From positions 90,200 through 154,199 of IMG/VR virus record IMGVR_UViG_3300045988_110030: a stretch of DNA of 64,000 nt. One strand, given 5' to 3'. The notes under the pieces were generated by a model, which saw only the letters and a list, made by a program, of their open reading frames with translations, was not told where the DNA came from and did no database searches. This DNA comes from a virus. A program made the translations under genes and the position numbers. Shown here piece by piece: positions 1 through 64,000 of the stretch; the stretch's first letter is position 1; the number at the start of each line of letters is the position of its first letter.

Positions 1-7
1 GTTAAGG

Positions 8-1651
8 ATGAAAAATGGGGAGCCAGATCCGGATATGCTTGATACCAACATATATGATTGGGATGATCCGAAAGTTTTCAGGGATGCAAAGTATTTTTTA
101 GGAGATGAATACTCTGATGATGAGATAAGGGAGATAATAGATGAAATATCTGGATATGGGGTATTAAATGGAAATATAATCAGGTCTAAAAACGTTGATA
201 AGTTCATTGATTTATTTCTCGAAGGAAACCCCAATATATCTAACAAGGATGTAGAGAATTTTGTGAAAAGTCACGAAGTGGAACACAAAATTCATTATCC
301 AGATTCAGGCGCAGATAAAAACGGATTTGATTTGAATAAGATAGATGATGATGAAGTAAAAGATTATTTCAAAGAGGATCATTTTACGGAAATGGCGGCC
401 AGAGGAACTCAGATTAAAAATTATTTTGGTTTGACCGATGATGCTCAAGAAGTGACGCCTGAAATGTTAGAATATGCAGCCAGAAATTACTTGAAGGATT
501 ATGGGTATGATAATGAGATGAAAGAATATTTTGAATCCATATCAGACTATAAAAAGGCTGCCAAATGGATAACAGATCACGCTTCAGTCGGAATAGGAGC
601 CTACTATGTAGGGGATAGGATTGCTAATCCTAAAAAAGAAAAGAAAAGAAACGGAGGGAAGCTTACTCCATACAAGGTTGGTTTTCATTTTATTGATCAT
701 AAAAAAGAATACGGAGATCCGAAAGATGCATCACATAGATTACCCGGTAGGAAATTCATGTATTTCTACGAAAACGATAAGCCGAGTAAAAGCATTGTGT
801 TTGCTGAAGAAGGTGGCGTAATTGGCAAGCAGCGTGAAGCATATGATTACTTTACTAATAAGCGAGGTATGTCTAAAATACAGGCGCTCGCCATCATAGG
901 TAACCTCATGGCTGAATCCGGTCTTAAAGATGACATATACGGAGACAACAGAACGTCATACGGCATACAACAATGGCATAATGAGCGCATGGATAAGTTG
1001 TTCAAGCACGCCAAAAAGAAAGGTCATTCTACACCCACATTCAAAGACCAACTTGAGTTCTTAGCTGACGAATACGAAGGGAAAACCGGATATTCTAATT
1101 TCTTATACACAAGAAAAGGGAAAAAAGGACCAGGGTATTACAACTACAGCCGGCAGGATTTTATGAACGCCGATAACCTTAAGGATGCTGTAGTAGCTTG
1201 GAACCAAGGGGCAGGACGCCCTCATAAAAGTGTGATACGAAACGATGACCGTTATAACTATGCTATGGAAGTTGCTAAAAATCTTGGTTTGGATATTGAA
1301 GAAAATTCCGTATCTTCGTATGGTCAAATGGGATTCGGAGATGATGGAGAAATAGCAGCATCGGTAACACTTCCAGAGGTAGAAGTGGCAGCCGCCCTCC
1401 CTAACCCGGAAGCTCCGTCCCCGGAGAGACAGTCCGAGGAAGAGAGATTCCGTACATGGACTGAAACGTATGGTAAGGACATCGTAAATCATTTACTGAC
1501 GTTAGACGGGAAAAAGGATGGTGATGACAGTGATTACAGCATGATGTATAAACAGCATGAAAAAGAAAGCGAAGAGGATAAGAAAATGGCTTTGATTAAT
1601 GCCGTGCTTCCCAATATACAACTTCGCATTAAAGGCGTCACTGACAATTAG
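8..1651 (+). CDS. Virion/tail-associated protein with a phage tail-lysozyme (peptidoglycan hydrolase) domain. Probably 5'-truncated by the window edge.
   Basis: 547-aa ORF. The reading frame is open back to position 2, so the true start probably lies upstream of the window. Residues ~270-400 carry the phage tail lysozyme signature (…SKIQALAIIGNLMAESGL…YGIQQWHNERMDKLFKHAKKKG…DQLEFLADEYE…), which matches the GNLxxES / GIxQW pattern of the tail-lysozyme (Phage_lysozyme2-like) family. Immediately upstream of the giant virion protein operon. Confidence 0.7.
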   Translation: MKNGEPDPDMLDTNIYDWDDPKVFRDAKYFLGDEYSDDEIREIIDEISGYGVLNGNIIRSKNVDKFIDLFLEGNPNISNKDVENFVKSHEVEHKIHYPDSGADKNGFDLNKIDDDEVKDYFKEDHFTEMAARGTQIKNYFGLTDDAQEVTPEMLEYAARNYLKDYGYDNEMKEYFESISDYKKAAKWITDHASVGIGAYYVGDRIANPKKEKKRNGGKLTPYKVGFHFIDHKKEYGDPKDASHRLPGRKFMYFYENDKPSKSIVFAEEGGVIGKQREAYDYFTNKRGMSKIQALAIIGNLMAESGLKDDIYGDNRTSYGIQQWHNERMDKLFKHAKKKGHSTPTFKDQLEFLADEYEGKTGYSNFLYTRKGKKGPGYYNYSRQDFMNADNLKDAVVAWNQGAGRPHKSVIRNDDRYNYAMEVAKNLGLDIEENSVSSYGQMGFGDDGEIAASVTLPEVEVAAALPNPEAPSPERQSEEERFRTWTETYGKDIVNHLLTLDGKKDGDDSDYSMMYKQHEKESEEDKKMALINAVLPNIQLRIKGVTDN

Positions 1652-1678
1652 AACAATTATTTTATTTCTCATGAAGCG

Positions 1679-1750
1679 AAGCCGGATTTGAGACTCGTTA
1701 TGCGGATACCGAAGGTTGAAGAACGATATCAAGATAATCCGGCTTTTTTG
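1679..1750 (+). terminator. Terminator-like structure after the lysozyme-domain gene: a 10-bp stem (aagccggatt / aatccggctt) enclosing a 47-nt structured loop, followed by a T6 run.
   Basis: Directly read. AAGCCGGATT at 1679-1688 pairs with AATCCGGCTT at 1736-1745, and TTTTTTG follows. It lies 28 nt after the stop at 1651. Confidence 0.5.
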
Positions 1751-1905
1751 TGCGATTTCGTGAAGGATGGAACTATCATCGCCTTGGTTTAACAGAACAG
1801 ACCTACGTACCTCTACTGTCCTGACGGGCATGGACGCCCGTCTCGCCTACCAGCCTGCCTAATTCTCCACTGGCTACCTAATATAACTATTAACGTCACT
1901 CCATC

Positions 1906-2079
1906 ACCTATCTCCCTTCAGTCGATAGGTTCAGTCGTTTTTAAATATTATAAGTTTTTTCGCATCGTTCCCTTCGGTCACGATACTCAATCTTTTAACA
2001 CAATTAGGCAAACAATACAATAGACGAAAAAAGTAATTTGTCAATCCGTTCACTCACTTAACTCCCTTCGGTCGTTAAG
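1906..2079. repeat. Three paralogous stem-loops (1906-1930, 1964-1984, 2057-2079). Each has a different 5-6-bp stem but the same 11-nt loop, TCCCTTC(A/G)GTC.
   Basis: Hairpin 1 is acctat-cTCCCTTCAGTCg-ataggt. Hairpin 2 is atcgt-TCCCTTCGGTC-acgat. Hairpin 3 is cttaac-TCCCTTCGGTC-gttaag. The stems covary while the loop is conserved, and all lie inside a 650-bp non-coding region. Confidence 0.6.
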
Positions 2080-2290
2080 TTCATTCACTGCAAACAATTA
2101 TATGAATAAATGGTAAAGTATATAAAATAATATAAATAATATAATGAGTAAGATCATTAAAAATGGTCTTAATATTAAGGAAAACGGAGACTATTTATAG
2201 GCGTAGTTTTAATTCAAGATTTGTTGTCCCACTCCTGACGGTCAGACGGTTACGTTTCGAGCCGTTCTTTTGTCTCTTATCTAAACCGTC

Positions 2291-2338
2291 ATAAAATAAA
2301 AAACCTTGTATCCTATTTCTCTCAAACCGGATACAAGG
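2291..2338 (-). terminator. Strong intrinsic terminator on the minus strand. A perfect 10-bp stem (ccttgtatcc / ggatacaagg) with a 15-nt loop is followed, on the minus strand, by TTTTTTTATTTTAT.
   Basis: Directly read. The stem spans 2304-2313 and 2329-2338, and the A-run at 2291-2303 on the plus strand equals a T-run on the minus strand. No annotated minus-strand gene lies upstream of it. Confidence 0.5.
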
Positions 2339-3421
2339 CCGTGCATTTTCTTATTTGAACATATGATGAAAAATCATATCTTTGCACTAAAGAACATAAT
2401 TATGGAGACAAAGTTAATCGAAATAATAGATCCTCACAAGTTACACGACGAACTCTTTAAGAAAGAGCAAGTCTCTCCGATAGAAGTTATCTACAATAGT
2501 TTCAGTAATTTAGGGTACAATGTGGTACGCCGCCCAGCTGGTCAATGTTTAGGAAATTTGAGATATTTTAACCTGTTTTACGATAAGAATACTCATCATT
2601 TTTATCAGAAGGATAAGAAGTTGAGATATTTTAGTAATTTTCTGATATCCGATTATTGGAAAGATAGGGTGAGGTGTTTTATAGTTTGGAATTTTGGTTT
2701 TGGGAGATTCTTCCCGTACAATGACTTCATAGAGGCTATGGTCTATGACTATCTCCGATATGGGAGGAAGTCAGTTCCTTATCTTAAGAGTGTGCAAGAA
2801 GCTGAAGAAAAGTGTGTAAGGTTCTACATTAGATCTCAAATAGATATGCTTCGTAAGGAAGGATATGCTGCATACCGGGCTAAGTTCAAGGAAGAATGTC
2901 CTCAGTATTTTATCGGAGACGATAGGACGGTGTTCAGATGTCTTGACAGCTCTTTAAAAAGAGAAGAGAAGATTGCCGCATGCGTAGCTCACAAAAGAGC
3001 TTTAAAAGAGGTGGTTATAACTTCTTTTATTAACCATCTCAAGAAACATCCTACCACCTTGTATTCCTGGTTTTCATCAGAGGTAGACAGCGAAGGGAAG
3101 AACAGGCTTTGTTTATCTGATAAGGCTGTTTCTTATTTAAACAAAAGATTGGTTCGCAATGGGTTAAAGGTTCTTTCAGCATCATATCTTTTTAGACTAT
3201 TTAGGAAAATGGTCAAGAATTTGTTTGGCTCCAATGTTAGGTCGTTCTTGAATGGCTGTCTTATGTCTGTTTCAACAGAAGAGGTTTTAACCAAGTCTAT
3301 AAAGAAAATAGTTTCCAAGACGGTATTGTTTTTATACAAGAGAGTACTCAAGGCTTATCGCAGGGCATACGGACTCAAGTACGATCCCGATTCAGGAGGT
3401 TTGTCCGCTATACATACCTGA
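2306..3421 (+). CDS. Hypothetical protein. The true start is possibly an internal Met (MMKNH… at ~2363), because the first codons overlap the hairpin at 2304-2338.
   Basis: A 371-aa uninterrupted ORF in an AT-rich genome. No recognisable domain. The basic, aromatic-rich composition could partly be AT bias. Confidence 0.45.
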   Translation: MYPISLKPDTRPCIFLFEHMMKNHIFALKNIIMETKLIEIIDPHKLHDELFKKEQVSPIEVIYNSFSNLGYNVVRRPAGQCLGNLRYFNLFYDKNTHHFYQKDKKLRYFSNFLISDYWKDRVRCFIVWNFGFGRFFPYNDFIEAMVYDYLRYGRKSVPYLKSVQEAEEKCVRFYIRSQIDMLRKEGYAAYRAKFKEECPQYFIGDDRTVFRCLDSSLKREEKIAACVAHKRALKEVVITSFINHLKKHPTTLYSWFSSEVDSEGKNRLCLSDKAVSYLNKRLVRNGLKVLSASYLFRLFRKMVKNLFGSNVRSFLNGCLMSVSTEEVLTKSIKKIVSKTVLFLYKRVLKAYRRAYGLKYDPDSGGLSAIHT

Positions 3422-3467
3422 TTTTTAAACCTATCCCATAACGTTGGATTTTCTCGTTTGTTTCTCT

Positions 3468-3475
3468 TATCTTTG
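3468..3475 (+). promoter_or_regulatory. TATCTTTG, matching the Bacteroidetes sigma-A -7 consensus TAnnTTTG, 16 nt upstream of the ATG at 3491.
   Basis: Directly read. The same motif class sits before the ORFs at 16043 (TATATTTG, 16020-16027) and 27714 (TACCTTTG, 27684-27691). Confidence 0.4.
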
Positions 3476-3490
3476 TGAAAAAAGATAAGT

Positions 3491-6322
3491 ATGAAATTAC
3501 GAATCATAAAAAATCGTCCGGTATTCGCTCCTGGTGGTAGTGTTCAGGATAAAAAACAGGATATTAATGTATCCTCTACTCAGCCTATTCTTGATTATGG
3601 AACACCTGTTAATAAATGGGGTAAATCTGATATTCAGAATATATATATGCCTTATGATGTGACTTTAGAAGCAGAGGAGGGGGAGATAAATCCATTTAGC
3701 AATATGCCTACATCTGATCCATTCTTTGAAAATCATGATGCAGGATATGCAGGATATCTTGCTGATAATAGGAGCATGGTTAAAAACGTAGAGAAATCAG
3801 TTGTTAATAATGCAATGAATGTAGGTGGCTCTGATGCTGATTCTTCTAAAGAAAAGCGATCACAAGATGGAAATCCTTTGGATCCTATGACTGCTCCTTA
3901 TTATTCTTCTGATCTTGCTGGTAGGTCCCAGATGTTTGGTGCGAGTTTGGGAAGAATAAGGGCTGGAAACAAAACCGGTGCTAACATAGCGGAGGCGGCT
4001 TTATCCGGTCTTAGTCTTGGGATGGGTCTTACCCGTAATATTATGGGGGCTTCTTCTGAGGCTTATGCCGCCAGTAGAGACGAACAAGCGGCAAGAGAGA
4101 AACTTGCCGAGAATCGCCGTCAGCAGTTTATCCGATGGGAGCGTGAAGGGGGAGGTATTAATCTTGGAAATGGTCAGAGAATAGATACGTCTGATATGAC
4201 AGGGGAATATATTTATCCTCTTCCTAAATCTATGGAGGATAATGCCAATGTTGAGATAGAAAAAGGAGAATATGTTTCGACTCCGGATGATGTTGGCCCT
4301 ATGGAGGCAAAAGGTAGCAGGCATGAAGACGGCGGCACTCCTGTTGATTTACCCGAAGCTCATATTATTTCAGATTACCGTACTATCGATGATGATTTTG
4401 CTTCTTACATAAGGGAAAATTATGGCATTAGAGCTACGGAAAAAGATACGTATGCTACGCTTCTTGATAGGTACAAGAAAAAAATAGGATTGTCTGAAAA
4501 GTATGATGATCAGGAACGTGTTTTCAAGAGGTTGGAAAAGAATAAGGATGTTAAGGATAAAAACACTTCTGAGTTAAATAAGTCCATTCTTTCTAAGTAC
4601 GTAAATGATAATCAAAAGGAAATAGACGAACTTGAGGCGCAATTCAGGTCTTTTGCTGACATCGTTTATAACAAGCAAGAGGAATCCAAGCGCCAAGAAA
4701 AGATAGATGCTTTCTTTAGAGATGGCGGAAAAGTTGATTTAAATGCTGTGAGAAAACAAGCTAAGGCTCTTAACGTATCTGAATCTGATGCTAAAAATTG
4801 GATATATGATGAGTATGTAAAGAGAGTTAGGAAAATGGCTGAAGGCGGTCCTACCAAGGAACAGATAGAGTGGGGTAAGAAAGTACAGCAGCTTTTAATG
4901 AAGCAGTTTGGACGTACTCTTAATATGTCTATAGTAGATGTTGCGGACAGAGAGCAGATTCTTAATCCTGATTCTGGTGTAAATTCTAATCAAAATCTGC
5001 AACATAGAAGTAGTGCCGGTTATGGTAGGGTAAATAACAAGGCTATTTCTAATTTGCTTGATATTAACCGTTGGGCTAATAAATACAATACGGATGGTGA
5101 TTTTAATACAGAAGGATTCCAGACTGGATACAATAGCCAACTAAATAGCCTATGGGCTTTGGCGGAATCAGGTGCTATAGCCAATGCCGAAAAAGCCAAG
5201 AAATTTAGAGACGAATACGGATTTTGGGGAGAAGATGCCGGTAAGTACGACCAAGGAAGTAAATCGGCATATAACTCATTTGCCGTAGATGACAAATTTG
5301 GACAAACTACGGCAACCAGATCATTTTATGGATTGGATGTAGTTACTCCTGAACAAAAGAGATTGTTGAATGAAAAAGGGATAAAGAATTATGTTGACTT
5401 ATTTGGTGATAAATCTGATGCAGCTAAGAAGATTCTGGGTGCCGATTATAATAAGTTTGCTGCTTTAAGAGATAGTGGTTTGATGTCGGAAATGGACTTC
5501 GTATTGGAAGCCGTAAACCCAGCATCAAAACCTATAGAAGCTGAACCTGTAGGAACCGATCCTAAATTTCCCAACCCAGGTTCTCCAGGCAGGATAGAAG
5601 TGAAGAAAGAAAATCCTGTTATTGATACTACTGTAGAAACGGAAGAAAAGGAAGAAGATGATACAAACGGAAGAAAAGGCGTCGGCCCTGCTTTATCAGG
5701 CCCTATATTCCCTGAGATGTTGAGGATGCTTGATACCGGATTAGAGATAGAGGGATTGGAAAGGCATCAGGCTCCGAGAATAGATCCGGTTCTTCAATCT
5801 GCTGATCAGTATATCAACGAGCTCAACCGCGCGACATCGGCTCAGTTGGACACAATAGGTGACGTGCCCGACTCTCAGCGTTCCGCTATTCTGGCTAATA
5901 TGAACGCCATAGCCGGAAGCAATATAGCCAAGTACATTAACGAAGTAAATTTCAATAACGCAAGGCAAATAAACGAAGCTGATAGATTTAACGAAATGGC
6001 TTATGTTCAAACAGATGATAAGAACATAGCGGAAAGGCAACGTTATGAATCCGGATTATTGAAGGCTATGGCTATAAGGGATGAAAATCTTGCTCGTTAT
6101 TATGACAGTATAAACAGCGAGATACAGAATAAGTTTAATGTTAGAACTTCATTGAACACCATAGCTTCCATAGCTCCGAATATGAGAATGCTTCCAAGTG
6201 GTCAAATTATTTACGTTCAAGGTGATCAGGATGTGATGAATATGGGTGATTATTCCACACCTTACTTGAGAAGTTTAAATGAAGAAGATGATGAAACTAA
6301 AAGAAGAAGGAGGACCAAATAG
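3491..6322 (+). CDS. Giant virion/ejection-type protein (943 aa).
   Basis: A long ORF containing low-complexity, coiled-coil and Gly/Ala-rich segments. Its stop (TAG at 6320-6322) shares one nucleotide with the GTG start of the next gene, giving translational coupling. It is the first gene of a four-gene operon of very large proteins that follows the tail lysozyme gene. Confidence 0.7.
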   Translation: MKLRIIKNRPVFAPGGSVQDKKQDINVSSTQPILDYGTPVNKWGKSDIQNIYMPYDVTLEAEEGEINPFSNMPTSDPFFENHDAGYAGYLADNRSMVKNVEKSVVNNAMNVGGSDADSSKEKRSQDGNPLDPMTAPYYSSDLAGRSQMFGASLGRIRAGNKTGANIAEAALSGLSLGMGLTRNIMGASSEAYAASRDEQAAREKLAENRRQQFIRWEREGGGINLGNGQRIDTSDMTGEYIYPLPKSMEDNANVEIEKGEYVSTPDDVGPMEAKGSRHEDGGTPVDLPEAHIISDYRTIDDDFASYIRENYGIRATEKDTYATLLDRYKKKIGLSEKYDDQERVFKRLEKNKDVKDKNTSELNKSILSKYVNDNQKEIDELEAQFRSFADIVYNKQEESKRQEKIDAFFRDGGKVDLNAVRKQAKALNVSESDAKNWIYDEYVKRVRKMAEGGPTKEQIEWGKKVQQLLMKQFGRTLNMSIVDVADREQILNPDSGVNSNQNLQHRSSAGYGRVNNKAISNLLDINRWANKYNTDGDFNTEGFQTGYNSQLNSLWALAESGAIANAEKAKKFRDEYGFWGEDAGKYDQGSKSAYNSFAVDDKFGQTTATRSFYGLDVVTPEQKRLLNEKGIKNYVDLFGDKSDAAKKILGADYNKFAALRDSGLMSEMDFVLEAVNPASKPIEAEPVGTDPKFPNPGSPGRIEVKKENPVIDTTVETEEKEEDDTNGRKGVGPALSGPIFPEMLRMLDTGLEIEGLERHQAPRIDPVLQSADQYINELNRATSAQLDTIGDVPDSQRSAILANMNAIAGSNIAKYINEVNFNNARQINEADRFNEMAYVQTDDKNIAERQRYESGLLKAMAIRDENLARYYDSINSEIQNKFNVRTSLNTIASIAPNMRMLPSGQIIYVQGDQDVMNMGDYSTPYLRSLNEEDDETKRRRRTK

Positions 6323-9300
6323 TGGCTTCACAGTATAGTATTTTAAGGCAATATGCCCCGTATGTTAGTCCTTACAACATAGATCTTGTTAAGGACGTTA
6401 TGATGTACAAACAGCAGAAGGTTGATGCTGCTCGTGAAAAGATCTATACCCAGGTAGATTATCTTATGGGTCAAGAGATAGATAAGCCTGAAGCCCGTGC
6501 TTATATGGAAGATAAGATGTCAGGTGTGATTGCTAACATCAATCAAAAATTCAAAGGCGTGGATCTTTCTTCTGATGGTGTTACGAGAGCCATACAAGGA
6601 GAAATAAGTTCGGTGTTGGATGATACGGTCATTAACGCGATTGCCGGCACCAAAGAAGGTAAGAGGGTTATGAAGGAAATAGAATCTATAAAACAGAATC
6701 ATCCTGAACTTTATTCTCCTATTAATGAATGGCATGCTTTGGATCCTTATTATAAATGGCGATCAGATGGTAAAGCCGGATCGAGGCTTGGAGGTCTTCA
6801 TTATTCTCCTTATATTGATTATACTAAGGAAATAAATAAATTGGTTAGTGATTTTAGGGAAAACAATAAAGGAAGGAAGATTCAGACTACAGAATATGAT
6901 GTAGAGGGTAAACCTACTGGTGGAATTATAGAAGTCAACGTAGATGAACTTACTGATTCCCAGATAAGGAATTTCGTGTCTGCTAACTTATCTGAAAACA
7001 TGAGGAATCAGATGAGAATAGAAGCATCATACATGGCAGCTACCAATCCAGTATTCAGTAATCCGGATTTGGTTAGCCAATACATTGGATCTTATGTCGA
7101 AAGATACGATAGGCATATAGGAGCATTGGAAGCAAAAAAGAAATCAGTAGGGGATAATAAGGATATTATTGATCGTATCGATAGTCAGATACAGGAAGCT
7201 AAAAATCAGAAAGCAGAAGCCAAGAGGGAGGCAGATATGATAATAGCTTCATCAGATCCGGTAGCGGCTGCTAATTTTGTTGTTACCAATAATCTTTTCG
7301 ATAAGATGACTGATGCATGGAGATACGACAATACAAGTTTTGAAAGGAAGAAAGATGATCTTTATTTTGCAAGATTGGCAGAGGATAGGGCTCAGCAAAA
7401 GTTTTTGACTGACAATGCCAAGTCTATGGTTGAAATATCATTGGCGAATGAGCAGCTTGCTCAGGCTAAGATTGAAACCGAATACATGCGTACTTACGGT
7501 TCCAAGATGGGCACTGAAAGCTCATCCGGAGGCACAAGAGGAGCAGGCGGTGTAGGAGTGCCGATGGCTCCTATGGACGGGCCTACGGCTATCAATTCTG
7601 GAACGGGTAAGATAGGATCTGTTAATTTGGCTAATATCCCTTATGAACAACTCACATCTTCTTCCACAGAGCGTAGAGCAAATTTATTGAAACTATATAA
7701 TTCATTATCTCCTACAGACAGAAGCAATATCGTTGCAGCATCATACGAAGAAGAAAAGACTGACCCAGGATTGTATGCTAATATGACTCCCGAAGAACGA
7801 GTGTATTCGTATTTAAAAAATAATGGAGGTCAGAAAAATGGATATTTCGGACAAGGCAATAACAGATTATCGGAAGCTTATGACGCTTTATTGGTTTCTG
7901 ATTCTAAGGCAAATGGAGCTTCGAAGGCTATAAATAATATAACTGATTATCAAATAGATAATATAGTTACTGAAAAAAATAAGGATATTATCAGGAAAGT
8001 TCGTGATGCTAAGTTCATGAAAGGAAATTCTTTTATGAATCTTACTGATACTGATGATAAGGCTGGAGCTTTCCTACTCGCCACGGCCATAACAACTGGT
8101 GTATCTGATGCCGTAGGGTTTAGAGAATACATGATGAACCCTTCAAGAGGAATAGATATTCTTAGTGCTATATCTCCGTCATTAGGAGCTAAGGCGAGTG
8201 CCGGTAAGTTGGGGAAAAACATATCTGATGCTATTACAAGCGATGGCAATAGTTCTTCTACTGGTACGTTGGCTCTTATTAATGGAATGAAGAAACTCAA
8301 TGGCGATCCTGATTTTAATATATCTGATTATATGACCATAGATAAGGACGGTGATATAGATTTAAAAGATTATCAGGAAGGTGAACCGTTAACTATTACC
8401 CAGCTAAGATATGCTGAGAAAAACAGTAGGGTGTCTGATATGATAGCAGGTCAGATGCAGGATGAGATAAAAATGTCCGTGTCTCCCGATCAGATTTCTG
8501 ATAAGTTATCTCAGTATCATTACCTTGATTCTTACAAAAGATACAATTGGAATGCTGATTCACCGGAAAAGTCTTTACAGAAGGCTCAGTTTAGAAGATT
8601 GTCTGGTTACATGGCAGGAAAGGTAAACAATCTGGATCCTACTGCTATTAATACCATCAACATGGACGCCGAGATAGATAATGGCACTGTCAGAAGATTT
8701 TTGACTGCTCAAGTAGGATCCGGTAGAGACTCTTATGTTACAGAAAGGGTAGAGATTACGAATGATGAGCTTCTTAAGGCAGGCATAGATCCTTCAGTTG
8801 AAGAGCGCAATTATCCGGTAGATGGTTACAAATCAAGTTTTGGAACCTGTGATTTTGTAGATACGGGAAAGAAGGAAGGTTATTCTTATGATAAGTATCT
8901 TATACGTAATGGTCTTCCCCGTTTGGCTTCTAAGGCTGATGTCAAGAATGATCTTTATGATATAGTAAAAATACATGGTTCTTACCTTAAGCCAGAAGAA
9001 ATGAATGTTGTTAAAACCCTTGTTGATAATTTTATTGACATGTCTGATAATATATCAGTTCAGTTGGAAGGAATGGATGATAGGGGTTCGAGAGAGGTAG
9101 CGGTCAATTTCTATGACAAAAGGACTAAAAATTCTAAAAATCCTGCATTGTTATTCTCGGATTTTGTTCCTTTGGATCCAGGTAATGATGAGTATGCGGA
9201 TTACTGGAATAACATTCACCAGAAGTGTCCTCAGTATTTCTTTGTAAAATACGTGAAGGAAGCTGTTCAGGAGCGTCTTGATCAGATGAGGGATCCATAT

Positions 9301-9387
9301 ATGAGAGGGATGGATATTACGCCCAACAATAACGATAAGTTTAGTAAGTTGAACGATTTTTTGCAAAAGCTTTATGGCAACAGATAG
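6322..9387 (+). CDS. Giant virion/ejection-type protein (1021 aa) with a GTG start.
   Basis: An AGGAGG Shine-Dalgarno-like sequence precedes the GTG at 6322. The 3' end overlaps the next gene by 14 nt. Contains coiled-coil and Gly-rich segments, and a DKDGD pentapeptide (see the rejected items). Confidence 0.7.
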   Translation: MASQYSILRQYAPYVSPYNIDLVKDVMMYKQQKVDAAREKIYTQVDYLMGQEIDKPEARAYMEDKMSGVIANINQKFKGVDLSSDGVTRAIQGEISSVLDDTVINAIAGTKEGKRVMKEIESIKQNHPELYSPINEWHALDPYYKWRSDGKAGSRLGGLHYSPYIDYTKEINKLVSDFRENNKGRKIQTTEYDVEGKPTGGIIEVNVDELTDSQIRNFVSANLSENMRNQMRIEASYMAATNPVFSNPDLVSQYIGSYVERYDRHIGALEAKKKSVGDNKDIIDRIDSQIQEAKNQKAEAKREADMIIASSDPVAAANFVVTNNLFDKMTDAWRYDNTSFERKKDDLYFARLAEDRAQQKFLTDNAKSMVEISLANEQLAQAKIETEYMRTYGSKMGTESSSGGTRGAGGVGVPMAPMDGPTAINSGTGKIGSVNLANIPYEQLTSSSTERRANLLKLYNSLSPTDRSNIVAASYEEEKTDPGLYANMTPEERVYSYLKNNGGQKNGYFGQGNNRLSEAYDALLVSDSKANGASKAINNITDYQIDNIVTEKNKDIIRKVRDAKFMKGNSFMNLTDTDDKAGAFLLATAITTGVSDAVGFREYMMNPSRGIDILSAISPSLGAKASAGKLGKNISDAITSDGNSSSTGTLALINGMKKLNGDPDFNISDYMTIDKDGDIDLKDYQEGEPLTITQLRYAEKNSRVSDMIAGQMQDEIKMSVSPDQISDKLSQYHYLDSYKRYNWNADSPEKSLQKAQFRRLSGYMAGKVNNLDPTAINTINMDAEIDNGTVRRFLTAQVGSGRDSYVTERVEITNDELLKAGIDPSVEERNYPVDGYKSSFGTCDFVDTGKKEGYSYDKYLIRNGLPRLASKADVKNDLYDIVKIHGSYLKPEEMNVVKTLVDNFIDMSDNISVQLEGMDDRGSREVAVNFYDKRTKNSKNPALLFSDFVPLDPGNDEYADYWNNIHQKCPQYFFVKYVKEAVQERLDQMRDPYMRGMDITPNNNDKFSKLNDFLQKLYGNR

Positions 9388-12300
9388 TAATGTAAATAGA
9401 TATAATCCTGCTGCTAAAACCACTTACGAAGATGTGGCAAGGCAAAGGAAATTAGCCGAAGAAGAAAATTACACTCCGGCTACATTACCAGAGACGACAA
9501 CGCCTCTGGTTCCTAATTATATGCCGGGAGAGGGCGTGTATGCCCAACCTAAATTTCCAGATTATGCATCAAGGATAGCTGCTGCCCAGTATGAAGAACC
9601 GTATATAGCCAAGGAGATAAGCAACAGCTACTCAGAGGCACTGGCCCGCAACAGCTACAGGGGGGCTACACCCGCCCCGCCGCCTCTTAATCCCTATGGA
9701 CCAAAGGTAAGTATCCGTGAAAGTCATCAGATGGGTAATGATGGGGTATGGCGCACAAAATATCCCAATTATATCCCAGGTATAAATAATGAGGATTATT
9801 ATGCCAGAAGGCAAAGTGGTTGGAGTAAGTTTTGGAATGGTGTAGGTAAATTTGCCTTAAAGTCTGCATTGTATGGGGCCCAGGGAACTATATCATTACC
9901 CGACAAGCTTATTAATATGGCATCTGAGGGAAGTTATAAGGCAGCTTTGAATACGAACATGGATAAGTTTGTTGGTGATCTTGATCAGCGAATAGACATG
10001 CTTCTTCCACATTATTACAAGAAAGAAGTAGAAGATTACAATTTTGGTCAGAAGCTTTTTAAGGATACTGGTAATTTTTTATGGAATGACGTCCTTGGCA
10101 ACGGAATGTCTTTTACCGTAGGAGCCATGATATCAGCATACATGACCGGAGGACTGGGAGTTGGTTCATTAGGTAACATAGGCGCAAAATTAGGTGGAAG
10201 AGTCGGAGCTAAGCTGGCAGCAAGACAAGCTGCCAATAGAGGTATAGGAAGTCTCAAAAGTGTGTTTAACGACTATGTAAGGAAAGGAGTTGCTACCGGG
10301 AGGAATGTAGGAGAGGCTGCTAAGACCATGACGTTGTTGGCTACCAGTGCCGGCTTTGAGTCATCGGTTGAAGCAAATTCTTTTATGAAACAATCCGAAT
10401 CCGACTTCAAGGATTATTATCGTAAAATTTATGGTCGTGATCCTAATGCTGAGGAAATGGCTGTTTTTCGTAATTCTAATGCTGATGTAGGTAGTGCGAT
10501 ATTTGCAGCTAATATGGGTATAGTAGGATTGTCCAACTGGCTCTTGTTTGGTAAATACATAGGATTAGGAGGAAAGGCTATACCAGGACTGGAAAAGAAA
10601 CTTAATAAGCATCTATTTGGATTAGGGACGGAAGTTACAAAGCCAGGAGAGATGGCTATTAAGATAACCAACCCTAACATAGGGCAGAAGATAGCTGGTA
10701 ATGTTTTCAATATCATGAAAAGACCAGTGTCCGAAGGTTTATGGGAAGAAGGGTCTCAAGGTGCTGTCCAGAACACGGCTGAAGAATATGTTAAGTCAAG
10801 ATATGACAATGTGGCTATGAATGGAGCCGTCGATGTTCTTGATGCTATTTCTGACGGATTTAAAAAACAATATACGTCTAAAGAAGGATGGACTGAAATA
10901 GGAATAGGTGCTATTATCGGTTCTTTGTTCGGCATGAGAGAAGGCTTCTTTGGGGTAAAAGAGTATAGTAATAGTCAGATATTACTAGAGAGGCAGGTGG
11001 ATGAATACAACAAAGCATCTTCTAATCTTAATACGGCGGCTTTGAATACGTTGAAGAAGTCAATGAGTTTAGGTCCGCAAGTTCGTTCCGATGCTCAGTC
11101 TATGACCGGCAAGGAGCTTGATGATGCTATGTTTGAAAAGATGTCTATTGACAACCAAATGGGAACCTTAGAGGATTCGGCTGAGAATTTCAGGCAGATG
11201 GTTGATATGATGCCTATTTCAGAAATAGCTGAAGCTAATGGGATGTCTTTAGAAGAGGCAAAGAAATACAAGGACTCTATTATTGATAATTATAATAATC
11301 GTCTTTCTGATTTCAGATCTGCTCAGAGTTTTGCTGAAGATCTTATAGGTGATGACTCTAAGATTGAATTTAGGAAATACGTGGCTCGTAATGCCTTCCT
11401 TGGTCTTCAATCAGAATCAAGGATGAAAGACATAGCTTCTGTCATAGAAACGCTTTCAGGACAGCCTCGCGTGGCAGATGCGCTAAGTACGTTCTCCCGG
11501 CTGTCGGACAGAGCGAGGGAGCGGGCGATGGCTATCCGTGGCATACGATCAAGAATAGAAGAACTTGAATCCGAAATAGAAGATCTTGCCACCCGTCCTC
11601 GTAACGTAGATGGAAAAGACCCACAAGCTGAATCTATACAACGAAAAACCAAAGAATTGGAAGATCTTAGAACCAATTACAATAATTCGTTGTCTGAGTT
11701 ATCAACGTTAATAGGAAAAGAGTTTTCGATAGAAGAGTTGGTAAGTAAAACCGAATCTGTTTTATCATCACCTCTTTCTCCCATAAGTTCACAAGATGTA
11801 ATAGAAGCCTATGATGCTCTTGTGGCTTTTGATGATTATTTTAATGTAAAATCAAGACAGGAAAAGAAGTTTACGGCCAAAGACAAAGCCATGAGATCCT
11901 TGGTAAATGAATACCGTAGGAGTTTGATGGACTATAGGAATATGAATAATTTCTTGTCTAAGATGCTTGATAAAAGATTCTTAGATGAGGAAAACAGGGG
12001 ATTTTCAAAAGCGCTGTCTTCTCTATGGTCTACTCCTTATAAGGAGGATGACAAGGTTCCTGATTTTGCAGAGCCTAATAAAGTCGGTGAATATGATACT
12101 GATGAGGTAGTAGATCAAGCTGTGTCAGAAGGTAAGATTTCGGAAGACGAAGCTTGGACTATCAAAGCATTTATGCATGCTCTTGATAAAGTAAGAGAAG
12201 ATAGGATGAAGGAAGCGGAAGATAATATAAAAGAGTCATCGCTTACGGAGTCTGTATCAGATGAAGATTATGAGGCTGCTATGGATAATCCTATTATGGT

Positions 12301-15300
12301 TCCGGTAGTAAGGCAGTCTATAATTGATAAATTATATACAGGGAATGCTGATCTTCTTACTGCGAGAGAAAAAGATGTGTATGATAAATACAAACAAGAT
12401 TTTGATGATCATGTGTCGTCTTTAGGTGACAGTCCTATTAATCTCATAAAATCATTATCTGAAAAGGCTGACAGACTTACAAGTCCGAGATCAGTATATG
12501 AGGAAAATAAAGCTATTATTGACATGGCTAAATCCAATTTAGAACCAGATCAAAGGCAGGAGCTTGATGATGCTATTTCTTCGTATGTGGATATAATGAA
12601 CAGACGGGACAAAGGGGAGAAAGTTGACGAAGATAAGCTTGCCGATTCGGTATTTACCATAGAAGATCTTGGCCAGGTTGGAAACATCACGGATCTCCTT
12701 CCTTATATCGAACAAAACAGGATTATTGACAAAGGTCGTATCTCTGAATCTACGTTGAGTAATTTTGGGGAAGATGATGTTAATATAGATTCTCTTGTAA
12801 ATGAATTAGACGAATCCGATAATACGCCGGGGGTCAACATAGATAGTGCTCAGAATCCAGAGACGTTGATGGTAAGAAAAATATCCAACGATGGCAATGA
12901 AAGGTATGAAATTGCGGGTCTTAGAGCCGATAAATTTATATCTTCAATAAAATCATTGGTTCCTATTCAAATAAGTTCTGAAACGAACGCTAATGGCACT
13001 AAAAGGTATTCCCTTAACATAGGTGGAGAAACAGCTACTATAATGGAACTGCCTTATCATGCAAGATGGTCTATAGACAAAGAATCGGCTCGTGTTCTTA
13101 ACCGTTACACAGATGTGTCTATCCAGGACGTGGGTAATTCATATTCTTTGGTTTATAAGCGTCTTGATTCAGATGAGTTGGTTCCGTACAGAACAGGTGT
13201 TGGATTCGGGGAGAATGAAGTAGATAAAATAGACCAAGAAGCATTATCTTCTTTGAAAAAAGGAGATAAGGTTAATCTTGAGATAGATGTCAATGATACT
13301 TATAATCAGTCTCTTTTTACTGAATATGATAATGCTGTTCAATCCGGCGATAGAAATAAAATAGAATCTGCCGAGAATAAGTTGGTATCCAATATGGTTA
13401 TCAAGGTCATGAGTGGAAACAGATTCGTTTCTGTTGTAAAAGCTGACACAGGAGGCATAGATGGTATAAGTAAAATAAGAAGAACGGCTTTCAACAAGTG
13501 GAAGAAGGATGCCGGCCGGTCGGCTACCATCGGCGTCGGCACGCATGTTGTTGCCCAGACCCTTCCCGGAAGACCGGTGTTTAACATGAAGGTGAACGGT
13601 CAAGGATATGGCCAGGTAGAAAATCTCCCCATTACCGAAAAAGGTGCTGAAAAAGTATCTGATGTCGGATATGTATTAAATGGCAAAGTCGTGCTTAAGA
13701 ACGGATCTAAATACACAGGCTTCCCATTTGCTTATTCTATATTAAATGACAAGGGGAATAATTACAAAAATGTAAGAGTTCCGATAGTTGTCATCAAAGG
13801 TAAAAACGGTCTTAATTATCTTTTCCCAGTTAGCCTGCGTTCTGTAGAATCAGAGGAAGGGCAGAAATGGATGTCTTTTATAGATATGCTGCTTGAATCC
13901 GGTGATTCTGAATTGCTACAGATGGGTCAAGATGATATACAAGATCTTAATGCGTATCTAACCAAGTTAGGTCTTGATCCAGCTTCGTATCAAGTATCGT
14001 ATTTGAATCCTATTTCAGGGCTTAGAAAAGCTCGTGAGGCTATAGAAAAATTATCTACGGTTCCTGATGTTGTTAAGTGGGTAGAAGATGAGAATAGGAG
14101 TGTGAAAGACATTGTGACGTCTGAAGTAGAATCTGGAATAGATTTCGAAGGTGAGATGTTTGTTGCTCCTAAGATCAGGATCCAGTTTGGTAAATCATCT
14201 TCCAGCCCTAAATCGCTTATAGAGGATGATCTTCCTTTCTCTGATGAGGGTAAGACCGTTACTTCTAAAGAAGATGTGGATGTTTATGAAGAGGAAATGC
14301 CAGAGGAAGGAGCTGTCCGGGGGACTCAGACGGCGCCATTGGCTCAGCCGGCTCCTGCGGCACAAGATGCGCAGTCTTTACCTGGCAAGAAGCGTACCTC
14401 CAGGAAAAACTTCTCTCTTATGTTAAACGAAATAGAATCTCATATAGAAAAAGAGGGATTGCCGCCTTATGCTAATATTTTTGATTTTATAGCAAGGAAG
14501 ATTGTAGGAGGCGACTTAAGGTTTCTTCGTGAGAGAGGTAATCCTAAAAGTCTTAAGGAGGAAATGGGATTAGAACCTAAAGGAACAGTAGGTGATAAGA
14601 TATCCACTCCTTCCAAGAAAGGTGGTAAGACCTTAGATGAATATGTTTCTTGGCTTCGTTCTCAAACAGATCAGGTGGTGGTTGATTATGTTGGGCCAAG
14701 ATCTGACGAACAAATTATATCAGAGTTGAAAAACTTTTTGAAATATATTAATTTTGTTCCAAGCAAGGCTTTGAATTATTCTCTTAGAGTCAATGGCATG
14801 GATACCCTAAAAGAATATGGCACGAAAGAGGAGGTAGAAAAAATGGAATCTGACGTCAATAGTTTGGTTTCTAAAGTTTTACCTACGGTGGATAATCAAA
14901 CTGTAGAAGATGTTTCTACTGCAATAAAATCAAACAACTTGCCCGCCATATGGGGGCCCGTGGAAAGCCTTGATATGACAAACGAGGAAAAAATAGAGTT
15001 TTTGAATAACGTAGCAGATTTCCTTAGCGGCATTCCAGAGTATGATGCTGTTGTGGAGTCTATAGAGTCAGAATCAGATAATATTTTAAATAATGGAAAA
15101 GAAGGAAGTGCAGAAGGCGGTGCAGTACGCACTGAGGAAGATGGCGATAAAAAGGGAGATGGAGAAGGCAAAGGACAATCCAGAACAAATGTCGAAGTTA
15201 AAGGAAATGTCGAATTACCTGGATCTCAAGAAGGAAGAGTAGATAACTATAGGAAGAACGGAGATAAGTTTTCTGACATTTCTGAAGTTACCTTATGGTT

Positions 15301-16018
15301 ACTTAGAAGGGCTGCCGGCATAACCTCTATCTCGGAAGGAGAAGAGGTTTATGTAGAGGGAGATGAGGTTAATAGCATTATGACCGATATGGAATCAAGG
15401 TACGGGATAGACACCATCAACCACTCGCATACGACTAAGGCTATAAGGGATCTTAACGGCGTATCAGGTTATAAAGTAGAATACGGCTTAACCTTTTTAA
15501 CATACGATCCTTTTATTAGGATATCCAATCCAAGGAAAGAATCTAAGACTGCAAAAGATGAACCTCGTATATCCGAAGAGCCGCTTGCTCACATATCAAG
15601 GGTGACAACCCCTTATTTCCTGTACGGCGGTGATGAAGCATATACATCTGTTCCGGCTAAGGTAGAACCTATACCAGAGAAGATAATGGGTCGTAATGGC
15701 ATTAAATTTGGTATGAGCGTAGTCGAGCTGACCAAATTAGGGTACAAAAAAGCCGGTGGAAACTGGATATACAAATTCTACATGAACTCAGGTGTTTATG
15801 ATTTGTATAATATCGGTACCGGCGAAGCGTTTAGAGCAAAACCGGATCTTGGAGTTAAGATAAGTTCCAGTGCATTCATCCGTTCTTTATCTCAATCTGG
15901 TAGAAAAATACAAAATATGATGAGTAACATGAGCCAGGAAGAGATAGATAGGAATAAGAATCTTGTAGAAGGTTCTGATAATTCGGATTCAAATAGCGAG
16001 CTGAATAAAGATTGTTGA
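9374..16018 (+). CDS. Giant virion internal/ejection protein (2214 aa).
   Basis: A 6.6-kb uninterrupted ORF. The N-terminal region has glycine-zipper-like hydrophobic segments (…GGLGVGSLGNIGAKLGGRVGAKLAARQAANRGIG…), which are typical of phage ejection and tape-measure-like proteins. Coiled coils and an acidic, low-complexity C-terminus are also present. This size class is characteristic of podovirus cargo/ejection proteins such as N4 and crAss-like phages. Confidence 0.7.
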   Translation: MATDSNVNRYNPAAKTTYEDVARQRKLAEEENYTPATLPETTTPLVPNYMPGEGVYAQPKFPDYASRIAAAQYEEPYIAKEISNSYSEALARNSYRGATPAPPPLNPYGPKVSIRESHQMGNDGVWRTKYPNYIPGINNEDYYARRQSGWSKFWNGVGKFALKSALYGAQGTISLPDKLINMASEGSYKAALNTNMDKFVGDLDQRIDMLLPHYYKKEVEDYNFGQKLFKDTGNFLWNDVLGNGMSFTVGAMISAYMTGGLGVGSLGNIGAKLGGRVGAKLAARQAANRGIGSLKSVFNDYVRKGVATGRNVGEAAKTMTLLATSAGFESSVEANSFMKQSESDFKDYYRKIYGRDPNAEEMAVFRNSNADVGSAIFAANMGIVGLSNWLLFGKYIGLGGKAIPGLEKKLNKHLFGLGTEVTKPGEMAIKITNPNIGQKIAGNVFNIMKRPVSEGLWEEGSQGAVQNTAEEYVKSRYDNVAMNGAVDVLDAISDGFKKQYTSKEGWTEIGIGAIIGSLFGMREGFFGVKEYSNSQILLERQVDEYNKASSNLNTAALNTLKKSMSLGPQVRSDAQSMTGKELDDAMFEKMSIDNQMGTLEDSAENFRQMVDMMPISEIAEANGMSLEEAKKYKDSIIDNYNNRLSDFRSAQSFAEDLIGDDSKIEFRKYVARNAFLGLQSESRMKDIASVIETLSGQPRVADALSTFSRLSDRARERAMAIRGIRSRIEELESEIEDLATRPRNVDGKDPQAESIQRKTKELEDLRTNYNNSLSELSTLIGKEFSIEELVSKTESVLSSPLSPISSQDVIEAYDALVAFDDYFNVKSRQEKKFTAKDKAMRSLVNEYRRSLMDYRNMNNFLSKMLDKRFLDEENRGFSKALSSLWSTPYKEDDKVPDFAEPNKVGEYDTDEVVDQAVSEGKISEDEAWTIKAFMHALDKVREDRMKEAEDNIKESSLTESVSDEDYEAAMDNPIMVPVVRQSIIDKLYTGNADLLTAREKDVYDKYKQDFDDHVSSLGDSPINLIKSLSEKADRLTSPRSVYEENKAIIDMAKSNLEPDQRQELDDAISSYVDIMNRRDKGEKVDEDKLADSVFTIEDLGQVGNITDLLPYIEQNRIIDKGRISESTLSNFGEDDVNIDSLVNELDESDNTPGVNIDSAQNPETLMVRKISNDGNERYEIAGLRADKFISSIKSLVPIQISSETNANGTKRYSLNIGGETATIMELPYHARWSIDKESARVLNRYTDVSIQDVGNSYSLVYKRLDSDELVPYRTGVGFGENEVDKIDQEALSSLKKGDKVNLEIDVNDTYNQSLFTEYDNAVQSGDRNKIESAENKLVSNMVIKVMSGNRFVSVVKADTGGIDGISKIRRTAFNKWKKDAGRSATIGVGTHVVAQTLPGRPVFNMKVNGQGYGQVENLPITEKGAEKVSDVGYVLNGKVVLKNGSKYTGFPFAYSILNDKGNNYKNVRVPIVVIKGKNGLNYLFPVSLRSVESEEGQKWMSFIDMLLESGDSELLQMGQDDIQDLNAYLTKLGLDPASYQVSYLNPISGLRKAREAIEKLSTVPDVVKWVEDENRSVKDIVTSEVESGIDFEGEMFVAPKIRIQFGKSSSSPKSLIEDDLPFSDEGKTVTSKEDVDVYEEEMPEEGAVRGTQTAPLAQPAPAAQDAQSLPGKKRTSRKNFSLMLNEIESHIEKEGLPPYANIFDFIARKIVGGDLRFLRERGNPKSLKEEMGLEPKGTVGDKISTPSKKGGKTLDEYVSWLRSQTDQVVVDYVGPRSDEQIISELKNFLKYINFVPSKALNYSLRVNGMDTLKEYGTKEEVEKMESDVNSLVSKVLPTVDNQTVEDVSTAIKSNNLPAIWGPVESLDMTNEEKIEFLNNVADFLSGIPEYDAVVESIESESDNILNNGKEGSAEGGAVRTEEDGDKKGDGEGKGQSRTNVEVKGNVELPGSQEGRVDNYRKNGDKFSDISEVTLWLLRRAAGITSISEGEEVYVEGDEVNSIMTDMESRYGIDTINHSHTTKAIRDLNGVSGYKVEYGLTFLTYDPFIRISNPRKESKTAKDEPRISEEPLAHISRVTTPYFLYGGDEAYTSVPAKVEPIPEKIMGRNGIKFGMSVVELTKLGYKKAGGNWIYKFYMNSGVYDLYNIGTGEAFRAKPDLGVKISSSAFIRSLSQSGRKIQNMMSNMSQEEIDRNKNLVEGSDNSDSNSELNKDC

Positions 16019-16019
16019 T

Positions 16020-16027
16020 TATATTTG
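16020..16027 (+). promoter_or_regulatory. TATATTTG (TAnnTTTG -7-like motif) 16 nt upstream of the ATG at 16043.
   Basis: Directly read. Confidence 0.35.
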
Positions 16028-16042
16028 TAGAAAAAAAAAGAA

Positions 16043-18301
16043 ATGGGATTAAAATGTCAGATAGAAAAAAGGAATAATATTGTAGAACGGGTTGAGGCTC
16101 CTAACGGGGAGCCTTCCGTTCTTTACGAAAGTGCCTTAAAATTATTGGGAAATAGCGAGCGGGCTCTTCAGGTATGGGCGAAGGCTTACACTCCTGATTT
16201 TTTATCGTATTACGGTCATTGGAATAACCCTGCCCCTGGGGAGATGTTTAATACAGACTCCAATGGCGAACCTCTTTTGGATGACGTACTGTCGTATATG
16301 AAGCGTCAGACTTATTTTGCTGATCCTTTAACTGCTCAGGATGTTAAGGATGTAAGAGATTTTCTTTTATCTACCGATGGTGTTTATACGGCACCATCAT
16401 TATCCAACATCATTCTTCATTATTTTTATGTAGATGGTAGTTTGATACTGAACGAGCAGAATTTAAGAAGATCAGGCTTGTATAATGAAACAGAGATAAG
16501 TAGAATCTTATCTGATCCTTCTGTTCTTAATGAAGTTTCGACATCCATGAGGAAGCTATTGGATTATTCCAATAACGAACATGATAGGGAAAAAGATAAT
16601 TATTTTATGTCTATTGACTATCAGTATGATCCTATTGTTTACAAGGAGGGAGTGTTTAACCAATTTGGTAAAAAAGTACCATATAATCCTTCTGAGCTTT
16701 ATTGGGCCATGGGCAAAACAGTAGCCGGCATAAAAAACTTTTCTGAATTTTCATCTGCTTTTGAATCGTTGAGAAACTCATACCCTGAACTGGTTGAGAA
16801 ATTCGTTTCTGATAAAGAATTTGCCGAATCTATGTTTGATGAGTTCTCATCTACGAATAAGATTCCGGTAATAAACATAGAAGGGGATGATGTGGTAGAA
16901 GGCAAGAGAAGATCCTTGTCTAAGCTACAAGATCTGTCTTATTACAATCCTGGCAAAATAGAGTTCCTAAGAGCTCGTATATCGGCTTATTTACATAGGG
17001 CTAATGCCGACACCGAATCCGATTTAAGAAGCATGATATGGGATATAGAAGAGGCTTGTACGTGGTTTGGCATAGATATAATAGGGACATCGGAAACTTA
17101 TGATGGCACAGAAGAATCTTTGAATAAGATAGATAATTTGATGCTGGATCTTGATATTTATGTGGCCAGGCATAATGATGTAAATTATGCTCCAACGCTG
17201 GCATCTTCTATAGATGATGTTCTTGGTGATAGCACAGATTATTATTCTGAATTATTGCCGGAGTATATGGATAATTTGAATATCGTTTATTCTGAATCCG
17301 ATATAGACCCAGTAGAGGCATTTGAGAAACATTCATTGCTTAAGGTAGGAGATAATCTATATCAAAGGATCAGCAAAGATGATATTAACGAGATGTATCA
17401 AATATCAACAGTGTTAGCCAAGCACAACCTAACTCATTTTTCTACTAAAATATATCCTGAATCTTGTTTTAAGAACGGCGTTTTGGATAAAGAGAAAGTA
17501 CGGAACGTAGATAATAATACGCTCATGGATTCCATTAAAAAATACGTCAGATCGTTCATGGATTCTCAGAACACGGAGGACATGATAATGACCAGGATGG
17601 CGTTTGGTCACCCGGCGGTACTTGACGTTCCTTACGTGGATGTGGATCGGGAGTATAGTCGATACATGAACAAAAAACAAGATAGCGAAAACCCATTATC
17701 CTTATTCGATTTATACCAATCTTACCTTGACAACAAACTCCATAAAACAAAATTATATGATAATGCCTATAAGTATCTTGACTTCAAACCTGGTCCATCT
17801 TTGGGCCTTATTTCTGATGATCCTGATATTTTGAAATCAATAGAATTATCTTTATCTGGAAAAGACAGGTTGATGTTGTTTGATTATAGCATGACCAGTA
17901 CCGACCCTTCTTTATCAGAATTGTTTTATTTGGAGAAGTATGACCCTTCGTATGCCGGGAATGATTTTGAACACTATTTTTACACCAGGCACCCGTATTT
18001 GTTAAAAGAAAAATCGGGCCCTAATATCGTAGAGCAAGATGGTGTTATAACAGCCGAAGGTATTTATGATAATTTTATAAGAGTAGGTAATAAGATATGG
18101 TCTAAAGTAAGCGAGAGTAGTTCCGGCTCTATCTACCAAAATCTGACAGGAACCGAATCAGAGGTGAAATACGATTCTACTCAGAAGGCTAAGACGGTAG
18201 AAACCGATTACGCTCCATACCAAAACAGATCTGGCTTGACGCAAGACATGACCGTAAGCAAGCCTGAATTGGATGATCTTAATAAATTGGAATGTAGGTA
18301 A
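16043..18301 (+). CDS. Large virion protein (752 aa), the last gene of the giant-protein operon.
   Basis: A long ORF followed by an intrinsic terminator. No recognisable catalytic motif. Confidence 0.65.
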   Translation: MGLKCQIEKRNNIVERVEAPNGEPSVLYESALKLLGNSERALQVWAKAYTPDFLSYYGHWNNPAPGEMFNTDSNGEPLLDDVLSYMKRQTYFADPLTAQDVKDVRDFLLSTDGVYTAPSLSNIILHYFYVDGSLILNEQNLRRSGLYNETEISRILSDPSVLNEVSTSMRKLLDYSNNEHDREKDNYFMSIDYQYDPIVYKEGVFNQFGKKVPYNPSELYWAMGKTVAGIKNFSEFSSAFESLRNSYPELVEKFVSDKEFAESMFDEFSSTNKIPVINIEGDDVVEGKRRSLSKLQDLSYYNPGKIEFLRARISAYLHRANADTESDLRSMIWDIEEACTWFGIDIIGTSETYDGTEESLNKIDNLMLDLDIYVARHNDVNYAPTLASSIDDVLGDSTDYYSELLPEYMDNLNIVYSESDIDPVEAFEKHSLLKVGDNLYQRISKDDINEMYQISTVLAKHNLTHFSTKIYPESCFKNGVLDKEKVRNVDNNTLMDSIKKYVRSFMDSQNTEDMIMTRMAFGHPAVLDVPYVDVDREYSRYMNKKQDSENPLSLFDLYQSYLDNKLHKTKLYDNAYKYLDFKPGPSLGLISDDPDILKSIELSLSGKDRLMLFDYSMTSTDPSLSELFYLEKYDPSYAGNDFEHYFYTRHPYLLKEKSGPNIVEQDGVITAEGIYDNFIRVGNKIWSKVSESSSGSIYQNLTGTESEVKYDSTQKAKTVETDYAPYQNRSGLTQDMTVSKPELDDLNKLECR

Positions 18302-18347
18302 TTTTTGTGTACATATATATAGTTTTTTCATAGTTATAATTTGGGAA

Positions 18348-18376
18348 GTGAGGCTTGTGAAAGTCTCACTTTTCTC
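18348..18376 (+). terminator. Intrinsic terminator. The stem gtgaggc/gtctcac has a ttgtgaaa loop and is followed by TTTTCTC.
   Basis: Directly read. Lies 47 nt after the stop at 18301. Confidence 0.6.
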
Positions 18377-18805
18377 ATATATGCACGTATATCAATAACA
18401 TACAAGAAAAGTTAGATTTTCATTGTTTATGAATTATTTTTATTAAGTTTGCAATATTAGTTTCAGGAAGGGATTATAGAAATAGGAAAAAGTAAGAACC
18501 GGACGTAACTAATAACAGTAGGAAATGAGAATCAGTACCATCAAACGTAATAACAGCATTCATCTTATGTATAAAAACATTATGAATGATTTAGGTCAAT
18601 TAAGAACTGTAGTTTCAAAATCCTATATTTATAATCTGATACAAAATCAAACCGGATTAAGTATCAGAACTATATCCCATGTCTTGAATCATACAAAAGA
18701 ACAGGATACAGATTCTTTGTGAAAGGCATACATTTTCATATATTTGTGTGTTCTTTAGTTTTTAGATTTAAGTTTTTCATGGTATTAGTTTAGATTAGTG
18801 TAGAT

Positions 18806-18831
18806 CAGGGTTCGCAGTGATGCGGGCCCTG
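18806..18831 (+). other. An 11-bp GC-rich hairpin with a GUGA (GNRA) tetraloop (cagggttcgca-gtga-tgcgggccctg) in a 700-bp non-coding gap.
   Basis: Directly read. Followed by GGTTTGATTT, a weak U-tract. Confidence 0.4.
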
Positions 18832-19009
18832 GTTTGATTTAAAAAGTATTAAAATATTTGCTATTTAAAATCCTGTTCCTATCTTTGCTCCAGAAACAAT
18901 GAACAACGAGATCCCACCTCTGGTTGTTTGATGTTGAAAGATATTTTTGGCTCATTAGGGTTTGTCATAGTGGGATCTGACATTCTCTTTTGGGCCTATT
19001 TTTTTTATC

Positions 19010-19894
19010 ATGGATAAAGTTTCTGTTTTTGAAAGTTCGGATTTTGGAGAGCTTAGAATTATTGTAGATCCAAAAGGAGATGTTTGGTTTGTGGCGTCAG
19101 ATGTGGCTAAATCTCTTGGATATATAAATGCTAAAGATGCGGTAAAAAGACATGTAGATGATGATGATTCTATGCTTTTGCAAGTATCTGATAATCAATG
19201 GGGCGTAAAACGATCTATATTGAAAACCAGATATATAGATAGTATAAGAATAATTAATGAATCTGGTTTATATTCTCTTATATTATCTTCAAAATTAGAG
19301 TCTGCTAAGAGATTTAAGAAATGGGTAACATCTGAGGTTCTTCCTTCTATTCGTAAAACAGGAGAATATAAAACAAGTTCCGGTGGAAAGGGAATTTTGG
19401 TCCCTGACTTTTCTAATCCGGCAGATGCAGCAAGAGCCTGGGCTGATCAGTATGAAGCTGCTCAGAGAGCTATAGCCGAAAAGTCGCAGGCAGAGGCAGA
19501 GAAGCAACAAGCTTTGAAAACAATAGAAGAACACAAGCCCGATGTAGAATTTGCCGAGTCTTTTAGGAAAGTAGACCATAACAATATGTGGCTGATTCGT
19601 GATATTGCAAAGAAGTTAGAGCAAAATGGTGTTATTATTGCTGAAAAGAATCTTCGCTCATTCCTTGAAGAAGCTAAATTCATGTTTAGGAACGGTCTTG
19701 GCAAATGGGAGCTATATAGTAATGTTGTAGTTAAAGGGTATGGAGTGTATAGGTCTTATTTCATAGACAAGTATTCTGGTGATAGAATCAATCAACAAAC
19801 CATATACATGACAGGCTCCGGATATGAAGTGACCTTAAATGGTATAAAAGGAAAACTCAAAAATGTGTTTCTAAAATATGGCAAGTTTGCTTAA
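19010..19894 (+). CDS. Bro-N domain / KilA-C-type phage antirepressor-like protein.
   Basis: The N-terminus has the Bro-N signature (…FGELRIIVDPKGDVWFVASDVAKSLGY…ESGLYSLILSSKLESAKRFKKWVTSEVLPSIRKTGEY…). An Ala/Gln/Glu-rich linker follows, then a C-terminal KilA-C-like region. Confidence 0.7.
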   Translation: MDKVSVFESSDFGELRIIVDPKGDVWFVASDVAKSLGYINAKDAVKRHVDDDDSMLLQVSDNQWGVKRSILKTRYIDSIRIINESGLYSLILSSKLESAKRFKKWVTSEVLPSIRKTGEYKTSSGGKGILVPDFSNPADAARAWADQYEAAQRAIAEKSQAEAEKQQALKTIEEHKPDVEFAESFRKVDHNNMWLIRDIAKKLEQNGVIIAEKNLRSFLEEAKFMFRNGLGKWELYSNVVVKGYGVYRSYFIDKYSGDRINQQTIYMTGSGYEVTLNGIKGKLKNVFLKYGKFA

Positions 19895-19905
19895 GTTTAT
19901 TTACA

Positions 19906-19945
19906 GGTGGTGTTTTGAAAGAATAAAAAACACTACCTTTTTTTT
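19906..19945 (+). terminator. Intrinsic terminator. An 11-bp stem (ggtggtgtttt / aaaacactacc) is followed by T8.
   Basis: Directly read. Lies 12 nt after the stop at 19894. Confidence 0.65.
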
Positions 19946-20014
19946 GTTTCTGTTTTTGCTGAAAATATTTCTCTTCTATAAGAAATAAACACACCTATAT
20001 TCCACCTTACAATC

Positions 20015-21079
20015 ATGAACTTTGTTACGTGCTTCATGCACGTATGTTTAACAATTAAATACTATAAAATTATGGGTGGTGATAAAATCGTCCTTTTAGA
20101 TGGAGCCGGGGCTAACGGTGGTGGTGCAGCCACTAACGGTCTTCTTTCAATGATTCCCGGCATGTTTGCTAATTTGATAGGTGGTAATAAAATGGATCCG
20201 AATCTGGTGGCGGCTTTGATGAACGGTCGTAACAACCAGGACGGTTTCGGTGGGGCTAACGGTTGGTGGCTCTGGATAATTGTTTTGTTCTGGCTGTGGG
20301 GTGGACGCGGCTTCGGTAACGGTTTTGGAAATGGCGGTGATTGTTGTGCCAATGGTTTGCCGGCTCAGTTGAATAACGATTACGGTCGTGAACTTTTGAT
20401 GCAGGCAATTCAAGGTAATCGTAGCGCCATAGATCAGATTGCTTCTGCTTTGAACTGTTCTACTACTCAACTTCAGAACGCTATCTGCAACGTACAGGGT
20501 GCTATTGATAAAGTAGCTGGTCAGGTAGGTATGACTTCTCAGGCTGTTATCAACGCAGTTCAACAACAAGGTTGTGAAATAGGAAATCAAATCAGCTCTT
20601 GCTGCTGCAATCTGAGTTCGTTGATCAATCAAAGCACTTGCCAGACTCAGGGAATGATTACTCAGCAAGGTTTTGATAACCAGCTTCGCACGTTGGAACA
20701 AACCAATATCTTGCAGAACGGTCTCAACCAAGGTCTGGCTAACAATCGTGAGCAAGCTACAAGCCAATTCAATATCTTGTCTGCGAAACTTGACGCCCAA
20801 ACCGTTATGATCAACGACAAATTCTGTCAGTTGGAAATGAGGGAGATGCAGAACACTATTGCTCAACTTCGTGAAGAAAAAGCGGCTTTGACAGCTTCGG
20901 CATTATCTCAGCAACAAACCCAGAATATCGTTGGTCAATTACGCCCGACGGCCGTCCCGGCCTACCCCTCTTGTTCTCCTTACCAGGCTTATACTTGGGG
21001 ACAGGTATTCGGAGGAGGTTGCTGCAATAACGGATGTGGATGTAACAACGGATGTTGCAATAACAACGCTGCTGTCTGA
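20015..21079 (+). CDS. Highly unusual low-complexity protein. It has a Gly/Asn-rich N-terminus, a Trp-rich transmembrane segment (GWWLWIIVLFWLWGG), GFGNGFGNGG repeats, a long Gln/Asn-rich helical region and a Cys/Asn/Gly C-terminal tail (GGGCCNNGCGCNNGCCNNNAAV).
   Basis: A 354-aa ORF. The start could instead be the internal MGGDK at ~20072. Directly read composition. No recognisable family. Confidence 0.55.
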   Translation: MNFVTCFMHVCLTIKYYKIMGGDKIVLLDGAGANGGGAATNGLLSMIPGMFANLIGGNKMDPNLVAALMNGRNNQDGFGGANGWWLWIIVLFWLWGGRGFGNGFGNGGDCCANGLPAQLNNDYGRELLMQAIQGNRSAIDQIASALNCSTTQLQNAICNVQGAIDKVAGQVGMTSQAVINAVQQQGCEIGNQISSCCCNLSSLINQSTCQTQGMITQQGFDNQLRTLEQTNILQNGLNQGLANNREQATSQFNILSAKLDAQTVMINDKFCQLEMREMQNTIAQLREEKAALTASALSQQQTQNIVGQLRPTAVPAYPSCSPYQAYTWGQVFGGGCCNNGCGCNNGCCNNNAAV

Positions 21080-21102
21080 TTTTATTAAGAGAGGAGGCTA
21101 AT

Positions 21103-21516
21103 ATGGCTTGTGTTTCTAAAATAGGATCGTTGTATGAGATGGTTACGAAGAATGTTATTGTCAGTACGACAAATACAATCTTCGGTATTAACCCACGGGC
21201 TTGGATCGCCCTTCCGTGTGAGGGTCTTATCCTTCTTAAGATAAGGCAAGTAGTCCCCACAGCCGGAAGTGCTCTACCGGTACAGATTGCGGTCCCGGCA
21301 AACAGCACAGTTTCAACAGTAGGAGCCGACACCTGTTGCTCGGTTACGGGAGTGAATGTCGTGAACCCTATTAACGTAGCTGTAACGGGTGCTGCTATGG
21401 TAAATGGCACAGAACGCCTTCTGTACTTCAATAAAGTTCGTGGCGTGTTAAGATTAATGGATTGCTGTGTTCCAGTAGCGGCAGCCCAGGCGTCTGAAGT
21501 TAAAGCAGGTAAATGA
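21103..21516 (+). CDS. Hypothetical protein (137 aa), rich in Val/Ala/Thr with paired cysteines.
   Basis: Preceded by a strong Shine-Dalgarno sequence (GAGAGGAGG, 8 nt upstream of the ATG). Sits in a cluster of co-oriented small genes. Confidence 0.55.
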   Translation: MACVSKIGSLYEMVTKNVIVSTTNTIFGINPRAWIALPCEGLILLKIRQVVPTAGSALPVQIAVPANSTVSTVGADTCCSVTGVNVVNPINVAVTGAAMVNGTERLLYFNKVRGVLRLMDCCVPVAAAQASEVKAGK

Positions 21517-21566
21517 TTTCAGTAGGGTGATGGAGATCATCACCCTATTTTCACCTAAATAATATT

Positions 21567-22061
21567 TTGATCATGTTTTCAGATTTGAAGAAAGGGTTTC
21601 AGGTACATACCCTTGATACTAATACAGTACCTAAATACGAATTGGGAAAGGTAGTAGCCGTATCCGAACCCAGGTATCTTCCTCCTCAGCCGGGTCAGTA
21701 TCAGGCGATGCAGACCCGCGTGGTGGATCTGACGGTAGAGCTCACTGGCGAAACCAAGACCTATACGGTTCCGGAATCCCAGAATGTGGCTAAGGCTATG
21801 GGTATAACATTATCTACCAGCATAGATCCGATTATGAACGAACTGAATGCTATAAAAAACACCAGTCAAGACATAATAAACAGCGTAGATGCCCATCGTG
21901 CCAAGATAGAGGCTTGTGAATCTATATTAGAAGACATCAATCCGGCATTCAAACAAACGAGAGAGCAGGATCGTAAAATAGCTGGTATAGAAAATAAGGT
22001 GAATGACCTTACTGATTCATTCGAAGATTTAAAGAAGTTGATTGTAGAACGTTTGAAATAA
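21567..22061 (+). CDS. Hypothetical coiled-coil protein (164 aa).
   Basis: An ORF with a heptad-like C-terminal half, tightly spaced with its neighbours. Confidence 0.5.
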   Translation: MIMFSDLKKGFQVHTLDTNTVPKYELGKVVAVSEPRYLPPQPGQYQAMQTRVVDLTVELTGETKTYTVPESQNVAKAMGITLSTSIDPIMNELNAIKNTSQDIINSVDAHRAKIEACESILEDINPAFKQTREQDRKIAGIENKVNDLTDSFEDLKKLIVERLK

Positions 22062-22068
22062 GTATAAT

Positions 22069-22440
22069 ATGATAGTATATGATTTAAATTCAGGGCAAAG
22101 AGAATATCCTGGATATGATGAGATAGAAGATAGACGAGGCAGAGGCCGTAGTCGTCGTTCTGATGGGACGTACATGGGTTACGGACATGGATTCCTTCCT
22201 CCTTATGACCATTATGGTATGCATGAAAAAATGAAAGAGATGGAAGAACGCGAAAACGAGTTGGAAGAAAGAGAAAGAAGACTCGAAGAACGCGAACGTC
22301 GTCATGAAATGGAGGACCGGGAATACCGGAGGATGGGTTACGAATCTTACCCGACCGATTATTATGGAGACGACAGATACTACGGTGACGGACCTCAGAT
22401 GCGTAGAGGTCGCGGACGTGGCAGAGGTCGTTCTTATTGA
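22069..22440 (+). CDS. Hypothetical low-complexity protein. It is RG-, Tyr- and ER-rich (RGRGRS…, EERERRLEERERRHEMEDREYRR, C-terminal RGRGRGRGRSY).
   Basis: Directly read. It resembles eukaryote-type RGG/RG nucleic-acid-binding low-complexity regions. Confidence 0.5.
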   Translation: MIVYDLNSGQREYPGYDEIEDRRGRGRSRRSDGTYMGYGHGFLPPYDHYGMHEKMKEMEERENELEERERRLEERERRHEMEDREYRRMGYESYPTDYYGDDRYYGDGPQMRRGRGRGRGRSY

Positions 22441-22533
22441 GGAGCAGACGCAGAGGATCCAGCTTATCAGAAATATGTAGATACTTACGGCTACCATTTT
22501 TCTAATGCTCTCGCTGATGAGGCGGTAAAGAAG

Positions 22534-22827
22534 ATGGTCAACGTCGATGGATCCAAGAGGATCTGGAAGCAGCCGGAAATAAAAGATATTTTTGAAAAGT
22601 GCGGAGCGAAGAAGCCGGATAAAGCGACATGGGGCGATGTCCAATATGTCTTTGCAATGTACTATTCGGATGGTTTTCCGAAGGTCTTCAAATGTGAGAA
22701 CGAGTTGGTGAAAGCTACGTTAATGTATTTGGATGATCCGGATGCTCCCGAAGGAGTAGCCTTTATAAGATGGCTTGCCGTGCAAGATTACCTCGGCGAA
22801 AAAATAAACTGGAAGGATCTGACCTGA
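22534..22827 (+). CDS. Hypothetical protein (97 aa).
   Basis: The ORF ends ~100 nt before a GC-rich hairpin plus T-run at 22930-22985. Confidence 0.4.
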   Translation: MVNVDGSKRIWKQPEIKDIFEKCGAKKPDKATWGDVQYVFAMYYSDGFPKVFKCENELVKATLMYLDDPDAPEGVAFIRWLAVQDYLGEKINWKDLT

Positions 22828-22929
22828 GATCCAGATCCAGGTCCTTCCGGTGGTGCGGGAGCCATAGTGAAAAATATGATTCCCGCATTCCCGTTTTTCC
22901 CGTTTGGAAAAAAAGAATAAAAATGTTAT

Positions 22930-24562
22930 ACCGGTCGGCGGGCAATAGAATACCCGTGGCCGGTTTGTTTCACATAACTTTTTTTGGATATGAATATAGC
23001 ACACGAATCTAAATCGAATAAAACCCCATTGTATTTAATAGGAGAGTTGATTGGCGTACCGAATACGGTTATGGACTCAGCATTGCATGAACTGAAAGAT
23101 AGAATAGACAAAGACCCTAAATGGGTGATTATATACCACTTTACACCAAAAGCGTAAAGTAATACACATTTATACGGAAATTCGTACCGGGTTACACCAA
23201 AACCCTCTACCTTCTGGTAACATCGTTACATCAAAGGATTCTTTTTCCGATTTACGGATGATGTTAAAAGCACCATTGATATCAGCATTAATTGTCTTAC
23301 CAGAAGAGGTTTTAAACAATCCTCGTTTGATCCTTCTTCCTTTGTAGGATTCATGTTTGCAAATCCGTTCATTATCTAAAAAGCTACATTTTGAAGTATA
23401 AGATTCTTCAACGATCTTAACATTAATACCTTCTAATGTAGCTTTATACGATATCATACTGATAAACGAATTAAAAGGAATAGATACAAAGTTCTGATTA
23501 TTACGCTTTCCAATATTGATCTCTTGTTTCCAGTATTTGTTATGACCGATTATGATCGTATTAATACCATTGGAAACTACATGATTAACCAATATTCTAC
23601 TTGCTTTATGCAGATAGTCTTTGATCTTGTTATTCCTTTTGTCGGTTAATGACCTTATTTGTTTTGAAATCTGTTTATTGTCTTTTAACTTAGATTTTAA
23701 GAATGCTAACCTTTTGTTATAATATTGGTTAATAGACTTTAGTGGCCTACCATTGATGATAAAACAAGAACCGGTGTTTGAAACACAAGATGCTAAATTA
23801 TCCAATCCTATGTCGATGCCAAGATAGTTCCCATTATCGGACATAAGATTCTTTTCCTTCTTATTGTAAACTATTTCAAGAACAATATACCCATTCTTAG
23901 GAATGAATCTAAGTTGTTGAATATTTTGCTTGTTAGTTCTTGTTGTAAAGGAAAACTGTTTTGGTAACTTAACAATGCCTTGTTTTATCCATTTTTGAGA
24001 AAAAGCATTTGTTGCAAAAACAGCAGGAAACAAACCACCCTTGTTGAGATACCTTGGCATTCTTACTTCCTCAGAATACTCACCTCTATTCTTTTTATTA
24101 AAGAGATTGAAGAAAGATTTAAAGTTTCTATCAACCATCATCAACACTTGTTGAGCAACCGGTGCTGGTAAAGCACGATAGTCAACATCATTTTCTGTTC
24201 TTAACTTCTTTTCAAGAGAATAGTAGTTTAGGTACTTATACTTTACAGTATTATCATCCTTGTATTGAAAATAATACTGTCTAACAACATATAACCCTTT
24301 ATTGTATAAGTTTTTACACTTATGCAATAGATCATAAAGTTCATTGTAATAAACAGAACTTGGTTTGATCGTATGTTGTTCGACTAATCTCATGACACAA
24401 ATATAGAAATTATTATTTATATATGAAAACAAATTGGCGTATTTGTGGTGTAAAGTTGTATATAATTACCTAAAGATGTTAAAAATTGGCTCGAATCTTT
24501 ACCCAAGATCTGAACCTATTTTTTTTCAATACCGGGCCCGATGCGATTTTAACGTATCGGGT
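22930..24562 (-). mobile_element. IS200/IS605-family tnpB-only (IS1341-like) insertion element. Boundaries are approximate. The tnpB 3'-flanking 150-250 nt (≈22930-23170) would encode the TnpB guide RNA (reRNA/omega-RNA).
   Basis: The tnpB ORF is flanked by GC-rich subterminal hairpins in an AT-rich background. One is 22930-22964 (accggtcggcggg…cccgtggccggt). The other is 24528-24553 (cccgatgcg-attttaa-cgtatcggg followed by TTTTT). There is no TnpA (HuH) ORF. TTCCCG-type short repeats occur at 22880-22915. Confidence 0.55.
23170..24432 (-). CDS. tnpB: TnpB (OrfB) RNA-guided nuclease of the IS200/IS605 family.
   Basis: RuvC-I is YLGIDIGLDNLA. RuvC-II is …TIIIGHNKYWKQEINIGKRNN… with its Glu. 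A zinc finger (CSFLDNERICKHESYKGRRIKRG…) is followed by RuvC-III (INADINGAFNI). The likely true start is the internal MRLVEQ…. Confidence 0.85.
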   Translation of the reverse strand: MFSYINNNFYICVMRLVEQHTIKPSSVYYNELYDLLHKCKNLYNKGLYVVRQYYFQYKDDNTVKYKYLNYYSLEKKLRTENDVDYRALPAPVAQQVLMMVDRNFKSFFNLFNKKNRGEYSEEVRMPRYLNKGGLFPAVFATNAFSQKWIKQGIVKLPKQFSFTTRTNKQNIQQLRFIPKNGYIVLEIVYNKKEKNLMSDNGNYLGIDIGLDNLASCVSNTGSCFIINGRPLKSINQYYNKRLAFLKSKLKDNKQISKQIRSLTDKRNNKIKDYLHKASRILVNHVVSNGINTIIIGHNKYWKQEINIGKRNNQNFVSIPFNSFISMISYKATLEGINVKIVEESYTSKCSFLDNERICKHESYKGRRIKRGLFKTSSGKTINADINGAFNIIRKSEKESFDVTMLPEGRGFWCNPVRISV

Positions 24563-24641
24563 TTTTATTTTAATTCATATTGTTTTATTTTAAATCTAAT
24601 TAATTCATGAATGTCGTACTTTTGTTGAAAAAGTATTCTAT

Positions 24642-24869
24642 ATGGAAAATAAGGAAGATTACGTTGGTTACGAAGATCAAGAACTGTGTAACCGGTATTA
24701 CAAAGAGGCTGAAGCCATGAGGCAAAAGCAGGACTGGTCTCGTCTTAGGGCTGTCCCTGCTCCGGCCAAGGGAACGCCATCGCCCGGCTGGGGACAGCTT
24801 GGACGTGGAAATGATGTCCGTGTTAAGTACGTTAGCATCAATTCAGGATTAGGAGGGGACAGATTATGA
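24642..24869 (+). CDS. Small hypothetical ORF (75 aa) between the two IS-type nuclease genes.
   Basis: ORF only. Could be non-coding. Confidence 0.25.
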   Translation: MENKEDYVGYEDQELCNRYYKEAEAMRQKQDWSRLRAVPAPAKGTPSPGWGQLGRGNDVRVKYVSINSGLGGDRL

Positions 24870-25230
24870 CCGTAGAAGAATTAGCTAATAAAAGATACGG
24901 TGGCGAATTTGTTTTCATAATTGTGAATAATACATAACTCATACAAATCATAACCAATTTGTATTGTATTATGTATAATAGCCAAAAGCTATTCCGATTA
25001 TTAGCCTAAGTGTTGAAACAAACACTACGTTATTTAAGAATAGATAGTTACCTACGGATGTTTGCCCAAGTTCGTAGCTCTAAGGTAAGTGATTAAACAA
25101 TGGTTGTATTCGAGCTATAGTGTTGCTTACTAAAAACCTTAAATAACATTGGCGATGGGTACTAACAGAGTTTTACTCTGACTTATGTTGAATAAACATT
25201 AAAAACGTTTGTAGATATGGTGTACGTACA
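24870..25230 (+). ncRNA. Putative IscB omega-RNA (guide plus scaffold). It lies immediately upstream of, and overlaps, the iscB start.
   Basis: A 350-nt ORF-free region with nested GC-containing stems (for example ctacgga…ttcgtag and gttacc…ggtaag). It is located exactly where IscB omega-RNAs are encoded. Boundaries are not determinable by eye. Confidence 0.45.
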
Positions 25231-26437
25231 AGACATAAATGGTAAACCTATGATGCCTACAACAAGGCATGGTAAGGTTAGGAGACTGCTCAAATCAAAC
25301 AAAGCAGTCGTTGTAAACCTATGTCCGTTTACCATCCGATTGACGTACATATCCGATAGTTACAAACAAGAAATCGTGTTAGGCGTTGATGCTGGGACTA
25401 AACATGTTGGTTTATCAGCTACGACGAAAAGCAAAGAACTTTACAGCAGTGAAGTGATCCTTAGAAATGATATCGTAGATCTTTTGTCTACCAGAAGAGA
25501 GCTACGGAAAGCAAGACGGAACAGGTTAAGATATAGAAAACCTCGTTTTAATAATAGAGTAAAAAACAAGCGTCCAGGATGGATAGCACCTTCGGTGCGG
25601 TACAAAGTAGACGCCCATATTCGTGTTATTGACAATGTATGTTCTATATTACCAATATCTCGTATTGTTATTGAAGTAGCTCAATTTGATACTCAAAAGA
25701 TTAACAATCCTAATATATCAGGTAAGGAATATCAGGAAGGAAACAAACTTGGTTTTTGGAACGTAAGGGAGTATGTTTTAGCAAGGGATGGGCATAAATG
25801 TCAGTATTGTAAAGGAAAATCGAAATCCAAAATCCTTAATGTCCATCACATCGAATCCCGAAAAACGGGAGGTGATTCCCCTTCTAATCTTATTACCTTA
25901 TGTGAAACTTGTCATAAAGAATACCATAAAGGTAATATAGATTTAAAGATCAAACGGGGATCGTCGCTTCGCGACGCAGCCGTAATGGGAATTATGAAAT
26001 GGAGGTTGTATGAAGAGTTAAAATCCAGATACGACAGAGTTTTTATGACGTTTGGTTACATTACGAAACATAATCGGATTAAATACGGTATTGAAAAATC
26101 CCATACATCCGACGCGTTTGTCATTTCTATGAACATTAATGCGAAACGGATCGAACGTCAATATTTAAAACGTTTAATTCGTAGACATAACAGGCAAATA
26201 CATAAAATGAAAATTTTAAAAGGAGGAAAGAAGAAAAACAATCAAGCTCCTTTTGAGGTTTTCGGTTTTAGATTGTTTGATAAAGTGTTGTATAACAATG
26301 AAATATTCTTTGTTTATGGAAGGAGAAAATCGGGGAGTTTCAACATCAGGGATTTCAACGGAGAAAATTCAAAAGATGTTTCACGCAAAAAGTTTAAACT
26401 CATTAGAGGGAAGAGGCATCCGATTATATTAAAGTAA
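25217..26437 (+). CDS. iscB: IscB (OMEGA system RNA-guided nuclease, the Cas9 ancestor), with PLMP, RuvC-I, an Arg-rich bridge helix, RuvC-II, HNH and RuvC-III.
   Basis: The N-terminus MVYVQDINGKPMMPTTRHGKVRRLLK is the PLMP domain. RuvC-I is IVLGVDAGTKHVGLSA. The bridge helix is RRELRKARRNRLRYRKPRFNNR. RuvC-II is IVIEVAQFD. HNH is HKCQYCKGKS…NVHHIESRKTGGDSPSNLITLCETCHKEYH. RuvC-III is HTSDAFVISMN. At 406 aa it is a typical IscB length. Confidence 0.85.
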   Translation: MVYVQDINGKPMMPTTRHGKVRRLLKSNKAVVVNLCPFTIRLTYISDSYKQEIVLGVDAGTKHVGLSATTKSKELYSSEVILRNDIVDLLSTRRELRKARRNRLRYRKPRFNNRVKNKRPGWIAPSVRYKVDAHIRVIDNVCSILPISRIVIEVAQFDTQKINNPNISGKEYQEGNKLGFWNVREYVLARDGHKCQYCKGKSKSKILNVHHIESRKTGGDSPSNLITLCETCHKEYHKGNIDLKIKRGSSLRDAAVMGIMKWRLYEELKSRYDRVFMTFGYITKHNRIKYGIEKSHTSDAFVISMNINAKRIERQYLKRLIRRHNRQIHKMKILKGGKKKNNQAPFEVFGFRLFDKVLYNNEIFFVYGRRKSGSFNIRDFNGENSKDVSRKKFKLIRGKRHPIILK

Positions 26438-26474
26438 ATGAATAGATTTAATAAATTTAATAGAAAAACGTATC

Positions 26475-26780
26475 ATGTATAATAAAGAAATAGTAATATG
26501 CGCGGCTATATGGGTACAGGACAACAAGAAGCGTCCCCATCAGCCCACCAACATACCATCCGGTACCGTGTTCTGTGGACTAAGACATTGTTCTATCATT
26601 TCTCAGTTTGTAGCTTATGGTATTGCTCATAAGAACCGTAGTGTGCAAGGATTTTTAACAAGCAAGAATCGGTTTTTAACAAGAGAGGAGGCATCTGAAC
26701 TTGTTAAGAACAATAATCAGGAGATGATAGTAGATAGGAATGCTATTAGAGAACAATTGTATTCAGAAGATTTATATTGA
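26475..26780 (+). CDS. Hypothetical protein (101 aa).
   Basis: ORF, co-oriented and tightly spaced with its neighbours. Confidence 0.4.
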   Translation: MYNKEIVICAAIWVQDNKKRPHQPTNIPSGTVFCGLRHCSIISQFVAYGIAHKNRSVQGFLTSKNRFLTREEASELVKNNNQEMIVDRNAIREQLYSEDLY

Positions 26781-26796
26781 CTAAAAACAAAATAAT

Positions 26797-27147
26797 ATGG
26801 GATTTATAATCAAGAAGTCAATCACTTATAATATGATGGACGGCAATCAGTTAGAGTATGTATTTGACAACATTAATTTAGATCATATCACATTTAAAGG
26901 TAATGGTAAAGAATCTTTTTCATTTAACAGAGCCCTTGTTGAAAATTTAATTGAGACATTTGATACTATGCAGGATATATACTCTGATAATTACGGAATT
27001 AAGGTTTATACCGGTAATTGCATAATTCAACTGAATGTAAATCCAAAGAACTTAAGTGAATCCTTTTTTGACGTATATGATAGAGATGGGATGAAATTGA
27101 TATATAGCATACAAAATAGTGTCTTGAAAGAAATGTTTATAATATGA
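26797..27147 (+). CDS. Hypothetical protein (116 aa).
   Basis: ORF. Confidence 0.4.
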   Translation: MGFIIKKSITYNMMDGNQLEYVFDNINLDHITFKGNGKESFSFNRALVENLIETFDTMQDIYSDNYGIKVYTGNCIIQLNVNPKNLSESFFDVYDRDGMKLIYSIQNSVLKEMFII

Positions 27148-27216
27148 TTACCAGGCAGGACATGTCATAAAAAATGGCGTAATTGAACTATTTAAACAAA
27201 TAATGAAGTCGGGTAC

Positions 27217-27573
27217 GTGAGTTATCCGACTTTTTCGTATATTTGTGGCATGGCAAAAGGTTATTATTGGATACCACAAACAGATGAAACGTTAAATGGC
27301 ATAAGCTATTACGTGACTAAGGTAGTAGGAGATATAGTGTTTGATACTAAACGAAAAAGAATAGTGTTTCAAACTACCAGGTATTTCCCAGTAGGCTCCG
27401 TATTCCATTTTACTCACAACTGCTTTAAATACGTCATAACCTGCCGGCTCCGTAAGCCGGGGCTGTGGTATGAGGCAAGGAGGGAAGACTGCGGACCTAT
27501 TGGACCGGATGATGTGGAAAGGTTCGAATCAGGAAGGTTTATTCATAGAAATGGGTACAAATATAATGCGTAA
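27217..27573 (+). CDS. Hypothetical protein (118 aa).
   Basis: ORF. Confidence 0.4.
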   Translation: MSYPTFSYICGMAKGYYWIPQTDETLNGISYYVTKVVGDIVFDTKRKRIVFQTTRYFPVGSVFHFTHNCFKYVITCRLRKPGLWYEARREDCGPIGPDDVERFESGRFIHRNGYKYNA

Positions 27574-27683
27574 GCGTAACTTGACGATTTACGTCAGATT
27601 ATAATTATTTTTTCATATGTATATTAAGCCGTCAGACTGGGAAGTTAGACGGCTTTGTTTTTATCATGTGCCTGATTTTTAAT

Positions 27684-27691
27684 TACCTTTG
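27684..27691 (+). promoter_or_regulatory. TACCTTTG (TAnnTTTG -7-like motif) 23 nt upstream of the ATG at 27714.
   Basis: Directly read. Confidence 0.35.
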
Positions 27692-27713
27692 TGTCAAAAC
27701 AAAATAAATTCTT

Positions 27714-30700
27714 ATGGCGTCAACGTGTATTATTAAAAGAGATAATAAAAAGAAAGTTGTTTCTGTCTCTACCAGATCAGGGGACAGGTCTATGTTGTTT
27801 GATAAAATAGCATCTATTCCTCTTATGGAAAATAGGGAGCGGGCTACTACTGTTTTTAAAACCGTATTTTCTAATAAGTTCTTAAAGGCTTTTGGCGACT
27901 GGAGAAAGAGAGTGCCTATCAACAAACCGGCTTATAATAAGGTAAAATCCAACATCGATCTTATTCCGGAAGCCTATAGAGAAAGGGTGCTGGATAAGGC
28001 TTCTAAGATGAGTAATCCTGTTCTTGTGTCAAAATCAGATGCACCTTATGAAATCCGAGAATCGGGCTTTGGATTCTACAGCCAAGATCTGGGTGATAAT
28101 ATTATGTTGGTGGATGCTATGGTTCCGTCAAGGATCTCCGTGCCGGAAGAACCAGGAATAGACTCAGGGCAGTATCTACAAGATGCTATATCTTCGGACT
28201 TCACTCCCGTATCTATGGTACAGGATAATGATGTTAATTATATGGTTATAAAAGACGGTCTTAAGATATTTAGTCCAGAAGAGCTACCAGAAACAGATTC
28301 TAATCCTGTGGGTGTAACGTATCAGACTGGAGAACCTCGTTTGTTTTTTATGAATGATCGTAATCAATTATTTGAAGATTACGGAGAAGCTCTTCGCTCT
28401 GGCGGGAATGATATCAGAATAGGATTCTTATCTGGCACCGTTCAAGAATCTGCCTGGGATGGCGTGGCAGACATTACTTACAAGGCTGGAAAGTATGTCC
28501 TTAACAACCCCAAATCTTTTATACCTGTTATGACCGCCTCTGCTTCCACTTCTTTATCAACAAAAGGTGGGATAATAAACTACCTTATAAAGAAAGGTCT
28601 TTTGTCAGGATCCAAGATATTCGATCCGGAAACAAGAAGCTATTATCTTACAGGAGAAGGACATGCAGGACAAATTAGACTTTTCAATTCAGCCTTAGCT
28701 TATACCGAACTTCGTAATCATTTCAGTTCTGATGTTTCCATGAATGATCAAGGCATGATAACCATAAATTCATTGGATAATAGTAAGGTGACTATGAGAC
28801 TCGCCACCGGAGGAACAGAAAGAGTTAGCAAGGAGCAGATAAAGAGCGATCTTAAGTCTGGAAGATACAATGAATTGGATGCTAAATACGATCACTTTGA
28901 TGCGCTTGTAGTTTCATTTATATTAGAAGACAATGATCTTTATGCTGATACTAAAGCTAAGATAGTATCGGATTATAGCCAAGAGGAACGTAATCAACGA
29001 AATTCTATTGTTGAGATACTGAAAACGCTGGGCGTTAGTGTCGTTGGCATGACCGATTATATAGAGAAGTACCAAACTAAATACGGACACGAACCTTCTG
29101 CTAAAGCATTGGCGGATATTGCCAATAACGTAATAGCAGTCGGTGAAGATGCTACTTTGTCTGACTTAGTAGAAGAAACAGCCCACTTCCTTGTAGAGGC
29201 GTACAGAGATCAGAATGCTGTTGAATCTGTTTTGCAAGACGTAGAAGGCACTGAAGAATGGAATCAGTATGCAAATCAGTATTATAATACATACGGTAAG
29301 GTATATGAAGGAACTGAACTTGACAATGTAGTTAGGAAAGAAATTCTTGGAAAGATCCTTGCCAGGGAGATGCAGGACAGAACGGCGCCCATAGAGCCCA
29401 CCTCCTTCCTGGGACGCGTCCGGCAGCTTCTCTCTGGAATCGTAAACTGGCTTAAATCAGCTTTATCTACCCAAAGACAAGATTTGAATAACGTTATTAA
29501 AAACATTCGTGATCTTGCTATTACCGACATAGATAAAGGATTTGATACTTCTCTTTTAAAGGATAATGATTTTACATTATACTCTCTTTCCTCTATGAAC
29601 AAGAACAAGTTTCTTGAGTCTAAGATCCGGGCATTGAGAAAAACATTGAGAGACTTACGTCAGATAAGCTCTGATAGGGCTGTAACTACATCTATGACCC
29701 TTGCTCAACTTAAGACCATAGAAGATAAGATAAATAAGGTAGAGACCGAAATAGACAAAAATGAGATGGCGGCTGCCATGAATAGCATGATCTCCACAGC
29801 CGAAGCTCAGGTCAGATACTTAAGCAATGTAGTAAATACTATCCTTCATGGTGATACCAAAGACGGTAAACTTCATTTCAATACCAATGATCGAAAGAAC
29901 GTAGATATTATCAACAATCAGGTTCTTCCGATCATGAACGATCTTCGAGGATATATCCGTAATAGAAGTACCGAATTTGACGAACGTGAAAAGCAAGATT
30001 ATACAAATAGGATCAATACCGTCATTGCCGACATCAATGGTATTCAGTCTGATATTAAATCAGTACAAGATCTTGATGAAAGTACGTTGCTTGACAAGTT
30101 AATGAACGAACTTCATGTGCCGGTAGATAAGGTAAAGAAAGTAAAAGAGTTCTTTGATAAAGTCCAACACGATGTGTCCTGGATAAGTAGGTGGTTTGGT
30201 ATATTAGAACATTCTTCCAGCCCGTTTAATAACGCTCTTGGAGCTATGATTGCCAAAGACAATTATAATGCGATGGTGAATGCCCAGCCAGCCATATCCG
30301 ACTTCCTGGCATATGCGAAAAAACATGGTTTCAATAAATCTGAATTTGAAAAACTGCTTCAGAAAGTAGACGGCAAGACTTCTAATTATCTTCGTAGTGT
30401 TCTTGATATGGCTAAATACGATCGTAATAAGAAGCTGGCGCAGATGCGAGCGTTTGCAACTGCCATGAACATAGAGATATCAGAAGAAGAAATCAATGAT
30501 GTGGTTGACAATAACCGTAATTATGTGTTTAAAAGAGAAGTAGTTGACAAGGACGGAAATACGGTTACTGAGAACGCTAAATTCAAACCTTCTTCTGATA
30601 GGGTTAATACCGACATCTTTACCATCGAGCAGGAAAGGATTTATACAGAACAGATGGAGAAGTGGGATGCTGAAAATTCAGAACTGGAATTTAGTGAAAG

Positions 30701-33700
30701 TTATGCCACAAGAATGGAATCCATATACAAAAAGGCTGAAGAAGAATTGGGGTATCCGGTTTCTCAAACAACTAAAGAATATCTTAATGCTCTTTCCCGG
30801 CAAAAACGGATATTGAGGCAACCTTTTATTGATAGCAATGGTAATTTTGATGAAGTTGCTTACTTCAAGAGCAGTAATTATGAAGAAGAAGGACTGCTTC
30901 GTAAACAACGTAAGGAAGCAGCTTCAGAATACATATATGTAGGAACCAGAAGAGTCGATAAAACCGGTGATCAACTCAAGATGGCTAAAGAAATACAAGC
31001 TATAAATGAAGTATGGAGAAAAGAATCAAATAATGTTACTAATGCCGTATCAGAATCATTTTTGGAAAGATTGAGAACGATTCAGCGTGAGTCTGGAGGG
31101 GAGGCTGCACTGAGAACGCTTATGTTAGGAGGACACCTGGCTTTTAATGATCAGTTTTGGAATGATATAGAGTCAGATCAGTCGGCACGCACCGAATCAA
31201 ACAACAAGGCTTCGTATCTTAAAATGGCGCATGATATCATTAATTCTACGACAAGTGATAGAGATGCGACAGACGTAGAAGCTATTGTGAAAGATATAGA
31301 AAAAAACAGAGCTATCATCAAGGAAATAATTGGGAATAACCGCGATGTGGCTGACATCGGAGAAATCAATGAAGCGACATTTACCTCATCTGAAAGAGAT
31401 GCTTTTAGGGCTGCATCTGAAGCTATTGAAACCGATTACGCTATTTTAATAGATTATGCTAAGATGGTGGGTCTTGAAGATATTGATAAATACCTTACTA
31501 AAAGCAGTAAGGCTGAAAACGAAGTCAATCAATCTTATTTAAATGCTCTTGCTGACTCCAAGGAAGTGGAATGGAAGTTTGTGCAACGTCATACTACGGC
31601 AAAGAAAGCAAAAAGGATTCAAGCCTTAAGGGATAAACTATTTAAGGCTGCTGATAACCGATATTTGTTTACTGTATCTGAAACCAACTACTTGTCAGAA
31701 AAGCTTGGAATAAGCAAAGAATTAGACGGTAGAGATTTTAGGAATGCTGTCAATACTAAGATGGCCAGCTTGTTTTTAAATAACACAAGAGAATCAGGTA
31801 TAGAAGAGGCTAATGCTATTGTTAATGAATTTGCCAGAAGTCAAGTCTTTTCATATTACAAACGCATGACTCCTACCGGATATGCGGCTATGCTTGGTAA
31901 AATAGGTCGAGGTGAGATAGACGTGGCACAGATGGTTAAAGACGTACAGAACGGGACATCCACACAAGATTATGGTATGAATATATCGTACCTGTCTTTC
32001 GACCCTGCAAGAGCGTGGGTGGCTGAATCTGAAGCTGAAAATAGCGGTCGTAACCCAGATTATGTAAAAGATCATGGGTATGGTTATCGTATGCCCAAGA
32101 AGAGCCTGTATCGTGATGAATCGTATTTCAATGACTTCGGCATTAGATATGATGCTGATGGTAATGAGATTGCTACTAAAAACGTAGAGCAATGGAATAT
32201 GATTCAAAAACTTAAGGAAATAAAAAGACAATCCCTTTCCTTATACAAAGAGCAGAGCCCCAATTTGTATGCTATTCCACAGATATCCAAACAAGATATA
32301 GAACGTATGGAGGGATTGGGTATCAACTTCAAAAATACGGTTCGTAATTTTGTATCAGATCTCTGTCTGGACAGAGTAGACGATTCTCTATACGGTAAAA
32401 CCAGACAAGGGGAAGTATATGATCCAGAAGATAGGATTAGGTCTATACCTAAATACTACATATATGAATTAGAGAACCAAGATGACGTATCTCATGATTT
32501 TGGTTATTCTTATTCGATGCTTATGATGCAATCATCGTTATACAACGAAAAGCAGAAGTCTATAGAGCTTGCCCAAGGACTGGAGCAGATGTTACTGAAT
32601 AAGCAATTTGAAGGCGGTAAGAAAGCTGAGGCAACTCAAGCATACCAGATGTTTAGAGACTTCTTTAATGACCATTATTATGGCATTAGGATGAACACCA
32701 AGAAACTTACGGTTAACATCGGTGGATACACGATAGATCTTACAAGAATTATGATGGCCGTTGAAAGATTTATGTCGGTCATGAACTTAGCGCTGTCCCC
32801 GTTTGTGGCAGCTACCGGCGCTCTGACAGGTCATATTAACCTCATCATGGAATCTGCCGTAGGACAATATATAAGCAAAGATTCCCTTAAATACGCATCG
32901 GCTGAGTTTTCACGTCTTGCGCCATCTTGTATAGCAGAAACCGGAGACATAGATAGAAAAAGCAAATTATATGTCATAGGTGAGAGAATGGGGATATTCA
33001 ATATCCGAAATCGTATGTATGGTGCCGGATATAATAGAGTGGCCAGGACCTTAATGCGTTCACCTATGTATGCTTTTATGGAAATCCTGAACTACCCTCT
33101 TGATCCGCAGGTTATGATTGCTACTATGGACAATGTTCGTTATTACAAAGGTCGGTTCTACACGTTCCAAGATTTCAAGATGGAAAAAGAACGCAATAAA
33201 GAACAGAGTACCATAAAAAGAGAATGGAACGCATTAAAAGATCGTACTTTATGGAGTATGGTAGACGTCGTGGATGGAAAGGTGGTTGTAAAGCCGGGAT
33301 CGGGTGTTACTGTTGAGGAAGTTGAAACCCAGATGGCTATAACCAGGAATCAAGTCCGTAGCTTGTCGCAGATATGTAACGGATCTTTGAATGAAGAAAA
33401 CCGGACCGCCGCATCACGTAACTGGATAGCCAGGTTCATGACTGCCCACCGAGGATGGCTGGTGCTGGCGGCTCAACGTCTGTGGAAAAGAAGGGGGTTC
33501 AATTTCCAGACAATGCAAGAAGAAGAAGGGCTGTCAATTACGTTAAAGAATATGATAGCCAAAACATTTAGCTTAGCTTCCGAGCCTGGTATGAAAAATA
33601 TCATAGATGCCTGGAACGAAAATAAAGATAAGATGGGTGAGGTGGAAAAGACTAATCTTAAACGCCTCAGTGTTTATGCCGGCACGTTCCTCATCATGCA

Positions 33701-34130
33701 GGCCGTGTCTATGCTTCTTGCCGGATGGCGTGATGATGATGAAAACGAGGAAAGCTGGCTTACTCAATTCGGATCCTATGTAGGATTCAGAACCATAAAT
33801 GAAATAGCATCTCAGATGCCGTTTATTATGGAGCTTAATGTGGTGGATATCATTAATGACCCTTTTGTTATGGGACGGAAACTGAAGGATCTCACCGATC
33901 TCAGGAACTACTCACTTGATAAAGTAACATCTGGTACATACAAAGGTGAGTCTAAGTTATTTAGACAACTCGCTAAACAGACGTTTATCAAACAATGGTA
34001 TAACATTAAGACGCCGGAAGACGTAGCACGCGCCTATAACTGGTGGCAGCAGACGAACAATAAGTCAATGATGTTCTTCATCGGCGCCACTCCTGATTCG
34101 GAAGGAGACGATGATGTGAGCTACAAGTAG
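27714..34130 (+). CDS. Giant virion/ejection-type protein (2138 aa).
   Basis: A 6.4-kb uninterrupted ORF with extensive coiled-coil regions and a C-terminal hydrophobic, TM-like segment (…ALSPFVAATGALTGHINLIMESAVG…). No recognisable catalytic motif. Confidence 0.7.
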   Translation: MASTCIIKRDNKKKVVSVSTRSGDRSMLFDKIASIPLMENRERATTVFKTVFSNKFLKAFGDWRKRVPINKPAYNKVKSNIDLIPEAYRERVLDKASKMSNPVLVSKSDAPYEIRESGFGFYSQDLGDNIMLVDAMVPSRISVPEEPGIDSGQYLQDAISSDFTPVSMVQDNDVNYMVIKDGLKIFSPEELPETDSNPVGVTYQTGEPRLFFMNDRNQLFEDYGEALRSGGNDIRIGFLSGTVQESAWDGVADITYKAGKYVLNNPKSFIPVMTASASTSLSTKGGIINYLIKKGLLSGSKIFDPETRSYYLTGEGHAGQIRLFNSALAYTELRNHFSSDVSMNDQGMITINSLDNSKVTMRLATGGTERVSKEQIKSDLKSGRYNELDAKYDHFDALVVSFILEDNDLYADTKAKIVSDYSQEERNQRNSIVEILKTLGVSVVGMTDYIEKYQTKYGHEPSAKALADIANNVIAVGEDATLSDLVEETAHFLVEAYRDQNAVESVLQDVEGTEEWNQYANQYYNTYGKVYEGTELDNVVRKEILGKILAREMQDRTAPIEPTSFLGRVRQLLSGIVNWLKSALSTQRQDLNNVIKNIRDLAITDIDKGFDTSLLKDNDFTLYSLSSMNKNKFLESKIRALRKTLRDLRQISSDRAVTTSMTLAQLKTIEDKINKVETEIDKNEMAAAMNSMISTAEAQVRYLSNVVNTILHGDTKDGKLHFNTNDRKNVDIINNQVLPIMNDLRGYIRNRSTEFDEREKQDYTNRINTVIADINGIQSDIKSVQDLDESTLLDKLMNELHVPVDKVKKVKEFFDKVQHDVSWISRWFGILEHSSSPFNNALGAMIAKDNYNAMVNAQPAISDFLAYAKKHGFNKSEFEKLLQKVDGKTSNYLRSVLDMAKYDRNKKLAQMRAFATAMNIEISEEEINDVVDNNRNYVFKREVVDKDGNTVTENAKFKPSSDRVNTDIFTIEQERIYTEQMEKWDAENSELEFSESYATRMESIYKKAEEELGYPVSQTTKEYLNALSRQKRILRQPFIDSNGNFDEVAYFKSSNYEEEGLLRKQRKEAASEYIYVGTRRVDKTGDQLKMAKEIQAINEVWRKESNNVTNAVSESFLERLRTIQRESGGEAALRTLMLGGHLAFNDQFWNDIESDQSARTESNNKASYLKMAHDIINSTTSDRDATDVEAIVKDIEKNRAIIKEIIGNNRDVADIGEINEATFTSSERDAFRAASEAIETDYAILIDYAKMVGLEDIDKYLTKSSKAENEVNQSYLNALADSKEVEWKFVQRHTTAKKAKRIQALRDKLFKAADNRYLFTVSETNYLSEKLGISKELDGRDFRNAVNTKMASLFLNNTRESGIEEANAIVNEFARSQVFSYYKRMTPTGYAAMLGKIGRGEIDVAQMVKDVQNGTSTQDYGMNISYLSFDPARAWVAESEAENSGRNPDYVKDHGYGYRMPKKSLYRDESYFNDFGIRYDADGNEIATKNVEQWNMIQKLKEIKRQSLSLYKEQSPNLYAIPQISKQDIERMEGLGINFKNTVRNFVSDLCLDRVDDSLYGKTRQGEVYDPEDRIRSIPKYYIYELENQDDVSHDFGYSYSMLMMQSSLYNEKQKSIELAQGLEQMLLNKQFEGGKKAEATQAYQMFRDFFNDHYYGIRMNTKKLTVNIGGYTIDLTRIMMAVERFMSVMNLALSPFVAATGALTGHINLIMESAVGQYISKDSLKYASAEFSRLAPSCIAETGDIDRKSKLYVIGERMGIFNIRNRMYGAGYNRVARTLMRSPMYAFMEILNYPLDPQVMIATMDNVRYYKGRFYTFQDFKMEKERNKEQSTIKREWNALKDRTLWSMVDVVDGKVVVKPGSGVTVEEVETQMAITRNQVRSLSQICNGSLNEENRTAASRNWIARFMTAHRGWLVLAAQRLWKRRGFNFQTMQEEEGLSITLKNMIAKTFSLASEPGMKNIIDAWNENKDKMGEVEKTNLKRLSVYAGTFLIMQAVSMLLAGWRDDDENEESWLTQFGSYVGFRTINEIASQMPFIMELNVVDIINDPFVMGRKLKDLTDLRNYSLDKVTSGTYKGESKLFRQLAKQTFIKQWYNIKTPEDVARAYNWWQQTNNKSMMFFIGATPDSEGDDDVSYK

Positions 34131-34256
34131 ACGAAGAATATTGGGCTTATATTACTACAATATGGCCCTAATATGCTATCTTAGCATTGTCAAAGAGTAG
34201 ACTATACGTTTTTTGTTCTTACTTTAAAGGTTATGTAGGTTTAATTTTTTCTGAAA

Positions 34257-34808
34257 TTGTTTTCTTACCAGTTCTCAGTCAGCGATGATAGAGAACTGGT
34301 TTCTTTTGTTATGAAAAAAATGCTATCTTGCAAAAAAAATAAAATAATGAGAAGAAGGTTTTTGTCATATGATTTATTTCAGACGATAATTCCCGTTTTC
34401 GCCGTTAGTATATCTGCACCTCTTTCCACTTGGAAAAATGCCGTTCATATACTTACCACGAGATCGAGGGAAAGTGGTGGTATAAATGTTGGAAAATATG
34501 CGGTTGATATTGCCAGTTCCAATTACGTGTGTACTATGGGAGATACCCAAAGTATAGATTGCCATATGACTCCATCTGGGTCCGGCATCAATTGCTATTT
34601 CAATAATGGAAATGTCACAGAGGATATTTATCTTACATTTTATCTGGAGGATGTTCTGTACTATTTCTATATAACAGATAAGACAAACGATTCAGATCTT
34701 CGTCCTCAACTTTCTATGGATGTTGATAAATATTTTATAGATACTATACATATAATAAAGACAATAAGTGATTTTGTTGCACCTGATACTTACTTAAAAG
34801 GAATATGA
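34257..34808 (+). CDS. Hypothetical secreted or membrane protein. The true start is likely MKKMLSCKK… at ~34311, because the first codons overlap a 9-bp hairpin at 34264-34294.
   Basis: A signal-peptide/TM-like N-terminus (LFQTIIPVFAVSISAPLS). Confidence 0.45.
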   Translation: MFSYQFSVSDDRELVSFVMKKMLSCKKNKIMRRRFLSYDLFQTIIPVFAVSISAPLSTWKNAVHILTTRSRESGGINVGKYAVDIASSNYVCTMGDTQSIDCHMTPSGSGINCYFNNGNVTEDIYLTFYLEDVLYYFYITDKTNDSDLRPQLSMDVDKYFIDTIHIIKTISDFVAPDTYLKGI

Positions 34809-35539
34809 GAAGAAGATTTGAAACATCATTAAAAATATATGAATATCAAATAGTTAGCAACTGTATAGGGGGGGGGGTAATCATTGATGATGAAATAGTC
34901 GGTACCGTTCCACAAAGTGGTGTATTTACCTTTCTTTCTATAAAACAACGTCTGGGTTCTATAAGTATCCAAGGAGGAGTCCCATCTAATACAAAAGAGA
35001 CTATCAGCGAACAAACAGAATCTACGAAAGAGCTTGTAGAGAAGGATGACATTAAACTTATTATAGGTAGAGTAGAATCTCCTTCTTTAGGTTTTTTGAT
35101 ACGTCTTTATTTGCCTGACCAGTTTACAGTGAGAGAACAAGAAAAGAAATATGTAACATATCGTGAAATACTATATACTGCTCCTGGTAAAAAATACAAT
35201 GTAAACAATGATAATCCTATTGTAATGAATTACACCAGTGAGCAACATGAGTACCCAGATACGATAATAGGAGATCCTGTAGATAAGATCTACGAAACCG
35301 GCTCAGATACATCATGGAGTTGCGAACTTGTTGAAACTAATATTGAACCAGAGCCTTCTCCTACATCTTTTCAAAATTTGACCCTAACATCAATAGTCAG
35401 ACCTATTATAACCAGGTTGGGTCAAGGCACTTTATATGCCACCTATTCCGCTCATATAAAACTTGAATTATATTCTAAAGCGTATGGAAGTATAGGTGAA
35501 TATGTGGTAACATCGGAGACAGTTACGTTCGACAATTAA
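34805..35539 (+). CDS. Hypothetical tail-fibre/receptor-binding-like protein (244 aa) containing a G10 homopolymer tract.
   Basis: An ORF at the 3' end of the structural block. The G10 run at 34868-34877 encodes GGG. The functional assignment is inference from position only. Confidence 0.45.
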   Translation: MRRRFETSLKIYEYQIVSNCIGGGVIIDDEIVGTVPQSGVFTFLSIKQRLGSISIQGGVPSNTKETISEQTESTKELVEKDDIKLIIGRVESPSLGFLIRLYLPDQFTVREQEKKYVTYREILYTAPGKKYNVNNDNPIVMNYTSEQHEYPDTIIGDPVDKIYETGSDTSWSCELVETNIEPEPSPTSFQNLTLTSIVRPIITRLGQGTLYATYSAHIKLELYSKAYGSIGEYVVTSETVTFDN

Positions 35540-35542
35540 AAC

Positions 35543-35585
35543 AATTCTGCATATAGAATCTATACTATCATCTATATGCAGAATT
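35543..35585. terminator. Bidirectional terminator. It is a perfect 15-bp inverted repeat (aattctgcatataga / tctatatgcagaatt) with a 13-nt loop, sitting between convergent genes at the strand switch.
   Basis: Directly read. Lies 4 nt after the plus-strand stop at 35539 and 16 nt after the minus-strand small ORF stop at 35601. Confidence 0.7.
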
Positions 35586-35600
35586 GTATATATAACTGCC

Positions 35601-35765
35601 TTAATCATTTGGAATAACTCCCACTACTTCTTCTGTTGCAGCTTTTTGTTTAACAAAATCTTCTGCCTCATCCCAAGAAGTAGCCCATATTTCACCAGCG
35701 TATTTTCGCCCGTTGATTTCAAATTCTGTCAAAAATTTCTTTTGTTTTTCTTCTTTTGTTTTCAT
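35601..35765 (-). CDS. Small hypothetical protein (54 aa; MKTKEEKQKKFLTEFEINGRKYAGEIWATSWDEAEDFVKQKAATEEVVGVIPND).
   Basis: Translated by hand. It is below the ORF-track size cut-off, and it ends just before the bidirectional terminator. Confidence 0.4.
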   Translation of the reverse strand: MKTKEEKQKKFLTEFEINGRKYAGEIWATSWDEAEDFVKQKAATEEVVGVIPND

Positions 35766-35821
35766 AACTATAATTTTTAAAAGTGAATAATTAATTGAGA
35801 TATATAATTATCTTAATTGAT

Positions 35822-36301
35822 TTATAAAAAATGTACCCTATCTGTGAAAACTAAACCAATACCTTCTATAATATATCCTACTACAGGAGCTTTGTCAAAT
35901 TCCTCCTTCGTAGCCCAAGTAGCATTATCAGGCATCAGTTCCTTAAATGCGTCCGAAACATCACCTTGGCACCAGCAGTTATTTGATACAACAACGCCTT
36001 TCCCTTCGATATTGACATACATTTTTCTTCCACCACATCCAAGGCCATTCCATCCTCTTGGCACGTTTTCCACCATAGGCTTAAGCACCCAGCTTTCACC
36101 GTCTATCCTAACCCATCCCGGATCGTCTTTGTGTTTGTCGTACATATTTTGCCAAAAAGAGCATTCGTAGCACCATCCCTTGTCTTCCATGATAGTTCTT
36201 ATCTCACACCTTTCAAATCCATCTGCATCCATCGTGTGCGGAGAATGAGGCTGGTGAGGGGTGCCACATTTCGGACATACGAGTTTTAAATTCTTTTCCA
36301 T
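35822..36301 (-). CDS. Hypothetical zinc-ribbon protein (159 aa) with an N-terminal CPKCG…H…H motif.
   Basis: ORF, the first gene of the minus-strand block. Confidence 0.5.
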   Translation of the reverse strand: MEKNLKLVCPKCGTPHQPHSPHTMDADGFERCEIRTIMEDKGWCYECSFWQNMYDKHKDDPGWVRIDGESWVLKPMVENVPRGWNGLGCGGRKMYVNIEGKGVVVSNNCWCQGDVSDAFKELMPDNATWATKEEFDKAPVVGYIIEGIGLVFTDRVHFL

Positions 36302-36302
36302 A

Positions 36303-36536
36303 TTATTTAATTTTTACGATCTTAATGGAATCTCCTATATTGTATTCCCCTTGGTGCCCAACGAATTTTATTAACCTATTACTGTGAGCTATTGAAACTC
36401 TTTCGTCTTCACCATAATACATTATACATCCACCACGTAAAGGTTTTAAATCGTATATAACCCATCCGTCATTAACTTGATTATCATATTTGCATGATGA
36501 TAATACAAGTGTCATCAATAAAACAAAATATTTCAT
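36303..36536 (-). CDS. Hypothetical secreted protein (77 aa) with a signal-peptide-like N-terminus.
   Basis: ORF. Confidence 0.35.
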   Translation of the reverse strand: MKYFVLLMTLVLSSCKYDNQVNDGWVIYDLKPLRGGCIMYYGEDERVSIAHSNRLIKFVGHQGEYNIGDSIKIVKIK

Positions 36537-36543
36537 ATTATTT

Positions 36544-36735
36544 TCAACATAAAAATTTATAACCTGGTTTTACCGCTTCCGCTTCTTCTTTTGTATCAAA
36601 CATTAAGGTAGTAACGGCTCCCATGCCATAACAATCGTAAGACACTTTCACCCACCACCTGAAAATTCCCGATCCGTAATCATCATAATACGGCTCGGAA
36701 AGAACCTCTTCTACGTACCCATCTAAGTAATTCAT
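36544..36735 (-). CDS. Hypothetical protein (63 aa).
   Basis: ORF. Confidence 0.3.
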   Translation of the reverse strand: MNYLDGYVEEVLSEPYYDDYGSGIFRWWVKVSYDCYGMGAVTTLMFDTKEEAEAVKPGYKFLC

Positions 36736-37454
36736 GATCGTTCCTCCTTATTTTTAGATTCTGCTTCTTCGAGTATGCTAATTACTTTGTCAACAATATC
36801 TGAATCGGACATTTTCTCAATAAAAATATCCATTGCCTTAGTTATGTCATTGGCTTCTTTTTCCTCAAGAGCTATTTCTCCACCGGTAATAGCATCAGAT
36901 AATGATGTAGATAAGTGTCTTATCTTATCAATGCTCATAAACGTAAATGGATTACCACCTTGACCCCCACCCATTTCTTTCATGATCTGATATCCACCTG
37001 AGATAAGTCTGCCTGATGTCGTGGCCAAGGAGGATACGATTAGGGACAGTACCGCCGCTTCCGTCCGCTCCTCGGACACACCCCTCGACCACACGGCTGC
37101 CCTTATAGCGCCGGCCAGGTTGTCTATGTATGGCATGAGGCAATCTTCCATCGCTTGTGTTATATCAGCTATAACCTCACTACGCTCTTTATTTATGTAG
37201 TAGATAGAAGCATTGTACTTCTTTATCTCTTTGTCCATGTCATTTAAAAGACGCTTGATATTGTGCTTATACATAGGACTGGTTTTAATTACTTCCTTTA
37301 GCTTAAGAATGTAATTATAAGCCTGGTCGTTTACGAACAACGTCATGGTCTCAACCGTTGAATGAAGCGTGTTAAGACTGTTAAGAATCTTATCGAAATT
37401 ATTTATCAAATAAGCTTTTCTGGCTTTTGCTGCGTAATTAATCATCGCATTCAA
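36732..37454 (-). CDS. Hypothetical protein (240 aa).
   Basis: ORF; 4-nt overlap with the downstream gene. Confidence 0.5.
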   Translation of the reverse strand: MNAMINYAAKARKAYLINNFDKILNSLNTLHSTVETMTLFVNDQAYNYILKLKEVIKTSPMYKHNIKRLLNDMDKEIKKYNASIYYINKERSEVIADITQAMEDCLMPYIDNLAGAIRAAVWSRGVSEERTEAAVLSLIVSSLATTSGRLISGGYQIMKEMGGGQGGNPFTFMSIDKIRHLSTSLSDAITGGEIALEEKEANDITKAMDIFIEKMSDSDIVDKVISILEEAESKNKEERS

Positions 37455-37968
37455 ATTTTAGATTTTCAAGTTCATTCAATTTTTTCTTAATAGATTCGAT
37501 CAGGTGCGCTCTCCGTTCCTCTGCATGTTTTAAAGCTTCTTCTTTGCTCTCAAAAGCATCCATTCCTATTTCATAAGGAGTGAACCTATCAGGGATGTCG
37601 GCTAACAAAAGACCACCATACTCTTCTATTTTAGCTTTTACTTTTCTTATTATACCGTCTCTCAGGCACGCATCCGTAACCCATATAAATCTATCACATT
37701 CTTCTAATTCCCTTTCGTACAATTCATACCATTCCGGCTTAGGGAATCTTAATGTGAATCTAATTTCGGTATCTTTCTCTAAGACATTAATATCATACGC
37801 CTCCGGCCACAGTTCTTTTATGCTGTCTTCATCTTCAGCATACGCTACCAATACAAATGAATTACTGGATTCTGCACTACACCAATATGGATATTTTATA
37901 GGCCATTTGACTGGACGGTAATTATTGTTACAGTCATCCTTTCTAATGTAAAATCTTGCTCTAATCAT
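37438..37968 (-). CDS. Hypothetical protein (176 aa).
   Basis: ORF. Confidence 0.5.
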   Translation of the reverse strand: MIRARFYIRKDDCNNNYRPVKWPIKYPYWCSAESSNSFVLVAYAEDEDSIKELWPEAYDINVLEKDTEIRFTLRFPKPEWYELYERELEECDRFIWVTDACLRDGIIRKVKAKIEEYGGLLLADIPDRFTPYEIGMDAFESKEEALKHAEERRAHLIESIKKKLNELENLKFECDD

Positions 37969-37969
37969 G

Positions 37970-38278
37970 TTATTCTACTTTTTTGATTTCGCTTAAATCG
38001 CCTTCATACACCAAATAAGATCCTCTTCCAGGTCTTCCTTCTTTATTAACTTCCTGGATTGTAAATATAACTGTTCCAGTACTCATGATTTGAACGCTCT
38101 TGAAGAAACCAACAAGAGGTTCTTTCGAACGTTTGTAAAGAACGCTTACCTTATCTCCCTTCTTGAATCCATAAACAGAATCGAAATATTCCTTTTTAAT
38201 TCTTTCAATATTATTTCTATGTTTGTTCATTGCATCAAGCTCTGTGTCTAACAGTTGAATCATTTGTTCTTTTGTCAT
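37970..38278 (-). CDS. Hypothetical protein (102 aa).
   Basis: ORF. Confidence 0.45.
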   Translation of the reverse strand: MTKEQMIQLLDTELDAMNKHRNNIERIKKEYFDSVYGFKKGDKVSVLYKRSKEPLVGFFKSVQIMSTGTVIFTIQEVNKEGRPGRGSYLVYEGDLSEIKKVE

Positions 38279-38832
38279 TTCTTTTCCTCCTTATCTAATG
38301 GTATTAATCCTTTCCCGTGCTTATCATACCACAGCATAGCAATACAATTCCATGCGCATTGTGCAAGATGAAAAGCTCCTGTATCTGAGTCTATTCTTTT
38401 TCCTTTCATGTATTCCATTAGGTGTCTGGCAGCCGCAGCACGATACCGTTCAAACCCATTGTCAAGGTTCTGCCATTTATTGGGTCCGTACTTCTTGGCG
38501 CCAGCATGATAGACTCTTACAATGTCTTCAATCTCCTCCATTGGAAGCAAGTCCCATCGTAGTTTGTCGTCTATGATGTCATTCTTCACCGATTTATTTT
38601 CTACGGGGTCTTTGGAAAGAATAATATCCATAATATCCGTTTCTATGACGAACGTCTCCCCATTACAACAAACCTCAGCATATTTATCATTTACTTCTAT
38701 GTCTGATACTGCCTCCGCTATAGCTCCTTTGGCTATTTTAAATTCTGCACTGATTATATCATCTTTCAATATGCGAAAAATAGATCCTTTTGGATAAAGG
38801 ATATTTTTAGTGTTATCATCCATCTTTTCCAT
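38275..38832 (-). CDS. Possible MazG-like dATP/dGTP pyrophosphohydrolase-domain protein (185 aa).
   Basis: The C-terminal half, …VYHAGAKKYGPNKWQNLDNGFERYRAAAARHLMEY…, resembles the phage dNTP-pyrophosphohydrolase N-terminal domain family. The resemblance is weak. Confidence 0.4.
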   Translation of the reverse strand: MEKMDDNTKNILYPKGSIFRILKDDIISAEFKIAKGAIAEAVSDIEVNDKYAEVCCNGETFVIETDIMDIILSKDPVENKSVKNDIIDDKLRWDLLPMEEIEDIVRVYHAGAKKYGPNKWQNLDNGFERYRAAAARHLMEYMKGKRIDSDTGAFHLAQCAWNCIAMLWYDKHGKGLIPLDKEEKK

Positions 38833-38884
38833 TGTTTTATCGTTGTTTTACCTCATTTCTATAGTAATATAATCCATCTTCGTC

Positions 38885-39172
38885 TTACACTCTATCATTC
38901 CTGTTATTCTCAAAATATTGTCTTACGGCTTCAATCGCCTTATCGTCATCAAAAACCTCTACAAATTCCTCATAGAATCTATTTCGTTCCATAGAGAACG
39001 TGTTGCTTCCTTCCGGAATGGTCCTGAATACAACTACCTTCTCTCCATCTACGTTCGTTCCTATGATGTTATTGTGAAGAATAATAGAATACCGCCCAGA
39101 GTTTTTGTTCTGGACGACACTATGTTCGAGATTGTAGAGTCTAAGTAGTTCTCTTATTTCTTTTACTCCCAT
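38885..39172 (-). CDS. Hypothetical protein (95 aa).
   Basis: ORF. Confidence 0.4.
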   Translation of the reverse strand: MGVKEIRELLRLYNLEHSVVQNKNSGRYSIILHNNIIGTNVDGEKVVVFRTIPEGSNTFSMERNRFYEEFVEVFDDDKAIEAVRQYFENNRNDRV

Positions 39173-39173
39173 A

Positions 39174-39941
39174 TTATTTTACGTTTTTAGAAGTTACAGC
39201 CTCTTCTCCCCATTTCTTTACATATATAGATCTCATCATGTTCATTAAATTAGAGAAAGAAGAGATGGTTCCCATCTCTATGCAGAATGCAAGATTAGAC
39301 TGTAGGGTTTCAAGTTCTTTCAACTGCTCCTGTGTAGCCCTATTTCTTATCATGCTTTCATGCTCATTAAATACAATCCAATTTAAGCCTTTAGCCATCT
39401 TGGAGTAATCGGCATCCGGAAATCTTGATATAGCTCTTGACAAGACATTGTATTTATCACCTGCCTCTATTCGGTTTAAGATAAGCTTATCTGTTAACCA
39501 CGTAACAACCTCAGCATACAACATAGGGTTTAGTTCCATAGCTACAAGCACCCATATATATGGATTACACATAGTTCTCCTATTCTCTCCTCTACCCATT
39601 GTCTTATAAGCTCCCATTTTTTTCATCACTTTTATAAGTGACTCTTTTTCAACAGATTGTATAAAACCAGGAAATCCTGATTCTATCTTATATCCTTGTT
39701 TTTCAAGGATATAGTAAACACGTTCCGCACTCTCCTTATTAGATAGGATATTCTCTATTCTCTTTTCATTCCACCCCATCTCAACCCTCTTCTTCGTATA
39801 GGCTTCCTGAAGGTCTGTTAAGGACATAAACGAAGTTTTAGTGTCCTGCTTAATTATTACGCCAAATAATTCTCGGTCTTTTGATACCATTGTAACATTT
39901 GTTTTCATAAAATATAACACATAAAAAATAATACGATACAA
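39174..39941 (-). CDS. KilA-N-like DNA-binding-domain protein (255 aa).
   Basis: N-terminal region …FMSLTDLQEAY…GENRRTMCNPYIWVLVAMELNPMLYAEVVTWL… resembles KilA-N/APSES-type domains. Assigned with low certainty. Confidence 0.4.
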   Translation of the reverse strand: MYRIIFYVLYFMKTNVTMVSKDRELFGVIIKQDTKTSFMSLTDLQEAYTKKRVEMGWNEKRIENILSNKESAERVYYILEKQGYKIESGFPGFIQSVEKESLIKVMKKMGAYKTMGRGENRRTMCNPYIWVLVAMELNPMLYAEVVTWLTDKLILNRIEAGDKYNVLSRAISRFPDADYSKMAKGLNWIVFNEHESMIRNRATQEQLKELETLQSNLAFCIEMGTISSFSNLMNMMRSIYVKKWGEEAVTSKNVK

Positions 39942-40005
39942 AAATATGTATCGTATTATATCTATACAAATATATTGTGTTAAATTTTATGGTTGTATTT
40001 TTATA

Positions 40006-40368
40006 TTATGCGCCTATGGCTGCCTCTAAATTTCCTATAATATCAGTTTCTATCTCATCGATTTTATCATCAATGGTTGAAACCGCATTCTCTAAATCCC
40101 CTACAATACTTTCCATATCATCAACAACCGCCTCCATATTAGCTACAGCCTCATCTGATTGATAATATCTTTCTGTATCTTGTAACGACTCCGGCATATT
40201 GTCTCTTGATTCTGTCTCTTCATCTAAAATCATATCAACATCATCCTTGGCTGAATCCAAATTATGCCTAACCTCTGACAGCTTTGATTTGATAAACTCA
40301 AGATCTGTTTTATGCTTTTCCAAATTGGAAATAATATCCTCTATTTTCTTACGTCTTTTGCTGTTCAT
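40006..40368 (-). CDS. Hypothetical acidic coiled-coil protein (120 aa).
   Basis: ORF. Confidence 0.45.
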   Translation of the reverse strand: MNSKRRKKIEDIISNLEKHKTDLEFIKSKLSEVRHNLDSAKDDVDMILDEETESRDNMPESLQDTERYYQSDEAVANMEAVVDDMESIVGDLENAVSTIDDKIDEIETDIIGNLEAAIGA

Positions 40369-41786
40369 GCTTTTATTCTATTATAATATTCGATAATCTT
40401 TTCTTTTCTATCTCCTGGTTTTACTGCCATATTCTCAGCCAAGAACCTAAAATACGACACCGGTATGTCCTTGAATCTAATTCCTTCATATTTTCCAAAC
40501 CACATTATTATACTGTCAAGATCGTCTTCTCTCCTACCATCTCCATTTACGGATTTAAGCGAGGCTGCCCGGCGAAGGATCTCGTCTTTGGTAATAATAT
40601 CACCCATCCTTATATTGGACAGAAGTTGATCGCCGGCAAACATACACCATCCCTTAGAAGGAAATTGTTCGATCGTTAAATCTTCTATCCGGCCGAAACG
40701 CCTCATGTTGTCGCAGCAATCAACTATCAGTGCCTCTTTCTTGTCAGGATGGATGCGGACGGCTCGGCCTACAATTTGATAGAATACTGAATATGAGAAC
40801 GTTGGTCGTCCAAACATCACACAATCAAGTTCAGGAAAATCAAATCCGGTAGCAAGCGTTGAATAATTAAACACGACCTTTAACTTACCTTCTTTGAAAT
40901 CGGATATGATTTGCTCTCTTTTCTTTTTGGTTGTTAGCGATGTTACGACACCTGTTATGGCTCCCATCCTGGCATTCATGAACTCGGATATTCTATTACA
41001 TGATTCGATAGAATCCATGCAAACCAAAATGGCTTTACGCTCGTTCATAAGTTGAAGAAGGCGCTTGTAGATAGAGTTGTTTAAGCCGTTTCGTACAATG
41101 CTTTCTTTAATAGATTCGTTGGTGTATTCGGCTCCGGTACTGTTTAACATCAGAGCCGATTCATCAAACGACCATCGTTCGTACTTAAGTGGACACCAAA
41201 ACCCTTGAGAAGTTAGTTCTTGTATTTGAGTCACATGAACTATTTTCTTGAAGAAGTTATGCTCGTCTTTCGTCAGCATATTGAGCTTGCTGTAGTTTCC
41301 TTCCAGCATGGAACTGTAGGTTCGGAGGCGGCAGGGAGTGGCGGTGAAGCCCAGCACCTTCGCCTCTGGGAACCTGTTCATAAACTCCATAAATTCAGAA
41401 CCTTCTTCAGGAGAATACCCGCTATGCACCTCATCTATCAATAATGTGTCTATCCCTATATCTTTCAACCTTGCTACGTCTTTCTTTATGCTTTTAAGTG
41501 TAGCATAAGTCATAGCCGATAACTCTTTTTTTTTACATGAAGCAGAATATATGGTAGGTTTAGAACCGAATGATACAGCCTTCGCATAATTCTGCTCCAG
41601 AATCTCTTTAGATGGCTGTAATACAAGGATAGGTCTTTTTAATTCATGAGCTATCTTGCTAATTATCAAAGACTTCCCCGCTGCACACGGCAAGACTTCT
41701 ATGCCAGGCTTCTTAGATCTTCCTGTAAGGAACTTAAGCCCGGCATCTACTGCCTCTTTTTGGTAAGGTCTAAGTTCAAAGCCCAT
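40365..41786 (-). CDS. Superfamily-2 DEAD/DEAH-box helicase (473 aa).
   Basis: Walker A is LPCAAGKS. The DEAH-like motif is LIDEVH. Motif III is GFTATP. Motif VI is QIVGRAVR. Confidence 0.8.
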   Translation of the reverse strand: MGFELRPYQKEAVDAGLKFLTGRSKKPGIEVLPCAAGKSLIISKIAHELKRPILVLQPSKEILEQNYAKAVSFGSKPTIYSASCKKKELSAMTYATLKSIKKDVARLKDIGIDTLLIDEVHSGYSPEEGSEFMEFMNRFPEAKVLGFTATPCRLRTYSSMLEGNYSKLNMLTKDEHNFFKKIVHVTQIQELTSQGFWCPLKYERWSFDESALMLNSTGAEYTNESIKESIVRNGLNNSIYKRLLQLMNERKAILVCMDSIESCNRISEFMNARMGAITGVVTSLTTKKKREQIISDFKEGKLKVVFNYSTLATGFDFPELDCVMFGRPTFSYSVFYQIVGRAVRIHPDKKEALIVDCCDNMRRFGRIEDLTIEQFPSKGWCMFAGDQLLSNIRMGDIITKDEILRRAASLKSVNGDGRREDDLDSIIMWFGKYEGIRFKDIPVSYFRFLAENMAVKPGDRKEKIIEYYNRIKA

Positions 41787-42153
41787 CGCAATCTATTTTA
41801 CTGTTTTTTGAAAGTTCTATTATCGCCTCTTTCAACATCTCCCTTGCTTTATCTTCGTTATCTTCAAGCAAGCATACACTGCACGATATGCCCATACGAT
41901 CCCCATAAGCCTCGGCATTACCTAATGTGAATGCGCAGCAGTAATCATAATCCATGTTTTTTGCTACGGCAATAAACTGATTATCTTCTATCAGTACAGC
42001 ATATTCAGCATCAGTTTCACACATGATAATGGCTTTATCTTTTTTTATAGACAACACCTTGTTTCTGAAAAGTCCGTTATAAATCCATAGTTCTTTTCCT
42101 GTATTTTTATAAAACACAGCCATATCTTCCTTGATTGTGACTTCTTTTTTCAT
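41776..42153 (-). CDS. Hypothetical protein (125 aa).
   Basis: ORF. Confidence 0.45.
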   Translation of the reverse strand: MKKEVTIKEDMAVFYKNTGKELWIYNGLFRNKVLSIKKDKAIIMCETDAEYAVLIEDNQFIAVAKNMDYDYCCAFTLGNAEAYGDRMGISCSVCLLEDNEDKAREMLKEAIIELSKNSKIDCDGL

Positions 42154-42156
42154 GAC

Positions 42157-42486
42157 TTACTTGTGTTTAACATCAGTAATTAAAATGTATTTTTTAACAA
42201 TATCTTCAAGACTCACAGAAGAACGTATATATGGTTTTTCTTCGTACTCATATAGAACGTACCCTTCTTTTATGTCTAATATCTTAATCACATGCTTGCC
42301 TCTTTCAAATGGATCCTCAAAGTAGTTCTTATGTTCGTATCTTTGACCTACTTTGATTTTGTCAGTTTTCTTCTTCATCTTATAACGATCTACTGCTCTA
42401 CCTGTTTTTATGAAAGCTGTCGTGAGCAAGTATAATAAAACTAAATACAAAAGGATCGCTACTCCACATATTAGATCTTCTTTCAT
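42157..42486 (-). CDS. Hypothetical membrane-anchored protein (109 aa) with an N-terminal TM.
   Basis: ORF. Confidence 0.4.
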   Translation of the reverse strand: MKEDLICGVAILLYLVLLYLLTTAFIKTGRAVDRYKMKKKTDKIKVGQRYEHKNYFEDPFERGKHVIKILDIKEGYVLYEYEEKPYIRSSVSLEDIVKKYILITDVKHK

Positions 42487-42652
42487 TGGACTCCCTTTAA
42501 GTAGTTAAACCATATATCCTCCAGCTTCTCCTGAAGTTCAAATGCTTTCTTGAAATTCCCACATCTTACAGCAACGTCTCTCATGTATTCTACGTTTATA
42601 ACTTCCGGATCTTGCCGGTATTTTGTTCTTAACTTTTGAACGTCCTCGTATT

Positions 42653-43672
42653 TCATCGTTTTATCTTTTTAGACGGATCCCAATCCGAAGAGAAAGGGCA
42701 TTCGTTTTTGTTATGTAATCCAAAGTCACAATAGTAACACAGTGCTGACGGGCAGGGTAGCTTGTTTTGCGGAACAGGCTGGCTTAGGGTGGCACGCCGC
42801 TTGCTATACCTGGCTCCTTCTGCTCCCTGGATGTATGCCTGAAATGTTTTTACACTATTATCTTCAAAATCATACATTTTAGACAAAGTGTCATTTAGCA
42901 TCTCTATAGATTTTGTTTTACGTTCCTCATCCACCTTAACCTTTTGGTATTGTCTGGTCCTGGTAAAGAAATAGATGTTCATATCTGGAAGAACTCCACC
43001 ATATTTTCTATAGATGTAAAATGAATATATAGGATGCTGTAAATTCGTTTCCAACTTCTTAGAATCAAAAACCTTATTACCTGATTTCCAATCTATGACA
43101 TAATGGTGAACTACGTTCTTGCTTTTTATAGCCAGATGAAGGTCTACCGATCCTACTATGTACACATGAGTATGAATTACTCCATTTATGTTAACAGGCT
43201 TAGGAAGACGGTACGGCAGCACAAAATCTTCTTCGACTCCAACTATAGCGCCGTGTCTGATAAGTTTCTCGCAGGGATTAAGATCACTATCAGCTATCAT
43301 AAACCTATTGCCGTCTTTTTTGAACAGATCCACAATCCAAGCAAGAAGCTCTCCAGATTGCTTCATGGCTATCATCATATTTTCCGGTGATTGCCAAGGT
43401 ATGTCTTCTTGGTAAGCATAGTAACTTATAGCTTCCCCCAGGTCTTTGCCAGAAGGCTGTCTTCCGTTCTTGAAGAAGTATTCCAGTGTCTTATGAATAA
43501 CCGTACCATAAGACGTAGCTTCTTGTTTTTCCGTAGACCTTTTGCCCTCCACGTAAGTTTTATACCATTTCATTGGACAAGTAAGAAACGTATCTATCTG
43601 GGAATAAGATATGGCAAGACGTTTCACACCATTAAACTCCTTATATAGCAAATGCGTTTCCGGGACCATCAT
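42653..43672 (-). CDS. RecB/Cas4-family PD-(D/E)XK nuclease with a C-terminal Cys cluster.
   Basis: The N-terminal motif is YSQIDTFLTCPMKWY. The DxK motif is VIDWKSG. The C-terminal cysteines (CPSALCYYC…ECP) resemble the Fe-S-binding tail of Cas4/AddB-type nucleases. Confidence 0.65.
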   Translation of the reverse strand: MMVPETHLLYKEFNGVKRLAISYSQIDTFLTCPMKWYKTYVEGKRSTEKQEATSYGTVIHKTLEYFFKNGRQPSGKDLGEAISYYAYQEDIPWQSPENMMIAMKQSGELLAWIVDLFKKDGNRFMIADSDLNPCEKLIRHGAIVGVEEDFVLPYRLPKPVNINGVIHTHVYIVGSVDLHLAIKSKNVVHHYVIDWKSGNKVFDSKKLETNLQHPIYSFYIYRKYGGVLPDMNIYFFTRTRQYQKVKVDEERKTKSIEMLNDTLSKMYDFEDNSVKTFQAYIQGAEGARYSKRRATLSQPVPQNKLPCPSALCYYCDFGLHNKNECPFSSDWDPSKKIKR

Positions 43673-44028
43673 AAGTCATTGTCTTTAAATCCTTCCGGGT
43701 AATATACGACATACTTCTTACCGTCTTCTGGTGTCATGGCAAACTGCATGTAGTTATTACGATTACGATGCTTGCCATCCAATCCTCGTTTCCAATACAG
43801 GATACCGTCTATATCCACATAAGATCGGCCGCGGTCGGCTCTAACCACGTCCGTGTGTAGCAGATACCCGTCGGAAGACACAATCCATGCTTTATCCCCT
43901 TTGTTTAAATAAGATATTCTTTTTCTTACAACAACCTTTTTCTTATTATCCAATACAAATTCCTCATCCGTCATATTCTTCATCCTCCTCTTCTTCTGTT
44001 TCAAAATCAATTCCATAACACTGATCAT
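43669..44028 (-). CDS. Hypothetical protein (~100-119 aa). The likely start is the internal MTDEEFV….
   Basis: ORF. Its start is overlapped by a 35-aa acidic mini-ORF (MDFGQDLEPEELTGHYDQCYGIDFETEEEEDEEYDG) at ~43980-44087 on the minus strand. Confidence 0.45.
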   Translation of the reverse strand: MISVMELILKQKKRRMKNMTDEEFVLDNKKKVVVRKRISYLNKGDKAWIVSSDGYLLHTDVVRADRGRSYVDIDGILYWKRGLDGKHRNRNNYMQFAMTPEDGKKYVVYYPEGFKDNDL

Positions 44029-44071
44029 AATGTCCGGTCAGTTCTTCTGGTTCTAAATCTTGTCCAAAATC

Positions 44072-44113
44072 CATATTAAAAATATATTAATACATATTAA
44101 AAATATATTAATC
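44072..44113. repeat. Tandem 21-bp direct repeat (CATATTAAAAATATATTAATA / CATATTAAAAATATATTAATC) in the intergenic region upstream of the 43669-44028 gene.
   Basis: Directly read. Two perfect copies apart from the last base. Confidence 0.6.
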
Positions 44114-44212
44114 AATAAAGCACTAAAAATCACTATTCCTGCTGGCATGAAATCTATAAATGCAGCTTTTGCTTCTTCAATTAGGCCCAAGTGTAACCTT
44201 GGGCCATTGTAT

Positions 44213-45913
44213 TTATTTTTTGTCATCTCCTTTTAACTTCTTTAAAGTATCTGCAATCGGAAGCTGATCAATGACTCCCAATGCCGGAGCGACGGTCTTA
44301 ACAACATTGTTAAGGAAATTACCGGTACTGTTCTGACCGCCGTCAAATACCGTGATGTTTCCGAGGTTAATGTGCTCGAACGCCTTAACCTGTTCTCCAG
44401 CAATTTCTTTCCACTGATTAACCATCTTGTACTGGATGGCTATCTGAGGATTGGATTCTGCTGCTTCCACCATAGCCTTAAATCCGTCGGCTTCTGCCAT
44501 CAACGACTTTTTCTTACCTTCGGCTTCTGCCTCCAGCTTCATCTGAATAGCTTTTGCTTCCGCTTCTGCTTTTGCCAAATGTGCTGCTGCTTCGGCATCA
44601 GCCCGGCGTTTGATCTTCTCAGCTTCAGCATCAGCTTGCAACATAGCCTCCTGCTTCTGAATTTCAGCCGGCACAATCTTTTCAGCTTTAAGCGCAGCTT
44701 GAACCTTCTTAGCTTTAGCTTCTTCCACTTCTTTATCAGCAAGCTCTTTTGCCGTTTTTACAGCCGCTTCCGACTTAACCCTCTCTTCTCCAGCCTTCTT
44801 TTCTGATTGAGCTTTGATAACCTGTAATTCTGATTCTGATACAGCAACCTCTTTCTGGGCATTGTTATAACCCACAGATGCGTTTTTCTCAGCTTCAGCT
44901 TTCTTGATCTGAGCTTCGGAGTCTTGGATTGCTATAGCTGCTTGTTTATCAGCCTCAGCCTTATTCTTTCCGACTTCTTCCATTCTTTCAGCCTCAGCTT
45001 TGTTTACCTCAAGTTCTGCCTTAGATCTTGCGATCGCTGATTCCTTATCAGCCAAAGTCTTTGCAATAACCGCAGCCCTATCTCTATCGGCTTGAGCTAC
45101 ACCGATCTGTTTTTCTTTATCGGTTAAAGCCAAAGCTACTTCTTTTTCTTTCTTTGTTTCAGCTACTACCGTTTCCTTTTCTTTTTCAGTATAGGCAATT
45201 TGAATCTCTTGCTCTTTTTGGGTATTAGCTACAGCCGTTTCTTTTTCCTTTTGCTGTACAGCAATCTTAATAGCACCCAGCTTTTCCTGTTCTTCGATAT
45301 TAGCCTGTGCTTCGTTCAGGGCCTTACTTTCAGCTTCTTTGCCAAGATTCATGATATAGCCGGCTTCGTCTCTGATGTCACTGATGTTGATATTTAGGAG
45401 GTAAAGGCCTAACTTATTAAGTTCGTTATCAATGTTTTTTCTTGCCTTATCCAAAAACTCATCCCTGTCAGAATTAAGTTTTTCAATCGTCATTTCAGCA
45501 ATGATCAAACGCATTTGGCCATAAACGATATCCGTAATAAGATTTTCAGTAGATTCAGTATCCATCCCCAAAAGCCTTTCTGCTGCATTCTGCATAATTT
45601 CAGGATTTGTGCTGATTGCTACTGTAATAGTAGTAGGTACATCCACTCTGATATTTTGAGACGACAAAGCACCGGTGAGCCTACAATCTATTTGCATAGG
45701 CTCCATAGACAAAATATCATAGCTTTGAATAATAGGCAAGACGAATGCCGCTCCACCATGATATAATTTCGCCGATTTCTTTTCCCCACCTGTCTTACCA
45801 TAAACGACCAAGACTTGATTAGGCTTACATCTACGATACCTTGATAAGACTCCGATGATTGTCAAAATAATCACTACAGCTAAAATAGCTGACACGTACA
45901 TGATTGTTGTCAT
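44213..45913 (-). CDS. Flotillin-like SPFH/band-7 domain protein (566 aa), bacterial FloT/YuaG-like.
   Basis: An N-terminal TM is followed by an SPFH domain (…VLVVYGKTGGEKKSAKLYHGGAAFVLPIIQSYDILSMEP…). A very long Glu/Ala/Lys-rich coiled coil (EA repeats) and a flotillin-type C-terminal domain follow. It sits directly downstream of an NfeD-like gene, as in yuaF-floT operons. Confidence 0.8.
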   Translation of the reverse strand: MTTIMYVSAILAVVIILTIIGVLSRYRRCKPNQVLVVYGKTGGEKKSAKLYHGGAAFVLPIIQSYDILSMEPMQIDCRLTGALSSQNIRVDVPTTITVAISTNPEIMQNAAERLLGMDTESTENLITDIVYGQMRLIIAEMTIEKLNSDRDEFLDKARKNIDNELNKLGLYLLNINISDIRDEAGYIMNLGKEAESKALNEAQANIEEQEKLGAIKIAVQQKEKETAVANTQKEQEIQIAYTEKEKETVVAETKKEKEVALALTDKEKQIGVAQADRDRAAVIAKTLADKESAIARSKAELEVNKAEAERMEEVGKNKAEADKQAAIAIQDSEAQIKKAEAEKNASVGYNNAQKEVAVSESELQVIKAQSEKKAGEERVKSEAAVKTAKELADKEVEEAKAKKVQAALKAEKIVPAEIQKQEAMLQADAEAEKIKRRADAEAAAHLAKAEAEAKAIQMKLEAEAEGKKKSLMAEADGFKAMVEAAESNPQIAIQYKMVNQWKEIAGEQVKAFEHINLGNITVFDGGQNSTGNFLNNVVKTVAPALGVIDQLPIADTLKKLKGDDKK

Positions 45914-45944
45914 AACTTTTAAAATTTAATTGTTGATAAAAAAA

Positions 45945-46439
45945 TTAGATACTTAATTCTCCTTCTTCGTATTTTATATTCACCTTGTCACCGTTTTTGT
46001 AATTTTTCCCAGACAAGCATCTTACTCTTATTTGTTCCTGTCTTCCATTTCTGGTAATATTTACCATATAATGATCTTTCCCTGATCTAAATATTATTTC
46101 CACTTCTCTACCATTTAAATCTTCTGGACATTCGTATATTGTTTCTTGTTTTAGCTTAAGAAGTAACTTATATACATAAAACAAAACGATAAAGAAAAAT
46201 AACCCTATTACGGCCCCTACTAAATGGGAACCTGAAAAGTAGGTAGTCCAGCTATATCCAAGAATAAAATGCGTTATACCTTTGAATGATATGATGTCCG
46301 ACAAAGACATACTTAAATCAGAAGCGCCATCAATGTCAATATCCGTATCCAGATCAGATCCTAATATCGACAATAAAAACTGTATAACAAAAGCAAATGA
46401 TGCTATTAAAGCCATGCATAAAATTATATCATTTCCCAT
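45945..46439 (-). CDS. NfeD-like membrane protein (164 aa), the short YuaF-type flotillin partner.
   Basis: Hydrophobic N-terminal TM helices are followed by a C-terminal beta-rich, OB-fold-like domain. The gene is immediately upstream of the flotillin gene in the same orientation. Confidence 0.65.
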   Translation of the reverse strand: MGNDIILCMALIASFAFVIQFLLSILGSDLDTDIDIDGASDLSMSLSDIISFKGITHFILGYSWTTYFSGSHLVGAVIGLFFFIVLFYVYKLLLKLKQETIYECPEDLNGREVEIIFRSGKDHYMVNITRNGRQEQIRVRCLSGKNYKNGDKVNIKYEEGELSI

Positions 46440-46680
46440 GTCCTTCTGTTTTTATTTTGTAAACAAGATCAGTCATATCTTTGATGGATTTAATATTGTC
46501 ATCATTAACAACAATATTGAATTTTTGTTCCACCATCATCTCGAGTTCAATTTGATCAAGAGAATCTAATCCAAGTTCTTCAAACGACACATCTTCTTCA
46601 TGAACTATATCCATTTCCGAATTAAGAAACTGAGTAATAATTATATCCTCTATTATCTTTCTGATTTCTACTTTTTCCAT
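46429..46680 (-). CDS. Acyl carrier protein (83 aa).
   Basis: The phosphopantetheine attachment motif (…EELGLDSLDQIELEMMVEQKF…) is present on a small acidic protein. The gene overlaps the NfeD start by 11 nt. Confidence 0.7.
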   Translation of the reverse strand: MEKVEIRKIIEDIIITQFLNSEMDIVHEEDVSFEELGLDSLDQIELEMMVEQKFNIVVNDDNIKSIKDMTDLVYKIKTEGHGK

Positions 46681-47381
46681 TGCTTTCTAATTTTATTAAA
46701 TAAATACGTTTTTATGTTTTTCAACCTCTCTTTGTCTGTTTCCGAACTTCCGGTAAACAAATAATCCGGATTTCCTTTAGCCGGCGGCGTAGGCAATTTA
46801 GATACGGCAAACAACCAATCCATTTCCTTATTCTTCTTAGACTCCAAATAAGGCTCGGTAGCGATCTTAAATTTTTCAGCTATTAAGTCAAAGAGCTTTG
46901 AGTTTTTAAGGTTCATATGGACTGAAAAAGCCTGAGAAGGCGGTTTCCATATGAAGTTACATAAGCTCATTGTGTAATCTCCTGACTCTGCTATATAAGA
47001 TTCTGTTACCTGAAGTATGACCTCTTTCTTAAATGAGGTGTTACCCATAAACCAACACAATCTGGATTCCGCTTCTTTTCTGCTGACACCTATGTCTTTT
47101 GAATATGATTCGTACATTCCTATCATAATCTTCAACGTTTCCAGAATCTCGTCCGTCATTTCCGGTGTCTCTATATAATTCACAAAAGACGTTCCTTTGT
47201 TGGTTAATCTCATCACGCCTGATTTTAATTTCTCAACCAGGCCAAGTTCTATATATCTACCAGTATCTTCTTCCGGCATGGCTTCGATCATAACCGTATC
47301 CTTCTGTCTTATGGCAAGAAGATTGGCAAGATCATTAGGAGTCATATCTGATGCTGCAAGTTGTCTGAAATTGATGTACAT
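46668..47381 (-). CDS. Hypothetical protein (237 aa) in the same operon as ACP–NfeD–flotillin.
   Basis: ORF; 13-nt overlap with the ACP gene. Confidence 0.5.
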   Translation of the reverse strand: MYINFRQLAASDMTPNDLANLLAIRQKDTVMIEAMPEEDTGRYIELGLVEKLKSGVMRLTNKGTSFVNYIETPEMTDEILETLKIMIGMYESYSKDIGVSRKEAESRLCWFMGNTSFKKEVILQVTESYIAESGDYTMSLCNFIWKPPSQAFSVHMNLKNSKLFDLIAEKFKIATEPYLESKKNKEMDWLFAVSKLPTPPAKGNPDYLFTGSSETDKERLKNIKTYLFNKIRKQWKK

Positions 47382-47383
47382 AC

Positions 47384-47674
47384 CTAATCAGCTTTAATGA
47401 AAATAACATCCTTGTCATCCTCCCTCTCTGCGTGATTACACGGACCTGCAATCACATCCACTGCCCCGCATGTAAAGTAATTAAATATACATCCTTCACA
47501 TCCTGAATCTGGTGCCGGAGCTTCCACACATTTTAATCTTACAAGTCCGGCAGTAAACGTTTCTCCTACTTTAAATTCCTTCTTTTCCATATATCCTCCT
47601 TGTTTTTTAACTGTTGTACCCTTCTTTGATAATCGAATTTCTACCGGTAGATACCGACTGTCGAAGATCGTCAT
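47384..47674 (-). CDS. Hypothetical Cys-rich small protein (96 aa).
   Basis: ORF. Confidence 0.35.
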   Translation of the reverse strand: MTIFDSRYLPVEIRLSKKGTTVKKQGGYMEKKEFKVGETFTAGLVRLKCVEAPAPDSGCEGCIFNYFTCGAVDVIAGPCNHAEREDDKDVIFIKAD

Positions 47675-48209
47675 GTACAGAATCTACCGTAGAATACTTG
47701 TTTCTGGTTGTAAAAATCACTTCCAGCATCTCCTTGTAATCACCTAAAGCTACTTCGTATCTCGGATCTACTTTGGCTTTCCTTTCGGCCTCGGCATTAC
47801 TTTTAGCCAGCTCTCGGTCAAGAAGATCTTCTTTGATTCGGTCAGCAATCATATCAAGTTCTTTTTTAATAACTTCTCCTGCTGCCCGAAGTTGACCTTC
47901 TACGTCACCAAGCTGGTCTTGAACGGTGCCTATTTCTTTCTTTAGACGATCGTATTCGTTAATCATACCCATATCACCTGCATAGCCAGAAAAGTCCTTG
48001 ATTATTCTGGTTCCTTCTTTAAGGAGCTCAATAACTCGTCTTTTACGTTCTCTGCTTATTAAAGACGGAAGACGATAATTCATATCCGCCACCGCCTTAT
48101 CATGTATGGAGTTGATTAAAAACATCTCTCTTTCATCTCCTTCAAACTCAGTAAGAACCAAAAGGAACTTACTTATCAGGTATTCGTTTTCTTCTACGGT
48201 AAGTCTCAT
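47607..48209 (-). CDS. Hypothetical coiled-coil protein (200 aa).
   Basis: ORF. It overlaps the previous ORF in another frame, so one of the two may be miscalled. Confidence 0.45.
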   Translation of the reverse strand: MRLTVEENEYLISKFLLVLTEFEGDEREMFLINSIHDKAVADMNYRLPSLISRERKRRVIELLKEGTRIIKDFSGYAGDMGMINEYDRLKKEIGTVQDQLGDVEGQLRAAGEVIKKELDMIADRIKEDLLDRELAKSNAEAERKAKVDPRYEVALGDYKEMLEVIFTTRNKYSTVDSVHDDLRQSVSTGRNSIIKEGYNS

Positions 48210-48224
48210 ACGTTTCTTTTTTTT

Positions 48225-49358
48225 TTAATATACTGACTGTTCTTCCTTTACCTCTTGTTCTTGATCTTGATTGTCCGTAACATCTTCCACAGTATAGAGC
48301 TTAGGCGGCGTCGGCGGCTGGTTGGGGTTCACGAACTTCGTCCCGCCCTCCCCGTACATCCATCCATGCCCCGGCAGAATCTCTGGGTGGATTGTGTTAG
48401 TAAGCTCTTCCATACTAACCTGCCTTACTTTCAGTATATGATGAAATACCAGTCCGGCTGTTCTGAATGATGTTTTGTTTTCAGTTTTGAACCTATCAAG
48501 AGTCTGATACCAGTCTTTCCCAAATATCATATACTTATCCAGCCCGTACCTACGAGGATTGTGCAAACCTATCATTAACGTACATAACTGACCCAGCGTA
48601 TCAGACTGATAAAAATCAGAAAGACGCGGAGGCTGCTCTTGTGGGCTTTTTATCCTTCCTTCTATCTCTCTGTTGAATTGGGATATGATGAGGAAAAATA
48701 TGTTTTTATATACTAATTTAGCCTCGTTCATAACCGCCACCAAATCATCTATAGCCGACTTAGGATCTAATCCCATTCTTTTTATTAAAGCAATATGATC
48801 GACTTTAAATATTATAAGACGTTTGTCTTTGTGTTTGTTGGCTATATGATACACAGCCGCCTCAAACTCTTTTACCGTACATGGAGCATCTATGTATATT
48901 ATATTATTTCTGATTTCACCTTGAAGGATTTCAAACATCCTCATCTCTTCTACTGTATTAGAATCTTGCCTTCTTAATATTTCAGGAGCCCGCTTTTTCA
49001 TATCCTGGCTCATTCTACGAAGAAGAAGATCTTGAGGATTCATTTCGAACTCGCAATTAACAAGAAAATAATCTTCTGCTTGCGGGTTGATCATCGGATT
49101 CATCACATTTTCCAATATCTTTTGGGCCACATACGATTTACCTACAGATGGCCGGGCTCCTATGGCAATAGCATGTTGAGGGAAAATACCTCCAAGCAGA
49201 GCCTCATCAATATAATCGTATCCGGTTTTAGCGGGGATAAGCTCTCCCCGCCTGTATTTCAAGATATTCTCATACGCCTCTTCCATGACCTGTTTAGAGG
49301 TCTTGAATATCCTTCTTATATCTATTTTATTTTTCAGATCCTCTTGCATTTTTGTCAC
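48225..49358 (-). CDS. DnaB-like (SF4) replicative DNA helicase, C-terminal RecA-like domain.
   Basis: The motif …TGYDYIDEALLGGIFPQHAIAIGARPSVGKSYVAQKIL… is the typical DnaB-family sequence around the Walker A (H1) region. Length is 377 aa. Confidence 0.75.
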   Translation of the reverse strand: MTKMQEDLKNKIDIRRIFKTSKQVMEEAYENILKYRRGELIPAKTGYDYIDEALLGGIFPQHAIAIGARPSVGKSYVAQKILENVMNPMINPQAEDYFLVNCEFEMNPQDLLLRRMSQDMKKRAPEILRRQDSNTVEEMRMFEILQGEIRNNIIYIDAPCTVKEFEAAVYHIANKHKDKRLIIFKVDHIALIKRMGLDPKSAIDDLVAVMNEAKLVYKNIFFLIISQFNREIEGRIKSPQEQPPRLSDFYQSDTLGQLCTLMIGLHNPRRYGLDKYMIFGKDWYQTLDRFKTENKTSFRTAGLVFHHILKVRQVSMEELTNTIHPEILPGHGWMYGEGGTKFVNPNQPPTPPKLYTVEDVTDNQDQEQEVKEEQSVY

Positions 49359-49650
49359 CTTTTGTATCCGATTTGGATCCCCTATTAGCTTTTACTGATT
49401 TATACCTAAGACCGTTCTTGGTATGAGAACAATCCTTGCCTTTCCTCCAGCCCTTGCCCTTTTTCTTGTCCGTTTCGTAGTTTTTACGACCAAGTTCCCG
49501 GCGTTTTGCTTTCTGTTCCGGTCTGGCATTTATTTCCTTGTCCTTTTTAGCCTTTTTCTTCCTGGCTTCGGGATGAGTCCTGTAGTACTCTGTTGATCTG
49601 CCCATCTTCTTACATTTTTTTTTGATTGATAATAGCACAAAGATAGGCAA
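49327..49650 (-). CDS. Lysine-rich, highly basic small protein. A DNA-binding role is inferred only from composition.
   Basis: KKKAKKDKE…KKKGKGWRKGKD…. The likely start is the internal MGRSTEYY. Confidence 0.35.
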   Translation of the reverse strand: MPIFVLLSIKKKCKKMGRSTEYYRTHPEARKKKAKKDKEINARPEQKAKRRELGRKNYETDKKKGKGWRKGKDCSHTKNGLRYKSVKANRGSKSDTKGDKNARGSEK

Positions 49651-49658
49651 TTCGCGCC

Positions 49659-50225
49659 CTATTTCAACCTGCCGTAGCTCATATCAGGATCACACCAGAC
49701 ATACCCGTCTTTCTCATCATGAAGATACTCAGGACATCCTCTGCATGCGCTACTGCCTGACACTATTTGATTGTTTTTATTAGGGCACTTATCTCCAGGC
49801 TTATGCCATTCTATTCTCGAACCTGATCGCTCTTTGTTTACATGACAGAACTGAAAGACTTTTCCCATCGTCTTCTCGCCAAACATACCTATATGTGTGT
49901 ACTCTTCCGGTATAGCGAGAAATTCAGATAAATCTTTATACATCCTTTCCCGTTCCTCCGGCGTAGACCATAGTCTGTCAAGTTCGGCATGGACTCTTAT
50001 CTTAAGAGATCTCAGTGATGGCCCTGCAAGCCGGCCTTTAGCTTTTCCCTTATTCGGCCCTGATTCATGAACACCGACATAAGCGTTGCATGGTTTGCAC
50101 ATCATAACCATCCCTAAGCCTTTTCTGTTATATACTTTATCGGCATTGATCAACTCGGTTTCTCTTCCGCAATAAGGACAAATTTCGCCTCTTAAAACCC
50201 GTTGTTGGCGCTCATTAAGTTCCAT
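49659..50225 (-). CDS. Hypothetical multi-zinc-ribbon protein (188 aa).
   Basis: CPYCG…CKPC… and C-terminal CRGCPE cysteine pairs. Confidence 0.45.
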   Translation of the reverse strand: MELNERQQRVLRGEICPYCGRETELINADKVYNRKGLGMVMMCKPCNAYVGVHESGPNKGKAKGRLAGPSLRSLKIRVHAELDRLWSTPEERERMYKDLSEFLAIPEEYTHIGMFGEKTMGKVFQFCHVNKERSGSRIEWHKPGDKCPNKNNQIVSGSSACRGCPEYLHDEKDGYVWCDPDMSYGRLK

Positions 50226-50467
50226 ACCCTATTCTTTTGTTTTTCTTTAAACTTTTCATACAAACTGCTCTCAGTTTCCATTTCCGAAATCTCTACCTCT
50301 ACGTCCTCTCTTTTGAAAATTACTTTCTTGGCTGTCGGATACGCACATTTAGAGATACGAATAGCATTACGAATAGCGTAAACAAAATACGTTTCTGGTG
50401 ATGATTCGATCACCACTACCTCATTTAAAGTGTTTTTATAATTTTCCATATTATCTACTTGCTTCAA
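50192..50467 (-). CDS. Hypothetical protein (91 aa).
   Basis: ORF. Confidence 0.35.
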   Translation of the reverse strand: MKQVDNMENYKNTLNEVVVIESSPETYFVYAIRNAIRISKCAYPTAKKVIFKREDVEVEISEMETESSLYEKFKEKQKNRVWNLMSANNGF

Positions 50468-50804
50468 TTATATAACCCGGATGATCTTCACACGCCTCTT
50501 TATATTCGATAAGAAACTTAAGAAATGAATCATAAGACCCCCATCCGTTTTTCGGCTCGTATCTCAAAAGACTTTTTCTCTTGGAGACCATAATACATAT
50601 ACCTTTTGTAAGTACATTCTTCATCTCATTGGTATATATTTCTCTATACAATTCTTCTGGTCTCCAAACATAATCGTATAGTGTTTCTTTATTTTCTGAT
50701 ACGAATATTTTTTGTGCCATCTTGTTCATGTTGTGGGTGATGTTTGCAACCCATTTACGATCCTCTTCTTTCTTCTTGCTCTTAATATAAACGTCCAGGC
50801 TCAT
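50451..50804 (-). CDS. Hypothetical protein (117 aa).
   Basis: ORF. Confidence 0.4.
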   Translation of the reverse strand: MSLDVYIKSKKKEEDRKWVANITHNMNKMAQKIFVSENKETLYDYVWRPEELYREIYTNEMKNVLTKGICIMVSKRKSLLRYEPKNGWGSYDSFLKFLIEYKEACEDHPGYIIEASR

Positions 50805-51795
50805 AATATTTCTCTTTTACTTTGTTATTAATTATCAAATCTGCCACGTCATCTCCGTCCCCTACATTCTCAACACTCTGAAGATAGTCCGATACTTTTA
50901 TCCTTGACTTCATCATCATCCCATCTATCTTTTTACTCCATGTGTCAAATGCTTGTCCTTTGTCCGGAAAAACTACAGTCTTTCTATCTTTTAAAACATC
51001 TATCACTTCCGGTCTTAAGTTCTGCAACCCACCGGTAGCGACAAATAACTCATCTGGTTTATTCACGGCGCATATAATAGCCGTCTTTTCTGACTCCACC
51101 AAATTAACTACCTTATCCGGATACTGGCTTAGAAGATGTTCTCCAAACAGGCATTGTCTAAACAAGAAGTCTCTTGCATGCAACGAGTGATAAAACATAA
51201 CATGAGGCCGCTCATTGTCACCGTCTTTTTCCTTCACTCTTTTCACATCAATCTCATTCCCCTGGCTGTCGGTCTTTATGTAAAAATCCATAATCTTGCC
51301 GGTTCTACATACAAAGTCCTTATCTATCTGCCAGAATATACAACACCCTTTCCATCCCCATAAGTCCATTGTTCCGACATGATACCTTCTGAACACATCA
51401 GATACCCTTTCTTTTCCCCATAGAGACGATAAAAACCTAAATACGGTGTTTCTATCGTCCGGAACCACAGTCCTCTCAAACTCGCTAAAAGGTATGTAAT
51501 TTACAACGTCAGGATTTACAGGAGGGCGATAAGCCCTTATGCACTTATTTCCCGAAATCCAAAGATCTTTGTCACCTACATCCTTACCAGTAGGTCGTTT
51601 ATCGTAACCGCAAGTCCGTTCATGATCGCATCTTCCGAACTCGTTGCCAACAACCTGACCTGTTGCCACATCAATATAAGGAGTGAGGCACCGGCTTTTC
51701 CCGCAAGCCGGGCAGGTCAGCTTCAGTCGACTCCTGCCGGGTCTGCGGTCAAGTTGAAACCTGGGTACGTTTTCGTATCTTCTAAAATCAAGCAT
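50782..51795 (-). CDS. DNA primase-like protein with an N-terminal zinc-ribbon and a TOPRIM-like core.
   Basis: The N-terminus is CPACGKSRC…C. Acidic TOPRIM-like motifs appear further in (…LVESEKTAIICAV…FPDKGQ…GDGDDVADL). Encoded adjacent to the DnaB-like helicase. Confidence 0.55.
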   Translation of the reverse strand: MLDFRRYENVPRFQLDRRPGRSRLKLTCPACGKSRCLTPYIDVATGQVVGNEFGRCDHERTCGYDKRPTGKDVGDKDLWISGNKCIRAYRPPVNPDVVNYIPFSEFERTVVPDDRNTVFRFLSSLWGKERVSDVFRRYHVGTMDLWGWKGCCIFWQIDKDFVCRTGKIMDFYIKTDSQGNEIDVKRVKEKDGDNERPHVMFYHSLHARDFLFRQCLFGEHLLSQYPDKVVNLVESEKTAIICAVNKPDELFVATGGLQNLRPEVIDVLKDRKTVVFPDKGQAFDTWSKKIDGMMMKSRIKVSDYLQSVENVGDGDDVADLIINNKVKEKYYEPGRLY

Positions 51796-51804
51796 AATGC
51801 TTAT

Positions 51805-53121
51805 TTATATTACAAATCTTTTAGACATTTCCTCAGCAATATCATATACGACAATATGATCCTCTTCATTGTAAGGCTTATTGATATTCAGCACTCCCTT
51901 TCTCACTTTGAACCTCTTGTCTTTTCTGATATGATTCAACATCCCTTGTTGGAATACACAGTCTGCCTTCTCCATAGCAGCATTTTTATCAGACCATTCT
52001 TTTAGCGTATAACCTTTACTGTTCGTGCTTTTTGGAGAAAAATTCATAATACGTGCATCAATTCCGTACCAGTTTTTAACCATTCTCCTTTCAGCCTCCA
52101 ATTGAAAAGCATGTTCATTTCGTATGTCACCTGATTTAAAATCTAAGATAACAATCTCTTCTTTCTCCACTTCTCTCACTTCCTTCTTCGGATCTCCTTT
52201 TTTGAACTGCCCCGTAGCCCTTTGATACACGGCTCCAAAATAACCTTCTTCTTTGTATTTGAATGTCATTTTAACCATCGCATCTATCGGCGTAGCTACC
52301 AAATAATCTTCTAATGACAATATTCTTTCAATCATCATCGGCTTAACCTTATACTCCGAACAAAACTTAGCAAACTTCATAACTCTGACAATCATATCGT
52401 CAAGATCATCTATGCTACCAAAGAATTTGTCAAGATTCTTTTTTGATATTTTAAGCTTGCCTTCTTGCACTGTCTTAACTATAAAACTTCGATTTAAGAC
52501 CATATCTCTACCCGTCAAGTACAATCCGTATAGGTAGTGCATGATCGTTCCTTTATCTGCATCATATTCTGATACTTCTTCCGGATTGCGACCAATCATC
52601 CTCATCTCCTGTCTCCATTCTTGAAGAGCCGTCTTGTCATCTACGAATCCGTCTCTAATCATGGTTGTTACCGAGGCGTATATCTTGGCTGTCCCATCGT
52701 CCATCTTTCTTACATAAAAACGATTACCGTCTAATGTCAATCTTACGAATTTGGGAGTCTCGATCTTCTTTAACTCATCACAGATATAAAACGGCTCTAA
52801 CGTTTCCTGATTTTCTGTAAACAGATTCGAATCCTCTTCTCCAGGGTTAGGAGCGGCTTCCTCCGCCGGAGCTTTCGGTTCCTCCTTCTGGGCCTGCTCT
52901 GGCTCAGGCGCCGGCTCTTCAATTACTGGAACCTGTCCGCCTCTTTCTGCTATGTCTCTGTTCTTTATTAAAGACATAACCTCCTTCTTCAACTGCTCTG
53001 GTGTTTGGTTAGGATCTGACACCGACATCACAACATCGTTCATTCTAAACAACGTATTTCCTTCTCCTTCCACCATAGGGACAAATCCTAAATCTGTCAA
53101 TATTTTTATTTTCTCTTTCAT
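51805..53121 (-). CDS. Second PD-(D/E)XK-family nuclease-like protein (438 aa) with a Pro/Glu-rich linker.
   Basis: C-terminal …EEIVILDFKSGDIRNEHAFQLEAERR… carries a DxK motif similar to the IDWKSG of the 42653-43672 protein. The linker reads EEPAPEPEQAQKEEPKAPAEEAAPNPGEE. Confidence 0.45.
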   Translation of the reverse strand: MKEKIKILTDLGFVPMVEGEGNTLFRMNDVVMSVSDPNQTPEQLKKEVMSLIKNRDIAERGGQVPVIEEPAPEPEQAQKEEPKAPAEEAAPNPGEEDSNLFTENQETLEPFYICDELKKIETPKFVRLTLDGNRFYVRKMDDGTAKIYASVTTMIRDGFVDDKTALQEWRQEMRMIGRNPEEVSEYDADKGTIMHYLYGLYLTGRDMVLNRSFIVKTVQEGKLKISKKNLDKFFGSIDDLDDMIVRVMKFAKFCSEYKVKPMMIERILSLEDYLVATPIDAMVKMTFKYKEEGYFGAVYQRATGQFKKGDPKKEVREVEKEEIVILDFKSGDIRNEHAFQLEAERRMVKNWYGIDARIMNFSPKSTNSKGYTLKEWSDKNAAMEKADCVFQQGMLNHIRKDKRFKVRKGVLNINKPYNEEDHIVVYDIAEEMSKRFVI

Positions 53122-53303
53122 GATCTTCCTCTAATCAATTCTTCTTTAATACAATGTAACACTGTTTCCACTTCATCTTTATCTCTATCTTTCACTGCGA
53201 TAGCTATATCCTTACCATAACTCTCTCTCTGTATGTGAGCATAAAAGATAGTTTCATCGTCAGCTTCTATTCTTATTTTATAAAGTTTTCTCATATCTGT
53301 CAA
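53118..53303 (-). CDS. Small hypothetical protein (61 aa).
   Basis: ORF. Confidence 0.3.
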   Translation of the reverse strand: MTDMRKLYKIRIEADDETIFYAHIQRESYGKDIAIAVKDRDKDEVETVLHCIKEELIRGRS

Positions 53304-53802
53304 TTATTTCAATAATTAATCTACCTCTTTCTTTAATCATTCCCCTGCTTTCCATATCCAGCACCTTCTTTACCGCATACTTCCACACGAAAGGAAATTC
53401 TGTTTCAAGTTTATCAAATTCCATCCGGTCAAGATACATGTCGAATACCGTATGCTCTGATTCATGAAGGAAAACTATATTATCCCTGCAAGTAGCAACC
53501 GACTTATATATCCTTTTCGGAAGTATGTGACATACGTTACATACTGTAGGAAAATGAATAGCCTTACCAGTCATAGACATTCGAATAGTACTCAACTCCT
53601 CCAACATAAGACGAAAAAACCCGGATAAATCCGGGTTCTCTAACTTTTTCTTCTTGCTGCTGTTTTTAATGGATGTAATTCTGTCTTTTTTCTTCGGAGT
53701 CAACTCTTTGCTCCTACAAGCCTGGCATAAGCCATGACTTCTTATCATCACTTTTCGTCCGCATCGTTCGCAGACGTATAGCTTCTTTTCCTTGCTTTCC
53801 AT
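53278..53802 (-). CDS. Hypothetical zinc-ribbon protein (174 aa).
   Basis: CERCGRKV…CQAC; later CNVCH. Confidence 0.4.
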   Translation of the reverse strand: MESKEKKLYVCERCGRKVMIRSHGLCQACRSKELTPKKKDRITSIKNSSKKKKLENPDLSGFFRLMLEELSTIRMSMTGKAIHFPTVCNVCHILPKRIYKSVATCRDNIVFLHESEHTVFDMYLDRMEFDKLETEFPFVWKYAVKKVLDMESRGMIKERGRLIIEIIDRYEKTL

Positions 53803-53987
53803 TCGAATAATAATGATATTATTGAAAAGAATAATCCCGCTGAAGCCAGTAGATAAGGTACGTTCATTAATAATTTAGATACCTCGTCTGTCTTAATCAC
53901 TATCAGAAGGAAAGCGCCTGCTGAAAGCAATGATATTATCGCCACAACAAGCGCTATGTTGGAAACTACATCAGCCTTACTCTTCAC
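53748..53987 (-). CDS. Small two-TM membrane protein (79 aa). It is a possible holin-like protein, inferred from topology only.
   Basis: Two hydrophobic helices with a charged C-terminus. Confidence 0.35.
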   Translation of the reverse strand: MKSKADVVSNIALVVAIISLLSAGAFLLIVIKTDEVSKLLMNVPYLLASAGLFFSIISLLFEWKARKRSYTSANDADEK

Positions 53988-54447
53988 TCTTCTTCTCGCC
54001 TAATTTTTCAGCTCCCTTCTGAAGATCGTATTTGAATACGTCAATGATCTTCGTTTCAGCAATAGCTTCGCAATTCCAGTCGCCCAACGTACCCTGCATG
54101 CCTTTAGTCAACACAGCTTCGGCATCCTTGGGATTGCCGGCCTGGACATACATATAGCATGGTGTTTTCTTTTCTTTACCTTTCTTTTCATCCAGTGTAA
54201 TGTAATTCACCTTACACTTATACCAGTACTCAGCCTCTCCGTTGAAGAAGATTTCCGACACTTTAATAGGATTAATTTTTACAACCTCGAAAGAATTGTA
54301 CAAATCCTTGAAGATCTCCAACGATCTTGATTCTGCCTCTGTGTAAGACAAGGCATCCACTAAATACTTTTCAGTTACCTTCTTTTTTTTGCCGTTCTCG
54401 ATATTGTCAATCTCGGCTTTTACCGTAATTTCAAACCAGCGATTCAT
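53977..54447 (-). CDS. Hypothetical protein (156 aa).
   Basis: ORF. Confidence 0.45.
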   Translation of the reverse strand: MNRWFEITVKAEIDNIENGKKKKVTEKYLVDALSYTEAESRSLEIFKDLYNSFEVVKINPIKVSEIFFNGEAEYWYKCKVNYITLDEKKGKEKKTPCYMYVQAGNPKDAEAVLTKGMQGTLGDWNCEAIAETKIIDVFKYDLQKGAEKLGEKKSEE

Positions 54448-54458
54448 GTTATTAATAT

Positions 54459-54710
54459 TTAATTAGTTGACTTCTTTTTATCTATATTATTTTTAAGTCT
54501 GGCAGAGCACCACTGCAAAACATCCATCATCATCATCTCATTATTAGATAAGATGCCTTTTATAACTAAGGCCAATTGATGCTGTGACATTCGTTGGCTC
54601 ATATCAAACCTTCTTTCCTCTTCATTTACTATCGTAGCCACGAAATACTTACACCCCTCCAAATGCGTCAGGGCTTCAGTCATAGCTTCTTTTATTTCCT
54701 TTTCTTCCAT
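54459..54710 (-). CDS. Hypothetical protein (83 aa).
   Basis: ORF. Confidence 0.35.
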   Translation of the reverse strand: MEEKEIKEAMTEALTHLEGCKYFVATIVNEEERRFDMSQRMSQHQLALVIKGILSNNEMMMMDVLQWCSARLKNNIDKKKSTN

Positions 54711-54788
54711 CTTGTTTGTTTTTTGGACAAAGATATATCTTTTAATAATAAAAAAGATTTTAAATAACTTAATTTAGCTTATTTTTTT

Positions 54789-55454
54789 TTACTCTTCTGG
54801 CTCAACTGGTATGGACATGTTGAACTTTTTCCTGATAAATACCTCTGTTTCTTCATTGAATGGATAGGCCTCCTTAATGAAATTCATAGCCACCTCCATG
54901 TCGCCATCTGCTATATCCTTATACCTCTCAAAGATGCCAACCATGTCGTTGTTATATGAACGCTCTTGTTTTATATTGTACACGTATTTCAATACCCTAT
55001 CTTTGATTTCATTGGCTTTTTTCACGGTGTCATTGAAGGTATTTATACTTGTCAATTCAGGGTTTTTATTTTTCTCATCTATCTTATCAAACTCTTTCTC
55101 GCTATATCCTGTTTCTCCTTTAACAGCCGGGCAAACACCCTCCTTTATGATCCAAAACCGTTCATACGATCCTGTTAGATACTTTGATTCTGTTTTAAAT
55201 GCATTATACTTGACAAGCAAATTAGCCACCTCAGTTGCACCTTCTATGGTTCTAAAACCGATGCCGATATCTTTTAACATAAATACTGGAACTCCCGTTC
55301 TTGGATACGCGACTTCTTTTTCGTCCTTTATATTCCAGTTTTTAGCTTCAATTGGAATACCTTTATTAGCAAGCTCTTTGTCTATATACAGACTTATGTC
55401 TTCGTCTGTCAATGCCGTAATCTCATCTCTGCTTAAATCAAAAATTGTTTTCAT
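54789..55454 (-). CDS. Hypothetical protein (221 aa).
   Basis: ORF. Confidence 0.5.
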   Translation of the reverse strand: MKTIFDLSRDEITALTDEDISLYIDKELANKGIPIEAKNWNIKDEKEVAYPRTGVPVFMLKDIGIGFRTIEGATEVANLLVKYNAFKTESKYLTGSYERFWIIKEGVCPAVKGETGYSEKEFDKIDEKNKNPELTSINTFNDTVKKANEIKDRVLKYVYNIKQERSYNNDMVGIFERYKDIADGDMEVAMNFIKEAYPFNEETEVFIRKKFNMSIPVEPEE

Positions 55455-55654
55455 TTTTCTTTATTTATTAAATTAAACAACTTACTTCTTTGTTCAGGCT
55501 CCGTATATTCCACCCATATATCGGCCGCCACATTTCTAAGAAATTCCATAAAGTCTTGATGATCCCTGTATTCAGTAGAATCGACTTTTCTCACAAAACT
55601 TAGAATTTCCTTTAACATCTTATTGTTTTCTTCAAGAAGTTCTCTGTCAGTCAT
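55451..55654 (-). CDS. Hypothetical protein (67 aa).
   Basis: ORF. Confidence 0.3.
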   Translation of the reverse strand: MTDRELLEENNKMLKEILSFVRKVDSTEYRDHQDFMEFLRNVAADIWVEYTEPEQRSKLFNLINKEK

Positions 55655-55673
55655 AACCTTTCAAATTTTCTTC

Positions 55674-55910
55674 TTAAGGTGTTGACGCTTCACAGCTCCG
55701 ACTACCGCCGACAACTCCACGTCCCCTTCCATTGTTACCCGAAAGATCTTCTTCTGTTAAAGAAAAAGACATAGTTAACGTAGGAGTATCCTTAAAATAC
55801 CAATCACATAATTCTTTTAACTCTTTACGTTCATCCTCGTTTTTACATTTATGGATGGTAAGGTAATTCATTCTTTCCTCTTTTTCTTTGTCTGTTAAAT
55901 CTTTTTTCAT
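55674..55910 (-). CDS. Hypothetical protein (78 aa).
   Basis: ORF. Confidence 0.3.
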   Translation of the reverse strand: MKKDLTDKEKEERMNYLTIHKCKNEDERKELKELCDWYFKDTPTLTMSFSLTEEDLSGNNGRGRGVVGGSRSCEASTP

Positions 55911-55937
55911 AACTCTAACTTTTAAAAATGAATATTA

Positions 55938-56201
55938 TTACCAATCTCCGCCATCATTTGGTATTCCATCAATGATGGTTATACTATTTTCAATGTTACT
56001 GCCTCCATATTGCGTAAATTCCGGTGTGGGATTATAGTTTGTATCTCCATGCATCATTACATGTAATGTTCCGCTTGCTGAATATATCCATAATCGTTTC
56101 CCATCTTTCTTCCATTTTTTGGCAAGCCTCTTAAATGAATCAATTAGCTTGCATTCTTCTTCCGTGCATTCTATTCCGGCTTCTGTTCTGTATTTGCTCA
56201 T
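55938..56201 (-). CDS. Hypothetical protein (87 aa).
   Basis: ORF. Confidence 0.35.
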   Translation of the reverse strand: MSKYRTEAGIECTEEECKLIDSFKRLAKKWKKDGKRLWIYSASGTLHVMMHGDTNYNPTPEFTQYGGSNIENSITIIDGIPNDGGDW

Positions 56202-56242
56202 ATCTCTTTATATTATTTTAGGTATATAATTACCTTACTAAT

Positions 56243-56626
56243 TCATTCTACGTCAAAAAGTTGATCTAGCACCAACAATTCCGCATCCATATCTTCATCT
56301 TTCGGAAAACGAACTTTTATATTTCCGAACTTAGATGTTTTGAATAAGATGTAGGGGTTCATGTCTTCGGCAGTCACCGGCTTATATTCCTTAACTTCCG
56401 ACATCTTGAGATACCAGTCACCTATTTTTACAAACCCAGAAAAGATAGAACACAGATGCGCTTTTACAGACTGTATCTCCTTTTTATCTTTGAAAGGTAT
56501 AATTTCGTCCTTTCCCCTTATCCTGATTGACAGAAAAGGACGAATGTTATCTGTTTCATTTTGAAATTTGAAGCCTGTTATAGCTTGTTTGGGAATCCTT
56601 CTCCCCATTAATATGAAATAAGCCAT
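56243..56626 (-). CDS. Hypothetical protein (127 aa).
   Basis: ORF. Confidence 0.4.
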   Translation of the reverse strand: MAYFILMGRRIPKQAITGFKFQNETDNIRPFLSIRIRGKDEIIPFKDKKEIQSVKAHLCSIFSGFVKIGDWYLKMSEVKEYKPVTAEDMNPYILFKTSKFGNIKVRFPKDEDMDAELLVLDQLFDVE

Positions 56627-56649
56627 TGCGATAAGTGATTTTATTTATG

Positions 56650-57000
56650 TTATATTGATTTCTTTCCAATCTTCTTAATCTTTGTTGGTCTTGACAATCG
56701 ATAATCCTTTTCTATCGGTCTATCAAATACGTCATTCCTGTATCCTTTATATCCTTTCTCGTAAACACTAACCCTTGCGCAGAACTCAACCACATCGCCT
56801 GGTGACAAATCGGCGCTTTTGAATCCTTTTGTCAAATCAAACCACAAATGGTCTGTTACCACTTTACCATTGAGTAACACGTCTTGCAAAAGTATTGTCT
56901 CTACGGATCCTTTATACCCATCCCTAAATCCAAAACGAATGAATATCGCTGTGAATATGTGTCGATCTTTTGATCCTATCATTTTCAGTTCTTTTCTCAT
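56650..57000 (-). CDS. Hypothetical protein (116 aa), downstream partner of the ABC ATPase.
   Basis: ORF. Confidence 0.4.
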   Translation of the reverse strand: MRKELKMIGSKDRHIFTAIFIRFGFRDGYKGSVETILLQDVLLNGKVVTDHLWFDLTKGFKSADLSPGDVVEFCARVSVYEKGYKGYRNDVFDRPIEKDYRLSRPTKIKKIGKKSI

Positions 57001-57006
57001 GATCTT

Positions 57007-57813
57007 TCATTTATTTGTTTCGTTTATAAAATTGGTAATATCCTTTAGATACCCTTCTGTCATCTCTATGAAATTCACACAATCTAATTTACTTAATTTG
57101 TAAATCAATGCCGGATTGTGTATTATGGCTATAATTTGTGTTTGTGGTTTATGGAATGACAATACATTATAAATTTGCATTATGTTGTCAATGTCAAGAT
57201 TCCTATCTGGCTCATCCATGAGAACCGTGTATTCAAAACTGCTTTCTGTTAATGTTATGCGGTTTCTTTCATAATACTTCAACAGGTTATCAATTCTTTT
57301 AATCCAAAACGCATTTGATTTTTTCTTGTATTCTACAAGATCTTGTATTGGAAATGTATAATCCTTTTGACCGAACATTAAATTGAAAAGTGATTCCAAT
57401 GATAACACCACTTTCTCTCCATAAGATCTTCGAATATTATTCACATACAAATCTAAGTTGCTGATGTTTTTCAATACGCTATCTCGATTCATCTCCGCCG
57501 ATGGCAATAAACGGAATACTTTCCCTGCATAATCGGATGATATGTCAATCCCATCAAGAACCTTGTCATCATCATCAAATATAGGTGGAAAATCCAGTGC
57601 CTCGATCGGTATTTCAGAGCACATGGATTTCTCGCATAACGCATACATTGATATGATGTTAAGTAAAGTTGATTTTCCACTACCGTTTTTCCCTATAATC
57701 ACATTCACTCCTGGCTTGAAAATAAATTCTCTGCCATTTTCAAACGCCTCTATGTCAAAAACATATTCAAATGGAGTTTTTGTGTTGTCTTTTATTTTTA
57801 CTGATGTTATCAT
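57007..57813 (-). CDS. Small ABC-type (RecF/SMC-like) ATPase (268 aa).
   Basis: Walker A is PGVNVIIGKNGSGKSTLLN. A Walker B/D-loop-like motif is VLMDEPDRNLD. A conserved His (AIIHNPALI) may be the H-loop. Confidence 0.65.
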   Translation of the reverse strand: MITSVKIKDNTKTPFEYVFDIEAFENGREFIFKPGVNVIIGKNGSGKSTLLNIISMYALCEKSMCSEIPIEALDFPPIFDDDDKVLDGIDISSDYAGKVFRLLPSAEMNRDSVLKNISNLDLYVNNIRRSYGEKVVLSLESLFNLMFGQKDYTFPIQDLVEYKKKSNAFWIKRIDNLLKYYERNRITLTESSFEYTVLMDEPDRNLDIDNIMQIYNVLSFHKPQTQIIAIIHNPALIYKLSKLDCVNFIEMTEGYLKDITNFINETNK

Positions 57814-57824
57814 TGTAATCCTTT

Positions 57825-58661
57825 TTAAAAATCAATTACCGTCCGAACCCTGTAATTGTAGCACTTGTTGTCGCTGAGCGTGCCGCCACTGGAGAAGTAC
57901 ACGTACCACGCGTAGTTCTGGCTGTTCTCAGTACTGGACCAATACCCAGCCAAGGAGAGAAGAGATGCCGAAACATAAGCGAATGCTTTGTTTAGTTCGT
58001 CCATATAATGGTTCATTAAATTTAATTGGCTAAGAGATGGTATATACTCGCCATCTTTCAGCATATTTTTCAACTTTGGATTTCTGGCTACAAGGCGTTC
58101 CGTATTGCCGCGTCCGTCAATGTCAAACAGCGCATCACATTCACGTTCGTAATATGTCCCACCTCCGGATTCTTCACGGCTATCATCGTCAAGCAATTGT
58201 ACGCTATCATGCTCCGTCAGTGAGATAGCAAATGACATGTATCCGTGCTTCAACCCGATGTATCGTACACAATCTTTGGAGTTATCGCCGGTAAACAGCT
58301 CAGCGTGTCCGTCTCTGTAGATTAAATACAAGCCATTTTCTCTTGATGGCACTCTATTTTCACATACGCATCTTTCATTTTTGGGTCTTACAATTATGTT
58401 CAACTCATTCAACACATAATCTTTTATGACTTCCTTACTTATTCTTTCTACAAAATCATAATCCCTTTGTTTAAGCTCATCATTTACCATACATCTGATC
58501 CAATTTTCTATCTGATTGTTTCCTCCGTATGTATTATGCATGCACCTTTTTACAAGCTTTTCCAATAATGGTTCTATGTCTTTGATTATGTCTTCTTTGG
58601 TAAGGTGAAGTTCATTTAGTATGCAGTTCCTTACCGCCTTATATTCTTTACTCGCACTCAT
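57825..58661 (-). CDS. Hypothetical protein (278 aa).
   Basis: ORF. Confidence 0.5.
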   Translation of the reverse strand: MSASKEYKAVRNCILNELHLTKEDIIKDIEPLLEKLVKRCMHNTYGGNNQIENWIRCMVNDELKQRDYDFVERISKEVIKDYVLNELNIIVRPKNERCVCENRVPSRENGLYLIYRDGHAELFTGDNSKDCVRYIGLKHGYMSFAISLTEHDSVQLLDDDSREESGGGTYYERECDALFDIDGRGNTERLVARNPKLKNMLKDGEYIPSLSQLNLMNHYMDELNKAFAYVSASLLSLAGYWSSTENSQNYAWYVYFSSGGTLSDNKCYNYRVRTVIDF

Positions 58662-58683
58662 AATATTCTGTTATTTTTTTTAA

Positions 58684-59355
58684 TTAATCCCATCCTCCAT
58701 CAGCATACAAAGAAACATCTTCATCTTCTACATTTACACCCTTAAGAGCCTGTAGAAGTTTTTTCTTTGTCTCCCGGCACATATTATAACCATATCCCTT
58801 ATACCGATATGAGCGCTCCCATGTACTTACCGGAAAAGGAATATTTTCGTCAATGACCAGCCTCTTCATATGAAGATGTTCAAAGAATTTCTCATGATAG
58901 AGTAGTTTGTACTCGTATGCCACTATACTTGCAGATGAGAATGGAAAATAATCATCTTCCTTTTCTTCGTATTTAGGCTCCTTATAGTAAGCCATTTTTG
59001 CCACAGTAAAGTCGAAGCTCCTGAGAATCTCTTCTGGCTTTCCGAACTCTGACTCTATGAACTCTACCCATACCTTTTCTCCCTCTTTCTGGAACGCACA
59101 TACCTTCTCATTTCTATATTTAAATTTCCATCCTTCTTTCTGATGTTTTTCATCATTGAACAAATCAATAGCTTCCTGAAAATCGCTTTCGCTTTCAAAG
59201 AAAATATCAATATCTTTTACTTTTTCTCCGGAAAGGATATTCTTAAAACATCCACCAGCTATGAACCCTTTGTGACCTTCCATATACTTGTCAAGCCATC
59301 TTATTTGCCAGAAATTGTCTGGAGTATCTATTATAAAATTGTTCATATCATTCAT
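58684..59355 (-). CDS. Pol-beta-superfamily nucleotidyltransferase-like protein (223 aa).
   Basis: …GFIAGGCFKNILSGEKVKDIDIFFE… matches the hG[GS]x(9-13)[DE]h[DE]h nucleotidyltransferase signature. Confidence 0.5.
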   Translation of the reverse strand: MNDMNNFIIDTPDNFWQIRWLDKYMEGHKGFIAGGCFKNILSGEKVKDIDIFFESESDFQEAIDLFNDEKHQKEGWKFKYRNEKVCAFQKEGEKVWVEFIESEFGKPEEILRSFDFTVAKMAYYKEPKYEEKEDDYFPFSSASIVAYEYKLLYHEKFFEHLHMKRLVIDENIPFPVSTWERSYRYKGYGYNMCRETKKKLLQALKGVNVEDEDVSLYADGGWD

Positions 59356-59364
59356 ATTTTACTT

Positions 59365-59619
59365 TTACCATGCGAGATAAAAATTCCGCTTTACGATAAT
59401 ACAGTGAGTGTAATTGCCCAGGTCAATGCCATTGTCCGTAAATGTATCCAGGACCCGTTTTTCAACATATTTCAGTTTTACTATTATTCCTTTCCGGAAC
59501 TCTTCTAACATCTTTTCATTACACTCAATAGGTCCAATAAGACAGTATCTATTCGAAGGACTGTCTGATATACAATATGTCTGACATCCTAACATGTTGC
59601 TTAAAATATTCTCATACAT
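59365..59619 (-). CDS. Hypothetical protein (84 aa).
   Basis: ORF. Confidence 0.3.
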   Translation of the reverse strand: MYENILSNMLGCQTYCISDSPSNRYCLIGPIECNEKMLEEFRKGIIVKLKYVEKRVLDTFTDNGIDLGNYTHCIIVKRNFYLAW

Positions 59620-59744
59620 ATTTTCTATATTTTACAATTCTTAGCTATGTTACTTAATTCAGCGGTCATTATCAAATCTGATAGTGACCGCCCCGCATGC
59701 ACATTTTTGAATAAATTTTACTTTTAATAATTTTCTCATTAGAG

Positions 59745-60020
59745 TTATCCTCTATTTACTTTTTTCTTTATTTCTTCCGCGATCTTTTCTAATGTTGTTG
59801 GAGATAAATAATCATCTACCCTCAACTCTCTTCCATAATCTAAGCAAACCAGACCCTTAGCATCTATTTCCTGCCTCTCTTCGTCGACCCATCTTAAAGT
59901 GCCATTTTCTCCACATTCCGGGCATTTATCTGCCCCACATGGAAGAAGCATTTGCGCCCCACATAAGACACATCTCACCCAGTCTCCATGCTGCACCCCT
60001 TCGTATGTTATTGTTTTCAT
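59745..60020 (-). CDS. Hypothetical zinc-ribbon protein (91 aa).
   Basis: CVLCGAQ…CGADKCPECG. Confidence 0.4.
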   Translation of the reverse strand: MKTITYEGVQHGDWVRCVLCGAQMLLPCGADKCPECGENGTLRWVDEERQEIDAKGLVCLDYGRELRVDDYLSPTTLEKIAEEIKKKVNRG

Positions 60021-60025
60021 ATTTG

Positions 60026-60820
60026 TTATCCATTTTTATTAGTTCCTAAAAGATGTTCGTTCCCTTCGTATGGGATACACTGACCAAATCCTACCCCTCC
60101 TAAGCATTCGTATTTATTATCTCCTACTGATTCTCTGGAAAATAGATGCAATTTCCATCTCTCTTGATTAGTTCTTCTTACCAATACTCGTTCAAATGGT
60201 TTGAAGTCATGTTTCGGCATCTCATCTAATAGATACTCATATTCACTTAAATATCGTTTTATTATATCTATTTTTCTACTGTCTTCGACTTTTATAATCT
60301 TTTCTGCTAAAAATTTCTTCTCTTCTTCTATAGCCTTTCTTACATACCGTTTTTTATCTTCGTCATACACATGAGTCCATAATTTGTAATCAAACCTAAT
60401 ATCTCCAGATGTTGCCATTCCGCATATACATCCCATTATCCCTTTGGTAATAATTCCATCATATATGAATTGATATCCATTAGTTCTTGTTAATACATCT
60501 CCTTTCTTGAAATACGCTCCAGCCTCTACCCTCAATTCCAGAGTGGTGCCGCCAATAGTACAACCTTCCGTGTTGGCATATATAGCACTTATCCCATATC
60601 CATCTTTTCTTACAAAAAGTAAATTATAAGGACCGGCGCAGTCTTTCGACTCATATACAAATTCTATCTCAATATTATCAATTAATACCGAACCTTCTAT
60701 TTCTCCGCTTTTAATTTTTCTCGCCGTATTTAAATCAAACGGAACAATAATTGGATTTTCCATATTTTTTTTATTTTTAATTATGTAATCAATAAAACAA
60801 GATGGACTACTTACACCCAT
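60026..60820 (-). CDS. Hypothetical protein (264 aa).
   Basis: ORF. Confidence 0.5.
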   Translation of the reverse strand: MGVSSPSCFIDYIIKNKKNMENPIIVPFDLNTARKIKSGEIEGSVLIDNIEIEFVYESKDCAGPYNLLFVRKDGYGISAIYANTEGCTIGGTTLELRVEAGAYFKKGDVLTRTNGYQFIYDGIITKGIMGCICGMATSGDIRFDYKLWTHVYDEDKKRYVRKAIEEEKKFLAEKIIKVEDSRKIDIIKRYLSEYEYLLDEMPKHDFKPFERVLVRRTNQERWKLHLFSRESVGDNKYECLGGVGFGQCIPYEGNEHLLGTNKNG

Positions 60821-60912
60821 CCCAGTTGTTTTGCTATTCTCTCCATTTCGTTATATGCTATCCTATGACATCCAGCGGTTAGCAAATCGTTTTCGTACCG
60901 ATTTAGACTCCA

Positions 60913-61872
60913 CTAGTGACCGGTGACGTCCTCCACCAGACCGTGCCGAAACTCGGCGCCCCGGTGCATTGCCGACACAGCCCGCCACAGTTTTCTGGCT
61001 TCTGCTATTCCAATCTTTATCTGTTTACTTGTCTCAATAATATTTCCTTTTATACGAATCCAGGCGTTAGGTTTTTCACCAGGAATATAGAAAGGTGTAT
61101 TCAAGAAATTGATTTCTCCTGACTTCCACTCTTCCAGTTTTTCATCAAAATCCTTGTAACGGGCTTCTTCTTCCTTTCTTAATCTCTCTAATTTTATTCT
61201 TTCTCTTTCTTCCTCACCCTTTCTCCATCTTTCAGATCTTTCTGAATACTTAATCCATGTACCTTCCCCGCAAACTTCATCAACAATCACATTTACGGTC
61301 CCTAACACTTTTAATCCTTGATGATCCAATAAAATTTGAAAGATGCGTTTTAATTCATGTACGTGCTTACGCTTGATACTATCTCCGCTCTTGGATAATT
61401 CATGATTGGTTCCAAGCCAATCATTAGCACTCTTTTTAAGGATACTCTTAGCAGTCCCCATGTTAAAGAACTGAATGTAATCCATCATATTCCCAAAAGC
61501 GCCCCAAATATCTGTATAAGATAATTCTGTTTTAGCTCTTTTGTATTTTTCAATAGACTTCTTAATTGATTCCAGTTTGCTGGCAACAAACCTCATATTA
61601 CCAGTATCCGATATATTATCCCCTACACTGAAAACCATTGCCCAAGTTGGTATCGCATTACGAACATAGCATTGATGTTTGCTCGTGGTAGCAGAATAAT
61701 AATCTTCATTTATCAGGTATGCTTTCTTCCCTTGTTTGTTTTTTACTATTCTCCCGACTTCAAAGTGATGCCCATAAGAATAAATACTTGTACCTTCAAA
61801 GAAGAAATTGCTCCCTGATGCTGATTCTTCTTGTTCATGAGCCCACAAGTGAGCGACCATTGAATTGTTCAT
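60913..61872 (-). CDS. Hypothetical protein (319 aa).
   Basis: ORF with an ER-rich coiled-coil segment. Confidence 0.5.
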   Translation of the reverse strand: MNNSMVAHLWAHEQEESASGSNFFFEGTSIYSYGHHFEVGRIVKNKQGKKAYLINEDYYSATTSKHQCYVRNAIPTWAMVFSVGDNISDTGNMRFVASKLESIKKSIEKYKRAKTELSYTDIWGAFGNMMDYIQFFNMGTAKSILKKSANDWLGTNHELSKSGDSIKRKHVHELKRIFQILLDHQGLKVLGTVNVIVDEVCGEGTWIKYSERSERWRKGEEERERIKLERLRKEEEARYKDFDEKLEEWKSGEINFLNTPFYIPGEKPNAWIRIKGNIIETSKQIKIGIAEARKLWRAVSAMHRGAEFRHGLVEDVTGH

Positions 61873-61884
61873 ATAAATATCTTT

Positions 61885-62199
61885 TTAATTGTTTAACTTA
61901 CCTTTATCATATGACATTCTCTTTTCGTATTTTTCAATACGTTCGGTTATCATATCGCAGAAGATTTGCCCTTCTTTTTCGGAACCTCTGAAGTAACCAA
62001 TCATCTTCAGGATATTCCCGTCAAATTCATGGATAAACTTGTTATAATAATGTTCACCCATAACTTTCCCGTATTTTCCCATAAACAAATCCTTGTCTAA
62101 CGACTCATCCTTGAAACAACGGTTGTAATCCCATCTTACGATACGAAACAATGTTTCAAAATTCAATCTTTCCATATCTAATATTTTATTTAAGTTCAA
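61885..62199 (-). CDS. Hypothetical protein (104 aa).
   Basis: ORF. Confidence 0.4.
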   Translation of the reverse strand: MNLNKILDMERLNFETLFRIVRWDYNRCFKDESLDKDLFMGKYGKVMGEHYYNKFIHEFDGNILKMIGYFRGSEKEGQIFCDMITERIEKYEKRMSYDKGKLNN

Positions 62200-63082
62200 A
62201 CTTGATTCCCTCCGGCAACTTGGAGCGGTCTACGTTCTTTACGAAGTCGTCAAACTCTTCCTGTGTGATTTTCTTTTCGTAACTACCCCAGTTGAAAGAC
62301 AAAGTGTTCGTGTGAGAATAATATATAACATTATCAGTAGACAGCCCATAATCAAACACACAGAGTATTATCTTCTTTTCCGCTTCTGCTTGTCTGATTT
62401 TCTTATCGTATCGCTCACAAATTTCAGCACGCTTTTTCAACATCTTTGCCTTATGAGCCTCTTCCCTACGTTTTTCGATACTTTCTGCGGAATAATACCC
62501 AGCTTTAATGCGCTCTTCAACAAGCAAACGTTCCTCGTCCGTTAATGTCAAAGTAAACCTTTCCTTTTCCGGCATATACGGATTTACCCATTTCTTGCCA
62601 CACAATTTTTCAAGTTCCGCAATAAGTTCTTCTGATTCTCTTTTCCATCTATCTACGATTCCAAGACTGAAAAGTAGATACTTGAAATACAGCTCATCCT
62701 CAGAAGCTATATATAATTCTGCGCATTCTTGTTCTGATATACGCAAATACTTCATTGCGATAGACATACCACTTTTTCTAATATGATATATGCCATTTCT
62801 AACCGGATACATAGGAGCACCATAATGATTACAACAATGCAATGGTATAAATTTCGCTAATTCCGGAAAATGTTTTGCAACTTCATCGTGACAGCAGCCT
62901 CCCATATACTCCTCGTATTGTCCACGTTGATTTTTCCATCTAACATCGGCTGTTACGCTCCAGTCACACATATTGTTATGACAATCATCATCTAAAGATA
63001 TTGTGACTGTTATTCTGTATTTTTCTTTGTTTTCTGTAAAGAATTTTGTACTTAAATAAGTTAGTTTGTTTGTAGTTTCCAT
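62186..63082 (-). CDS. Hypothetical Cys-rich protein (298 aa).
   Basis: Multiple Cys/His pairs (CHNNMC…GGCCHDE…HCCNHYG). Confidence 0.5.
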   Translation of the reverse strand: METTNKLTYLSTKFFTENKEKYRITVTISLDDDCHNNMCDWSVTADVRWKNQRGQYEEYMGGCCHDEVAKHFPELAKFIPLHCCNHYGAPMYPVRNGIYHIRKSGMSIAMKYLRISEQECAELYIASEDELYFKYLLFSLGIVDRWKRESEELIAELEKLCGKKWVNPYMPEKERFTLTLTDEERLLVEERIKAGYYSAESIEKRREEAHKAKMLKKRAEICERYDKKIRQAEAEKKIILCVFDYGLSTDNVIYYSHTNTLSFNWGSYEKKITQEEFDDFVKNVDRSKLPEGIKFELK

Positions 63083-63093
63083 ATTATTTCAAT

Positions 63094-63330
63094 TTAATCA
63101 TTACACTTATGAAAAATAAAATCTGCACACTCTCCGGGAAGTGTTCCCGCGTCATTACAACCGTAAAACCCCTGCGTTCCCCAGTCTACATCTACCGGAT
63201 AACCTTCTGCTGCTTCCAAGAAGCGTTGGATTTCCTCACATTCTTCATCCGTTAATCCAGTGTAATCATCATTGATTAACGGACAAGCCCAATAAGATGG
63301 CAACCTGTATCTTATTACTTTTATGCTCAT
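63094..63330 (-). CDS. Hypothetical small Cys-containing protein (78 aa).
   Basis: ORF. Confidence 0.35.
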   Translation of the reverse strand: MSIKVIRYRLPSYWACPLINDDYTGLTDEECEEIQRFLEAAEGYPVDVDWGTQGFYGCNDAGTLPGECADFIFHKCND

Positions 63331-63423
63331 AGTTTTATGATTATTTAACCAACAAAACCACCATACTTTAGTAGGTAGATGAATTGGTTTGATTAATTTT
63401 GAATCAAAATTACAGATAAAAAA

Positions 63424-64000
63424 ATGATTTCATACAAATACAACATATACCATTCCAGGAAAACGAAGTATCTGGAAAAGATGCTTCGTGAATGTTGTTT
63501 TGTATGGAATCATGCGTTAGCTCTACAACGTAGATACTATAAACTATTTGGAAAATATATCTCAGTTGGTAAGATGAAGAAGTATTTTGCCAAAAGAATT
63601 AAAAGAAATCTTCTTCATTCTCAAACAACACAAGAAATACTTGAACGTCTTGATGAATCTTATAATCGTTTCTTTAAGAAGTTAGCTAAACGACCTCCTA
63701 AGTTTAAATCACCGGAGAAATTCAACTCTTTTGTTTTCAAACAAGGTGGGTTTACCCTAAATGGGAATTGTCTAACAATTAACAAAGGAAACAAACGATT
63801 TAGATTCTCATACAGTAGAGGCTACGAAGGTAATGTTAAACAAATTAGAATAGTTAGAGAAACCTGTTCACGTTTTAGTTTGATTGTAGTTACAGATCAT
63901 AATCCTATAAGCTCTTATAGAAAGACACATGATGGTGCATCTATAGGATTGGATTTTGGGCTGAAAACTTATCTAACTAAAAGTGATGGTAGCAAAATCG
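63424..64000 (+). CDS. tnpB: Second TnpB (IS200/IS605 OrfB) gene, 5' portion, running off the window end. This is another IS-type insertion.
   Basis: Translated by hand from the ATG at 63424. It is absent from the ORF track because it has no stop in the window. The N-terminus is MISYKYNIYHSRKTKYLEKMLRECCFVWNHALALQRRYYKLFGKYIS…. The RuvC-I motif is …GASIGLDFGLKTYLTKSDGSKI. Confidence 0.75.
   Translation, partial: MISYKYNIYHSRKTKYLEKMLRECCFVWNHALALQRRYYKLFGKYISVGKMKKYFAKRIKRNLLHSQTTQEILERLDESYNRFFKKLAKRPPKFKSPEKFNSFVFKQGGFTLNGNCLTINKGNKRFRFSYSRGYEGNVKQIRIVRETCSRFSLIVVTDHNPISSYRKTHDGASIGLDFGLKTYLTKSDGSKI

Follow-up and report, generated by a model that had tools for sequence, protein, structure and literature searches.

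A TnpA-less IscB element of a human-gut phage, a candidate RNA-guided homing nuclease

The iscB gene and its omega-RNA

The window analysed here, a stretch of 64,000 nucleotides (64 kb) from a tailed phage of the human gut, about 150 kb in size and related to csAssE-Sib, carries in an accessory-gene region an element (24917-26474, plus strand) made up of an omega-RNA scaffold, an iscB gene and an AT-rich tail. The omega-RNA and iscB are its sole contents; there is no Y1 (HUH) TnpA in it, and the element is therefore non-autonomous at best.

The iscB ORF lies at 25217-26437 on the plus strand, as first described, and encodes 406 aa. It scores 357.9 bits against the NCBIfam equivalog NF040563 ('RNA-guided endonuclease IscB', guided_IscB; cut-off 175), with Pfam matches to RRXRR (3e-59, residues 2-175) and to HNH (1e-10, residues 195-238), the latter between RuvC-II and RuvC-III. 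The domain order, namely PLMP, RuvC-I, bridge helix, RuvC-II, HNH, RuvC-III and a 70-aa C-terminal domain, is complete; the PLMP-type N-terminus reads PMMP (motif GKPMMPT), the Arg-rich bridge helix is RRELRKARRNRLRYRKPRFNNR, and the REC lobe is absent. The solved structures of OgeuIscB (7UTN and 7XHT) align with the protein at an E-value of about 2e-44. The first-pass annotation had read this ORF as an intact IscB and had named careful alignment as a check; aligned to these structures, it has no catalytic substitution, D58, E153, H210/H211, N224, H233/H237 and H296/D299 all being kept, and the split RuvC residues D58, E153 and H296/D299 correspond to D61, E193 and H340/D343 of OgeuIscB. The zinc site (Cys4) is C195/C198/C229/C232. 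Catalytic and zinc residues are invariant in all 74 full-length phage IscB copies (74/74), the dN/dS of phage copies relative to the window copy is 0.07-0.20, and the IscB family in phages is, judged from these sequences, under purifying selection. Residues ~335-406, presumed to interact with the target-adjacent motif (TAM), are conserved among homologues from phages and bacteria. Neither by sequence nor by profile do they align with the TID of solved IscBs, and the C-terminal 106 aa found no PDB sequence match, even with the E-value relaxed to 10 or in a profile search.

Upstream of iscB, Rfam HEARO (RF02033) gives a full-length match at 24975-25166 on the plus strand (103.1 bits, gathering score 83, E = 4e-20), which is the sole Rfam match in the whole 64 kb. 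A permissive Rfam scan of 22500-27000 yielded nothing besides HEARO, and a group I intron, an IStron or another structured RNA in the gap between tnpB and iscB was thus rejected. The 5' end at 24975 given by cmscan was discarded as well, because the P1 stem (24917-24923 pairing with 24995-25001) covaries between element types (ATAATCG/CGATTAT, ATATCCG/CGGATAT and ATAATCA/TGATTAT) and copies at different sites diverge at 24917, which is therefore taken as the start of the scaffold. Inside P1 lies a 'type A' hairpin module (~24930-24976), followed by the core with a long-range GCC/GGC pairing (25002-25166) and by two 3' hairpins (25166-25180 and 25185-25199), the first of which covaries in alignment A2 (GAG/CTC, GGA/TCC and GGG/CCC). 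RNAalifold predicted 37 pairs from 28 omega-RNA sequences, with compensatory double changes in 20 of the 37, and the folding z-score is -3.1. So, the omega-RNA proposed upstream of iscB, for which a covariance-model check had been suggested, is borne out by the HEARO match and its conserved structure, and its extent is redrawn as a scaffold of the HEARO class at 24917-~25200, preceded by a guide at 24901-24916 (plus strand).

The guide, TGGCGAATTTGTTTTC, is phage DNA beyond the omega-RNA end, within a truncated phage gene; it represents the final 16 nt before element copies at differing sites become alike, the length of 16 nt being assumed by analogy with OgeuIscB. Transcription reading through from the upstream phage gene would supply the omega-RNA. 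Together, IscB and omega-RNA are confirmed, at the level of sequence, as a complete and intact OMEGA system of a known kind, with a predicted nuclease function.

Boundaries, neighbours and variation of the element

The anatomy was refined by comparison with 79 related IMG/VR phage loci and with phage OR575929, which has no element at this locus; the comparison with genomes lacking the insertion, proposed at the outset, thus fixes the boundaries. Between copies at different sites, similarity ends exactly at the 5' strand of P1. The other end is the AT-rich tail (26438-26474, plus strand; ATGAATAGATTTAATAAATTTAATAGAAAAACGTATC), and tails homologous to it follow iscB at three insertion sites (the window type, L020 and L022), each stopping before an ATG. 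In the window, the abutting ATG (26475-26477, plus strand), the inferred target or TAM, is the start codon of the phage gene 26475-26780; the element is co-oriented with the surrounding phage genes and lies directly 5' of this codon, and at no fewer than 12 different sites the tail runs directly into the ATG of a phage gene with the same orientation. Two precise simple insertions were recognized (L042 against L071, and L032 against L027/L029), whose empty sites equal left flank plus right flank and read as flank followed by ATG, with no terminal inverted repeats or target duplication; a 2-bp AT ambiguity is possible at both junctions, the element itself beginning with AT. Hairpins exist at the omega-RNA end (24930-24976); the 37-nt tail shows no obvious one.

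On the left, the element cuts off a gene of 71 aa in relatives, leaving a stump of 17 codons (24866-24916, plus strand), and the guide target lies at an internal Met codon of the relatives' gene. Homology with OR575929 (L001 4132-4579) stops at window position 24918. The following stretch (L001 4580-5825), holding the remainder of the 71-aa gene, a DUF2829 gene and one further gene, is absent from the window, a deletion of 1.25 kb adjoining the element. The OR575929-type target reads TGGCGAATTTGTTTTC then ATGTTTGG; the window's own junction is …TTTTC ATAATTG.

A tnpB gene on the opposite strand (23170-24432, minus; NF040570, 186.8 bits) and a further TnpB from 63424 onward (NF040570, 86.8 bits), of which the window end leaves the N-terminal half (model positions 1-216), were both recognized correctly in the first-pass annotation, as was the lack of a visible HUH transposase: no Y1_Tnp match was found by the Pfam scan among 60 window ORFs of up to about 500 aa. 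A crude motif screen of ORFs near 10 bacterial homologues, a weak test, likewise flagged no HUH motif. The idea of two OMEGA systems back to back across a shared 785-bp gap does not hold. From the end of the TnpB element (24470), the gap contains a terminator-like hairpin (24534-24564), a conserved phage gene of 75 aa (24642-24869), the gene stump and the omega-RNA, and with a phage gene and a terminator-like hairpin in it a shared divergent tnpB/iscB promoter was rejected; a scan for sigma-70-type promoters, at background (11 found, 8.8 expected), also told against it. The TnpB element (23123-24470), with terminal inverted repeats of ~24 bp, is a polymorphic insertion independent of the IscB element, since it is present in only four of the ~20 relatives with IscB at the same site and is absent from L128, the closest relative of the window (98% identical), which has an identical IscB junction.

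At 14 distinct left junctions, an ATG comes next after the guide-encoding flank in unoccupied genomes, and all right ends of the element family abut ATG. These junctions imply that ATG is the putative target and TAM of the family; for the nine nested junctions alone, the chance expectation of such a rule is ~3e-14. Start-codon bias could in part mirror which insertions are tolerated. Some left-junction ATGs are internal or even out of frame, and this counts against an account of the bias by tolerance only. ATG would be a short TAM or TnpA target, and the scaffold start, ATA, is one base away from it. Insertion at ATGA/GTGA was reportedly noted in the paper on HEARO.

The guide had been singled out as a means of finding targets with a flanking motif, and an exact IMG/VR search recovered guide plus ATG, intact and unoccupied, in 114 of 117 related contigs. 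In the window the 16-mer occurs once and is followed by the scaffold ATA, so that the target is split in the element's own genome. One right junction is common to nine or more nested left junctions, each of which is a deletion that resets the guide. At the window's site, large-deletion variants amount to two or three of about 117 contigs, the two occupied contigs among the 117 both have the standard right junction, and no undeleted simple insertion at the window's left junction was found among them. A strong drive should have spread large-deletion variants, unless these are recent or costly.

The family occupies many sites, with two copies on several contigs, and the window itself has empty sites for L020-type and L040-type elements (minus strand, 42657-42672 and 54626-54641). 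The window element is a mosaic, 97-99% like 'type A' at 24917-25010 and 94-100% like the 'type B' lineage at 26050-26474, a sign that copies have recombined. Some copies are decaying (L012 has no omega-RNA; L021, L044, L061 and L069 are truncated), and an orphan omega-RNA without iscB exists in L020 (3994-4232) and possibly, as a second HEARO copy, in L009 and in L042. Altogether, at least 329 relatives of the window IscB are present on phage contigs in IMG/VR, and phrog_119, the phage family to which the protein belongs, is labelled only 'HNH endonuclease'. An IscB in a phage is thus less noteworthy than was first supposed. The proposed insertion hotspot holds in part, as the family does land at many ATG sites.

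Probable homing between phages and the alternatives

In our opinion, the window carries a small, selfish, TnpA-less OMEGA element of IS200/IS605 type that probably homes between co-infecting phages by means of its RNA-guided nuclease (probability about 0.6). Double-stranded DNA with the protospacer and a 3' ATG TAM would be cut by IscB and its omega-RNA; in a co-infecting relative with an intact site, the rival genome would be cut and then repaired from the IscB-bearing genome, and the element would be copied into the rival together with the adjacent 1.25-kb deletion. New ATG sites would be reached by rare transposition, presumably through a trans-acting Y1 TnpA with a target, CAT on the opposite strand, that would equal the TAM. 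The window's left junction would be one of the nine or more nested guide-side deletions, each of which may produce a new guide and the loss of the sites targeted by less-deleted variants. Junctions shared across otherwise different genomes, and the mosaics, appear compatible with biased inheritance, and the role in homing or inter-phage competition suggested at first fits the findings. In short, this is most likely a known kind of system with an unusual population behaviour. A literature search gave nothing specific on the csAssE-Sib-related carrier phage or on phage IscB homing.

Less probably, the element is an ordinary bacterial IS200/IS605 passenger for which the phage is a landing pad, moved by a host TnpA in trans and carrying a 'restorative' IscB that, as shown in bacteria, merely re-cuts the donor joint after excision, with no homing between phages. 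Precise insertion beside one short, constant motif, with no scar, is what marks IS200/IS605 elements, iscB elements usually have no TnpA and rely on mobilisation in trans (Meers et al., bioRxiv 10.1101/2023.03.14.532601), and the cleavage of rival genomes is itself a deduced step. However, close relatives (79-95% identity) are found on phage contigs only, the nearest bacterial homologues being 43-59% identical except for two contigs that are probably phage-derived, and the nested guide-resetting deletions and mosaics point to frequent exchange among phage genomes. Moreover, restorative homing requires excision, and hence a TnpA within the short phage cycle, and the 60 window ORFs include none. 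We regard this explanation as unlikely.

Still more doubtful is a domesticated IscB, one that works to the phage's benefit as a weapon or regulator, by competitor exclusion or by processing of its own or host DNA, rather than a selfish element. The presence, position and copy number of the element differ between near-identical phages, some close relatives lack it (OR575929 at this locus, for example), and many copies are decaying, although purifying selection is strong and the element is widely retained in the phage family, as would suit such a role. The guide does match rival phages and not its own genome, and orphan omega-RNAs in relatives could serve as extra guides in trans; yet the guide is whatever DNA flanks the element, and its matches come from the phage family, which is the range searched. 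The first-pass suggestion of domesticated guide nucleases gained no specific support, the guide being simply flanking phage DNA, as in elements of the IS200/IS605 type. A TldR-like repressor is ruled out because the catalytic residues are intact. An inert relic, formerly mobile and now fixed and non-functional in the window genome, would agree with the missing TnpA, the deletion junction within a broken gene on the left and the recombinant 5' module, but is very improbable in view of the intact ORF, complete catalytic residues and low dN/dS, the complete omega-RNA with its preserved P1, and a perfect TAM-flanked guide target in >110 relatives.

Returning to homing between phages, we tentatively consider a stronger form of it, in which the phage IscB family would be a self-retargeting RNA-guided homing drive with an ATG TAM, in most cases a start codon, and a one-way 'deletion ratchet'. 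This form is possible, and clearly less probable than homing itself. A guide-side deletion ending at another ATG would give a new guide that cuts every less-deleted relative, and would also erase the sites that those relatives target. Since the scaffold starts with ATA, one base from ATG, leaky self-cutting is conceivable, and it could contribute the ragged junctions at -4, -6 and -10 as well as the swapping of 5' RNA modules. If true, the ratchet would wear away the accessory genes on the upstream side of the element, thereby shaping variable regions of gut phage genomes.

The IscB system type is already known, and phage IscB is not rare. What is new here is the ATG rule at 14 junctions, the guide-resetting nested deletions (at least nine) and the target intact in 114 of 117 contigs. 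This in-silico population evidence suggests that OMEGA nucleases could act as RNA-guided homing endonucleases between phages, and the finding also accounts for some of the variation in gene content within an abundant human-gut phage family. The natural series of junction variants, with the guide reprogrammed by deletion, makes the role of TnpA-less IscB elements testable in phage, and the 406-aa protein is a compact IscB whose 3-nt TAM (ATG) may be very permissive.

Comparison with known systems

The window IscB shares its domain order and catalytic residues with OgeuIscB (7UTN/7XHT) and GstIscB (Geobacillus stearothermophilus). With 406 aa it falls short of OgeuIscB (496 aa); it lacks the 110-144 insertion and has a shorter, unalignable C-terminal domain, and its inferred TAM is ATG, whereas that of OgeuIscB is NWRRNA (PMC12660989). 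As in IS200/IS605 IscB systems generally, iscB is immediately preceded, on its own strand, by an omega-RNA of the HEARO class, the guide is the flank beyond the transposon end with the inferred TAM on the opposite side, the element is co-oriented with the upstream gene, and tnpA is absent. In those systems, as in the window element, the omega-RNA end is the right end of the transposon with the guide just outside, IscB elements share the orientation of the upstream gene, the TAM is common to TnpA and IscB, only about 1.5% of iscB genes are near tnpA, and about 98% of iscB loci have no TnpA of their own (Meers et al., bioRxiv 10.1101/2023.03.14.532601). The window element differs from the IscB elements of bacterial chromosomes in residing in a lytic-type gut phage family, and its family differs from known IscB systems in the nested guide-side deletions that reset the guide.

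The TnpB elements of the window (23123-24470 and 63424 onward) are likewise TnpA-less, polymorphic and precise insertions encoding RNA-guided nucleases of the OMEGA class; TnpB, however, belongs to an unrelated protein family (a single RuvC, the Cas12 ancestor), with the guide at the 3' end.

The other parallel is with T-even phages, whose homing endonucleases SegF, SegB and Mob are free-standing (PMC13565253). As in their 'intronless homing', a nuclease gene lies between phage genes, with a target that is intact in relatives and disrupted in the carrier, and as in localized marker exclusion, a cut of the co-infecting relative with co-conversion of flanking markers would be expected (PMC13565253). 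Homing of the window element is deduced from sequences, in contrast to that of SegF, SegB and Mob, and 'non-restorative transposon homing' in phages is regarded as theoretical in a 2026 review (PMC13565253). Recognition by the window element would depend on a 16-nt RNA guide and a short motif, not on protein as in those enzymes, and its specificity is set by the insertion junction, so that a change of junction would retarget it.

The IscB protein and its omega-RNA

The NCBIfam equivalog 'RNA-guided endonuclease IscB' (cut-off 175) matches the 406-aa ORF at 25217-26437 (+) with 357.9 bits, and Pfam RRXRR (3e-59, residues 2-175) and HNH (1e-10) match it as well. In the alignment with solved structures (OgeuIscB and other IscBs, E about 1e-44), D58 of RuvC-I, E153 of RuvC-II, H210/H211, N224 and H233/H237 of HNH, and H296/D299 of RuvC-III are present, and all of the catalytic and zinc-binding residues are invariant in the 74 full-length phage copies. 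The presumed C-terminal TAM-interacting region (TAM, target-adjacent motif) is conserved, but gave no alignment to that domain of solved IscBs. Directly upstream, on the same strand, HEARO (RF02033), nowadays called the IscB omega-RNA, was found at 24975-25166 (103.1 bits; gathering score 83) as the sole Rfam family in the whole 64 kb.

Copies of the element at different sites turn alike exactly from ATAAT(C/T)G in type A, to which the window's copy belongs at this end, or from ATATCCG in type B. The first seven bases of the scaffold pair with the seven directly before an invariant TAGCCTAAG, and this stem covaries between copies (ATAATCG with CGATTAT, ATATCCG with CGGATAT, ATAATCA with TGATTAT), which identifies it, by comparison of copies, as P1 of HEARO. 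From this pairing and the point of convergence, the scaffold starts at 24917 and the guide, TGGCGAATTTGTTTTC, occupies 24901-24916 (+), its 16-nt length and the position of cleavage being assumed by analogy with OgeuIscB. The 5' end given by cmscan (24975) reflects a local alternative pairing and was rejected. RNAalifold on 28 omega-RNAs (phage, orphan and bacterial homologues) gave 37 pairs, 20 of them with compensatory double changes, and two more 3' hairpins lie past the Rfam model (25166-25180, which clearly covaries, and 25185-25199). The element ends at 26474 with a 37-nt AT-rich tail 3' of iscB, and homologous tails are present at three different sites. So the ORF, the family match, the catalytic residues and HEARO bear out the first-pass annotation, which had proposed an intact IscB with an omega-RNA upstream; every testable defining feature was found in the sequence, the TAM-interacting domain excepted.

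Element boundaries and nested deletions

Outside insertions, the window is 91-98% identical to phage csAssE-Sib (OR575929; 151 kb, human gut, Caudoviricetes). Window 21000-23122 and 24471-24918 correspond to 2001-4130 and 4132-4579 of the locus from that phage; between them, 23123-24470 is a clean TnpB insertion absent there, and the IscB block (24919-26471) stands in place of 4580-5825, which holds the remainder of a 71-aa gene, a DUF2829 gene and one further gene. An IMG/VR protein search gave at least 329 confirmed IscB relatives, of which 80 loci were examined; the 79 fetched (79-95% amino-acid identity, mostly contigs of 80-160 kb) occupy many genomic sites, with two copies on several contigs.

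A few copies are in decay: the omega-RNA is gone entirely from L012 (window-equivalent 24852-25177; about L012 5957-5962) and the 5' end of iscB from L034, and L021, L044, L061 and L069 are truncated with premature stops. Extra HEARO RNAs occur in L020 (3994-4232), L009 (1113-1357), L038 (9920-10160) and L042 (608-853); that of L020 is not followed by an iscB, and such an orphan might serve as a guide in trans. An 86% identical IscB on a 20-kb 'Vibrio olivae' contig (NZ_JBHMEP010000019.1) has phage-like neighbours and the right flank of the gut-phage L032 group, and is probably phage DNA or contamination in the assembly, not a Vibrio element; a 6.9-kb Phocaeicola MAG contig resembles this case.

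For each distinct left junction, relatives without the element at that point were sought. At 14 distinct left junctions the 16-nt guide is followed by ATG in the unoccupied genome, and without exception the element tail abuts the ATG of a phage gene in the same orientation (12 or more sites). Simple precise insertions are recognized in L042 (vs L071) and L032 (vs L027/L029), where the empty site is the left flank plus the right flank, the latter beginning with ATG. Because the element itself starts with AT, a two-base uncertainty attaches to the breakpoint. The junction ATGs are mostly start codons; some are internal, including the window's own, and one (L048 type; window 54626-54641, minus) is out of frame, so the trinucleotide itself, rather than a translation-start context, seems to be recognized. 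IscB has its TAM on the non-target strand, directly 3' of the protospacer. For IS200/IS605 elements, TAM and transposase target are one and the same motif (Meers et al., bioRxiv 10.1101/2023.03.14.532601). Taken together with the junctions, this suggests that ATG is both the TAM and the transposition target, CAT on the other strand. In L007, at window-equivalent 24917, the window protospacer is followed by AAG (Met to Lys), a single case that may be a TAM-escape variant. In L032-L038, the last 16-17 nt of the tail (TAACGCAAAAAAGGAA) nearly repeat the left flank/guide (GTAACGCAAAAAGGAA), leaving an almost-target at the right junction; no such near-duplicate was seen at other sites.

The window's right junction (AAAAACGTATC followed by ATGTATAAT) is common to about 35 IMG/VR contigs, among which at least nine different ATG-adjacent left junctions exist. 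With L003 as the ruler, the distances upstream of the element are 0, 14, 118, 378, 501, 1301, 1598 (window, L019, L128 and L207) and 1649 nt (L017 and L231) for eight of them; the ninth, that of L021, can be placed on the OR575929 ruler only, 1087 nt upstream, between the positions of L010 and the window. The 0-nt variant also lacks one gene present in OR575929. At the regional ATG frequency of 0.031, the chance of nine out of nine nested junctions at ATG is about 3e-14. A second nested series of the same logic is found at a site that is empty in the window (54447-54710, minus). Such series possibly arose by a second insertion at a nearby ATG and recombination between two direct copies (tandem copies do exist: in L038 another complete element follows the first at about 2.7 kb, in the same orientation), or possibly by an intramolecular strand transfer of the TnpA type that joins the right end to a CAT site downstream. 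Least likely are deletions that arose at random and were kept where a TAM adjoined the new protospacer, since both endpoints must be exact.

Ragged forms derived from ATG-adjacent junctions were seen in L005, L015, L060, L072, L004, L006 and L021 (left junctions near locus position 5700). These derivatives lack 4, 4, 6 and 10 nt at the guide's TAM-proximal end or carry last-guide-base substitutions, and are not ATG-adjacent; leaky self-cutting is a possible cause, conceivable because the scaffold starts with ATA. The window element is a mosaic (24917-25010, 97-99% type A; 25651-25900, 97-100% like L013; 26050-26474, 94-100% type B lineage and merely 55-78% type A), which points to frequent recombination between element copies. 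At the junction after GTTTTC, L019/L207 carry type B (ATATCCG) and the window/L128 type A (ATAATTG), and the left side offers no homology for a simple exchange of this 5' module.

Targets in relatives and proposed homing

An exact IMG/VR search for the guide plus AT gave at least 117 contigs. Among the 117 matches listed, 114 read guide plus ATG and are unoccupied, and two are occupied, namely L128 (the window's near-twin, type A) and L207 (type B). In the window the guide occurs once, followed by the scaffold (ATA). With ATA after its own copy and ATG after those of relatives, the RNP should leave its own genome intact and cleave that of most relatives. The window also holds intact protospacers with ATG for the guides of other variants, exact for the L017 type (24850-24865, +) and the L020 type (42657-42672, minus) and with one mismatch for the L040/L048 type (54626-54641, minus); the genome thus appears both armed and targetable. 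By geometry, every variant with a larger deletion would lack the sites at which those with smaller deletions aim, and is still predicted to cut the latter.

The reading that we prefer, with a probability of about 0.6, is a TnpA-less IS200/IS605-type OMEGA element homing between co-infecting phages. Transcription running on from the upstream phage gene would supply the omega-RNA, the RNP would cleave co-infecting relatives at the unoccupied allele, and recombinational repair would then copy the element together with the adjacent deletion. The sequences show what the element is, that it is intact, where it ends, the ATG rule and how its targets are distributed; transcription, cleavage, the TAM and homing are inferred from them. 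All functional statements here are based on comparative sequence evidence.

Neighbouring TnpB elements, rival readings and known systems

The tnpB gene at 23170-24432 (NF040570, 186.8 bits) lies in a 1348-bp element (23123-24470, -) with terminal inverted repeats of about 24 bp (GGTAATTATATACAACTTTACACC … GGTGTAAAGTGGTATATAATCACC on the minus strand), which are unusual for IS200/IS605. On the minus strand, CATCTTTA-T-ATTTAGGG is the sequence of the empty site, the occupied allele being one T short; a guide of ATTTAGGGTCTTTGTC and a TAM of the TTTA type are predicted. The window, L002, L014 and L019 carry this element, and at least 17 relatives have a clean empty site; L128 shares the window's IscB junction, yet its TnpB site is empty. 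A terminator-like hairpin, a conserved 75-aa phage gene and the remnant of a truncated gene separate tnpB from iscB, so the two are independent insertions, not the divergent pair first supposed. The hairpin (24534-24564, +; strong, 12 pairs then a T-run) stands between the end of the TnpB element and the 75-aa gene, the element itself being placed between the upstream gene and this hairpin. A further TnpB had been proposed from 63424, and the ORF there (+, to 64000) is indeed the N-terminal half of a third nuclease gene, which runs off the end of the window (NF040570, 86.8 bits over model positions 1-216; phrog_506, 7e-33); it is a different TnpB, with no significant similarity to that at 23170-24432.

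No Y1 or serine transposase turned up when 60 ORFs of the window were scanned against Pfam, in agreement with the earlier remark that no TnpA is visible, and as an IS200/IS605 element the IscB element is non-autonomous. It is possible, but doubtful, that the phage is a landing pad for an IS driven by a host TnpA, with restorative homing alone; that no transposase was found among the 60 ORFs has to be set beside this reading. That IscB is a domesticated phage weapon is less probable still. An inert relic is scarcely credible beside a dN/dS of 0.07-0.20 (74 full-length phage copies against the window copy as reference) and a protein and omega-RNA that are both under selection.

The window IscB falls in phrog_119 (5e-64), labelled 'HNH endonuclease'; given this membership and the IMG/VR relatives, IscB-like proteins are already common in phages, and the first-pass view that a phage IscB is noteworthy in itself was overstated. 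In the literature searched, we found no report of a start-codon/ATG target, of nested guide-resetting deletions or of population evidence for inter-phage targeting. The co-orientation of IscB and the lack of tnpA are already published (Meers et al., bioRxiv 10.1101/2023.03.14.532601), and a 2026 review (PMC13565253) regards 'non-restorative transposon homing' in phages as theoretical.

Follow-up and report, generated by a model that had tools for sequence, protein, structure and literature searches.

What does a virus do with a flotillin, and which of the genes around it serve the same function? The question is raised by a stretch of viral DNA of 64,000 nt (the window), in which genes for a 237-aa protein, an acyl carrier protein (ACP), a short membrane protein and a flotillin follow one another; the roles of SPFH/flotillin proteins in bacteria are poorly understood. 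A first-pass annotation of the window had read the four genes as a single operon in which a bacterial NfeD-flotillin pair is coupled to lipid chemistry. Here we examine what the genes encode, which of them are inherited together, where they came from and what they may do during infection.

Location in the replication array of a crAss-like phage

The four ORFs are real (4 of 4 found), all on the minus strand, like every other gene and domain given with coordinates below, and they overlap or abut as had been noted. The gene for the 237-aa protein (46668..47381) overlaps the ACP gene (46429..46680; 83 aa) by 13 nt, the ACP gene overlaps the NfeD-like gene (45945..46439; 164 aa) by 11 nt, and a gap of 31 nt separates the NfeD-like gene from the flotillin gene (44213..45913; 566 aa). 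A small hydrophobic ORF of 57 aa (44053..44226), of uncertain status as a gene, overlaps the flotillin stop codon by 14 nt.

The region of these genes is collinear with the complete phage crAssE-Sib (OR575929.1), to which it is 93.6% identical in nucleotide sequence over 8 kb; this 151-kb genome encodes terminase, portal and capsid proteins, and has been placed in Epsilonunovirus, a proposed genus of the epsilon crAss-like phages (PMC11054128). Collinear near-identity to a classified genome places the window in the same group. The cassette is surrounded on both sides by phage replication genes (DnaB, primase, nuclease), and the same flotillin is found in the same place on at least 158 IMG/VR viral contigs of 75-155 kb. 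The cassette is part of the array of early/replication genes in a crAss-like phage of Epsilonunovirus type. One could suppose instead that a host chromosomal or prophage-flanking region was mis-assembled with phage DNA, since outside viruses the nearest homologues are found on Bacteroidales chromosomes; in view of the collinear complete phage, the flanking replication genes and the many contigs with the same placement, we give this practically no credence, and the original reading of the window as phage DNA holds.

The notion of a delimited operon fares less well. The four genes are embedded in a co-directional array of ~28 kb, and signals that might bound a transcription unit do not rise above chance: a sigma-70 promoter scan, which does not cover Bacteroides/crAss promoters, returned 20 sites against 18.8 expected, and a terminator scan of the minus strand returned none.

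The flotillin

The flotillin consists of a putative N-terminal membrane anchor, an SPFH domain, a long periodic coil and a Flot domain. Residues ~5-24 (MYVSAILAVVIILTIIGVL) are hydrophobic on direct reading of the sequence. As the first-pass annotation claimed, both diagnostic domains pass their Pfam cutoffs: the SPFH/Band_7 domain (aa 30-211; 45281..45826) matches PF01145 with 90 bits (E=2.5e-25; cutoff 23.6), assigning the protein to the SPFH superfamily, and the C-terminal domain (aa 450-559; 44237..44566) matches Flot (PF15975) with 38.7 bits (E=1.3e-9; cutoff 27), assigning it to the flotillin subfamily. Its score against the NCBIfam FloT model (NF058507), 146.6 bits (E=1.2e-42), falls below the equivalog cutoff of 700, indicating that it is a family relative of FloT and not an equivalog; its best relatives of solved structure are human flotillin-2 and flotillin-1. 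Band_7, Flot and FloT are the best of its Pfam and NCBIfam matches, among which there are no HflK/HflC models, and the SPFH gene at this locus is single, without the second paralogue of an HflK/HflC pair.

The coil (aa ~206-470; 44504..45298) had been described as an EA-repeat coiled coil. Its length is confirmed, and the repeat is more accurately an 11-residue periodic array, with a Fourier peak at ~11 residues and self-identity peaks at lags of 11, 22 and 33. This region is a hotspot of in-frame length variation: close relatives differ by indels of 11, 22 and 33 aa, and also by large deletions of 74-159 aa.

Genes of this type are rare in deposited phages, as had been proposed for phages at large. 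Only nine of 50,697 phage records match the flotillin (two of them covering at least 80% of the query), and in PHROGs neither the flotillin nor the NfeD-like protein nor the 237-aa protein matches a family. The further suggestion that the combination is undescribed needs qualification: the genes already bear the GenBank labels 'flotillin family protein', 'transmembrane protein' and 'acyl carrier protein', but the paper on crAssE-Sib does not mention them, and a literature search on flotillin and crAss-like phages found no paper.

A divergent NfeD-type partner

The 164-aa product is a short membrane protein of NfeD type, though a divergent one. It has three transmembrane helices, an acidic DxDxD loop that is conserved and, at its C-terminus, an OB-fold domain of the partner-binding type (aa 112-163; 45951..46106). 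The earlier NfeD assignment is not carried by family models. Direct searches of Pfam and NCBIfam for NfeD (PF01957 in Pfam) or YqiJ models returned no match to the protein, even at E<=10. Among 15 members of its family, three match PF01957 at E<=0.1, the best with 28.8 bits against a cutoff of 29.1, and none matches the YqiJ Pfam families at the same threshold; a profile of the family matched no PDB sequence. What upholds the assignment is the predicted OB fold and the homology to Bacteroidales proteins. In a structure model built from only 7 sequences (mean pLDDT 73), predicted helices at residues 2-25, 52-69 and 72-101 place the membrane segments before the OB domain, and the best match of the predicted C-terminal fold is to solved NfeD domains. 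Its identity to Bacteroidales proteins whose genes immediately precede that of flotillin is 37%, and phage and Bacteroidales proteins have the motifs QF..S, DxDxD and SFKG..HF in common. The ClpP-like serine protease domain of long-form NfeD (1510-N type) is absent in a Pfam search of this protein of only 164 aa. In the window and in a sister phage species the gene lies immediately upstream of that for flotillin. A second viral lineage shows the same arrangement in 52 of 53 loci, as do 17 Bacteroidales loci.

Two genes, not four

The ACP was correctly identified at first pass: PP-binding (PF00550) matches with 32 bits (E=1.5e-7; cutoff 20.8), and the DSLD motif is intact, including the predicted phosphopantetheine serine, Ser40 (codon 46561-46563). 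The Asp-Ser site is invariant in ~160 relatives, and the protein matches phrog_5934 (E=5e-11) and type II ACPs in the PDB. These features, the 11-nt overlap with the NfeD-like gene and the gene order ACP, NfeD, flotillin, which is identical in the sister phage species, are what a four-gene operon coupling acyl/lipid chemistry to microdomain remodelling would have in its favour. The co-occurrence data largely refute this model. The sister lineage L002/L003 has the ACP and the 237-aa gene without NfeD or flotillin, with the ACP serine replaced by aspartate, and the second viral lineage (gut viral contigs of about 165-193 kb, with flotillins 57-100% identical) has the pair without any ACP in 52 of 53 loci. 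Flotillin-less variants of the phage itself retain the ACP, which between the two phage species is only 39% identical, against 83% for flotillin. The annotation of the closest complete genome (151 kb) includes no phosphopantetheinyl transferase (PPTase), no acyltransferase and no lipid enzyme, leaving the hint of lipid remodelling without support, and we regard the four-gene reading as very improbable. The ACP adjoins the NfeD-flotillin pair without being co-inherited with it.

The 237-aa protein likewise stands outside the membrane module. It has an N-terminal MarR-like winged helix, and its gene belongs to the conserved backbone of the replication block: many relatives without flotillin have it, whether or not they also have the ACP. 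Between this gene and that of a PD-(D/E)XK nuclease lies a variable slot, whose contents differ in five other relatives and include DNA methylases and radical SAM enzymes. The functional unit is the NfeD-like gene and the flotillin gene, which fill this cargo slot. The analysis corrects the boundaries of the module to two genes, and in epsilon crAss-like phages it marks the interval from the winged-helix gene to the nuclease as a cargo hotspot.

Origin in the Bacteroidales

The same pair, with near-identical spacing, is found in the chromosomes of Bacteroides, Parabacteroides, Leyella and Paludibacteraceae, which bears out the comparison of the phage genes to a bacterial NfeD-SPFH operon. The phage flotillin is 64-66% identical to those of Bacteroides, Parabacteroides and Leyella (about 72% in trimmed columns) and 46-48% identical to those of Paludibacteraceae; the NfeD-like proteins of phage and chromosomal loci are 33-39% identical over their full length. 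These loci came from a scan of bacterial genomes with a profile built from 8 closer sequences. In these chromosomes the pair lies near ilv genes and GAPDH, or near PhoH; none of the bacterial loci examined showed an ACP next to it. An acyl-ACP thioesterase gene beside the Paludibacteraceae NfeD-like gene was considered as a link to the ACP and rejected, as it follows, and appears to belong with, ilvD/B/N-type genes.

In distance-based trees of 32 sequences, the phylogenetic check proposed in the first-pass annotation, the phage flotillin branches as sister to those of Bacteroides, Parabacteroides and Leyella. Neighbour joining recovered the phage and Bacteroides group clade in 200 of 200 bootstraps, and the Bacteroides group as monophyletic to the exclusion of the phage in 189 of 200. 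The identity of the cassette and its derivation from a Bacteroidales host lineage can be stated with high confidence, and the analysis supports a Bacteroidales host for this uncultured phage. The ~72% identity to the nearest bacterial genes indicates that the capture was not recent.

Selection, loss and length variation

The pair has been kept under purifying selection since the split of the two phage species that hold it in the same place. Synonymous sites between them are saturated, and flotillin, with pN 0.107, pS 0.69 and dN/dS about 0.06, is as conserved as DnaB and the nuclease. The NfeD-like protein changes faster: its identity is 62% between the phage species and 35-39% relative to Bacteroides, the corresponding values for flotillin being 83% and 64-66%.

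Nevertheless, the pair is dispensable. Flotillin is absent from 19 of 76 complete loci of near-identical genomes (~25%), variants known from short-read metagenome assemblies, and this loss implies that its benefit is weak or conditional. Deletion junctions, taken from blastn gaps, are of at least five different kinds: 11 loci share one, another 3 have a second in common, and at least 3 further loci each have a junction of their own. The commonest deletion removes 44091..45942, from just past the NfeD stop codon to within the 3' end of the 57-aa ORF, with A/T-rich microhomology at the junction. The 57-aa ORF is absent from the deletion variants, being lost together with flotillin; its counterpart in the sister species occupies the same position, with 52 aa, 37% identity and a dN/dS of about 0.6. 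The NfeD-like gene of flotillin-less genomes showed no difference indicative of relaxed selection in a low-power test (pN/pS about 0.09-0.18 versus 0.12-0.13).

Possible roles in infection

These phages are an abundant family in the human gut, and their preservation of host-derived flotillin and NfeD genes by purifying selection argues for a scaffold that matters in infection. The best explanation of the locus, to which we give slightly better than an even chance, is a host-derived two-gene cassette of an NfeD-like protein and a flotillin with a membrane role in infection. Known SPFH-NfeD pairs and cages (B. subtilis FloT/YuaF, E. coli QmcA-YbbJ and the flotillin-1/2 cage) suggest how it might work. 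The phage flotillin would oligomerise by way of its coil, forming a ring or cage attached to the host inner membrane on its cytoplasmic side, and the NfeD-like protein would dock onto it through the OB domain. Because the phage protein is ~72% identical to that of the host, it would probably supplement, replace or mix with host flotillin assemblies. The likeliest benefit may be a membrane kept organised and intact through the long, often non-lytic infections of crAss-like phages; a benefit of this conditional kind would explain the frequent loss of flotillin. We put forward this role tentatively, by analogy; the ACP and the 237-aa winged-helix protein are separate neighbours of the cassette.

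The same observations can be read in other ways. The cargo of the slot in relatives is of a kind that often serves in phage-host conflict, which suggests a role in conflict as much as in membrane maintenance: the scaffold might alter the inner membrane, blocking DNA entry by competing phages or blunting membrane-damaging defence effectors. A hypervariable slot that holds DNA methylases and radical SAM enzymes follows the pattern of conflict genes, the presence/absence polymorphism (19 of 76) and a coil that changes rapidly in length fit fluctuating selection, and the NfeD-like protein evolves much faster than flotillin. However, PADLOC defence models match none of the flotillin, NfeD-like, ACP and 237-aa proteins, flotillin is under strong purifying and not diversifying selection, no SPFH-type exclusion or anti-defence protein was found in the literature searched, and the case is built on gene location; we therefore consider a conflict function unlikely. 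Its most specific form, in which the flotillin/NfeD cage would be a weapon or shield at the inner membrane that excludes superinfecting phages or neutralises abortive-infection effectors that disrupt membranes, seems a little less likely again. Were it true, the polymorphism, the fast NfeD-like protein and the 11-residue coil steps (changing the size of the cage) would be footprints of an arms race, and the cassette would represent a new role for SPFH scaffolds and a new class of accessory function in the most abundant phages of the human gut.

SPFH cages gate the protease FtsH in E. coli, where HflK/C affects lambda CII, and a phage cage could by the same token enclose or regulate a host membrane protease such as FtsH, adjust the stability of phage regulators and so tune persistence versus lysis. 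Gating of FtsH by SPFH cages has been restated for a Crassvirales SPFH domain (preprint 10.64898/2026.08.21.746148), and Epsilonunoviruses encode a repressor and anti-repressors (PMC11054128). The phage protein is nonetheless of flotillin type (Flot domain, FloT, flotillin-1/-2 relatives) and not of HflK/C type, its partner is NfeD-like and not a second SPFH paralogue, and no protease gene is linked to it, making this reading improbable. At the other extreme, the cassette could be a neutral passenger, a fragment recently captured from a host and lacking phage function, as its absence from a quarter of genomes through several independent deletions might suggest; its retention in one place in two species with saturated synonymous sites and a dN/dS of about 0.06, and the conservation of the pair by a second viral lineage, leave very little room for this. 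The natural knock-outs (~25% of genomes) and coil-length variants form a comparison set for the function of bacterial flotillin cages and for the effects of their size.

Comparison with known systems

The closest counterparts of the cassette are the Bacteroidales operons, as in Bacteroides sp. KFT8 (NZ_CP178209.1, ~4.55 Mb), B. salyersiae DSM 18765 and a Paludibacteraceae MAG (GCA_045600225.1), in which the two genes have the same order. The phage copy differs in its setting within a replication array, in an NfeD-like protein that has diverged far more than the flotillin, and in the small overlapping hydrophobic ORF after flotillin, which was not seen in the bacterial loci examined. The yuaF (nfeD2)-floT operon of B. 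subtilis is more remote, with low sequence similarity, a FloT cutoff that the phage protein does not reach and no direct Pfam NfeD match; the phage pair, moreover, resides in a phage genome and a Gram-negative host. E. coli QmcA-YbbJ (PDB 8z5g) and YqiK-YqiJ share the arrangement of an SPFH protein with an NfeD-family partner, but QmcA is a weak sequence match to the phage flotillin (E=3.8e-4) and is stomatin-like, not flotillin-like. The closest solved SPFH relatives, those of the human flotillin-1/flotillin-2 cage (PDB 9bq2, 9l3g; E=4e-23 and 3e-18), share the architecture of SPFH domain, long coil and C-terminal region; as eukaryotic proteins they assemble into a hetero-oligomer, attach to the membrane through lipidation and a hairpin where the phage protein has a putative transmembrane anchor, and have no NfeD partner.

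Among phages, ACPs of PHROG 5934 are known, and the one described here is distinguished by its translational coupling to a winged-helix protein in a replication block, with no partner enzyme annotated. In Vibrio phage KIT04, a small transmembrane protein is encoded before flotillin, as here, and SPFH proteins are also found in Stenotrophomonas phages DLP3/DLP5, Xanthomonas phage X1, Gibbsiella phage GIB1 and a Crassvirales genus of Segatella copri. These proteins, including that of KIT04, are only 26-30% identical to the phage flotillin or undetectable by comparison with it, and have been reported with no recognisable NfeD OB partner.

Phage identity and gene content of the locus

The first-pass annotation treated this region as phage DNA, and its collinear match to a complete phage genome, crAssE-Sib (OR575929.1, human gut, 151 kb; 93.6% identity over 8 kb), bears this out. 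The crAssE-Sib genome contains terminase, portal, capsid and tail genes, and among the epsilon crAss-like phages it has been placed in a proposed genus, Epsilonunovirus (PMC11054128). Copies of the flotillin that are 97-100% identical occur on no fewer than 158 viral contigs of IMG/VR, many of them 140-155 kb long. Three crAssE-Sib genes are labeled in GenBank as 'flotillin family protein', 'transmembrane protein' and 'acyl carrier protein'; flotillin, ACP and membranes all go unmentioned in the publication on this phage.

The four minus-strand ORFs are reproduced exactly as originally placed: a 237-aa protein (46668-47381), an 83-aa acyl carrier protein (ACP; 46429-46680), a 164-aa NfeD-like protein (45945-46439) and a 566-aa flotillin (44213-45913). 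The first two genes overlap by 13 nt and the ACP and NfeD-like genes by 11 nt, with a gap of 31 nt before the flotillin gene, whose stop codon lies in a 14-nt overlap with a small hydrophobic ORF of 57 aa on the same strand (44053-44226). The NfeD-like and flotillin genes, hereafter the cassette, have DnaB, primase and nuclease genes as neighbors. Within this replication block, the ACP is translationally coupled to the 237-aa protein, a MarR-like winged-helix protein. A 473-aa SNF2/DEAD-type helicase (40365-41786) is uninterrupted in the window; its orthologs in several relatives (L003, L166, L168 and L312) are 607-822 aa long and contain intein/homing-endonuclease domains. TnpB/IS605-type insertions are found at varied sites in the replication blocks of related phages (L003:1592-2812, L166:1-687, L254:13180-13707 and L311:7044-8628).

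The identity proposed for the flotillin holds, as the protein passes both Pfam Band_7 (E=2.5e-25) and Flot (E=1.3e-9). Its top NCBIfam match is FloT, with a score under the equivalog cutoff, and among solved structures human flotillin-2 and flotillin-1 are closest to it. The coil (aa ~206-470; window 44504-45298) is dominated by a period of 11 residues; its self-identity peaks when the lag is 11, 22 or 33. Relatives at least 90% identical, known from short-read assemblies, carry 11-, 22- or 33-residue in-frame indels at no fewer than 11 distinct positions in the coil, and also in-frame deletions of 74-159 residues in which both terminal domains are retained. Such variation would make the scaffold wall longer or shorter without disturbing the helical register.

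Searches of Pfam, NCBIfam and PHROG returned no match for the 164-aa or 237-aa protein. The earlier assignment of the former to NfeD fails as a direct Pfam match and stands as a divergent NfeD, the link being made by the fold model and through bacterial relatives. Its AlphaFold model (mean pLDDT 73) places three transmembrane helices ahead of a beta domain with six strands (residues 112-163). Homologs in a collection of 5.8 billion proteins come nearly all from the same phage group. On a Paludibacteraceae chromosome, the gene directly upstream of flotillin is 37% identical to the 164-aa protein over its full length (E=7e-28) and scores 28.8 bits against the Pfam NfeD cutoff of 29.1. The QF..S, DxDxD and SFKG..HF motifs are invariant in the phage and bacterial members of a 15-member alignment, three of which reach PF01957 at E<=0.1, and a 36%-identical protein in a viral structure library carries the name 'NfeD-like C-terminal domain-containing protein'.

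The NfeD-like allele of the window differs from that of most IMG/VR relatives (L088-L103) at 15-31 of ~100 synonymous sites (typically 25-31). The adjoining 237-aa protein, by contrast, is 98-99% identical in those relatives, which suggests recombination mosaicism in the region.

The conserved unit within a variable slot

The interval between the 237-aa gene and a PD-(D/E)XK nuclease gene (window 43672-46668) differs in content between phages and is therefore a cargo hotspot of epsilon crAss-like phages. A sister species (L254/L255; 77% identity in the 237-aa protein) has the same content as the window, namely ACP, NfeD-like, flotillin and small ORFs. In L002/L003 (61%), the slot holds the ACP, a DNA methylase, small ORFs of 98 and 53 aa and two radical SAM enzymes. 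Elsewhere it contains a DNA methylase and a 102-aa gene (L313, 59%), a single 101-aa gene (L311, 63%), 107-aa and 241-aa genes (L312, 76%) or 105-aa and 176-aa genes (L166, 57%).

A second viral lineage from the human gut (53 loci in IMG/VR; L173:5468-7974 and L258-L310; contigs mostly 165-193 kb) encodes a 657-aa flotillin. The NfeD-like and flotillin pair is present in 52 of these loci, with the NfeD-like gene 17-30 nt upstream in most, and is kept across 57-100% flotillin identity. No homolog of the ACP, the 237-aa protein, DnaB or the nuclease lies within 10 kb; the one exception is a weak ACP-like match ~10 kb from the pair at a single locus. The conserved unit is thus the NfeD-like and flotillin pair, and the four genes initially read as a single module do not form one.

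Origin of the cassette

When bacterial species were scanned for flotillins, each represented by a single genome, full-length proteins 64-66% identical to the phage flotillin were found in Bacteroides faecichinchillae, B. salyersiae, Bacteroides sp. KFT8, Parabacteroides massiliensis, Leyella stercorea and others; identity falls to 46-48% in Paludibacteraceae and 31-39% in other phyla. A phage-type NfeD-like gene (33-39% identity) lies directly upstream of flotillin in all 17 Bacteroidales loci, which are chromosomal because their neighbors include ilvD/B/N-type genes, GAPDH and PhoH. In a neighbor-joining tree (493 trimmed columns), the two epsilon-phage flotillins form a clade inside the Bacteroidales, sister to the Bacteroides/Parabacteroides/Leyella group. 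Bootstrap support, from 200 replicates, is 200 for the phages with the Bacteroides group, 189 for that group without the phages and 177 when Paludibacteraceae are added. On the question of recent host capture or an established phage lineage, the ~72% flotillin identity indicates that capture was not recent. The flotillins of Vibrio phage KIT04 and of the second viral lineage fall on separate branches, implying independent acquisitions, and the pair in the second lineage appears to be one of these.

Among Bacteroides, Parabacteroides (Tannerellaceae) and Leyella (Prevotellaceae), flotillins share 85-97% identity (L174-L185, L197 and L202), which is unusually high across families and may reflect horizontal spread among gut Bacteroidales.

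Constraint and natural loss

Synonymous sites have reached saturation between the window and its sister species (pS 0.69-0.85); the flotillins of the two are 83% identical (pN 0.107; dN/dS ~0.06), a constraint on par with that on DnaB (74% identity) and the nuclease (78%). Identity is 62% for the NfeD-like protein, 39% for the ACP and 37% for the 57-aa ORF (dN/dS ~0.6).

The flotillin gene is nonetheless dispensable. Among 76 loci sampled through the 237-aa gene (98-99% identical), and hence with no bias for or against flotillin, 19 lack it entirely, and the NfeD-like ORF is intact in 18 of those. Short-read assemblies contain at least five distinct deletion junctions. The commonest (11 loci) coincides with an A/T-rich microhomology and removes window ~44091-45942, a stretch that begins just past the stop codon of the NfeD-like gene and runs to the 57-aa ORF's 3' end. 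Fusion proteins produced by further deletions are found in independent ENA and Logan assemblies.

Possible roles of the cassette

With domain content, fold, host-operon synteny, origin, constraint and dispensability established here, the mechanism can be approached through SPFH biology, including the QmcA-YbbJ and flotillin-1/2 cage structures and what is reported of FloT/YuaF in B. subtilis (Dempwolff 2012) and of NfeD-SPFH operons (reviewed by Yokoyama and Matsui 2020). By this reasoning, the phage flotillin would oligomerize into a ring or cage attached to the cytoplasmic side of the inner membrane, and the NfeD-like protein would dock to this assembly via its OB domain. Because it closely resembles the host protein, the phage flotillin probably supplements or mixes with host flotillin, which could explain why the NfeD-like gene survives in phages that have lost flotillin. 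Judging from the DnaB, primase and nuclease genes around it, the cassette may be expressed in the replication phase. We tentatively favor a role in which the cassette would keep the membrane organized during prolonged infection.

The main rival, a function in conflict (exclusion or counter-defense), is suggested by the cargo-slot location and the presence/absence polymorphism, but no protein of the four matches a PADLOC defense model and we consider it rather unlikely. Gating of a protease in the manner of HflK/C is less likely, as the phage protein is of the flotillin type. The ACP itself is genuine, with a passing score for Pfam PP-binding, a match to the phage ACP family phrog_5934 and a resemblance to type II ACPs. 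The lipid remodeling that its coupling had hinted at is contradicted by the co-occurrence data. The ACP gene comes after the 237-aa gene in three of the seven lineages compared (the window, L254/L255 and L002/L003). In L002/L003 its phosphopantetheine serine is replaced by aspartate (DLGFDDLD; L002:6675-6938), and the annotation of the whole crAssE-Sib genome includes no phosphopantetheinyl transferase, acyltransferase or lipid enzyme. Useful handles are offered by the naturally occurring knock-outs and coil-length variants, and by how abundant these phages are in the human gut.

Comparison with known systems

SPFH genes are annotated sporadically in phages (Vibrio phage KIT04, Stenotrophomonas DLP3/DLP5, Xanthomonas X1, Gibbsiella GIB1 and a Segatella Crassvirales genus); we found no description of a phage NfeD-flotillin pair in the literature searched. 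In the T5-like KIT04 (L085:2680-4350), a 473-aa flotillin is preceded by an 82-aa multi-transmembrane protein that has a DLDD motif but lacks the OB domain, and which may be a truncated NfeD-like partner. The cassette is a phage-borne case of the known NfeD-SPFH operon, and two genes of the locus already have names in GenBank.
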